DNA of 36,060 bases, taken from positions 1 to 36,060 of the IMG/VR virus record IMGVR_UViG_3300032277_000033, one strand, 5' to 3'. Shown here piece by piece: positions 1 through 36,060 of the stretch. Below the pieces are notes generated by a model, which had not been told where the DNA came from, made no database searches, and worked only from the letters and a program-made list of their open reading frames with translations. The DNA is from a virus (Duplodnaviria; Caudoviricetes). Made by a program: the position numbers and the translations under genes. Within the stretch, counting starts at the first letter, position 1; every line of letters starts with the position of its first letter.

Positions 1-2
1 TT

Positions 3-149
3 CCTAATGAGCATTGCGAAATATGCGGAAGCATTATGGCTATTGAAGCTCACCATGATGATTACTTGAAGCCTTTAAATGTTAGATGGCTTTGCTCTTG
101 TTGTCATAAGCAATGGCATAGAGATAACGGAGAAGGGCTTAATGGTTAG
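3..149 (+). CDS. 3' end of HNH-like zinc-binding endonuclease (partial, runs off the window edge)
   Basis: Manual translation PNEHCEICGSIMAIEAHHDDYLKPLNVRWLCSCCHKQWHRDNGEGLNG*. The CxxCG...HHDDY.KPL.V.WLC..CH motif also occurs in 28614..29048. Confidence 0.8.
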   Translation, partial: PNEHCEICGSIMAIEAHHDDYLKPLNVRWLCSCCHKQWHRDNGEGLNG

Positions 150-178
150 CCTTTTTGATATAGATCAATAAAGAATAT

Positions 179-304
179 GCGGGAGTAACACAACGTAAAT
201 GTGAAAGCAAAGGGCATGTCCTTGTTATTAGCGCCTTAGTACGGTTGGTAGTGTGTGGTTTACTAAAGCCATTGTTGCAGGTTCGAGTCCTGCCTCCCGC
301 ACCA
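179..304 (+). ncRNA. tRNA-like element (126 nt) with intact acceptor stem, T arm and encoded CCA but a ~51-nt insertion; anticodon indeterminate
   Basis: GCGGGAG (179-185) pairs with CTCCCGC (294-300). T arm GCAGG-TTCGAGT-CCTGC (277-293); ACCA at 301-304. D-like arm GTAC-GGTTGGTA-GTGT (239-254); arm TGGTT-TACTAA-AGCCA (256-271). Confidence 0.75.
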
Positions 305-373
305 TATATGCCCTGCTTTTCACTTAACTAGCACTTTGGTTTGAGGTGGGGTATTTTAAATTAGGAGAAGAAG

Positions 374-922
374 ATGAGTGAATTAACTTTTGAAAAGTTT
401 CCAAGTATAAAGCGTCTAAAACGCAGCTGTGTAATTACTGAAAAACTTGACGGAACAAATGCCCAAATTAATTTTGATGTTGATGGAAATATTCTGTGCG
501 GATCAAGAAAAAGAGTTATAACGCCTGAAGATGATAATTTCGGATTCGCTAAATGGGCTTATGAGAATAAAAATAAACTGTTTAGTATTCTTGGTGAGGG
601 CCGACATTATGGTGAATGGTGGGGGCAAGGAATACAACGTGGATACGGCATGGATAAGAAAGTATTTAGCTTATTTAATTCTGGGAGGTGGGGTAAAAAG
701 GAGCTGGAATTAGTAGATCAATTAAGTGTGGTTCCTGTTCTTTATGCTGGTGAGTTTACAAGCACTCATGTGGATGATGTGATGGCGCAACTTAAAGGCT
801 ATAGCATAGCCGCTGAAGGATTCAGAAATCCAGAGGGTGTAATTGTTTATCATTCTCAAATAAAACAAATGTTTAAAGTTACTTTTGAGCATGATGATAC
901 TGGCAAGCCATACGGAGCATAA
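374..922 (+). CDS. RNA ligase (small Rnl2-like nucleotidyltransferase domain)
   Basis: Motif I EKLDGTN, GEWWG.GIQ, EGVIV and C-terminal FK; RBS AGGAG upstream. Confidence 0.8.
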   Translation: MSELTFEKFPSIKRLKRSCVITEKLDGTNAQINFDVDGNILCGSRKRVITPEDDNFGFAKWAYENKNKLFSILGEGRHYGEWWGQGIQRGYGMDKKVFSLFNSGRWGKKELELVDQLSVVPVLYAGEFTSTHVDDVMAQLKGYSIAAEGFRNPEGVIVYHSQIKQMFKVTFEHDDTGKPYGA

Positions 923-923
923 A

Positions 924-1103
924 ATGATAGCAAAGATAATTAATAGTATTTTCTACACTGTCTGCATCTTACTTATCATAGGCTTATTTGTGGTCTTTGG
1001 GAGTAAGACGGCTAAAGCGTGTGATGAAGATGATCTAACAGAGATTAGCCTTAAAGAATACTATATTTGTTACGGGGGCTGGTGTGAAAGATCAAAAAGA
1101 TAA
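924..1103 (+). CDS. small hypothetical membrane/secreted protein
   Basis: ATG at 924 directly after the ligase stop; hydrophobic N-terminal stretch followed by AKA-CDEDD. Confidence 0.55.
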   Translation: MIAKIINSIFYTVCILLIIGLFVVFGSKTAKACDEDDLTEISLKEYYICYGGWCERSKR

Positions 1104-1159
1104 ACCGCGTACAGGATTAATAGTCGCCTTTGGCCTTTGCATTGTCTTTTGGGTATATG

Positions 1160-1636
1160 TTATTCGTTGGCTATGCAGTCTAGCTTCTTAACCCTTTCAA
1201 TCAACGCATTGTGGCTATCTCTATATTCATTGTAGAGCTTAGCCCATTTTATTGCGGTTCGAGTAACTCCACCCTGGGAAGCTCTGGCATTTCCTGCATT
1301 AACACTGGCGGCAGGCTTACTTTCTTGCATCCCCTTACGGGCGCTGATGAGCAAGCTTGCATCAATATCACAGCTACGAGTATCAGGGATAAGAACATCA
1401 ACTTGTTTAATGATTTCTTCATATTGAACAACTCTCTCAGTTTTTCGATTAAGCACAGCAAGAGCCAAACTGTTAGTGGCATTCTCATATTCCAACCTCT
1501 GTGATTCAAGCCTGTTCTCCAGCTCATTTAACGTCTCTAAGTGCTTAACCCTCTCTGATGTACGTCCAGCATGATATACACCTGTTAACGCACCTAAAAC
1601 TAGGGCTAAAATAGCAACATATGCCCATATCTTCAC
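1160..1636 (-). CDS. i-spanin (Rz-like)
   Basis: N-terminal TM helix then coiled coil; last gene of the lysis cassette; contains an embedded lipoprotein ORF in another frame. Confidence 0.75.
   Translation of the reverse strand: MKIWAYVAILALVLGALTGVYHAGRTSERVKHLETLNELENRLESQRLEYENATNSLALAVLNRKTERVVQYEEIIKQVDVLIPDTRSCDIDASLLISARKGMQESKPAASVNAGNARASQGGVTRTAIKWAKLYNEYRDSHNALIERVKKLDCIANE
1249..1422 (-). CDS. o-spanin (Rz1-like lipoprotein) embedded in the i-spanin gene, 57 aa
   Basis: From the internal ATG at 1422: MKKSLNKLMFLSLILVAVILMQA-CSSAP..., a signal peptide with lipobox Cys and a Pro-rich mature part, fully nested as in lambda Rz/Rz1. Confidence 0.75.
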   Translation of the reverse strand: MKKSLNKLMFLSLILVAVILMQACSSAPVRGCKKVSLPPVLMQEMPELPRVELLEPQ

Positions 1637-2022
1637 TAGCAGTGATCCGGATCAACATGGTTTAGCAAACGACAGAACTTTACAGCTAAATTATATCGGG
1701 TAACAACATCTTCATCATATACGGCAGGATTCTCTATCATTATTTCGTGATCTCTTTTATACATCTTTAGCCTAGCAGTAAATGTTTTATCTCTACGGCC
1801 CCATTCTGGGAATTGCCTAAACCACAATGCACCAATAGTCATATCATAAAGAATATCAGCAAGAATAAAGGCTAGCCCAAAAGGCACACCGATTATCTGC
1901 CAGAATACATAAGCGGCTTTCCTGCCTTCTGCTTTCGCTTCTTTATGTTCCTGAACTATAAGGTTTAATAGATAGAACCATCCGTATAGATAGACTGTAG
2001 GCAATATAAGTATTTTAGTCAT
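1636..2022 (-). CDS. conserved phage membrane protein
   Basis: Two hydrophobic segments; T.RL and C-terminal C..L...DP.HC pattern familiar from phage lysis-region proteins. Confidence 0.6.
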   Translation of the reverse strand: MTKILILPTVYLYGWFYLLNLIVQEHKEAKAEGRKAAYVFWQIIGVPFGLAFILADILYDMTIGALWFRQFPEWGRRDKTFTARLKMYKRDHEIMIENPAVYDEDVVTRYNLAVKFCRLLNHVDPDHC

Positions 2023-2039
2023 TCTATTATCCTGTTCTA

Positions 2040-2438
2040 CTAATTAACAACACATTGCATATTTACCTGACCTACATCAGCAACCATATCCGCCTGCCAT
2101 GTCCAGGTGCAATCCTTATTACACATATCTGATATAGGAGCCGAATCGTAAGTAACGAAAACAGGTTGAGCCAACCAAAATACGGAGTCTGTTCCTGCCT
2201 CAGTCACCATGTTAACAAACTGACTACAGCCCATTATCATTCTTACTTCAAATTCATCACCTACTGGAATAGCTTGAGTTCTAACAGGGGTAATTGCCTC
2301 TGTATCAACTATCTCTACTCTACTGCCCAGTGCATCTGTGTAAACTTGAACCGCATCAGGTGAAACAGGTAGCCCCAAAAGGCTTGTTAAACCCGTACAG
2401 GCAACTAAAAATAAACTAATAAACATGATTTTTTTCAT
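2040..2438 (-). CDS. putative lipoprotein/secreted protein
   Basis: MKKIMFISLFLVAC lipobox-like signal; four further Cys. Confidence 0.55.
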   Translation of the reverse strand: MKKIMFISLFLVACTGLTSLLGLPVSPDAVQVYTDALGSRVEIVDTEAITPVRTQAIPVGDEFEVRMIMGCSQFVNMVTEAGTDSVFWLAQPVFVTYDSAPISDMCNKDCTWTWQADMVADVGQVNMQCVVN

Positions 2439-2617
2439 TGTGGGTTCCTTTTTGTGTATTTATCTGCTGCTGCAAGGGCGAAAACTGAGGGGATAAGGAT
2501 GGATAATATTTGCATATAACCTGCATCATCGAATCTAATATAACTACTAAACATAACAATGTAAGAAAACACCCATTTCTTTTCATTGAAAATAGTTGTT
2601 ATACCGTTGAAGCTCAT
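2435..2617 (-). CDS. small two-TM protein, putative holin
   Basis: 60 aa, two hydrophobic segments, basic C-terminus, lysis-cassette position, 4-bp overlaps with neighbours. Confidence 0.5.
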   Translation of the reverse strand: MSFNGITTIFNEKKWVFSYIVMFSSYIRFDDAGYMQILSILIPSVFALAAADKYTKRNPQ

Positions 2618-2859
2618 TTTTGAACCCCGTATTTATAACTAACAAGGATAATAACGATTGTTGCAAGTATCTTAATGGTTTCTATTAAATGGGTAAGTAA
2701 TCCTTTATTTGAGGGCTGGTCTATTCTTGCTGCATTTACGAGCGCATCAGTTTTTAATTTATTATTCTCCGCTTCTAAACGTCTCAAGTCTTTTAATAAA
2801 TCTTCGTATCTCGACTCTAACACCAGTAATTTTTCTCGATCCGTGTCTGCATTTGTCAT
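2614..2859 (-). CDS. coiled-coil plus C-terminal TM protein (holin/antiholin-like)
   Basis: Heptad-rich N-terminus, single C-terminal TM segment, lysis-cassette position. Confidence 0.5.
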   Translation of the reverse strand: MTNADTDREKLLVLESRYEDLLKDLRRLEAENNKLKTDALVNAARIDQPSNKGLLTHLIETIKILATIVIILVSYKYGVQK

Positions 2860-3335
2860 CTATGACCGCCCACATGAGAAGTATCCCGCCTATTATAATG
2901 CCTAACCCTAGTATATATTCCATAAACCAATCCTCGGAAAGCTAGAGTTAACTGAAGAATCATAAAGATATTCATTATTACCGCATATTCCATACCCATG
3001 ATCTCGTCCGTGTTTATGCTTATTAGGTCTCCAAACCATCTAGCAAAGTGGTAAGCCCCTATTATTAGACTTAACTTACCTAAAAATCTATCCCCTGTTT
3101 GGGTGATTAGATGATAAAACAGAATGTATATAACCATCATATACCCATCAAAGTATAGACCATCATACATATCTAGGGTTATAACGAGCGTAGAGAAGCC
3201 AAGAGTTAACATAAACTGCGAGGCTAAGAGTAGGTTTGATTGTCGATAAGCGCAGCCCTTTTGCGAGAAAAACGCAATTAAACAGGCTGCAACTATAAAG
3301 CACAAATCAGTTAGTAGGTGCGGATAATCTAACAC
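2856..3335 (-). CDS. multi-pass membrane protein
   Basis: About five hydrophobic segments; GTG start abuts the stop of the upstream micro-ORF. Confidence 0.65.
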   Translation of the reverse strand: MLDYPHLLTDLCFIVAACLIAFFSQKGCAYRQSNLLLASQFMLTLGFSTLVITLDMYDGLYFDGYMMVIYILFYHLITQTGDRFLGKLSLIIGAYHFARWFGDLISINTDEIMGMEYAVIMNIFMILQLTLAFRGLVYGIYTRVRHYNRRDTSHVGGHR

Positions 3336-3386
3336 TTACTTATGACCTGGCTTTTTCTTCTTCTTCTTTCTTGGACGTGCTGCCAT
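3336..3386 (-). CDS. 16-aa polybasic micro-ORF MAARPRKKKKKKPGHK
   Basis: Manual translation; AGGAG RBS 8 nt upstream of the ATG; occupies the gap between 3404..3835 and 2856..3335. Confidence 0.6.
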   Translation of the reverse strand: MAARPRKKKKKKPGHK

Positions 3387-3403
3387 TAGCTTGTCTCCTG
3401 TCT

Positions 3404-3835
3404 TTAGGTTATTGGGTTTTTCCAATCATCTACAATTATAAGTCTAAATTCATCATCATTTGATAATATAGCCATAAACTCATTATAACCCGCTTTACTG
3501 GATTTTATACCGCTGCTGCTACCTAACTGACCAAACTCTTCACCAATCAGTATGCAGCCTCTTGAATTATCATCTAAATTGCCTTTGTGAAATAGTATGT
3601 GTGTTCTATTTTCCACATTAGTCACTTCAAACGTATTCCCAAAACGATGGCTATTAACACGATTACAGATATATTCACCAGCAGGAATACAAGAACCTGG
3701 CGTATCGCCAACACTAGGCAGATTATCCAGCCACTCCCTTTCAAGCGTTAATGCGAAAGGAATATTCTCAAATACAATGGCGCCAAATGTACCTTGCCCT
3801 CCTGTAACTAATCGTCTAATAATTAATGACTTCAT
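3404..3835 (-). CDS. DUF5675-family protein, putative endolysin
   Basis: T.G...TLE..W..N...SCIP.G.Y...R..ILFH.GN...S.GCIL.G pattern; first gene of the lysis cassette. Confidence 0.75.
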   Translation of the reverse strand: MKSLIIRRLVTGGQGTFGAIVFENIPFALTLEREWLDNLPSVGDTPGSCIPAGEYICNRVNSHRFGNTFEVTNVENRTHILFHKGNLDDNSRGCILIGEEFGQLGSSSGIKSSKAGYNEFMAILSNDDEFRLIIVDDWKNPIT

Positions 3836-5776
3836 TTATGGCAACGTACTATGATCGGTGTAACTTAGCACCTGCCAAAATGCAGCAGAGCCGTTGTATT
3901 GCGCTCTAACCACTAAAGTATCGCCTGGTGATAAAGTAATACTGGTTTTTGCTGACTGATTATTGAAGTTGTCGCCTGTGTTGCAAGCTATCGCCAGTGT
4001 AGCTGTACTAGTGCATCCATTAGTAATTTCAAACGGAATACCCACTGATGTACTCGTCCCGCCTACACCATCAACTAAAACAGGAAGAGTCCAAGTTCTA
4101 GCAGTTGTAGTTGCCCCTGGTGCCCACACAAAAGAACCTGAAGAGTAATGCGTTACTGTATAGTCTGCATCGTTTGTTCTATGAGTACACCTTTGCCCTA
4201 ATGTTTGATTAGCATAAATGAATGAGCCACTTGACGCCGTGAGCGTTTTTAATGAGTATTTACTACCCATTAAATTACCAGCCAGGGTTAAATAAGATTG
4301 AGAATTACCACCATCATAATACATGCCAATAGGTGCGGCCTGGACTATTGCGTTAGGGTAAGTGCTTAGGTTTATCTTTGCCCCTAAGTTATAAAGCGCC
4401 TTATAATGATTCTGAATATCTACTGCTAAGAAGGTACTTAAAGAACGATAAGTGCCTACTGCATCTCCTCGGAATACGATACTAGAACAGCATACTTCGC
4501 TACCAGTAACGCCTTGATCACTAGGAATTAAGTTAAGATCAGCAATTACTCTTGCATTCTGCCAAAGCATTCCACAAGTTGCACTACTTTCAATGTCTAT
4601 TCCAAGCATAACTGTTGGTTGTATCACACCGCCCGTATTTGTTGGGCCGTATCCGCACACCTCAACACCTGGGAAACCATGTGTAATTATTGTTGGGCTT
4701 GCTGATGTTGGCGTTAATGCATTGCCAGTATCCCCTTGTAAGTGTGCTATCTGGATAGTATCAGTATCATCATTAGCAACTACAAAATATGTTTGTAATG
4801 TAACTAAACCACCTACAGATGATGTAACAGATACAGGCATATCAATTGGGAATTTAGTTATATCAGATGGTGTACCTAGAACTATATCCGCTGTTCCATC
4901 TGTTGTAGCTGCACCTGACTGGAATGTACCACCTGTATTGCACTGAACATGGAAATAGTTATTGTCATTGAATGTGGAACCATTGCGAGCCTGAACAACA
5001 ATACCTCGTGTTAAGTCTTGTGAAGGTTCAGCGAATAAATAACGGTACGAGTTATTACCATGATTGTAAACATTGTGTGAGCTACGAAACATCATGCCGC
5101 CAGTTGCACCGGAGGCCATGTTTCTAACAGTTAAATCAGTAAAATTACTTAATGAGCAGTTTTCAAAGTAAAACCCCCATCCTGTGCAGTTAGTTGCAAA
5201 TAAATTTCTAAACTCCGAATAAAAAGCACCCGAAGCCTCTAATGCACCAATTTTTACAGCATCAGTGAAGTTATCAAAGGCCATGTCAAGAATACCAGTA
5301 CCGTATATCGATTCTGCATACATTTCGCCAGAGTTTGCTGGAGCAGTTGTATCAGCAGGATCATAAACAAAGCATCTAGCTCCACCATCGCCCTGCATAA
5401 TAGTACCGCCGGACAACGTAGCTGCGGTTGATGTATTCCACCCAGAACCCCGCACCTTAACACCTGAAACTAAATTAATAGCTGTTGTGACGTTGTAAGT
5501 GCCTGCAATCAATTTAACAGTACCGCCCGTTGATGATAGGCTGTTTATAGCCGCCTGTATTGCTATGTCATCTGATGAACCGGATGGATTTACAACTACC
5601 TCATTATAGCTGGTTTCATCTACCACCCATCCAATAGTTGAGCCACGGTACTCATATATAATACCTGTGTCTGTTTCGTAAAACTTAGTTGTTACCTCAA
5701 CATTAGTAGTCGGCTTTGTTTCTGAAGAAAGGCCAGATAATATTCTTGACTGTTCACTTAATGATATTGATTCCAT
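3836..5776 (-). CDS. tailspike / receptor-binding protein with pectate-lyase-like beta-helix (646 aa from ATG 5776)
   Basis: DDIAIQAAINSL...GGTVKLIAGTY...V.VRGSG beta-helix entry motif; Gly/Ser/Thr/Asn rich; C-terminal T.TLP...W domain; N-terminal module shared with the two upstream genes. Confidence 0.8.
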   Translation of the reverse strand: MESISLSEQSRILSGLSSETKPTTNVEVTTKFYETDTGIIYEYRGSTIGWVVDETSYNEVVVNPSGSSDDIAIQAAINSLSSTGGTVKLIAGTYNVTTAINLVSGVKVRGSGWNTSTAATLSGGTIMQGDGGARCFVYDPADTTAPANSGEMYAESIYGTGILDMAFDNFTDAVKIGALEASGAFYSEFRNLFATNCTGWGFYFENCSLSNFTDLTVRNMASGATGGMMFRSSHNVYNHGNNSYRYLFAEPSQDLTRGIVVQARNGSTFNDNNYFHVQCNTGGTFQSGAATTDGTADIVLGTPSDITKFPIDMPVSVTSSVGGLVTLQTYFVVANDDTDTIQIAHLQGDTGNALTPTSASPTIITHGFPGVEVCGYGPTNTGGVIQPTVMLGIDIESSATCGMLWQNARVIADLNLIPSDQGVTGSEVCCSSIVFRGDAVGTYRSLSTFLAVDIQNHYKALYNLGAKINLSTYPNAIVQAAPIGMYYDGGNSQSYLTLAGNLMGSKYSLKTLTASSGSFIYANQTLGQRCTHRTNDADYTVTHYSSGSFVWAPGATTTARTWTLPVLVDGVGGTSTSVGIPFEITNGCTSTATLAIACNTGDNFNNQSAKTSITLSPGDTLVVRAQYNGSAAFWQVLSYTDHSTLP

Positions 5777-5778
5777 AA

Positions 5779-5943
5779 TTAAACCTGCACCCAACCGATA
5801 GGCTGGCCTCTATATTCAAATTTCTTACCTGTATCAGTCTCATAAAATATAGCTGTTATAGGCGTGTTTGTAGTGGGCTTAGTCTCGCCAGACAATCCTT
5901 TTATTACAACGGATTGCTCACTTAAACTGACTGTATCTACCAT
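5779..5943 (-). CDS. 54-aa standalone copy of the shared N-terminal module (not in ORF track)
   Basis: MVDTVSLSEQSVVIKGLSGETKPTTNTPITAIFYETDTGKKFEYRGQPIGWVQV*; RBS GGGGAG; clearly paralogous to the N-termini of both flanking genes. Confidence 0.85.
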   Translation of the reverse strand: MVDTVSLSEQSVVIKGLSGETKPTTNTPITAIFYETDTGKKFEYRGQPIGWVQV

Positions 5944-5994
5944 TGTATTCTCCCCTTTTGTTTAGTGCACATTATTGCTGCCGATTGTATATTG

Positions 5995-6690
5995 CTAATC
6001 AATATACCCCTGTACTAAAAAATTCTGTTTTATAATTCCAGTAAAATCATCATTCAACACTATATCTAATGAGTCGTTATTGTCGCCTATAAGTTCAATA
6101 TCTGTACCTGAAGCGCCAAACGTCCATCTAACTAAAAGAAGTTCATCACCTGCGCCCCACGTCTTAATGTCAACGTCATAGCATAATCTGCCCCATCCAG
6201 CATTAGTCTTGACTGGTATACCATCAGTCAAATCAAGCGTCTGCACCCCATTTGTAGCTTTTTGTGCAATAACTCCATTCGGCAGAGCGGCAGGAAGACC
6301 GCCATACCTTTCAGCTCTCATTGTTGGCCCGTCCTCTATTTCAACTATAATCCTTCTAATGATAAATACTTCACCAGCGGCAGGCTGTATATAAAATCTT
6401 GTTGGAGAAGCATAGTTGCCAATAGCATTTTTCCCGCCTGAAGTTGTGCCATCATCTGACAAATGTCTTGATATTATGGCCTTATGCGGAACACCGGAGT
6501 CAACAATAATCTCTTTTCCATTCTCTTTTACTTTGTACCAACTAATACCAGAAAACTGATACCAATCATTTGTATCAGTTTCTATAAATTTAGTTCCAGG
6601 CAAGACAGTAGAATCTGTAGGCTTAATATCCGTAGATAGCCCATAGATAATCCTGTTTTGCTCTGCAAGTTTTAAGTCTTCAATAGCCAT
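5995..6690 (-). CDS. putative virion accessory protein: shared N-terminal module plus beta-rich C-terminal domain
   Basis: N-terminus LAEQ...GLSTDIKPT...FIETDT...W; lies between tail fibre and tailspike. Confidence 0.7.
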   Translation of the reverse strand: MAIEDLKLAEQNRIIYGLSTDIKPTDSTVLPGTKFIETDTNDWYQFSGISWYKVKENGKEIIVDSGVPHKAIISRHLSDDGTTSGGKNAIGNYASPTRFYIQPAAGEVFIIRRIIVEIEDGPTMRAERYGGLPAALPNGVIAQKATNGVQTLDLTDGIPVKTNAGWGRLCYDVDIKTWGAGDELLLVRWTFGASGTDIELIGDNNDSLDIVLNDDFTGIIKQNFLVQGYID

Positions 6691-6745
6691 TATCTTTATC
6701 TTGTTTCATTATGCTGTTCGCTCCCACCTGATAAATTATACACAG

Positions 6746-7981
6746 TTAAGCCAAAGGTGTTGTTGTAAGTACGTTTAAAGAAGAGCCTATCTCTATAGCA
6801 GCTACAGCTCCGTTCTCAGAAATACCAAAAGAAGTTAACGTGCTACTCGCATTGTACTTATAGTGATGCTCGCTCATAGAGACATTTCCTCCCGAATCTA
6901 TCGCTGTAGAAACTATCTTAATATCAATTGAGCCTGTTAAAGAGTTTTGAACAATATCTGCTACAAAGGAGTTTTCTGTACCTGTTGTTAAAGGAATATT
7001 ATATGTTCTTCCTGCAAAGGAAGCGCTAGCTGTTGCGTTCGTGGTCTCTCTATATTCGTAATTACCAGCAGTGGTATCTGCATTAATATCTAAATTCATT
7101 ATACCAGCGGCAGAAGTAGCGGCTACCAGTTTACCAACCACTCTAATAACCGTATCTTCAGAGACAGAGATTCCACTAACAGATATGCTAGAAGCTGCCG
7201 CACCCGCTATTGTTGTTTTACTAGAAGACGTTCCTATAACAGCGCCTTTTTGCGTCAAGGTTGTACCAGAAGGAAAATCTAAATTACCACTTCCGCCTAA
7301 GACAAGCGACTTACTTGCTTCTGCCGTGCCTATTGTTGTTACATTATTATAATCAAGCTCTGTTTGAGTCGCTAAAAGCCCATCTAGTTTATTGTATTCT
7401 GCTAATGTACCAGTTAGCCCTAATGTGTTTATACCTTCTTGCCCAGTGTTATCATCAAGAAGCGTTTGCATGAAAGTGGTAACAGTTACCGTATCAACAA
7501 TAGACGCAACGTTCTGTAGTCCTGATAAATCAGATTTCCATTGTAAATAATTCCCATCTATAGGGTCTTCTATTGTTACATTTGATATTGTTGAGGTTTC
7601 TGGAAATTGAATTAATCTATCAAGGTTTTCCTGAAGCTGCTGGACTTGCATGGTAAGCTTATCTAAAGCTGTCTCGTGCGTGTCAGCAGGGAAAGAGTCA
7701 TTTTCTACATAATCTGTTTCTTGTGTTTGAGGCACATTTCTTAATATTGTTATTGTTTCACCACTAGCGGGCGCAGTTACAGCAGTTAAAGTGCCTGTAG
7801 GGTTTCCTGCACCTGTCAACGTATAGTCTGTTATTTCAACCCACGTTGTTTCAACGCCTAAAGCATCTTTGTGTATAACTCTAATATGGGAGTTAGCAAG
7901 AAATTTAAAGTTAACCGTAAAGGCAACCGTAACTCCGTTACCTGCATGGTCGTCTCTATTTGTTGAGCTAGATACAGTCAT
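6746..7981 (-). CDS. tail fibre protein with T7 gp17-type N-terminal anchor
   Basis: GNGVTVAFTVNFKF...DYTLTGAG...ITILR...Q.TDY...E.ALDKLTM..QQ pattern; follows the internal virion genes. Confidence 0.85.
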   Translation of the reverse strand: MTVSSSTNRDDHAGNGVTVAFTVNFKFLANSHIRVIHKDALGVETTWVEITDYTLTGAGNPTGTLTAVTAPASGETITILRNVPQTQETDYVENDSFPADTHETALDKLTMQVQQLQENLDRLIQFPETSTISNVTIEDPIDGNYLQWKSDLSGLQNVASIVDTVTVTTFMQTLLDDNTGQEGINTLGLTGTLAEYNKLDGLLATQTELDYNNVTTIGTAEASKSLVLGGSGNLDFPSGTTLTQKGAVIGTSSSKTTIAGAAASSISVSGISVSEDTVIRVVGKLVAATSAAGIMNLDINADTTAGNYEYRETTNATASASFAGRTYNIPLTTGTENSFVADIVQNSLTGSIDIKIVSTAIDSGGNVSMSEHHYKYNASSTLTSFGISENGAVAAIEIGSSLNVLTTTPLA

Positions 7982-10558
7982 TTAAAAATTCCCGCCATAT
8001 GGTATTTGTTCGCTAGGTGGATTCCAATAATCCTGCCCTGTATTGTCTTTAATTCGCTTCTCAGTCCGTCTTAAGTAACCAGGGCTTGCCCATTCACTTA
8101 TATTATGCCCTATCATATAGTCTGTGGCCCATTTTGTATAGAATAGATTATTTCCTGGCACAGTATTCCAAAGCTCTTTGAATGCCCTTCCAGCAACGTC
8201 TCTTGTTTCTGTATCATCGTCATTCAACCCATACCACATGTCAATAGGTGTAGAGGCGCGTCCAAATGTAGGCCCCATAAATGAACCTAAAGCGCTCATA
8301 CCATAACGAGAATGCATTTCACCGAACAAGAAATCACCATATAGGCCCATGCCACCACCTTGAACCATCGACTTTGTTATGACGCCTGCGGGGTCTTCAG
8401 TTATATCTCTAGGCTCTCTACCTGCTATCATATCCCTAATAGCTAAAGCCGCATAACCAGACACAGCAGACCATGCAAGCACATTAGCAAATCCTAAAGT
8501 GGCTTTCTTGTCTGACCCAAGACCTATCATATCCATAGTTAATTGAGATATTGACTTGGTTTCAGCAGAATAACCATGTAATTCACGGCCTAATATCTTT
8601 TTAGCGACACCAACCATAAACGATTTATACATAAAGAAATGCCTTAATGCCTCACCTTCAACTGTACCAGGCTTGGTTCCACCAATGGTTGCAGCTCTTA
8701 CAGCTGCATTAGGCTCAATGGTTGCTGTGGTTGCTCTATCAAAGAAATAACTTCTAAACTGATCGTTCATTTCTTCCCGTAGATTTTTAATACGTGCGGC
8801 AGTTGGCTTAACATTTTTCGAGGTTAAGTAGTTTGCATATAAATCATCCGGTAGATATTTGAGTCCTTCAGGGGTTAGAAAGTCTTTCCCATCTGCAAAG
8901 CTTGATTCGCCTTGTCTGTATATATCCCATTTACCAGCATCTATGCCAAAGCCTTCTAGCATAGAGCTTAACCCTTCAGGCATTTCTGAAAACTCTTTGT
9001 TTTTCATAGAGCCAAGTCTATGTGATGCCATCATAGCAAAGCCTGAGCGCTGGTTATCTGTCCACTTCCTAAGCAGATTGAATTTAAAGTATTTCTGAAC
9101 AGCTTTTGATGCAAGGCCAGGCATATCACGACTAGCATCAAACCTTGATAAAGAATGTGTAACACTATCCAAATGAACGGATAATTCACTTAATATTTGA
9201 ATTTTCTCTTTTGATGGAACGCCTTGCACTATATTACCAAGCGATTTAAGTACACCACTAACCATTGAGCCGCCTTGAAAACGATACTCAGAACCAGAAA
9301 ATGCTACATCACCAACCGCTGATATAGTAGCCCCACCCAAATCAGCCATCATTTCTACTGCTCTTAGCATAGAGCTTCTTTGTGCCCACATATGATTGCC
9401 AGGGATTCTATTTTCATGCGTTATATTAGGCCATGCTCTGCGCTCAATCCATTCGACCTTTTCATCGAATTTGCCCATATCTGCGCCATCATTTACTTTT
9501 GCATCTTTTCTTACACGCTCAATTGCATTATCTAGTGTTTGACGTGGATTAGGGCCAAGTTTTCGCATTAATGCAGTCTGTGCGCCTGATTTTTCTAGCT
9601 GATGAAATACATTCTCCATCAGTGTGCCAGTACCAAACTCTTGATGGTAAGCCAATTCTGCTTCCGCATCTTTGAATTTCAATACGCGCTCACGGCTCAT
9701 GCGCTTGCCTACATTGCCAAAGCCTTTAAGCCCTGTCATATTCGGCTCCATATCAAGCGACACATGCGAGCCTTCTGAGAATTCCTTATACATTCTGTCT
9801 AGCTCAACACTTCTTTGGGTCTCGCTAACGCCTTTCATGGTTTTATCCCAATCCATTAGATCGGTTATTGACTCTTTCCACTTCTCCTTACCAGCCGCAC
9901 GTATTTTAAATAGATCATGTGTTTGTGTGGTTACATAACCATCAGCTTTATTTATAAAAGCACCTGCTTTATTAGCGTCTTGCCTTGCAGCTTCAGTAAA
10001 TTTATTCACTATTTTAGCAACTTCAATTGACTCTTTCTGAAACCCTTTCATAATCGTTTCATCAGGGCCATCAATTCTATTTAACTGATAAGCGGCCTTA
10101 TATATTTCATCATCAAATTTACCTTTTGTGCCATGCTCCATTACCCCTGCTTTCTCTAAATCTGCTGCCATACCCATTACATACTGATGTGATAAAGCCT
10201 CTTGAGAAGTAGCGACTGCATCCCTTGCGCCTTTTCGTTTAATGTTTGAGCTAAGTAAGAATGCTTGCAACCCTTCGCCTGGCGCATCACTCCATTCTTC
10301 AATCAATGTATTAGCAAGTTGAATCTCTTTCTGAAAGTTTAATGCTGCGTTTCTTTGCTCAATAATAGCGGCTATTTCAAGTTGTTCAGCAGCCTCATTT
10401 AACTCTTTAACGATCTGCTCAGTTGTTTCATCCGCAGTGCGCCCTGACATACGCTCTGCTGCGTTATCAATGATTCTATCCAGCTCAGTTAGCTCTGCGG
10501 TATTTAGCTCACGCCCTATCTTTTCTTCTACCGATGCTCTGCAAGTACCTAATGGCAT
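7982..10558 (-). CDS. large internal virion (DNA ejection) protein
   Basis: 858 aa, helical; C-terminal GGG.GLYGDFLFG and PG.NLFY...E..SPGYLRR motifs typical of BPP-1-like podoviruses; gene order. Confidence 0.75.
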   Translation of the reverse strand: MPLGTCRASVEEKIGRELNTAELTELDRIIDNAAERMSGRTADETTEQIVKELNEAAEQLEIAAIIEQRNAALNFQKEIQLANTLIEEWSDAPGEGLQAFLLSSNIKRKGARDAVATSQEALSHQYVMGMAADLEKAGVMEHGTKGKFDDEIYKAAYQLNRIDGPDETIMKGFQKESIEVAKIVNKFTEAARQDANKAGAFINKADGYVTTQTHDLFKIRAAGKEKWKESITDLMDWDKTMKGVSETQRSVELDRMYKEFSEGSHVSLDMEPNMTGLKGFGNVGKRMSRERVLKFKDAEAELAYHQEFGTGTLMENVFHQLEKSGAQTALMRKLGPNPRQTLDNAIERVRKDAKVNDGADMGKFDEKVEWIERRAWPNITHENRIPGNHMWAQRSSMLRAVEMMADLGGATISAVGDVAFSGSEYRFQGGSMVSGVLKSLGNIVQGVPSKEKIQILSELSVHLDSVTHSLSRFDASRDMPGLASKAVQKYFKFNLLRKWTDNQRSGFAMMASHRLGSMKNKEFSEMPEGLSSMLEGFGIDAGKWDIYRQGESSFADGKDFLTPEGLKYLPDDLYANYLTSKNVKPTAARIKNLREEMNDQFRSYFFDRATTATIEPNAAVRAATIGGTKPGTVEGEALRHFFMYKSFMVGVAKKILGRELHGYSAETKSISQLTMDMIGLGSDKKATLGFANVLAWSAVSGYAALAIRDMIAGREPRDITEDPAGVITKSMVQGGGMGLYGDFLFGEMHSRYGMSALGSFMGPTFGRASTPIDMWYGLNDDDTETRDVAGRAFKELWNTVPGNNLFYTKWATDYMIGHNISEWASPGYLRRTEKRIKDNTGQDYWNPPSEQIPYGGNF

Positions 10559-12252
10559 TATGCGGCTCCCTTACATTTCAATGCTGCTTTAATAGCAGTT
10601 GATGTTTCTTTAGCAATAGCCACTTTATCTGCTTCATCTTTCATAATTTCTAGCCCTGCTGCCTTTAACTCTGGCGGCAAATCATTAATATCTTCTGTAA
10701 TTTCATCTAACCACTTAGTGGCTTGATCTAAATCAACATTAGCATCAATACCACTATCTATCTTTTGCTGTATTTCAGCAGCTACTTTTGGCAGGCTTCC
10801 AGCGCCTAGTGACTCATTAGCGGTATCAATCGACTTTTTAAGGCCTTGTTGCTCAATGCCATCACTTACTGATTGAGATAGTTTATTCTTTTTAAATTTA
10901 TTAAGACGAGCATCTACTTCTTCAGTGACTAAATCATCATCAAGCTTACTTAGCTTTTCTTTCCTCGACGCATTATCAGCTATATTTTCATTTAATTTCT
11001 TTACTCTGCCATTTATTGCGTTTAACTTATCTTTAGTTTCAGAGGCTAATTTCTCATTCGCTTTCTTTGCTTTGCGCTTTCTGTCTGATTTACTGCCTTT
11101 AAAATCATCTTGAGTAAATTTTTTAACTGTCTCACTTTCTAGTTTTGCTTTTTCAGTTTTAGCTCTCTCAACCTCTTTCTGTAGGGATTCAGTCTTAGTC
11201 GCTATCTCTTTTAATTCTGCATTTGCCTTATCTGTTCTTGCTGAAAATTCACCCTGTAATTCGCTTCTAACAGTTGCTTCAACATCGGCCCTTTTTGGCA
11301 CAATAGATTCGTCCATCCCTTTTATCAAGGCTTCTATATTTACTTCTTTGCCTTCAACCATCTGATATACAGCAGTGCGACCTAGAATTTCTCTTTGTTG
11401 TGGGGTTAACGAATTAATATGTTCGGCAGTTTGCCCTATTGGTTGTGTTGTATGCTCAACTGGTGTGTTTAATTCTGCCTCGGTTATTGTGCCATCTTTT
11501 ATTTTAGCCGATCTCTTAGCTAGAGCATCACCGATAGCCCCCATTCCCATGTGCATACCACCACCAAATACAGTGCCGAATGCCACGTTTAGGAATGAAT
11601 CAGTTAAAGTGTAATCTAATTGTTCTTCAGTTAGTTGGTTATAAATAAGCGGCTCTAATGCAGCAGCACCAACACTGCCCTCAATAGCGCCAACTCTAGC
11701 CCTAACACCGGCCCTGCCTAATGCGCTAGTAGCATTAGCAAGCATAGTGCCCATACGAGCCTCACCGACAACAGGCACAAAGGCCGCGGCTACATTGAGA
11801 GGGTCTAATACAGATACACCTAATGACGTGCCTAGTTTTGCAGCACCAACAAAAAACCCGCTATCTCTATTACTAGCCGTTATTGAATTGCGAACCTGCT
11901 GCTCTTGCTGTAATCGGATTAACTCACTTAGCTTAAAGTCAGAAATGCCCTTTTCGGGTATTGTTAAATTAACACCCGCTTCTTCAGCCTTTGCTAGTGC
12001 ATCTACCTTAGTTACCTGGTTCTCTTTTACAGGCTTATTTCTATTTTCAGGCAGACCATAGCGTTCAGGAAATTTGCCTGAGAAAGCGACTGTTTCTTCT
12101 TGGTTTTGCTCTAACCCTCTAAACAATACTGGCGATATTGATTCAGTCCACGTAAGGCTTGCAGTAGCAGATAGAGCCTCGCCTAAATCGACCTCTTGAT
12201 CTTCAAGCAATTGAACTGAACTTATATTAGGTTCTTCAGTTACAAGTCTCAT
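10558..12252 (-). CDS. internal virion protein
   Basis: DPLNVAAAFVPVVGEAR followed by a Gly/Ala hydrophobic region and a Lys/Glu coiled coil; gene order. Confidence 0.7.
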   Translation of the reverse strand: MRLVTEEPNISSVQLLEDQEVDLGEALSATASLTWTESISPVLFRGLEQNQEETVAFSGKFPERYGLPENRNKPVKENQVTKVDALAKAEEAGVNLTIPEKGISDFKLSELIRLQQEQQVRNSITASNRDSGFFVGAAKLGTSLGVSVLDPLNVAAAFVPVVGEARMGTMLANATSALGRAGVRARVGAIEGSVGAAALEPLIYNQLTEEQLDYTLTDSFLNVAFGTVFGGGMHMGMGAIGDALAKRSAKIKDGTITEAELNTPVEHTTQPIGQTAEHINSLTPQQREILGRTAVYQMVEGKEVNIEALIKGMDESIVPKRADVEATVRSELQGEFSARTDKANAELKEIATKTESLQKEVERAKTEKAKLESETVKKFTQDDFKGSKSDRKRKAKKANEKLASETKDKLNAINGRVKKLNENIADNASRKEKLSKLDDDLVTEEVDARLNKFKKNKLSQSVSDGIEQQGLKKSIDTANESLGAGSLPKVAAEIQQKIDSGIDANVDLDQATKWLDEITEDINDLPPELKAAGLEIMKDEADKVAIAKETSTAIKAALKCKGAA

Positions 12253-14348
12253 CTATCTTCTCGACCAATAATTCTTGCGCCTTTCTCAAACTCGCTTAAT
12301 CCAATATCCTGCAACTCATCAAATTGTTTTGTTACTAGCTTCATCTGATTATTTTCATCTGTGTACCATACAGCAGAACCATTTGACCAAGTTAAGGTTA
12401 AGCCTGATTCATCACCATTTGTAACCCATTGGCCTTCTTCACTAAGTCGCCTTGATGCCTCATCTGAAGATAATTGGGTATTGTTGATAAATATAGATGT
12501 TACGCCAAGACCATCACCAATATGGTTTTTTAAATCAGATAAGACAGTCTCTTCGCCTCTTTGTACTTGGCTAGGCTGAAATTTAATAGGCACACGGTAG
12601 TTTTTAATTAACTCATGTTTATTGCTAAATGGTGTATATGATCTAGTCAACGCATCATCAACATCACTTGCTGTGCCATCTGCCATTAATTGCATAGCGC
12701 CCAATACCGATGCTCTCTCTATCTCAAGAGCTGCTTTCAATCCAGAAGGGTTGTGTTTTAATGTCTGCATCATATCGGCATTTTTAACTTTTGCCATTTC
12801 TTCTATATCTGTAATTTGCTGTTTTGTTAATACTTTCTTTAAATCGTCCTCTGTTCTTTCAGCTCTAAGAATTGTAAGCATCATTGCATCATCACGAATA
12901 TCACTCATACCAGAGACTAAAGCTGAGGTTCCTGTTAATACTTCTTCTTCAACAAGCTGTCTTTGAAGTAATCCCCATGCCATATCACCTTGCTTTTGAA
13001 GGCTCTTAATTTCTTCAAAATAAACATTTGCACCAGCAGCCGTTTTCTCAATTGATTCAAACTTAAATTTAAGTCCGGCTATATCTGAATTCTTATATAG
13101 TCTTACATTGCCTGGCCTTATACCCATTCTAGTCTGTTCGGCAGTTTGAGCATTTAAGTAAGCATTAATATTCTGTGCTGTTGGGTCTTCTTTCCAGTTT
13201 GTATATAGCTCTGGCAGAGTCTCATTACCTTCAATAGCATATTCAGCACGTCTTGTTTTCAGGTTCTTATCATGCAATGCAAGCTCAGACTTGAATACAT
13301 CAGCAGTAGTAGCATTTTCAAAGAAATTGCCTTTCTCGTCTTTATTGGCTTCAACATTTTTAGATAATACAGCCCTGTCTTTCAGTGAGATATGGCGTGT
13401 TTTTGATCTAACATTCCCGCGCTCATCAGCTTTATCTAATTTGTTATGCCATTTTTTCCTGAAGAATTCATCTGTTGACGTTTCATCTACTAGTTTGTGC
13501 ATATCAGGCATTAAGTCAGCACGTCTAGCATCTGATCTTTGTCCTACATAATCAGTCAAAGCCGCTACATTGGCTGCTTTATTGTCATTCTTAATCTGCT
13601 CAGATAATGCCATTGCCCTATTTAATGTTTGAACAAACTGAGGCTCAGTCATAGCGGTTTCCCACTTACCTGTGTCTTTTAAATCATTCAGTAATTCAGT
13701 AGCAAGACCAACATTTTTAGTTTTACGTGCGCCATCAAGAAACCCATTAAACATTTCAAAATGAGCCGCTTGATTTGACTGTATAGCTAAAGCTTCTTTT
13801 TTAGAATCGTCAATTGGCAGCGCATTTGCTGTTTCAAGATTCTGCTCTAAAATATCACCCAATTGATCGAAGTCAGGATTTTGACGCATTGCAGAGGCAT
13901 TTGAATTGAATACCATTTCAGCAGAGTTAACGGCATGACGCGCTCTCTCTGTTGTTTCAAAATTCATTGCTTGGCCTTGCATTGATAACTGCATATTACC
14001 AAATTGAGAATCAAGTCTAGCTCTTGAAGCAGAGGTTCCACCCTCCATTAGCTTCTCTTTATTTTCTAATAGATAAGATTCAAAATTCTCAGTGAAATTC
14101 TCTGCGCCTGGCCCAGCCGATAGCTGCCTATCCTTTAACTCTTTTTGTGCATTAAGTCTAAAATCAGCCATTGCTCTATCAGATTGAATTGCTGCGTTAC
14201 GTTCTACAGCTTGATTTAATATTTCTGCTGATCGAGTAACCGCCTTGCCTATATTCTGATTGGCTCTACCTAACTGTGATGGCCTAGCAGAGGCTAATCT
14301 TGGGCTTGTGAATTGTGCTTTCTGTGCTGGCTGTATAATTTTAGGCAT
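12249..14348 (-). CDS. internal virion protein (T7 gp15-like position)
   Basis: 699 aa, helical, MPKI start, follows the gp14-like gene. Confidence 0.65.
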   Translation of the reverse strand: MPKIIQPAQKAQFTSPRLASARPSQLGRANQNIGKAVTRSAEILNQAVERNAAIQSDRAMADFRLNAQKELKDRQLSAGPGAENFTENFESYLLENKEKLMEGGTSASRARLDSQFGNMQLSMQGQAMNFETTERARHAVNSAEMVFNSNASAMRQNPDFDQLGDILEQNLETANALPIDDSKKEALAIQSNQAAHFEMFNGFLDGARKTKNVGLATELLNDLKDTGKWETAMTEPQFVQTLNRAMALSEQIKNDNKAANVAALTDYVGQRSDARRADLMPDMHKLVDETSTDEFFRKKWHNKLDKADERGNVRSKTRHISLKDRAVLSKNVEANKDEKGNFFENATTADVFKSELALHDKNLKTRRAEYAIEGNETLPELYTNWKEDPTAQNINAYLNAQTAEQTRMGIRPGNVRLYKNSDIAGLKFKFESIEKTAAGANVYFEEIKSLQKQGDMAWGLLQRQLVEEEVLTGTSALVSGMSDIRDDAMMLTILRAERTEDDLKKVLTKQQITDIEEMAKVKNADMMQTLKHNPSGLKAALEIERASVLGAMQLMADGTASDVDDALTRSYTPFSNKHELIKNYRVPIKFQPSQVQRGEETVLSDLKNHIGDGLGVTSIFINNTQLSSDEASRRLSEEGQWVTNGDESGLTLTWSNGSAVWYTDENNQMKLVTKQFDELQDIGLSEFEKGARIIGREDR

Positions 14349-14827
14349 TATGCGCCACCAACTATAGCCGCTACACTCGCAACTGTTCCGATTCCACCCG
14401 CTACAGTATTTGCCGCTGCGGCTCTTTGCACATCACCCGCCTCAGTTCTAGCTGCTCTTTCTTGTGACCTCAAATTTCTAGCCTCCTGTTCACCCTGTCT
14501 GCGAATATTCATAGCATTTCTTTCTAGCTCAACCGCGCCATCAATCATAGCATCAACAATTGAGCCCTCAATTTGTACACCTGATGCGCCAACTGCTGTT
14601 TGAACTTCACCTCTAAATCGTTTTCCTTCGCGTCTAGCTATTCTTTCATTTATAGCCGCATTTTGTAATGCAGTACCCGCATTGATACCTGCATTATTTG
14701 CCTGCTCATTTAAAGATGCTGCTGATGAAAACCCCTGCTGCATTGAGCCTTGACCAGATAGAAACCCACCAGCCGCATATAAGCCACCAGATATAATCTT
14801 GCCAGCGCTTGAGGAATCTTCTGCCAT
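14348..14827 (-). CDS. small internal virion protein (T7 gp14-like)
   Basis: Ala/Gly rich, GASGV...GS motif, hydrophobic ends; gene order. Confidence 0.75.
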   Translation of the reverse strand: MAEDSSSAGKIISGGLYAAGGFLSGQGSMQQGFSSAASLNEQANNAGINAGTALQNAAINERIARREGKRFRGEVQTAVGASGVQIEGSIVDAMIDGAVELERNAMNIRRQGEQEARNLRSQERAARTEAGDVQRAAAANTVAGGIGTVASVAAIVGGA

Positions 14828-17076
14828 TATCTATCCTGAGTTACTAAATGAGGCATAATAGCCACAATGGTTAATGGTAAGGGCTGATCTTGACGGACGA
14901 ATATATGGCCTTCAGTCTCATAGTCACCATCCCAATCTACTTCAAAATCCCCTGTAAATAAAGGTACTGCTGTATCCATTAAATCAGACCCTTCTCTAAA
15001 ACTTTGTGTTTCCAGCTCGCTAGAATTTGGCCCAACCTTCATACCTAAACTTCTATTCAATCTAAATATAACACGATGTATGCGCTTAGTCTTTCCTTGT
15101 GCTGTTCCATCTGCTGCGCCCGCTTCTATTCTTAGCGTTTCAAAGTCAGACACATACCCAAGACCTACACTTATTTTTTCGCCTGACTCCTGTAGTGTAA
15201 TAGCGCCATTTGTGACTGTTACATCAGGATGCGCTGCACCATCAAGCAATACAGATACAGACTCACCCTCTAAATGGTCTAACCCACTTAATGAGCTGAC
15301 TGCTGCGCCTGAATATTGTAAAGCAGAATCAACAAATATAGCATCAGCTTGTACTGTTGAGCTATCAAAAATAGGCGTTATATATTCTATGTATCGTTTT
15401 GTTCCGCCGTTAATTGTTCGCTTTACAATCACCCATGTTTCATCACGGCTACCATCTGTTGCAGGTATGCTTGCCACTGTTTCAGTTATAACGCTAGTTC
15501 CGCCCAATTCATGTCGATGCCAGGCTACCACATTCTGCTCTTTCTCATATGTTAAACCAAGTAGCTCACCATCACCTCTAACGGCCCATACTACAGAATA
15601 TGGCTCTTGTTGGAAGGTTGTATCATCAATGCCGCCCACCGTTACATGCTCACTTAGCTCTGTTGTATCGGGTGCGCTAAATCCATCATCTTGAAATATG
15701 TACTTAAGTTCTCTTACTTTTCTTTTTGATTTCTGAACAAATAAAGTCGCTTTACCTACTCTTTCAGGTTGGATATTTGCGCTACCGTAGTTTGTTGATC
15801 TAACTGCCTGTGGAGCCGCATTAGCAGCAAGGGCCGCACCACCAGTACCCTTTAGTATCCACTCACCGCCTACTGTGCCTATAAATAGCCCACGCTCATC
15901 ATCTTGAAGCCATCTAACTACATTCACTGCATTTGAGTTAAGCACAAAGGCAATTGCATTACTTGCCAGCACTGTTCCGTCTGTTTCTGTTGGTGCAAAA
16001 TTCGGATAGTCTCCGTTTTGACTTCCATCAACTCTTTGCGGGTTATTGGTTGAGCCAGCAAAACACAATCTATCTTCAAAAAATGTGACGCAAGATGGGT
16101 ATCCTGTTGTATCGGAAAATACACCCAAACGCCAAAACCCTGTTGCAACTGTTGGAAAGCTACCATCTTTGACCAGTACCGTGACAACGGTTGTAGACGT
16201 ATAAGCTGTGATTTCGCCCCATGCCCAATTTGTATTTTTAATTCTTACAAATCGACCTATATCAGTAGATTGAAACCCAGTATCATCATTAATGCCTGTA
16301 ACAGCACTTGCAGTCAATGTCACCGAACCAGTAGCCGCACTTGCTGCTAATGTAGTGGCTGTAGAATTGGTTGTTTCAAATGGGCCAGCAGAAAATGCAA
16401 AATCAGCCAGTGTCCAGCTAGTATGTCCTGATCTGCTTAATGTTTGAGGCGCATGTAGCGGGTGAGTTAAATACATCACATCAGCAGATTGTGTGAACTT
16501 AATATCAAACAATTCAGCTTCTAAAAATGTGCTAGTGACCTCATATATACGATATGCAAGACCGCCTGACGAATAGGCTGTAAATGCAGTTGAATCGATA
16601 CCTGATAGCTCAAATGTATTTGCAGTGACATTAGCTACTGTGTATCGTGTTGGTATATTAATCTCAGTCATGCCTACTACGCTATCAATATAAACATGAT
16701 CGCCATTAGCATAAGGATGGCCTGTTATAGTGACTACAGCAGGATTCGCCTGAGTTATATTAGTTATCGTTAAACCTGATTCGGTTATTTGTGCTTGGTC
16801 TTTATAGAATCTAAAGTAATTCTCACCCGCCTCAATGATATAAGCCTGAGTTGTTGAAAATTCAAATTCCAGTAATCTTGTTTTCTTTGAGCTATCTTTA
16901 ACCTCGGCAACAAACATAGTGCCAGGTCGCCTTTCAAGAGGCCCTTGAATGGTGGATATAAAGTTAAGTACCGTTTTACCGCCTGTTCCATATTTCTGAA
17001 AATCAGTGCGCCCATACAATAAAGGCGAGAACTCCCCGCCGTTAAAACTTGTGTAAATGGGTGAAACTTTAGGCAT
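14827..17076 (-). CDS. tail tubular protein B / nozzle (T7 gp12-like)
   Basis: SFNGGEFSPLLYGR.D, G.L.RRPGT.FV, YPS.V.FFE.RL.F, AWHRH motifs; includes an FCCH-like insertion (ITQANPAVVT...). Confidence 0.9.
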   Translation of the reverse strand: MPKVSPIYTSFNGGEFSPLLYGRTDFQKYGTGGKTVLNFISTIQGPLERRPGTMFVAEVKDSSKKTRLLEFEFSTTQAYIIEAGENYFRFYKDQAQITESGLTITNITQANPAVVTITGHPYANGDHVYIDSVVGMTEINIPTRYTVANVTANTFELSGIDSTAFTAYSSGGLAYRIYEVTSTFLEAELFDIKFTQSADVMYLTHPLHAPQTLSRSGHTSWTLADFAFSAGPFETTNSTATTLAASAATGSVTLTASAVTGINDDTGFQSTDIGRFVRIKNTNWAWGEITAYTSTTVVTVLVKDGSFPTVATGFWRLGVFSDTTGYPSCVTFFEDRLCFAGSTNNPQRVDGSQNGDYPNFAPTETDGTVLASNAIAFVLNSNAVNVVRWLQDDERGLFIGTVGGEWILKGTGGAALAANAAPQAVRSTNYGSANIQPERVGKATLFVQKSKRKVRELKYIFQDDGFSAPDTTELSEHVTVGGIDDTTFQQEPYSVVWAVRGDGELLGLTYEKEQNVVAWHRHELGGTSVITETVASIPATDGSRDETWVIVKRTINGGTKRYIEYITPIFDSSTVQADAIFVDSALQYSGAAVSSLSGLDHLEGESVSVLLDGAAHPDVTVTNGAITLQESGEKISVGLGYVSDFETLRIEAGAADGTAQGKTKRIHRVIFRLNRSLGMKVGPNSSELETQSFREGSDLMDTAVPLFTGDFEVDWDGDYETEGHIFVRQDQPLPLTIVAIMPHLVTQDR

Positions 17077-17631
17077 TTATAATCTCGCTGTTATCCATGT
17101 ATCTTCAGGTGGTTCTTCAGAAAGTTTCTCGAAAGCGTTTGCGTGTTTAGCCTCCTTTACTGCATCTTTATACATTGCCTGTAAAGCTGATTTCTTTGTG
17201 TTTGACTGAGTAATTACCTCAGTTAACTTCAAAGCAAGTGCTTTAGATAGAACATCTATATAATTAATATCAAATTGATTTGTATCAGTGACTTGAATTA
17301 CATATTTAAGATTTAATATAGTTCCTTCACTAGTCAGTATCTTTCTTCCTGATACTTCCCAATCAACGTCTTTAGGGCGTATAACCCTGAGACAATCAGA
17401 AGGTAATGAGAATTGTAAATCAAAATCAAATGCAGGCGTAGCCACATCAGGGGCCAGAACAACTCTACCTATTGAGAAATTCCAAACATATTTTCGTAAC
17501 TCAATATCACGAACTTTTGCATAAGCCGCTTTGCAGTGCTTGGCATTCTTTGTATCATCATCAAGTGATGTGATTCGTTTTGCGCCAAGTTCCTGTAGAG
17601 CTAAATTACATATCTCTACTTCAGAGGACAT
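17077..17631 (-). CDS. tail tubular protein A / adaptor (T7 gp11-like)
   Basis: S.VEICNLAL..LG...I.SL.D, W.F, LPSDCLRV motifs. Confidence 0.9.
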   Translation of the reverse strand: MSSEVEICNLALQELGAKRITSLDDDTKNAKHCKAAYAKVRDIELRKYVWNFSIGRVVLAPDVATPAFDFDLQFSLPSDCLRVIRPKDVDWEVSGRKILTSEGTILNLKYVIQVTDTNQFDINYIDVLSKALALKLTEVITQSNTKKSALQAMYKDAVKEAKHANAFEKLSEEPPEDTWITARL

Positions 17632-17816
17632 TATGCAACTACATCATTTTGAAGAACAAACTCTTTAATATTATCAAGTGCTAATACAATCTCTTGAGTT
17701 GTAAGTGCATCTTCATAAGTAACACGAACATCATTTGTCACTGTGCCGCCAGTAGCAGTACGAGTAACATCTTGAAGCTCATCCTCTTTTTTTACATCAA
17801 TTATTGCAACTGCCAT
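17631..17816 (-). CDS. small hypothetical protein, probably virion-associated
   Basis: RBS AGGAG; stop overlaps the next start. Confidence 0.7.
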   Translation of the reverse strand: MAVAIIDVKKEDELQDVTRTATGGTVTNDVRVTYEDALTTQEIVLALDNIKEFVLQNDVVA

Positions 17817-17829
17817 TTTAATCTCCTAG

Positions 17830-17879
17830 AAAAACACCCCGTAGCAGGTAGCCAAACCTATGACGCTACAGAGTGTTTT
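17830..17879 (-). terminator. long hairpin with U tract after the capsid/decoration genes
   Basis: Minus strand AAAACACTCTGTAGC...GCTACGGGGTGTTTTT, 15-bp stem with two G-U pairs; position analogous to T7 Tphi. Confidence 0.65.
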
Positions 17880-17891
17880 AATTGTCGGCTA

Positions 17892-18341
17892 TTAACCGTT
17901 TGTGTAATACAAGTCTACAACTAATGTACCAGAGCTTGGAAGTGCAGCCGTACCTACAGTTAGCTTAACAAGCGTATCTGAGGTGAAAGCCGCATCTACT
18001 GCGCCCAGGTTATTACCAAACAATGTTGGCGTATTAGCTGTGGTAAATGTAGCAGCAGTACGGTAGATGTCGGCATCAATTGCCACATCAGCGGTCGTAA
18101 ATGTACCGATAGCGATAGTTGCAGAAGCACCCATCGTAGCAGACGCATTTAATACACCGTATGCAAATACAGAACCAGCAGGTATTTTATTTAATACAAT
18201 CGTATCAGCAGCAGCTTGAGAGGCCGCTGTGATAGTTGCACGATATCGACGTAAACGACCACCAACCACGCTACCATCTGCAAATACAGAAGGTGTTGTG
18301 TTTAAGTAATCTGTCGCTTCATTTGAGTAAGTTTCAGCCAT
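17892..18341 (-). CDS. capsid decoration/cement protein
   Basis: 149 aa, Ala/Thr-rich beta protein directly after the major capsid gene. Confidence 0.7.
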   Translation of the reverse strand: MAETYSNEATDYLNTTPSVFADGSVVGGRLRRYRATITAASQAAADTIVLNKIPAGSVFAYGVLNASATMGASATIAIGTFTTADVAIDADIYRTAATFTTANTPTLFGNNLGAVDAAFTSDTLVKLTVGTAALPSSGTLVVDLYYTNG

Positions 18342-18352
18342 TTTTATTCCCC

Positions 18353-19234
18353 TTATTCAGCACAAATTACTTCGACTACTTTGCCTTCTTCAAGACGAGT
18401 AGCGCCGAATGTACCAGAAACATAAACCTGAGTAGCATAAGACTTATCTGCACGAGGCGTAACCTCTGCGCTAATATCATCCCACATACCCAAGTGCATA
18501 CCAGACTTAGCCCACATAGGGCATCGACGCTGGCTAGAGCCGTTAACATCAAGACGCTCAATATTAATGAAATTAAAGCCCATGAATGATGTAATACGAC
18601 CATCAACCAATACCGGCTTATCATTATAATCAAGAGAAACCGCTTGAGCCTCACCTAATAGATCATCGTGCTGTTCAGCAGTTATTGCTACGAAAAGCTG
18701 ATCACTATCAAGGTCTACTTCATTTGCCATTAGTATTTTCTTACCAGCACGAAGCTTGGCAATATTCATACCTGTAGCTGAACCCGCGCCAACTGTTACA
18801 GCAACTTGATTCCCTGCTGGGAAAGTTGTGCTAGTTGTGCCATTTTCACCTGTCTTATTAGTGCCAAAGAATGCAGAGATAATCTCATCATCTTGTGAGC
18901 GACCTAAAGACATAGCGCCATTAATGGCATATGGTGAAGTAGGGTCGATAATCATACGAAGCTTGTCTTGATTATCAATTAAATCAGCCCATTCATAATC
19001 TTCTGGAAAAACCCAGCGAGCATCATGTGGTGTGCTAATTAATGGTGTGTCAGAGTGACGTGAAGTTTTCTTTTGTGCTGTTACAGCGCCTATTTGTTCA
19101 ACTGCTTTACCAGCCTTACCAGTATAGGTATCCATTGTAACTGCTTCACGCAGTTTTGAGCCTTTTTGTTGTAACAAGAAATCTACAGTATTTTTGTAGT
19201 CTTGCACAAAGGCAGTGCTAATTTCAAAGGACAT
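18353..19234 (-). CDS. major capsid protein
   Basis: AFVQ.Y...V..LLQQKGSKLR, R..D..II.A, LV.G.I..FMGF.F, GATRLEE.KVV motifs; strong RBS AGGAGG. Confidence 0.92.
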   Translation of the reverse strand: MSFEISTAFVQDYKNTVDFLLQQKGSKLREAVTMDTYTGKAGKAVEQIGAVTAQKKTSRHSDTPLISTPHDARWVFPEDYEWADLIDNQDKLRMIIDPTSPYAINGAMSLGRSQDDEIISAFFGTNKTGENGTTSTTFPAGNQVAVTVGAGSATGMNIAKLRAGKKILMANEVDLDSDQLFVAITAEQHDDLLGEAQAVSLDYNDKPVLVDGRITSFMGFNFINIERLDVNGSSQRRCPMWAKSGMHLGMWDDISAEVTPRADKSYATQVYVSGTFGATRLEEGKVVEVICAE

Positions 19235-19264
19235 AATAGCCCCTCCTATCGTTTAAGTTAAAGT

Positions 19265-19347
19265 TCATCACTTTTGGCGTGAATGACCCTAGCGTATCCG
19301 GTTTCGGGGCTACATTTTAAAACAGTGCTGGCCTTACGGGTATCAGC
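19265..19347 (-). promoter_or_regulatory. structured leader of the major capsid gene (three hairpins, two with the same internal loop)
   Basis: GCTG-ATAC-CC-GTAA-GG-C-CAGC; TAGC-C-CCG-AAAC-CGG-ATAC-GCTA; TCAC-GCCAAAA-GTGA. Confidence 0.5.
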
Positions 19348-19516
19348 TTGCCTTTTCCTTCTTAGGCGACGTTTTTTTGACTTTATCCTCATTTATTACA
19401 AATGTAAAGAAATCTTCTGCAATATCAGTGATACGGCTCCTGTCTTCTAATACAAACTTAGTTGCCATATGTTGAGCGACTTCTAAACAACGCATTCTTA
19501 TTTCAGTTTTATCCAT
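19343..19516 (-). CDS. 57-aa hypothetical protein (not in ORF track)
   Basis: MDKTEIRMRCLEVAQHMATKFVLEDRSRITDIAEDFFTFVINEDKVKKTSPKKEKAS*; overlaps the scaffold stop. Confidence 0.75.
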   Translation of the reverse strand: MDKTEIRMRCLEVAQHMATKFVLEDRSRITDIAEDFFTFVINEDKVKKTSPKKEKAS

Positions 19517-20330
19517 GAGCTAATCCCATTAATTGAGCTTTCTTTTCAACTGCTTCTTTATGACCTGGCGCAAACTTATTTGACCATGCGTTCATAAAGT
19601 CCTTATCTGTCATTAATCGTGATATTTCAGATTTTGCTTGCTCTGGTGTCATTGCAGATTGGAATCCCTGATTATCAGTACCATCCTGAAAATTAGCCTC
19701 CCCTACCTTCTCACCTAGCTTTTGAAAGAGCTTCATTGTTTCTTTATAACCAAGCTCACTCTCAATACCTTTAATTTGGTCTTCACTAATGCCTAATGAC
19801 TGTGCGGCTACTTTTGCCTGAAGCGTGTTTTTATCATGTGCTGCGCCCCATTCAGTCTTTAGCTCATTAATTTGAGTCGTAGTATTGGCCTGTGATTGGC
19901 TCTGCATGTTTTGCATAGACTCAGAATTAAACTGATTTAAGCTTTCTGCCAGTTCACCTGCCTGTTTATCAGAAAGACCAATTTTATAAGCCGTGTCTTT
20001 CATCCAGCCTGTAAAATTATCACCACCCATTTCATCGGCCATCTTAAATGAGTATCCGTCTGCTTTTTCAGGTCGGCCTAATTTTGAATAAAGCTCATTA
20101 TAACCATCTGCATCATCTGCACTTGGCATCTTAACTAACTGGCTTGGATCGCCGCCTATAAACTTACTGGCATGTTCATACCCATTAGCCATATCGCTAG
20201 GACTTGACCAGCCCTTATTCTGTACAATCGCCATTTGTGAATCTGAAAAACCCTCAGTCCATTGTGGCGTACTTGCTCCACCATCTGAACTACCTTGATT
20301 TTGGCTACCATCTGCTGCTGCATCTGTCAT
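19509..20330 (-). CDS. capsid assembly scaffolding protein
   Basis: Likely start ATG 20330; KLGRPE...Y, GLS..QA and LK.EWG motifs; lies between portal and capsid. Confidence 0.85.
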   Translation of the reverse strand: MTDAAADGSQNQGSSDGGASTPQWTEGFSDSQMAIVQNKGWSSPSDMANGYEHASKFIGGDPSQLVKMPSADDADGYNELYSKLGRPEKADGYSFKMADEMGGDNFTGWMKDTAYKIGLSDKQAGELAESLNQFNSESMQNMQSQSQANTTTQINELKTEWGAAHDKNTLQAKVAAQSLGISEDQIKGIESELGYKETMKLFQKLGEKVGEANFQDGTDNQGFQSAMTPEQAKSEISRLMTDKDFMNAWSNKFAPGHKEAVEKKAQLMGLAHG

Positions 20331-20584
20331 TATTGTTCCCCGTTGAGTAATTTCCACAGATCATCTTGTGATAACTGTAGATGTTGTTGAATTCTTAAAA
20401 ATACTTCACGTCTACCATCTAATCTTGCTGCCATGTGTGGGTCTGGATGGCCTGTTGATTCTACTGCACGACAAAAACGAGCTAAATCTGCTGTAACAAT
20501 ATCACCCTTTGGCCCATCAAATACGCTTCTATAAGCTTGCTGTCTTGAAAAAAGAAAGTCTTTTACTCTCTCTGTCATGCTCAT
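20330..20584 (-). CDS. Bbp19-like conserved head-region protein
   Basis: Y..VF..P.G..V..DL.RFC....T..PDP...A..(D)GRREV.LRI pattern. Confidence 0.8.
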   Translation of the reverse strand: MSMTERVKDFLFSRQQAYRSVFDGPKGDIVTADLARFCRAVESTGHPDPHMAARLDGRREVFLRIQQHLQLSQDDLWKLLNGEQ

Positions 20585-22185
20585 TTAGCGGCCCCTATTA
20601 ATTGCGCTTGTGCTGGTGCAGCTTCAATAGCTTGCTGTTGCTGTGCTTGCTCCTGCCGCCCTTGCCTGATACCTTTAATTTCTTTATCAGCACGCTTCCA
20701 TCTTTCAGGAACCGCATTAATACGCATTAACTCAGGTATTGCTTCGTCCATATTAAAATAATCAAATACAGAAGGGTCGCCAGATACATTTGCATAATTA
20801 GTAGCAAATTCTAATGACCTAAATAAGCCTGTTGCTTCCTCTGCACGTTGAGCGCGTGATAATGGTGAATCATATTGTATTTCAAACTCACCTTCAGCCT
20901 CAAGTAGCTGTCGAGGCATAGGCGGCAATAAACCTTGACGCATTAATATATCAAGCTCTCGCTCAATCATTGGGCTTAATGCTTCTGTTTGCTGCCTGCC
21001 CATAGTCGGGCTTAATAACATGCCTTTTTCACGAGTACGCTCCAATACCTCAGTAGCAGTCATTTGAGGGCTATCAGTCAATATCTGGAATAAATTAACC
21101 AAGAAAACATCATTGATAACCTCACGCTCTTGGTTCATCATTTCAAAACCAGCAGATAAATTACCTGTAGGCATGGTCTGAACTAAAGCTCTGCCTTCTG
21201 CGCTTACGCCACCCGCATTTGCTGCTCCTGGGCGCATACTAAATGTGTTCGCTATTCCATCATCGTGCATCAATAAAACAGGGTCTACAACTCTGTGACC
21301 TTGTTTTAATACTGTTTTCTTCTGCTCATTTAATGTCTTGATAGAAGGCAGGGCTGTCATTGCAGGAGATCGACCATATATCTCACCTGGCGCTGTAACA
21401 TAACGGCTAACAACATAAGGAAATGTGTTATATCCACCTTCTTCTAATATTGAATTACCTTCTTTTGTGACATAGATGCTTTTAAACTCCATGCCTTTAA
21501 AGTCTGATCGAGCCTCATCACGCTCCATATTGGGTTTTACGCAATGCACTATCTCGAAGGTTTGCTCTGGCGTTTTCTCTGCTATTTTGTGTATTGATTC
21601 AGGTACACGCTCATTATCAAACTTCTGTAGGATTTGACGAGCTGTTAAATGAAATTCACGATAAACAGTATCAACAATGCCTTGATGGTTTTCTGCAAAA
21701 TAAATACCGCCTAAATGATTGGCTTTGTAGCGAATACCGCCTTCTGCCATTTGATCGAGAAACATAACGCCCGTACCAAATGCGCCCAGCCCCATAAATA
21801 CCTCATTTTGCTGAGAGGCATAATTAGCTTTAGGTGTGTATCTTTGTTTAAATAGAATATCGGTTACTGCATCAAACCAGAGCCTTGTTTCTCTATCCCG
21901 ATTTAATGCTTCATCTGAAGCCTTTAAAAAATGCCATTTCTGATTTCTAGGAACCAGCATTGACTCCATAACAGAGGCAAATCGCTCTAATCCTAAAGCG
22001 GCTGTTGCATCAAACATTTTTTGTGTGCGTTTGTCGCCTTTTGTATTTACATAGGCTTGACCTATAAAAGAATCTTTATATCTTGGTAGAACAACCTCTG
22101 CTATTTCTTCCCAATGAGATTCCCACGAGCCACGATCAGATTTGAGCCTGGATACCCTATTGAATATATCAGCTACTTCGCTCAT
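20581..22185 (-). CDS. portal (head-tail connector, T7 gp8-like)
   Basis: R..WE.HW.E, GE.YGRSP.M.ALP, MTATEV.ER..EK...L.P..GR, Y.SPL.RAQ motifs. Confidence 0.95.
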   Translation of the reverse strand: MSEVADIFNRVSRLKSDRGSWESHWEEIAEVVLPRYKDSFIGQAYVNTKGDKRTQKMFDATAALGLERFASVMESMLVPRNQKWHFLKASDEALNRDRETRLWFDAVTDILFKQRYTPKANYASQQNEVFMGLGAFGTGVMFLDQMAEGGIRYKANHLGGIYFAENHQGIVDTVYREFHLTARQILQKFDNERVPESIHKIAEKTPEQTFEIVHCVKPNMERDEARSDFKGMEFKSIYVTKEGNSILEEGGYNTFPYVVSRYVTAPGEIYGRSPAMTALPSIKTLNEQKKTVLKQGHRVVDPVLLMHDDGIANTFSMRPGAANAGGVSAEGRALVQTMPTGNLSAGFEMMNQEREVINDVFLVNLFQILTDSPQMTATEVLERTREKGMLLSPTMGRQQTEALSPMIERELDILMRQGLLPPMPRQLLEAEGEFEIQYDSPLSRAQRAEEATGLFRSLEFATNYANVSGDPSVFDYFNMDEAIPELMRINAVPERWKRADKEIKGIRQGRQEQAQQQQAIEAAPAQAQLIGAAK

Positions 22186-22493
22186 CCTAATAACTCATCA
22201 CTAGCCGCCAATGAGTCCATCCCTCTCAATTTTCGTCTACGCAATACAGGGTCTTCTGTAACACCTTCTGTGCTGGTTAAGACTGTAGAGGCAGAGCCTT
22301 CTAATGAAGATAATCTTTCCTGCTCTACTGCTGCGGCCTGTTCTTCGCCCTGCTGTTGGTCTCTTGCATCCATCACGAGACGAATAGTATTTTGCATATC
22401 AACTAAATTTTGATTTGCTTGAGCTTCGTCCGCTATTCGTCTATCACGGGCATGACGCGACTCACCTGTAAATATCTCTGTTAGACTTGCCAT
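22182..22493 (-). CDS. small virion protein preceding the portal
   Basis: STVLTS..G and C-terminal LLG pattern typical of this position. Confidence 0.65.
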   Translation of the reverse strand: MASLTEIFTGESRHARDRRIADEAQANQNLVDMQNTIRLVMDARDQQQGEEQAAAVEQERLSSLEGSASTVLTSTEGVTEDPVLRRRKLRGMDSLAASDELLG

Positions 22494-22514
22494 AATATTT
22501 CCTCAGTTTTGCAA

Positions 22515-22543
22515 AGTATGTACCATAATATTCAGTTAAGCAA
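22515..22543 (-). promoter_or_regulatory. possible sigma70 promoter for the head genes
   Basis: TTGCTT-17 nt-CATACT upstream of 22493. Confidence 0.35.
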
Positions 22544-24068
22544 ATACATCATAGTCAATACCGTCAACTATCTTAACACCTCTATTTATATCATAAGGCC
22601 CAAAGTCACGTCTGGATACGGGTGCTGCAAATGTTAATGCTAATCCATCAGCCCAATCTGGACTTGACAGCCCCCTCTTTTTCATTTCATCTTTCTTCTC
22701 TAAAGACAGTGTTGACGCATCCCCTGTGTACTTATACATAGGGGAGGTTAGATCAGAATACAATATCTCATCATCTGAAATAGCGCCACGAGATAACCAG
22801 TCCTTCATATCATCCCACATCTGACAGCGCATATTCAAATGCTTATTTTTATCTTTTGCTTTTGAGCCAAAATTAATACCTACAACCTTAAAGCCACGCC
22901 CGAGCAATATATCAACCAGCCCACCACCCACTCCGCCCTCATCAATAAAGATACCATCGGGCTTATATTCATTAATCATTTTAGCTGCTTCGTTAGCTAA
23001 TTCTAATACGCTCATGTGCATATAGTTCATAACAGGGATTGAGCGAGCATCACGGCCTTTTCTGAAAAAGAACACGGACTCATCATCACCAAAACGAGCA
23101 ACATCTATCCCCATTATCAAAGGTGCGCCTCTGTCTTCTTCTACTTGCCTTATTTGAGCTTCACTGACAACCTCGCCGGATATAAACTGATTTGTGCCCT
23201 GTCTTGGGAACTGGCCTTTAACACGCACCCTTGATACATCAGAATCTTCGCCATATTCTTCTATAATTTCATTAAGGTAGGTTTTATTGGTTATTTCAAC
23301 GGTTCGAGAGTCTATATTTCTGTTTTTCCATAACCGTCTGTTTTTATGAAAGCATTCAAAGAAAGGGCCAGAGTTTTGAGTCGGATTACCAAATGCAGCC
23401 CATATCTTATCCCCATCTTCATCTGTCATTGCGCCAAGTGTTGTCTCCCAAATAGGACTTGGTATTGTACTGGCCTCATCGAATATAAAATTCGTACCGT
23501 ATTGTGAGTGTATTCCCGCGAAGGATTCAGGCTTATCCTCATTCCACGTTACAGCCGCAGCATAGTAATATTTAATATCAATATAGAGTTGTCTTGAGAC
23601 AAGGCCACCAAACCATTTACTCGGTAGCATTTTAGTTGCTGTGACCTCAAACCAGTGTTCATTCAAAGCCATATTGACCCACTTACCTAACTCAGGCCAT
23701 GTTTTACCTCGAAGCTGATCTTCCGTGTTTGCAGTAACAATAGTGGTCGCGCCTGGTCGGGTAGATTCAAACCAGTGCGATAGCCATGCCATCGTTGAAG
23801 ACTTACCAATACCATGACCGGATGCAATTGCCTCGCGTATTAACGAAGCATCTTTTTTATCTTTTCGCTGTGCCTCATTCCAAAGTAGTTTTTCAGTAAT
23901 ATCCATGAACAAATCCATTTGCCACGTAGACGGCCCCGTTTTATGCTCTAATGGCGTTCCATGCTCACCCCACGGGTAGCAATATCGGACAAATTTCTCA
24001 GGCTGATTCTTTAATGCAAATATATCCAGCATTAATTCCTCTTCTTGCGCTTTACTATACTTTGCCAT
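22536..24068 (-). CDS. terL: terminase large subunit
   Basis: Walker A ASGHGIGKS, Walker B IFDEAS, GNPT, nuclease motifs GIDVARFGDD and SPD.ADGLALTFA. Confidence 0.95.
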   Translation of the reverse strand: MAKYSKAQEEELMLDIFALKNQPEKFVRYCYPWGEHGTPLEHKTGPSTWQMDLFMDITEKLLWNEAQRKDKKDASLIREAIASGHGIGKSSTMAWLSHWFESTRPGATTIVTANTEDQLRGKTWPELGKWVNMALNEHWFEVTATKMLPSKWFGGLVSRQLYIDIKYYYAAAVTWNEDKPESFAGIHSQYGTNFIFDEASTIPSPIWETTLGAMTDEDGDKIWAAFGNPTQNSGPFFECFHKNRRLWKNRNIDSRTVEITNKTYLNEIIEEYGEDSDVSRVRVKGQFPRQGTNQFISGEVVSEAQIRQVEEDRGAPLIMGIDVARFGDDESVFFFRKGRDARSIPVMNYMHMSVLELANEAAKMINEYKPDGIFIDEGGVGGGLVDILLGRGFKVVGINFGSKAKDKNKHLNMRCQMWDDMKDWLSRGAISDDEILYSDLTSPMYKYTGDASTLSLEKKDEMKKRGLSSPDWADGLALTFAAPVSRRDFGPYDINRGVKIVDGIDYDVFA

Positions 24069-24612
24069 CTAGCTTTTCCTTTGCCTCTAACAACATTGAT
24101 AGCGTTTCTTTATCAATCGATACCATATCATTGTCTTCAACTATATCACCGTCAATTACTTTCATTCTATCAAGTGCTTTTTGTCTAACATCAGTAATAT
24201 CCACTTGCATATCAACATCTATCGACACAGAAGGCGCATGACCGCCATAATCCATCAACAGTTTTCCCGCCTGTAGTTTCTCACGATGTGGTGCATCAGT
24301 ATCTTCAGCAACATCAATAATCTTCTGATAGCCTAATAAGGCAAATTTCTTTTTCTGTTCTTCAAATCGCTCAAAAATATAAGGCTTTAACGTCTCATAC
24401 ATTCGTTTGGCAGTCATTGTCATGGATTTACTTTCAGGGAACCCCGCATCCCTTAATGCCTGTGTCGGACTACCAGGGTCTTTCATAAAGTTATCAATAA
24501 AATCAGAAAAGTAAGCCTGATGTTTATAAGGCAATCCCTCTTTAGTCCTCAAACACGACCAATCATCTTCATAAACCCACTCTTCATCTTCTGCTAACTC
24601 TTGATCTGACAT
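24055..24612 (-). CDS. putative terminase small subunit (likely start ATG 24612)
   Basis: Directly upstream of and overlapping terL; QA.RDAGF HTH-like segment and KLQA.K.L.D..G motif. Confidence 0.7.
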   Translation of the reverse strand: MSDQELAEDEEWVYEDDWSCLRTKEGLPYKHQAYFSDFIDNFMKDPGSPTQALRDAGFPESKSMTMTAKRMYETLKPYIFERFEEQKKKFALLGYQKIIDVAEDTDAPHREKLQAGKLLMDYGGHAPSVSIDVDMQVDITDVRQKALDRMKVIDGDIVEDNDMVSIDKETLSMLLEAKEKLDGKV

Positions 24613-24996
24613 ATGGCTACCTAAAAGTTTAACTAAAATAAAGTATATAGCAAAAATATGAGTTATACTAAATTTAATGCCAAGGAGGCACGAGCTAATA
24701 ATGCCAAGCTCACTAAACAAAAGGCTAAGTCGGGGGCAGAGGAACCTTCCCAATCCAACTGGTGATGTGCCAGCGATTACAAACCCTAACGGGCAATACG
24801 ACACGCATCAACTCTCAATCAAAGAGGGTTTACCAATACGGTTCCCTTTTTACTCTCAAATCAGCGTAACCTCTCAACAGTCTTGGTTATTTTAGATACT
24901 TCTCATATATATTTCAGATTAGCTTATTCGGTGTTTTTAAGTCATGTGTACGGGAGCTGTGAGTACCCTTACATAAATATCAACTCCAATCTCCTA

Positions 24997-25029
24997 CCCC
25001 TCCCCCCTCAACCACCCCCCCTCTCACCC
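24997..25029. repeat. C-run tract (G4-capable on the minus strand)
   Basis: CCCC-T-CCCCCC-TCAACCA-CCCCCCC-TCTCA-CCC. Confidence 0.7.
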
Positions 25030-25141
25030 TACATGATGATCAAGTGTAAATCCCCTGCATGGCGCACCATGTAAGGCTCTCAGCGTATAAGGTAGACGTG
25101 TTCGGTAATTACAGTGAAGGGAGAATAGTGCGGGAACCGGC

Positions 25142-25186
25142 TCAATTACTACATCAATTAGTACATCAATCATCATTCAATTAGCA
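25142..25186. repeat. four imperfect 11-12 nt direct repeats starting TCAAT
   Basis: TCAATTACTACA, TCAATTAGTACA, TCAATCATCAT, TCAATTAGCA. Confidence 0.65.
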
Positions 25187-25219
25187 TCACAAACAACAAA
25201 CCATTATAGATGAATATAC

Positions 25220-25291
25220 TTATCCACAGGTTATCCACAACATACCCATACTTATCCACAGGCAATGATAGTTATCCACAAGTTATCCACA
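25220..25291 (+). promoter_or_regulatory. array of five perfect co-oriented DnaA boxes (TTATCCACA)
   Basis: Exact matches at 25220, 25231, 25252, 25272 and 25283; a 6/9 match (ATACCCATA) at 25242. Confidence 0.9.
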
Positions 25292-25389
25292 GATAGTGGT
25301 GTTTGTACGTGAATACTTTAATACTTAGAGGGTGATTACCTTGAAGTATTTAAGCTGAGTGACCTTGTTCTGTGCTGATAGTGGTTATC

Positions 25390-25454
25390 ATTAGTTTAAT
25401 TAATACGGGTATAAAAACCTTTCATTATCTTTCTTTATATTCTTGCGCAATACT
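25390..25454 (+). promoter_or_regulatory. promoter A: tandem T-N11-A boxes plus -10
   Basis: ATTAGTTTAATTAAT-6 nt-ATAAAAACCTTTCAT-23 nt-AATACT. Confidence 0.6.
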
Positions 25455-25486
25455 CTTTACATCAACTAGATAAAGGAACCGATGCT

Positions 25487-25618
25487 ATGAAATATATAAT
25501 AACTGATGGTGTAACTGAGTATGGTCAAGCTTATGACACTGAAGAAGAAGCACAAGCAGAGTGTGACTATTTAAACTCTACTGAAGTAGACATCTATTTT
25601 AGTGTATTAGAGGTATAA
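25487..25618 (+). CDS. 43-aa acidic protein, first gene of the rightward early unit (not in ORF track)
   Basis: MKYIITDGVTEYGQAYDTEEEAQAECDYLNSTEVDIYFSVLEV*; RBS AAAGGA. Confidence 0.7.
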   Translation: MKYIITDGVTEYGQAYDTEEEAQAECDYLNSTEVDIYFSVLEV

Positions 25619-25622
25619 GACT

Positions 25623-25943
25623 ATGAAAATAACTAACCAGACAACGCGTAAAGCATGGACTGAACAAGACAATAAGAGCATCTGTGAATTATACAGCTTG
25701 TTCCACTTATATCAGTCTATGGGCACTAAATACAGTAAGGCCCCTATTGTTCGCCAGTATGCAGAAGAAATGGAGCGCTCTAAGGGTTCAATAGAATGCA
25801 AACTAATGAATATATCAGCTATTCGTCAAGAACTGGGTTTAGACATTGTTAAGGGTTATAAGGCGTTAAGCAATTACAACAAAGATTTAAAGATAGCTTA
25901 TCTTAACTCATTTGAATTAATCAACGAATTAAAGGCGGCATAA
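25623..25943 (+). CDS. standalone domain resembling the N-terminus of HNH/McrA-like and DUF3883 endonucleases, with no nuclease domain
   Basis: W...(D/E).....LY......G..Y.K....R......RS.GSIE.KL.NISA...ELG.....GYK...NY pattern, recognised by eye. Confidence 0.6.
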   Translation: MKITNQTTRKAWTEQDNKSICELYSLFHLYQSMGTKYSKAPIVRQYAEEMERSKGSIECKLMNISAIRQELGLDIVKGYKALSNYNKDLKIAYLNSFELINELKAA

Positions 25944-25945
25944 TC

Positions 25946-26167
25946 ATGTATTGCTTAACAATGGAAGACAGAGCCAATTACACAATGAATACAATGTTAT
26001 TTGATGATCTTGATCAGGCTCAAGCCGCTATGCTTACGTTTGGTAATCAAGATTTAATCGATGACGAATGTGAGCCATTAGATGATCTTGAAGATAGCTA
26101 TTCAATGGACACGCATAATACGTCTTACAGAATAACGTTAGTCACTGATTGTAGGAATACATTATGA
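25946..26167 (+). CDS. acidic hypothetical protein
   Basis: 73 aa, Asp/Glu rich; in operon. Confidence 0.7.
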   Translation: MYCLTMEDRANYTMNTMLFDDLDQAQAAMLTFGNQDLIDDECEPLDDLEDSYSMDTHNTSYRITLVTDCRNTL

Positions 26168-26367
26168 ACTATTCAGTTAAAAACATTAAATACTTAGAGA
26201 CCTCGCGCGGCGTGGCATTTACTGCTGATCTTTATGAAGGCAATAAGAAAGTAGGGATTGTTGAGAATCAAGGTATGGGTGGTGATACATATTGTCGTGC
26301 TAAACCTGATCTTGATGAAGGCTATCTTGAGCATATTCTTGATGTTGCTGAAGGTATTCAAGCATGA
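26164..26367 (+). CDS. conserved phage hypothetical protein
   Basis: F.A.LY...KKVG.V.N.G.GG.T pattern; 4-bp overlaps. Confidence 0.7.
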   Translation: MNYSVKNIKYLETSRGVAFTADLYEGNKKVGIVENQGMGGDTYCRAKPDLDEGYLEHILDVAEGIQA

Positions 26368-26969
26368 ACGTATTAATAGGCTGTGAAGAGTCACAAGTGG
26401 TTTGTCAGTCCTTTAGGAGTTTAGGTCATAATGCTTTTAGCTGTGATCTTGTTGATACCCGAGGCAATCCTAGCTGGCACATTAAAGGTGATGTAATGGA
26501 CGCCATTCAATCTCGTTACTGGGATTTGATTATCCTACACCCTGATTGCACAGCAATGGCTTTAAGTGGTAATCGTTGGTATGGGTCTAATATGCCACAC
26601 AATGACAAGCGCATTAAATCAGTTGAATGGACTTTAAAGTTGTGGGAATTAGCCTTAAAACGATCAAATCGGGTTTGCCTGGAAAATCCTAAATCTGTAA
26701 TTTTCCCTTTGTTGCGTGATATGGGTCATACAATCCAATACATTCAACCGTGGATGTTTGGTCATACCGAAAACAAAGAAACAGGTTTATGTTTACATGG
26801 ATTGCCTAAACTTAAATGGACTAATGATGTTAGCCAGTTAATGGTTAATATGAGCAAATCAGAAACAGACAAAGTTCATTATGCCTCGCCATCACCAACA
26901 CGCAAACGTGATAGATCAGTAACTTATCAAGGCATAGCAAACGCTATGGCCGAACAATGGAGCAAATAA
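26364..26969 (+). CDS. short DNA cytosine-methyltransferase-like protein
   Basis: VL..CEES..V...F...GH.A.SCD, HPDC (the family usually has HPPC), ENP, IQPW.FGH...K.T, RS.TY.GIA.AMA.QW. Confidence 0.75.
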   Translation: MNVLIGCEESQVVCQSFRSLGHNAFSCDLVDTRGNPSWHIKGDVMDAIQSRYWDLIILHPDCTAMALSGNRWYGSNMPHNDKRIKSVEWTLKLWELALKRSNRVCLENPKSVIFPLLRDMGHTIQYIQPWMFGHTENKETGLCLHGLPKLKWTNDVSQLMVNMSKSETDKVHYASPSPTRKRDRSVTYQGIANAMAEQWSK

Positions 26970-27220
26970 CTATGCACACTATGATAAACAAACAACTAGC
27001 CCCTTACACAGAGTTTCCACGTATTACACGTATTGAGGACTTGGAGCCACTAGAAACTACGCCTTCTACTGATTACCCTGAACTTATAGGACGGATAGAA
27101 GAGTATCCAGAGTGGTTAGACTGTGAAGAGAGCAGAGAAGAAAGAGTGGCTAATAACCTACAAGATACAATGAATTCTATCCATGAGTCATTAGTTTATA
27201 AACGTAAATACACTAAATAA
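26957..27220 (+). CDS. hypothetical protein
   Basis: ORF in operon; start uncertain. Confidence 0.55.
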   Translation: MEQITMHTMINKQLAPYTEFPRITRIEDLEPLETTPSTDYPELIGRIEEYPEWLDCEESREERVANNLQDTMNSIHESLVYKRKYTK

Positions 27221-27249
27221 CACCTATTAACTACTATGAGATAAAGACT

Positions 27250-27540
27250 ATGTTAACAAACTATAGAAAATACACAGACAAAGAGCTGTCAGACTTTATA
27301 AACGGGAAAACCAAGGCTGATGTACTAATAAACGGTGAATTAGTTGATACTACATATCCGCGTCTTGCTATGTATGAATTCCTAAACTTATCTACTCAAT
27401 GGGATTGCAAAGAGTTTATGGGTGGCTACATGACAAAAGATGACTATTTAAGAAACTACGAGCAAATGAAAGGAATTAAAATACAAGGGTTACTTCAAGT
27501 TGTTATTGATAACCACATTATTGATGAGTGCTCAATATGA
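27250..27540 (+). CDS. hypothetical protein
   Basis: ORF in operon. Confidence 0.65.
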   Translation: MLTNYRKYTDKELSDFINGKTKADVLINGELVDTTYPRLAMYEFLNLSTQWDCKEFMGGYMTKDDYLRNYEQMKGIKIQGLLQVVIDNHIIDECSI

Positions 27541-27719
27541 ACGAATTACATACAGAAGCACTTAACAGAATGCCAAACAATGAATGGGTTAGACTTTCCC
27601 AGTTCTCTAAAGGCCGCTCTGAGGTTGCGCGTGATCTACTGCATTACAACCTAATCGAAGTTAAAAACACTAATCCTGATAGCCTGAATAGATCAACCTG
27701 CTTATATAAAAAGCTATAA
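27537..27719 (+). CDS. small protein, possible winged helix
   Basis: ATGA overlap with the upstream stop; L...NLIEV....C.YK pattern. Confidence 0.55.
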   Translation: MNELHTEALNRMPNNEWVRLSQFSKGRSEVARDLLHYNLIEVKNTNPDSLNRSTCLYKKL

Positions 27720-27726
27720 CCAATAA

Positions 27727-27745
27727 AGCCCCTATAAACGGGGCT
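27727..27745. terminator. hairpin at the convergence of two operons (probably bidirectional terminator)
   Basis: AGCCCC-TATAAAC-GGGGCT flanked by A-rich and T-rich sequence. Confidence 0.65.
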
Positions 27746-27959
27746 ATTTCTTCAAACTATTTAACTTAATAATCATCCTATCAATACTATCCCGCTCTTT
27801 CATACATAAATAAACGCTATCAATAAATACCTGGTTATTAGTTAAGTGGTATTTGCCTTCTAATCTAGCAATCTCTAATGTAGCGTTTAATCTAGCACTA
27901 CCTAGTGCTTTCTTTATATCAATAATTAGTGATTCGTCTATCTGTAGGGATTCAGGCAT
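27744..27959 (-). CDS. hypothetical protein
   Basis: Last ORF of the leftward operon. Confidence 0.6.
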   Translation of the reverse strand: MPESLQIDESLIIDIKKALGSARLNATLEIARLEGKYHLTNNQVFIDSVYLCMKERDSIDRMIIKLNSLKK

Positions 27960-27961
27960 GA

Positions 27962-28318
27962 TCAGTTGTTCCTTATGTTATTAACATTACCACCAAATGC
28001 AAAATCAGTTAACAATTGACTAGTATCAATTACTTTTTTCTTATTCTTAGGTTTTGGCTTAACTGGCTCTGTTATTCTTACCTTAAAATCAGTTAATCTT
28101 TGGTAAACATGGCTAGATGTTCGCTCAATGAATCCAAACTCATGCTTATACGCCTTGACTATTTTAATTTCACCACGTTTAACCATTTCAGCAAATGCCT
28201 GGCCAACTGATTTATAATTACAGTTAATCTCTTTTGCTATGTCTCTTTGACTGTATCTATCCTCCAAGGATTTAGATAATATCTGTTTTCTTACCTTTTC
28301 ATTGATTGTTAACTTCAT
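27962..28318 (-). CDS. putative winged-HTH DNA-binding protein
   Basis: SQRDIAKEINCNYKSVGQAFAEMVKRGEI. Confidence 0.6.
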   Translation of the reverse strand: MKLTINEKVRKQILSKSLEDRYSQRDIAKEINCNYKSVGQAFAEMVKRGEIKIVKAYKHEFGFIERTSSHVYQRLTDFKVRITEPVKPKPKNKKKVIDTSQLLTDFAFGGNVNNIRNN

Positions 28319-28321
28319 ATA

Positions 28322-28582
28322 TTAGCCTTTTCTGTTATGTAGCCTTTCCTTTGCTTTCTCACACTGCAATTCGTAAGCTTGCCTTTGCTTGTCTGTCATT
28401 GCGTTTATCTTTTCCTGCTTCTGTACAGTACGTAAATTAGCGTTTAATGGCCTGTATTCAAACAAACTACACTCTATCATGGTGCAATTACTTGTTTGAT
28501 CACGCCAGGTGCCGGTATCTTTACTGTCATATATGCAAGATTTACAAAATTCATTAATGGCTTGTTGTCTTGTCAGTTTCAT
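28322..28582 (-). CDS. conserved Cys-rich phage protein
   Basis: AI..FCK.C.YD....GTW..Q...C....C.L..YRP. Confidence 0.7.
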   Translation of the reverse strand: MKLTRQQAINEFCKSCIYDSKDTGTWRDQTSNCTMIECSLFEYRPLNANLRTVQKQEKINAMTDKQRQAYELQCEKAKERLHNRKG

Positions 28583-28613
28583 AATTTAGCCTCTGAGCTT
28601 TCTAATATAGCGT

Positions 28614-29048
28614 TCATTTTAATAACTCAGGGTTTTCGTATATTAGTTTATGTTCTTCGTGATGACATTTATCACAAAGCCATTTTACATCTAGAGGTTT
28701 CGAGTAATCGTGGTGGTGCCCCTCTGTTTTTTCATTACCACAGCTTTCACACGGCAGTCTTTCTATTTTTCCATTTTTTACAGCATGATTTAAATCGCTT
28801 CTTGCTTTTACTCTAATGGCTTTTTCATGCTCTGGCATTCCTCCACCCATATAAGCATGCTGTTCTTCTTTTGGTAAAAATTCAGCTCTAAACTTTGAAT
28901 AACAATCTCTTGAGCAAAAGTGCCTTTTCTTTCTTGCATAACTAGACGGCTTATCTTCTGACTCTATACCGCAGTAATCGCAATTAAATTTAATTTTTCT
29001 ACTTAATGCTTTAGATATTTTATCTTTAGTTTCTTGAGAATGAACCAT
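28614..29048 (-). CDS. HNH-like homing endonuclease (NUMOD3-like motif, zinc ribbon, HNH-like domain)
   Basis: [13 protein letters not shown]; CDYCG...FCSRDC; CESCG...[19 protein letters not shown]. Confidence 0.8.
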
Positions 29049-29058
29049 ATTAACCCCC

Positions 29059-29099
29059 GTGTTTTTATATATTATACGAAAACACTAAGATTCAAGCAA
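29059..29099 (-). promoter_or_regulatory. sigma70 promoter of the HNH gene with an inverted repeat around -10
   Basis: TTGCTT (29094-29099)-17 nt-TATAAT (29071-29076); GTGTTTT/AAAACAC at 29059-29065 and 29079-29085. Confidence 0.7.
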
Positions 29100-29456
29100 G
29101 TGCTTATGCTCATATATGTTGCCGATTACTTTAAAATCATAATCATAAATATGAAAAAAATCATCACAACCCGAGTGCTTTACAGACCAAAAACCATCAT
29201 CATTCCATTCAACTATAAATTTATGCTTATCTGAAAAAACATCATCATCTTGAACAATATCCCCCTCATATATCTCTACCCCGTTCTTGTCCTTAAGTCC
29301 TGTAAACTCTCTAAGCGTTACTCTGTCACTCCCTAAGCAAGATGCTAGACTGTCACCTTTCTCAAGATAGCAATCAGCCCCGTTTCTGCATGGGTATGCT
29401 TCTTTATACATCACATTGTTTTTATTATCCCAAGCCATATAGCTATGATTTTTCAT
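29085..29456 (-). CDS. YopX-family protein
   Basis: AWD....MY; FTGLKDKNGVEIYEGDIV; VIGNIYE. Confidence 0.9.
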   Translation of the reverse strand: MKNHSYMAWDNKNNVMYKEAYPCRNGADCYLEKGDSLASCLGSDRVTLREFTGLKDKNGVEIYEGDIVQDDDVFSDKHKFIVEWNDDGFWSVKHSGCDDFFHIYDYDFKVIGNIYEHKHLLES

Positions 29457-29656
29457 CCTGCGCCCTCTATCAATGCCTTCTCTAAACTCTTAAATTCAAA
29501 CGACTTGCCATCATTAATCAACAGCCATATGTCATTTCTGTAAACTATCTCGACATCATCATTAAAAAACCTTAGCCTCCCTGCCTTATCATTCATAACA
29601 GCATAGTTAAGCGATAAAGCGGGAATTACATATTTTAGTGAGTTGTCATTGTTCAT
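29453..29656 (-). CDS. hypothetical protein
   Basis: 4-bp overlaps with both neighbours. Confidence 0.65.
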   Translation of the reverse strand: MNNDNSLKYVIPALSLNYAVMNDKAGRLRFFNDDVEIVYRNDIWLLINDGKSFEFKSLEKALIEGAG

Positions 29657-30024
29657 CTTGATGTATCACGCATATAGCTTATTTGCTTTTCTAATTGATC
29701 AACTTTTTCAATTAAGTCATTGTTTAGGTCTTTTATTAATGAATCTCTGTTTTCCATCAATATCCTATCTCTGATTACCTTTGATTCTGACTTATTTAGT
29801 GATCGATATCCGGCTATCTCTTGAATAATAGAATTTCTATAATTAAGCCAGGAGTCGGACTCAACCCACTTAGCTATATCTGTGTAACAATCAGATAGCT
29901 CCTGTTCTATAACATTTAAAGCGGCTTTTTTCATGCCTTCTCTTACATTATTAATTGCCGTTTGAGCTTGCTCTTTTCCTTCTTCTGTCAGTTCTGGGTA
30001 TAACCCGTTTCCTTTATCCATCAT
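29653..30024 (-). CDS. hypothetical coiled-coil protein
   Basis: ORF in operon. Confidence 0.7.
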   Translation of the reverse strand: MMDKGNGLYPELTEEGKEQAQTAINNVREGMKKAALNVIEQELSDCYTDIAKWVESDSWLNYRNSIIQEIAGYRSLNKSESKVIRDRILMENRDSLIKDLNNDLIEKVDQLEKQISYMRDTSR

Positions 30025-30219
30025 TTAATCCCCTTGTTCGGCTCTTAGTGCCTGCCTAGCCTCTATCATTTCTGTTTGTGCTATAACATAGTCTCTATTC
30101 ATTTCTTTTCGCTCGTCCTGCGTTCTTCCATGAGTGTTAAGCATGCCTAGCATCTTATAGCGCTCCTCTGCTTCAAATACTGCATCAGAAAGAGCTTTTA
30201 TTTTGTCTTTATTCATCAT
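30025..30219 (-). CDS. hypothetical protein
   Basis: ORF in operon. Confidence 0.65.
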   Translation of the reverse strand: MMNKDKIKALSDAVFEAEERYKMLGMLNTHGRTQDERKEMNRDYVIAQTEMIEARQALRAEQGD

Positions 30220-30545
30220 TTAATCCCCTTACTTTCATTATATTGGCTTTCTTTGCTAGGCCATTCTAAACTAATACCGAACTTCTCAGCCGTATGTTTG
30301 TTTATCACCTTATAAACCGCTTCAGGGTCAACCGTACTCATATCCTCAGTCGATTCTTTGCCTGTCATAGCCTCTAATACTGGCTTATATAGGTGATCCT
30401 TAACGCTCTGTTTAGTCCACGGTATATCTATGCCAGGCTTTAGCACCTTAACCATATCAAGGCCAGCATCATTCAAAGCATTGGCTAGATGCTCAAAATA
30501 TAAGTGCATAGCGCCCCTTTGGGCTGGTGTGAGTTTATCGGGCAT
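30216..30545 (-). CDS. NinB-like recombination protein
   Basis: T..Q..A.HLYF..LA..LNDAG, PWT...VK..L..P......GK.ST pattern. Confidence 0.65.
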   Translation of the reverse strand: MPDKLTPAQRGAMHLYFEHLANALNDAGLDMVKVLKPGIDIPWTKQSVKDHLYKPVLEAMTGKESTEDMSTVDPEAVYKVINKHTAEKFGISLEWPSKESQYNESKGIK

Positions 30546-30796
30546 TATCCTTTTATCTCTTTGCCTTCATAGTCTACAAATACCTGTTTAGGCAATGACA
30601 AATTACATAATTGCCGTAAATGAGCCGCACCTTTATCAGTTGTATAATAAATTTTATCACCTGGCCCTCTTTGAATTATCAACGCGGACGCTAGGAAACG
30701 CTCAATAGTTTCCTGAATAGCATTAGATTCAATCCTTTCATGCACTCTAGGTGATACATGGCAGTGTATTAAAAACTCTATATCGTTAGGGGTCAT
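30545..30796 (-). CDS. small winged-helix-like protein
   Basis: LI.......Y.TTDKG.A pattern. Confidence 0.6.
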   Translation of the reverse strand: MTPNDIEFLIHCHVSPRVHERIESNAIQETIERFLASALIIQRGPGDKIYYTTDKGAAHLRQLCNLSLPKQVFVDYEGKEIKG

Positions 30797-30818
30797 AATC
30801 TATTTACCTTTATTAATC

Positions 30819-30992
30819 CTACATTCTTAAAATATCTAATAGAGTTATATTAGAAACTGAGCTTATATCTACGCCTCTATTTTTTAGCTTTTGCTCGTAA
30901 TAACTAATTTTAAAGCTATCTATCATGCCTTTACGCAATACAAGCAAAGAAAAGAAAAGTGCTATTATTGATAGTGTAAATATTAAATCCAT
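30819..30992 (-). CDS. 57-aa protein with N-terminal TM segment (not in ORF track)
   Basis: MDLIFTLSIIALFFSLLVLRKGMIDSFKISYYEQKLKNRGVDISSVSNITLLDILRM*; RBS AGGAGG. Confidence 0.7.
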   Translation of the reverse strand: MDLIFTLSIIALFFSLLVLRKGMIDSFKISYYEQKLKNRGVDISSVSNITLLDILRM

Positions 30993-31021
30993 TGTTTCCT
31001 CCTGATTAATCTATAAGACGT

Positions 31022-31085
31022 ATTTTATTAAATATAACTAGATAAAGATAATTCAAAGAATTGATAGGGTATTAATAGAATTTAT
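31022..31085 (-). promoter_or_regulatory. promoter B: tandem T-N11-A boxes plus -10
   Basis: ATAAATTCTATTAAT-accct-ATCAATTCTTTGAAT-23 nt-TAAAAT. Confidence 0.6.
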
Positions 31086-31089
31086 AACG

Positions 31090-31128
31090 AAAAAAGCCAC
31101 TAAACGGAATTACCCTGAGAAGTGGCTT
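31090..31128 (-). terminator. probable intrinsic terminator after the replication-protein gene
   Basis: AAGCCACT/AGTGGCTT stem, 19-nt loop, U tract on the minus strand. Confidence 0.55.
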
Positions 31129-31174
31129 AACAGATACCTGGAAAGTATTTCTGTTGAGTGGTGAGTATATCACT

Positions 31175-31672
31175 TTACTTAAATTCGTCCATTGGTTTAA
31201 TAGGTGGATGCAAGCTGTTAAACATGGTTTTCATATATTGTTTTCTGAGCCTTAACGAATGACATCTATCACTTTCACCCTCTTTTTGCATCATGCCTGA
31301 GTCTTTATAGTGTTTTCTTAATAATTTCAATACCGGCGTTTCAGGTGGTGGGAGGTGATCTATACAAAATGGATAAGCTTGACCGTGAACCTCTGCTGTG
31401 CAGCCTTCTTTCTTACATTCTGGTAGCTTTACCCGCTCTTTTGGCTTACCTTCTGCGTCTGGCTTCTCGTTATTCCAGTGCTGACCGTTTAAATAGGTTG
31501 CAGGGTGAGGTATAAACTGCCTCTCTGTGTTGATATAACGGGTCTTTATATCTTCCCCTATTAATGCCCTGTCTTTCTTGTTTAACTTGGCATACGCACG
31601 ACTAGCGGCTGGTTTAGCGTCCTTTCTAGGCCATGCGGCCCAGAAATCGTTAAATTCATCTGTGTATATCAT
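31175..31672 (-). CDS. replication-initiator/replisome-organiser-like C-terminal domain plus a Cys/His motif
   Basis: F..FW..WPRK..K..A..AY.KL...FIPHPATYLNG..W; C....C...H.....C..H. Confidence 0.7.
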   Translation of the reverse strand: MIYTDEFNDFWAAWPRKDAKPAASRAYAKLNKKDRALIGEDIKTRYINTERQFIPHPATYLNGQHWNNEKPDAEGKPKERVKLPECKKEGCTAEVHGQAYPFCIDHLPPPETPVLKLLRKHYKDSGMMQKEGESDRCHSLRLRKQYMKTMFNSLHPPIKPMDEFK

Positions 31673-31887
31673 GGCTTAACCTCTGGTGGTTCAGGTAGTG
31701 GCATCCAGTGAGTAACAGCTTCAGTTATGTAAAGCTTGCTCCCTGTATCAACTATCCAAACACCTAGATCAAGATAGGCTCTCAAACAATGTCCTTTTGA
31801 GCCTGTTATAAGGACTATCTCACTTATGCCTTTGTTGTTAGTTATCTTATTTGGCAGTCTATCTTTAACACTTATCCATTCACTCAT
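31669..31887 (-). CDS. DUF551-family protein
   Basis: WISVKDRLP...VTHWMPLPEPP. Confidence 0.9.
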   Translation of the reverse strand: MSEWISVKDRLPNKITNNKGISEIVLITGSKGHCLRAYLDLGVWIVDTGSKLYITEAVTHWMPLPEPPEVKP

Positions 31888-31888
31888 A

Positions 31889-31981
31889 TCACCTCCAAAA
31901 CACTCTATAAAGTTCTACAACCTCATATACAGCTAAACATATAAGGGCTATAGCTATGAACCAGGCTATTAATGTTTTCAT
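31889..31981 (-). CDS. 30-aa hydrophobic micro-protein (not in ORF track)
   Basis: MKTLIAWFIAIALICLAVYEVVELYRVFWR*; RBS GGAGG; ATGA overlap. Confidence 0.6.
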   Translation of the reverse strand: MKTLIAWFIAIALICLAVYEVVELYRVFWR

Positions 31982-32115
31982 TCTTCCTCCCTGTAGCTGT
32001 CTCGCTCTTCTGCTATTGCGTCCTGTTCTGCCTCATAATCTTCTTCTGTTTGTTCTTCATCAGGCACATCAGAATCACGGTTAATGCTGTTATAATCCAT
32101 TCTTATATAGTTCAT
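31978..32115 (-). CDS. 45-aa very acidic protein (not in ORF track)
   Basis: MNYIRMDYNSINRDSDVPDEEQTEEDYEAEQDAIAEERDSYREEE*; ATGA overlaps on both sides. Confidence 0.7.
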   Translation of the reverse strand: MNYIRMDYNSINRDSDVPDEEQTEEDYEAEQDAIAEERDSYREEE

Positions 32116-32330
32116 TTAATCACCCATTCATTCTTGTTGATATGGTTAGATTCATACTGCCTAGCCATTCTTAAAAAGCCTACATTATCCCTAAACTGAA
32201 ATACGACACCTGTACCATCTATAGCTTTCATATAGACCTCAGCATCATATTCCCTACCCTTAGTAATATCCATTCCATCTGATTTAGGGGTTACGGTTAT
32301 TCTTTGTCCTATTTCCATAGATTGCTCCAA
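32112..32330 (-). CDS. small beta-barrel-like hypothetical protein (start may be the second Met)
   Basis: ITKGREY...F...DN.G pattern; GGAG RBS before the second ATG. Confidence 0.65.
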   Translation of the reverse strand: MEQSMEIGQRITVTPKSDGMDITKGREYDAEVYMKAIDGTGVVFQFRDNVGFLRMARQYESNHINKNEWVIK

Positions 32331-32343
32331 TTAACTTGTATTA

Positions 32344-32407
32344 ATGATAATGAAGTTAATAAGATTTATCTAATGAGTAATTTTTATAGGCTATAAGGAG
32401 AATTGAT
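32344..32407 (-). promoter_or_regulatory. promoter C: tandem T-N11-A boxes plus -10
   Basis: ATCAATTCTCCTTAT-agcct-ATAAAAATTACTCAT-23 nt-TATCAT. Confidence 0.6.
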
Positions 32408-32411
32408 AGGT

Positions 32412-32443
32412 AAAAAAAAGCCCTAACATTTCTGAAAGGGCTT
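32412..32443 (-). terminator. intrinsic terminator of the tRNA transcript
   Basis: AAGCCCT-TTCAGAAATGTT-AGGGCTT running into a U8 tract. Confidence 0.8.
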
Positions 32444-32451
32444 AGTTGAAT

Positions 32452-32528
32452 TGGTCAGGGTGGAGGGACTTGAACCCTCGATCTCTCGGTTCCAAACCAA
32501 GTGACTTACCAAACTAGCCTACACCCTG
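32452..32528 (-). tRNA. tRNA-Pro (anticodon UGG)
   Basis: CAGGGTG TA GGCT AGTTTGGTA AGTC A CTTGG TTTGGAA CCGAG AGATC GAGGG TTCAAGT CCCTC CACCCTG ACCA. Confidence 0.95.
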
Positions 32529-32533
32529 TTAAA

Positions 32534-32610
32534 TGGTACTCAGGGAGAGACTCGAACTCTCAAAAACTAGATTCTAAATCTAGCGCGTATGCCAATTCCG
32601 CCACCTGAGC
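32534..32610 (-). tRNA. tRNA-Leu (anticodon UAG) with a short variable loop
   Basis: GCTCAGG TG GCG GAATTGGCATA CGC G CTAGA TTTAGAA TCTAG TTTTT GAGAG TTCGAGT CTCTC CCTGAGT ACCA. Confidence 0.92.
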
Positions 32611-32665
32611 AAAAGCTAGGGAGTTCCGGTCGTTTTGATTGTTTGTTGATTAAGTTCATGGCGTG

Positions 32666-32693
32666 ATTCTACATTATTAAAAAAGTTATGCAA
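32666..32693 (-). promoter_or_regulatory. sigma70-type promoter for the tRNA pair
   Basis: TTGCAT-16 nt-TAGAAT with an upstream T-rich tract. Confidence 0.6.
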
Positions 32694-32694
32694 T

Positions 32695-32727
32695 AAAAAA
32701 GGATTGAACATTTCTGAACAATCCTTT
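32695..32727 (-). terminator. intrinsic terminator upstream of the tRNA promoter
   Basis: AAAGGATTG-TTCAGAAATGTT-CAATCCTTT running into a U6 tract. Confidence 0.7.
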
Positions 32728-32876
32728 AATATTTACTAATCTGTAACGCATTGCGAGTGCTTGCAGGAATAAGTGATCAGTGGCACGTCTTCTTGCTTCA
32801 ACAGATTTTCCCACATTTTACCCCACTAATTCCTCAAATGCCAATGCGTTATTTAATTAACCTTTGGAATATTACT

Positions 32877-33140
32877 GTGGAACAAATATTTAAATACAGT
32901 TTAGACGTTAACGACTATCAAACAATAAGATTGCCAGAAAAGCATGAAATATTGTCTGTTCAAACACAAAATAATAGACCGTTCATGTGGATAAAGGTTG
33001 ATGCAAGCAGTAATGACTGTGAAGTATTAATAATAACTCATGGAACAGGTCACACGGTCGATGAAAAGGCAAAGAAATTTATTGGAACCTATCAATTAGA
33101 CGATGGATTTTTAGTTTTTCACGTATTTCAAGGCGATTAA
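32877..33140 (+). CDS. conserved phage protein (DUF7352-like); likely start GTG 32877
   Basis: IFKY.L......I.LP....ILSVQ.Q......W..VD...GTGH....FIGTYQ...G.LVFHVF. Confidence 0.75.
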   Translation: MEQIFKYSLDVNDYQTIRLPEKHEILSVQTQNNRPFMWIKVDASSNDCEVLIITHGTGHTVDEKAKKFIGTYQLDDGFLVFHVFQGD

Positions 33141-33444
33141 TAACCCGTGATAACTGGCACGGGGATAACAACAGCACCAGTATAAAAATGCGTGAATAGA
33201 AAACAAAAGTAGTGGACGAAAATTATATATAACCGTTTGAGACCGACGGTAAAACCATTTTAGTGGATACGTAGGTGAGTTTGACTAGCTATCAGGATGA
33301 TATTAGTTGTGGACAATAATATATATAGTTTAGGTTATGGATGATTAAGCTTTAACTGACTAAGAAGATGAACTGTAGGAATCCCTGATTATTATATAGG
33401 TATCCCTTAAGGTCTATGTGCTGAGTATTGTCTGAATATTAGAG

Positions 33445-33507
33445 ATAAGCTCACTTAATAGGTCATAAAGACAAGTGATTAGACAGGTGTATTGATAGGT
33501 TTAGAAT
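33445..33507 (+). promoter_or_regulatory. promoter D: tandem T-N11-A boxes plus -10
   Basis: ATAAGCTCACTTAAT-aggtc-ATAAAGACAAGTGAT-22 nt-TAGAAT. Confidence 0.6.
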
Positions 33508-33535
33508 AGTGGTTAATCAATAAAGGAATACAGAA

Positions 33536-33997
33536 ATGATAAAAACAACATTAGTAATATTAACTTTAATTAGTACACCAGTATTAGCAGATAAGCCTTA
33601 TTTTGATATGGGTAGTCCAGGCATCATTGCTAGAGCTGGATGGAATCCTTCAAATCATGTTGAAACTGCTGGAATTGTTATTGAGGCAGAGTCTATTATT
33701 TGTGATAAATATAAGATTTGTTACAACCCATATGTTGCTTATATTAGTGATGTGCCAGCAATAGGACTGGATGTTGTTTATAAGCCACTAAAGAATAACA
33801 CGGGAGGGATTCGGTTATCTGCCGGTATGTCAGCGTTTGATGAGCCTTTAAACGGTATTGATAAAACAGTTCCACATGTTGGTGTTAGCTACCAAATATA
33901 TATTGGAAAGAATCATGCTTTTATGATTAGCGCTGATGCCTTTTTGTTTGATGATACCGTGGCTCAAATGTACGGCTTAGGTGTTCATTTTAGATAG
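33536..33997 (+). CDS. secreted protein, probable small outer-membrane beta-barrel
   Basis: Signal peptide ending VLA-D; alternating beta strands; C-terminal YGLGVHFR resembling a beta-signal. Confidence 0.6.
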   Translation: MIKTTLVILTLISTPVLADKPYFDMGSPGIIARAGWNPSNHVETAGIVIEAESIICDKYKICYNPYVAYISDVPAIGLDVVYKPLKNNTGGIRLSAGMSAFDEPLNGIDKTVPHVGVSYQIYIGKNHAFMISADAFLFDDTVAQMYGLGVHFR

Positions 33998-34034
33998 GTT
34001 TAGAATGTAATCTAACAATAGAGAGGAATAGAGA

Positions 34035-34337
34035 ATGAAAATAGAAGAGTTAGAAGCAGAGCTTAAAAAAATAAGGGCCGATATTCAGTCTAAAAAAAGC
34101 GAGGCAAGACTTATTGAGCGAGATATTGCAAACATTAATTGTCCATTCGTTATTGGTGAGCTGTTAGTAAATAAAGATGGATGTAAGGCAACGGTTGACA
34201 GTATAACTTATTCTTCGTGGAGCGAAGGTTATGAAATTAAGGTTAGAAAGTTAAAGAAAAACGGAGACCCTTATATCAATTCAAGTCATGCGTATGGTTT
34301 TGATAAATGGACGAGTGTAACCCCAATAACCGGATAG
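34035..34337 (+). CDS. hypothetical protein (coiled coil plus SH3-like part)
   Basis: CPF.IGE...KKNG pattern; RBS GAGGA. Confidence 0.7.
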   Translation: MKIEELEAELKKIRADIQSKKSEARLIERDIANINCPFVIGELLVNKDGCKATVDSITYSSWSEGYEIKVRKLKKNGDPYINSSHAYGFDKWTSVTPITG

Positions 34338-34662
34338 ATAAAGGATATAGAAATGACTGACGACGAAGTAAATAAAAAATTATTAGAAGATAGCAGAAGT
34401 TTTATTACTAATATGTATTGGATGTATTCTGGCTATTTAGTGACTGATGGCGAAAAATTTGCTTTCTGTGATGAAGAAGGTGAAAAGATAACTCATTTGC
34501 CATCTTTTATAAAAAGTAAAGCCGATGCAGAAAAATACATAGGAGTGCTTCAGGATAATTATATAAAAGGAATTAAGGCAGGTAAAAATAAATTCAAGCG
34601 CGAACTAAAAGAACTTATATCATTGTAGCAATTAGAGACTATTTAACCCCAATAACCGGATA
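34318..34662 (+). repeat. 19-nt exact direct repeat TAACCCCAATAACCGGATA flanking one gene
   Basis: Copies at 34318-34336 and 34644-34662. Confidence 0.85.
34353..34628 (+). CDS. hypothetical protein
   Basis: RBS AAAGGA. Confidence 0.7.
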   Translation: MTDDEVNKKLLEDSRSFITNMYWMYSGYLVTDGEKFAFCDEEGEKITHLPSFIKSKADAEKYIGVLQDNYIKGIKAGKNKFKRELKELISL

Positions 34663-34706
34663 CTAACAATGAAAGAAGAGTTTAATAAATTAAATTGGAG
34701 AACAAT

Positions 34707-34868
34707 ATGAACAACAAAGTATTAGAAGAGATAAAGAATTTTGCAATCGAAAAGCTAAAAGAGAATTACGGATATTGCGGCTCTGCTGAGTCTGATGAAA
34801 TGGCCATGCTTAACTCAGATGATGACGGGTGTGAGATCAGAATAACCATTAAAGAAGAATTTGAATAG
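34707..34868 (+). CDS. 53-aa hypothetical protein (not in ORF track)
   Basis: MNNKVLEEIKNFAIEKLKENYGYCGSAESDEMAMLNSDDDGCEIRITIKEEFE*; RBS GGAG. Confidence 0.7.
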   Translation: MNNKVLEEIKNFAIEKLKENYGYCGSAESDEMAMLNSDDDGCEIRITIKEEFE

Positions 34869-34907
34869 AGACTGTTTAACAGCAATAGCACTACAAGCAA
34901 AGGATAA

Positions 34908-35108
34908 GTGATGGATGAATTTGAAATTGAGATAGGAGAAGGAAAAAAGAGAGTAAAAATAGTCAAGGACAGGTATTCATTGGGCTTGCTTGTTATGACT
35001 AACGGATTTCAATGGAGTGGGGCCACTATTGGGGACTATTCCCAGTTGGATATGATTATCGAAGCTATAGAAAAATACAAAACAAGGTCAACCAATGAAA
35101 CTGCATAA
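34908..35108 (+). CDS. hypothetical protein
   Basis: RBS AAGGA; NGFQWSG motif. Confidence 0.65.
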   Translation: MMDEFEIEIGEGKKRVKIVKDRYSLGLLVMTNGFQWSGATIGDYSQLDMIIEAIEKYKTRSTNETA

Positions 35109-35226
35109 CAAACTGTACTGTAAAGTTTACTGTAAATTAGTCCCCTATATAGCCGCTATCTTGGCATTAGGTTTATGTTGGTTGTTATTTAAAGGGTTTG
35201 TTCAGCCGTATTATTTACAATTTTAA
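35095..35226 (+). CDS. 43-aa single-TM protein (not in ORF track)
   Basis: MKLHNKLYCKVYCKLVPYIAAILALGLCWLLFKGFVQPYYLQF*. Confidence 0.5.
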   Translation: MKLHNKLYCKVYCKLVPYIAAILALGLCWLLFKGFVQPYYLQF

Positions 35227-35233
35227 GTGAGGT

Positions 35234-35581
35234 GTGGGTGTAATGGATAGTTATCAAGCAGTATATGACGCGGTAAGAAGTAAGTTCGGTTATTTTGATG
35301 GGGATAGTTTAACAACAGCTATTTCTCAACAATTTGATATTTCTTTTGCTGTTGAGTCTGTTAGGCAAGAATATTTAGAAACAGCATATGCACAACAAGA
35401 ACCGAGTGTTCTTTATAGACCGAAAGTTTACCCTGATGGAAATCAATGGTGTGCTTTATATGGTAGAAATCTTGTTGAGGGTGTTTGTGGATTCGGTGAT
35501 ACGCCAGCAGAGGCAATAAATGAATTTAACAAAGCATGGAAAACTGAAACTCTTGAACCAAAGGACAAACCCAATGAATAA
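35234..35581 (+). CDS. conserved phage protein with a HicB-like C-terminal segment (start may be ATG 35243)
   Basis: DGNQWCALYG.NL.EGV.GFGDTPAEA...F. Confidence 0.65.
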   Translation: MGVMDSYQAVYDAVRSKFGYFDGDSLTTAISQQFDISFAVESVRQEYLETAYAQQEPSVLYRPKVYPDGNQWCALYGRNLVEGVCGFGDTPAEAINEFNKAWKTETLEPKDKPNE

Positions 35582-35942
35582 CATGACAGACAGTAAAGAT
35601 ATGCCAGAGGTTTTATATGTTGAATCTTATGTTCCTGATTACAATATACCTAGAAAGTTTATTGCTGAAGAATATGAGACTAAAGGTAGTAAGAAATACC
35701 TCTTAGCTGAAACCAGCATAAGTCTTAACGATATACCAGAAGGCTGTACTCCTGCTGATGCAAAGATGTTGCGTAAGGCTAACCATGACCTTGTTGTTGA
35801 GCATGAAGCCGAACTCAAACAAAAGCAGATTGAGTTACTGGATGAGGTTTACCAAATAATGGTTGAAAATGCCCCGTACTATGTGAAAGAAAGGCGAGTA
35901 AAAGAATTAAAACAGCGTATAAGCCAAGAGGGTGTGAAGTGA
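35574..35942 (+). CDS. hypothetical protein
   Basis: Likely start ATG 35574 (RBS AAGGA); PEGCTPADAKMLRKANH motif. Confidence 0.65.
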   Translation: MNNMTDSKDMPEVLYVESYVPDYNIPRKFIAEEYETKGSKKYLLAETSISLNDIPEGCTPADAKMLRKANHDLVVEHEAELKQKQIELLDEVYQIMVENAPYYVKERRVKELKQRISQEGVK

Positions 35943-36060
35943 TGGAAAATAGATATGGTGTTGATGTCACTTATTTTGAGGCATGGAATGATAGGATTTT
36001 TAATAGCGAGAGTGGGCTAACTAACTACAAGCCAGATGAACTTGCACGAGAATTAGCAAG
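35942..36060 (+). CDS. 5' part of a hypothetical protein (runs off the window edge)
   Basis: MENRYGVDVTYFEAWNDRIFNSESGLTNYKPDELARELA...; start overlaps the upstream stop. Confidence 0.65.
   Translation, partial: MENRYGVDVTYFEAWNDRIFNSESGLTNYKPDELARELA

What the first reader, a model, noticed from the sequence alone, without database searches (positions are those of the whole stretch)
179..922. Over-long double-armed tRNA-like RNA directly upstream of an RNA ligase
Seen: a perfect 7-bp acceptor stem, canonical T arm and encoded CCA enclose 126 nt instead of ~76. Removing 51 nt (188-238) leaves a 75-nt cloverleaf with a GGTTGGTA D loop, but its anticodon loop is 6 nt (TACTAA) or 8 nt (TTACTAAA), never 7. 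The insert itself folds as a second D-like hairpin (CACA-ACGTAAA-TGTG, 189-203) and a second arm (AGCAAAGGG-CATG-TCCTTGTT, 206-226), so the RNA reads as acceptor, D1, arm1, D2, arm2, T. An RNA ligase gene starts 70 nt downstream. Known: phage tRNAs and RNA ligases counter host anticodon nucleases (PrrC, RloC, PARIS), and RNase P, CCA enzyme and EF-Tu read mainly the acceptor/T half. Inference: a non-decoding tRNA mimic or decoy, or a precursor that is cut and re-joined by the adjacent ligase. A decayed chimera of two tRNAs is the null hypothesis.
Basis: partly seen in the sequence, partly recalled or inferred. Interest (0 to 1): 0.8.

Follow-up and report, generated by a model that had tools for sequence, protein, structure and literature searches.

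The report
Swappable tRNA look-alike in a phage
An uncultured phage carries a 126-base tRNA-shaped gene with perfect end arms, a 51-base insert and a broken code-reading loop; related phages hold the same gene without the neighbouring RNA ligase, an unrelated 64-base look-alike, or nothing at that spot, so it likely acts as a non-decoding tRNA mimic and is likely not spliced by the ligase.

Summary
The RNA gene is real: 7/7 acceptor stem, canonical T arm and ACCA at 179-304. Without 188-238 it matches a phage tRNA-Trp at 58 of 76 columns, so it is a decayed class I tRNA with a 51-nt insert; the insert's 'second D arm' is not D-like above chance. The ligase (Rnl2-like, PF09414) is intact but not an obligate partner: a complete related phage has the RNA (124/126 identical) and no ligase; 0 of 56 ligase relatives carry this RNA, though one has an unrelated 113-nt look-alike upstream. 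The slot is exchangeable: another complete phage holds an unrelated 64-nt acceptor/T-arm/CCA RNA between the same flanks, and one relative has it empty. Best reading: a non-decoding top-half tRNA mimic, likely released by host RNase P and likely a decoy (0.45); neutral relic 0.3; ligase-spliced precursor 0.07. It resembles T4 species 1 and T5 RNA1/RNA2, whose function is unknown. This scan has noted RNAs of this kind several times on other DNA. No diverged homologue was found, so covariation is untested.

The parts
3..149 (+). 3' end of a small endonuclease-like ORF (HNH-type label from its Cys/His motif, recalled; no Pfam hit) preceding the RNA; in the same phage's longer contig it follows Rad52/Sak-type recombinase and SSB genes
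   Evidence: (97% match of 105-142 to genes annotated endonuclease)
155..168 (.). Perfect 5-4-5 palindrome in the conserved 5' flank of the slot (resembles the FNR box, consensus recalled)
   Evidence: kept in G001 and G002
175..180 (+). First copy of a 6-bp direct repeat (second copy 306-311) that bounds the 131-nt segment missing in one relative
   Evidence: joint 174->306, 6 letters fit on either side
179..185 (+). Acceptor stem, 5' strand (identical to E. coli leuW; 6 of 7 with Erwinia phage tRNA-Trp)
188..238 (+). 51-nt insert between acceptor strand and D arm (187-236 and 187-237 score equally); two predicted hairpins, 189-203 and 206-226; not tRNA-like by sequence; 203-219 is complementary to the trailer 306-320
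239..254 (+). Decayed class I D arm (two G-T pairs, G in place of A14, GG of the D loop kept)
255..272 (+). Anticodon-type arm with 6- or 8-nt loop (4 nt in the lowest-energy fold); one base short against tRNA-Trp; 261 is T or C among alleles
277..293 (+). Canonical T arm
294..304 (+). Acceptor 3' strand, discriminator (A here, G in relatives) and encoded CCA
308..358 (+). Trailer hairpin (12-bp stem) followed by a T run, terminator-like; kept in all alleles of the slot
   Evidence: 34 of 36 cells paired in 3 sequences; shuffle control not significant, 348/500
374..922 (+). Rnl2-like ATP-dependent RNA ligase, 182 aa, adenylation domain only, motifs intact; accessory gene, absent at this place in relatives

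Best explanation
It is a tRNA-derived gene with a perfect acceptor stem, T arm and CCA but no usable anticodon, sitting in an exchangeable slot, and it likely works as a top-half tRNA mimic that host RNase P would cut out of the phage's early transcript and that likely serves as a decoy for enzymes that grip tRNA ends, without help from the ligase. Steps: (1) shown: a class I (Trp-like) core with a 51-nt insert and a broken loop; (2) shown: the same flanks hold a 126-nt RNA, an unrelated 64-nt RNA or nothing, and the ligase comes and goes separately; (3) inferred: transcription from the Sak-SSB-endonuclease unit (an 11/12 sigma-70 match lies before the endonuclease gene) to the trailer hairpin; (4) inferred from known RNase P specificity: cleavage at G179 and 3' trimming to CCA give a stable 126-nt RNA; (5) most speculative: the RNA soaks up host factors that read the acceptor, T arm and CCA, such as tRNA-tail nucleases; acting as a processing mark in the transcript is the next most likely use of the same shape.
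For: Top half flawless while the lower half has an insertion, a lost base and a lost A14. The 64-nt allele was found by synteny, not by shape, and has 7/7 acceptor pairs, 6/6 T-stem pairs and CCA while its 28-nt middle is not tRNA-like (241 of 500 shuffles as good). Acceptor sequence and discriminator differ among alleles (A, G, C), which argues against a fixed amino-acid identity. RNA without ligase in complete genome G002 and a ligase-less joint 378->923 in run X4. [quoted passage not shown] Precedent of stable tRNA-like phage RNAs.
Against: Only two alleles were read in full, and the 126-nt one was picked for its intact ends. The RNA is no better conserved between window and G002 than the upstream flank (2 changes in 126 against 2 in 128), so no excess conservation is shown. 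One relative lacks it (one contig of depth 3.2). No diverged homologue of the 126-nt form was found, so covariation is untested. Nothing shows transcription, processing or any decoy effect, and no target defence system was identified.
Confidence: 0.45

Rival explanations
1. Neutral relic: a phage tRNA gene (Trp-like) disabled by an insertion and a deletion, carried along in a mosaic module and on its way out; the 64-nt allele is another relic.
For: Core is a decayed class I tRNA; insert has no conserved homologue (1 true match, G002, of 27 stretches) and the fold is not better than shuffles; clean absence via a 6-bp repeat in one relative; no excess conservation against the flank. A fourth allele in run X4, about 159 nt between the same outer ends with 5 differences in its last 54 aligned letters, could be an intact tandem tRNA pair from which this form arose (sequence not seen).
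Against: Two unrelated alleles both keep flawless acceptor, T arm and CCA while the middles have many lesions; the 64-nt allele was not selected by shape.
Confidence: 0.3
2. Attenuator or C4-like antisense switch: insert 203-219 pairs with the 5' strand of the trailer hairpin (306-320) and would let transcription read on into the gene behind it (here the ligase).
For: Duplex -21.7 kcal/mol, 7 of 2,000 shuffles as strong; -23.2 and 0 of 2,000 with the G002 trailer; for transcripts ending at 322-340 the alternative fold is within 0-2.2 kcal/mol of the tRNA-like fold; 92 of 71,780 genome windows pair as well. RNase P-processed antisense RNAs of phages are known (C4; PMC5320573, passages).
Against: Found after the fact; by local alignment 207 of 5,000 shuffles and 153 of 7,160 genome windows score as well; the full-length fold prefers separate domains by 8.7 kcal/mol; the 64-nt allele has no such pairing (611 of 2,000) and the trailer is kept when the RNA is absent; no Rfam C4 match.
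Confidence: 0.1
3. Intron-containing precursor: the 51-nt insert is cut out and the adjacent ligase joins the ends to give a ~75-nt tRNA.
For: The deletion gives the best-scoring cloverleaf and the best tRNA-Trp match; the ligase motifs are intact; an unrelated 113-nt look-alike lies just upstream of one ligase relative (L009); unexplained introns exist in Lak phage tRNAs (PMC6784885, passages); an archaeal tRNA-Leu with an insert before the D loop turned up (L182).
Against: RNA kept without ligase; 0 of 56 ligase loci hold it; the product would still have a 6/8-nt loop; none of 10 loose bulge-helix-bulge matches places cuts at the 187/238 junctions; no AAA_33 kinase of Pnkp type in 0 of 4 genomes (window 96% complete), whereas nuclease-cut ends need healing before 5'-3' ligation (PMC3400036, passages).
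Confidence: 0.07
4. Working decoder with an 8-nt loop (four-base or amber-type reading).
For: The 8-nt register shows two pyrimidines, four bases, then AA (ARAGORN 'acta').
Against: The loop closes further to 6 or 4 nt (pair probabilities 0.78-0.98); U33 becomes C in G002; the insert separates acceptor and D arm; stop codons in 23 long ORFs are ordinary (16 TAA, 4 TAG, 3 TGA).
Confidence: 0.03

Closest known systems
Phage T5 RNA1 (144 nt) and RNA2 (125 nt), annotated 'tRNA-like stable RNA with unknown functions' (AY543070)
   Same: Over-long RNA with tRNA acceptor stem and T arm around a non-canonical middle; RNA2 is 124-125 nt with a 7-bp acceptor stem.
   Different: No sequence match to the window RNA. 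T5's lie in a large tRNA cluster; this one stands alone after a recombination module, has its extra sequence before the D arm, and is exchangeable for a 64-nt form. T5's are annotated as stable RNAs; this one has no expression data.
Phage T4 species 1 RNA (rnaC, 139 nt; NC_000866 70908-71046)
   Same: Small phage RNA with a T arm near its 3' end and extra hairpins; function still given as unknown (PMC9697503, passages).
   Different: rnaC has a long, stable fold (z -4.4 against -1.13) and an imperfect acceptor stem; no sequence match.
Class I phage tRNA-Trp(CCA) (Erwinia phage Asesino, KX397364)
   Same: 58 of 76 columns identical with the 75-nt core, including U8-A9, D-loop GG, variable loop and T arm.
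   Different: 51-nt insert, one base missing in the anticodon arm, no CCA anticodon, G at position 14.
Intron-containing tRNAs (archaeal bulge-helix-bulge introns; Lak phage tRNA introns)
   Same: Same overall length (101-124 nt in the 15 archaeal hits) and, in L182, an insert before the D loop.
   Different: 14 of 15 archaeal hits are called with an anticodon-loop intron by ARAGORN, the window RNA is not at default threshold (99.8); no bulge-helix-bulge at its junctions; removal does not restore a 7-nt loop.
T4 RNA ligase 2 family (PF09414)
   Same: Motif I KxDG, SR, YGE, FxxF, EG and the motif V lysine are invariant or nearly so in 17 aligned relatives; profile hits T4 Rnl2 structures at E 1e-4.
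   Different: 182 aa, without Rnl2's C-terminal domain; activity untested.

Membership tests
Canonical tRNA (Rfam RF00005) | 7-bp acceptor stem, T arm, NCCA | tested here: met
Canonical tRNA (Rfam RF00005) | Score over the gathering cut-off; called by ARAGORN | tested here: not met
   19.7 bits against 29; not called
Canonical tRNA (Rfam RF00005) | 7-nt anticodon loop with U33; D arm 2 nt after the acceptor strand with A14 | tested here: not met
   6/8-nt loop, G14, 51-nt insert
T4 species 1 / T5 RNA1-RNA2 tRNA-like stable RNAs (a loose kind, not an Rfam family) | Over-long RNA with tRNA acceptor/T half and non-decoding middle | tested here: met
T4 species 1 / T5 RNA1-RNA2 tRNA-like stable RNAs (a loose kind, not an Rfam family) | Sequence homology to rnaC, RNA1 or RNA2 | tested here: not met
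   no blastn hit to the T4 or T5 loci at E 1e-3
T4 species 1 / T5 RNA1-RNA2 tRNA-like stable RNAs (a loose kind, not an Rfam family) | Located in a tRNA gene cluster | tested here: not met
   solitary; the window's two tRNAs lie at 32452-32610 on the other strand; no tRNA over the cut-off in G001 or G002
T4 species 1 / T5 RNA1-RNA2 tRNA-like stable RNAs (a loose kind, not an Rfam family) | Accumulates as a stable RNA during infection | not testable with these tools
   needs RNA from infected cells
Endonuclease/ligase-spliced intron tRNA | Bulge-helix-bulge at the insert junctions | tested here: not met
   none of 10 loose matches at the junctions; the test is permissive and also rings in most other RNAs tried
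Endonuclease/ligase-spliced intron tRNA | Excision restores a decodable tRNA | tested here: not met
   best products are 'tRNA-???'
Endonuclease/ligase-spliced intron tRNA | Joined product seen in RNA | not testable with these tools
   needs RNA reads
RNA-ligase two-part module | RNA and ligase co-occur in relatives | tested here: not met
   RNA without ligase in G002; 0 of 56 ligase loci hold this RNA; 1 of 56 holds an unrelated long look-alike
C4 antisense RNA type | Match to an Rfam C4 model | tested here: not met
C4 antisense RNA type | Complementarity to a target downstream in the same transcript | tested here: inconclusive
attP-type tRNA fragment of an integrating phage | Only the 3' part of a tRNA, beside a tyrosine integrase | tested here: not met
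   both acceptor strands present; PF00589 in 0 of 3 genomes (window 96% complete)
Rnl2-type RNA ligase (PF09414) | Pfam score over cut-off and intact nucleotidyltransferase motifs | tested here: met
   62.2 bits against 27
Rnl2-type RNA ligase (PF09414) | Sealing of 3'-OH/5'-phosphate RNA ends | not testable with these tools
   needs enzyme assay

The most novel reading that the evidence does not exclude
Small mosaic phages keep a dedicated cassette slot, between a fixed palindrome and a fixed terminator hairpin, into which unrelated acceptor/T-arm/CCA RNAs (126 nt, 64 nt, about 159 nt) are swapped as RNA anti-defence decoys against tRNA-tail-directed immunity; in the 126-nt allele the insert doubles as an antiterminator that couples the fate of the mimic to expression of a tRNA-repair ligase behind it.
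Probability: 0.1. Interest if true: 0.8.

Novelty: new variant of a known kind. Interest (0 to 1): 0.4.

Why it matters
T4 species 1 and T5 RNA1/RNA2 have been known for decades without a function. This locus offers a natural allelic series at one genomic slot (126-nt form, 64-nt form, empty; with and without ligase) that points to the acceptor stem, T arm and CCA as the only kept part. That turns a vague 'tRNA-like RNA' into three short constructs that can be tested side by side for RNase P processing and for protection against tRNA-end-directed defences. If they are decoys, they would be a compact RNA class of anti-defence factors missed by all tRNA finders. If they are relics, the result is ordinary.

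Tried and rejected
Expression: no RNA holder listed; all six runs were DNA-type contigs. Exact 28-nt T-arm/acceptor pattern in viral contigs: 0 stretches. Long-form patterns: 12 viral, 27 metagenome, 15 genome stretches; only L059/L079 (same contig, G002) and L089 (the window's phage) carry this insert; all 15 genome hits are archaeal tRNA genes, and the phage-like ones (L057, L058, L060-L068, L070, L075, L087, L090, L094) share only the ends that the pattern demanded (alignment). Acceptor-plus-hairpin-1 pattern: 1 true of 27. Trailer 16-mer: 2 true (G001, G002) of 6; 4 chance hits dropped. blastn of the RNA against E. coli genomes: no match; against phage records only T-arm-centred matches. 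I first read the RNA as a tRNA-Leu shell with hairpin 1 as its native D arm, since the acceptor equals E. coli leuW and ARAGORN's intron mode uses hairpin 1; dropped because hairpin 1 and the insert are not tRNA-like above chance while 237-276 is. A long variable-arm fold (233-241 with 261-269) has probability 0.00. The bulge-helix-bulge script is too permissive to identify introns. Covariation of the insert could not be tested: two sequences, two changes. tmRNA: not called in the window. Literature searches found no paper describing this RNA or such a slot: (0 papers); the library lacks most subscription journals and old T4/T5 papers, and I read no supplements (Table S6 of PMC6784885 lists the Lak introns and may bear on the intron comparison).

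Full report
Setting. The window is a 36-kb, 96% complete record of a short-tailed-type phage (head, portal, terminase, tail-tube and internal-virion hits in PHROGs; completeness). It holds two ordinary tRNAs at 32452-32610. A 39.8-kb contig of the same phage (L089, 100% identical over 1-1200) extends the left end and shows the order Rad52/Sak-type recombinase, SSB, small endonuclease-like ORF, the RNA, a hairpin, the ligase. An 11/12 sigma-70 match lies just before the endonuclease ORF (10 promoter-like sites found against 9.3 expected, so only a hint). The runs that hold most of the stretch are microbial mat metagenomes; three of the four may be the window's source.

Acceptor 179-185/294-300 (7 Watson-Crick pairs), T arm 277-293 and ACCA enclose 126 nt; both stems have pair probabilities of 0.98-1.0; a perfect upstream partner occurs in 122 of 20,000 shuffles. 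ARAGORN misses the gene and Rfam tRNA gives 19.7 bits on 237-293. The middle is weakly structured: z -1.13, hairpins 189-203 and 206-226 at probabilities 0.36-0.90, arm 255-272 at 0.78-0.98, the D2 stem at 0.00.

What the parts descend from. Sequence comparison is more telling: 237-276 resembles class I tRNA middles (3 of 1,000 and 0 of 500 shuffles), a D-loop GGTA at canonical spacing from a 5-bp arm occurs in 111 of 20,000 shuffles (test designed after seeing the sequence), and the 75-nt core matches a phage tRNA-Trp(CCA) at 58 of 76 columns (next best score 48 against 56 among 136 tRNAs; this tRNA was itself found by BLAST with the query). The insert side is not tRNA-like (132 and 194 of 500 shuffles; hairpin 1 against D arms 288 of 1,000), although hairpin 1 fits a class II D-arm register (808 of 20,000) and the acceptor equals E. 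coli leuW. So: a decayed class I core with one insert; 'two D arms' is a picture, not shown descent. The core lacks A14 and one base of the anticodon arm, and cannot form a 7-nt loop.

The ligase is real but separable. It scores 62.2 bits on PF09414, keeps all motifs in a 17-sequence alignment of 6,187 relatives found and its profile reaches T4 Rnl2. G002, a complete genome with terminal repeats, has the RNA with 2 changes in 126 nt and goes straight from the shared ribosome-binding site into the next gene; PF09414 is absent from G001 and G002. Run X4, not marked as a possible source, shows the same ligase-less joint. Of 56 viral loci with ligase relatives (55 with 400 nt or more upstream) none has this RNA, including the closest (76%). 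Against my reading: one (L009) has an unrelated 113-nt tRNA-shaped sequence about 40 nt upstream, and four have ordinary tRNAs directly adjacent (L013, L014, L016, L035). That is 5 of 56 against 1 of 74 SSB loci (p 0.08; L013 was added from ARAGORN, and L014 and L016 are near kin), so the ligase family may lean towards tRNA neighbourhoods without pairing with this RNA. No Pnkp-type kinase domain (PF13671) was found in 4 genomes; ends left by tRNA nucleases need healing before this ligase type can act (PMC3400036, passages; T4 Rnl2 seals 3'-OH/5'-phosphate nicks, PMC3884662, start of abstract in the search listing).

The slot is exchangeable. G001, complete and found through its SSB, has the same 29-nt 5' flank and the same trailer, but between them an unrelated 64-nt RNA: 7/7 acceptor pairs, 6-bp T stem, C-CCA, and a 27-28-nt middle that is not tRNA-like. 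Run X3 holds this allele at depth 102 beside the window's at 35. A contig of run X5 lacks 131 nt exactly between two copies of a 6-bp repeat (one contig, depth 3.2). A 204-nt contig of X4 joins 186 to 274 through about 120 other letters, about 159 nt in all, with 5 differences in the last 54 aligned letters; its middle was not shown, and it may be one long look-alike or two tRNAs. G001 and G002 share only 4,457 and 3,313 bases with the window and none of five virion or packaging proteins, so the slot travels with the early module between different phages. Other SSB and endonuclease relatives have no such RNA. Anticodon-less 60-65-nt forms also occur in 4 other of 38 viral stretches (L212, L226, L234, L236), found by a pattern that demanded the ends. 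The trailer forms a 12-bp hairpin before a T run in all three sequences (34 of 36 cells paired, one double change; not significant against shuffles); the consensus scan did not list it because its loop is long.

Mechanism. What two unrelated alleles share is what RNase P needs (acceptor, T stem and loop; PMC11143913, passages) and what Cas12a3 grips (PMC12851939, passages). Discriminator and acceptor sequence vary, so amino-acid identity seems free. I therefore commit to a top-half mimic that is likely released by RNase P and 3' trimming and likely acts as a decoy (0.45); transcription, processing and decoy action are all inferred. The relic reading stays strong (0.3): only two alleles were read, conservation does not exceed the flank, and the slot can be empty. 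The insert's complementarity to the trailer supports a minor attenuator reading (0.1) or an origin of the insert by inverted copying. Splicing by the ligase gets 0.07, decoding 0.03.

Known kinds and novelty. The closest are T5 RNA1/RNA2, annotated 'tRNA-like stable RNA with unknown functions', and T4 species 1 RNA ('yet unknown functions' in PMC9697503, passages). There is no homology to them and no tRNA cluster here, so I class it as a new variant of that kind, not a member of a family. It is not an archaeal-type intron tRNA and differs from the Lak introns as described (PMC6784885, passages), whose removal gives a typed tRNA. Seven literature searches showed no description of this RNA or slot; all other papers in those lists were seen as listings only. 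Earlier notes of this scan describe several RNAs of this kind in other phages, two of them beside ligase genes judged incidental; none matched this sequence. Interest 0.4: the kind is old and common, the new element is the natural allelic series.

Noticed in passing
window 155-168: Perfect 5-4-5 palindrome resembling the FNR box (consensus recalled), 10 nt before the RNA and kept in G001 and G002; a second match at 10723. Could be a host regulator site or a phage operator.
   Followed up: partly
window 203-219 with 306-320: Insert is complementary to the 5' strand of the trailer hairpin (15-16 pairs with a bulge); possible antiterminator or trace of inverted copying.
   Followed up: yes
L100 3460-3523 (G001): 64-nt anticodon-less tRNA-shaped gene in the same slot; part of its middle resembles the upstream flank as a direct repeat (seen by eye, not tested).
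   Followed up: partly
window 32534-32610 (-): tRNA-Leu(TAG) of only 77 nt without the long variable arm usual for bacterial tRNA-Leu, next to tRNA-Pro(TGG); G001 and G002 lack both.
   Followed up: no
L009 547-659: 113-nt tRNA-shaped sequence (6/7 acceptor, perfect T arm, no encoded CCA; weak tmRNA-model match, 18.2 bits) directly upstream of a ligase relative.
   Followed up: partly
L050 5988-6086: 99-nt tRNA-shaped sequence with short GC-rich hairpins in place of the D arm, 2.6 kb downstream of a ligase relative.
   Followed up: no
L057, L058, L060-L063, L065-L067: Phage tRNA genes of 114-133 nt with 28-55-nt inserts in the anticodon region (ARAGORN intron calls); L060/L062 and the L061 group recur identically in several contigs.
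   Followed up: no
L070, L075, L087, L090, L094, L064: 110-131-nt RNAs in phage-like contigs with leucine-type acceptor and D arm and unrelated multi-hairpin middles.
   Followed up: partly
L182 1501-1624: Nanoarchaeota tRNA-Leu(CAA) with a roughly 40-nt insert before the D loop, an archaeal analogue of the window's layout.
   Followed up: no
L212, L226, L234, L236 (601-665): 60-65-nt anticodon-less tRNA-shaped genes with encoded CCA in other viral contigs.
   Followed up: no
window 361-378: The ribosome-binding site and start codon behind the trailer act as a second exchange point: ligase, a small membrane-protein ORF or other genes follow it in different relatives.
   Followed up: partly
window against G001, G002: Strong mosaicism: early and replication modules shared at 86-89% identity, virion modules without tblastn similarity.
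   Followed up: partly
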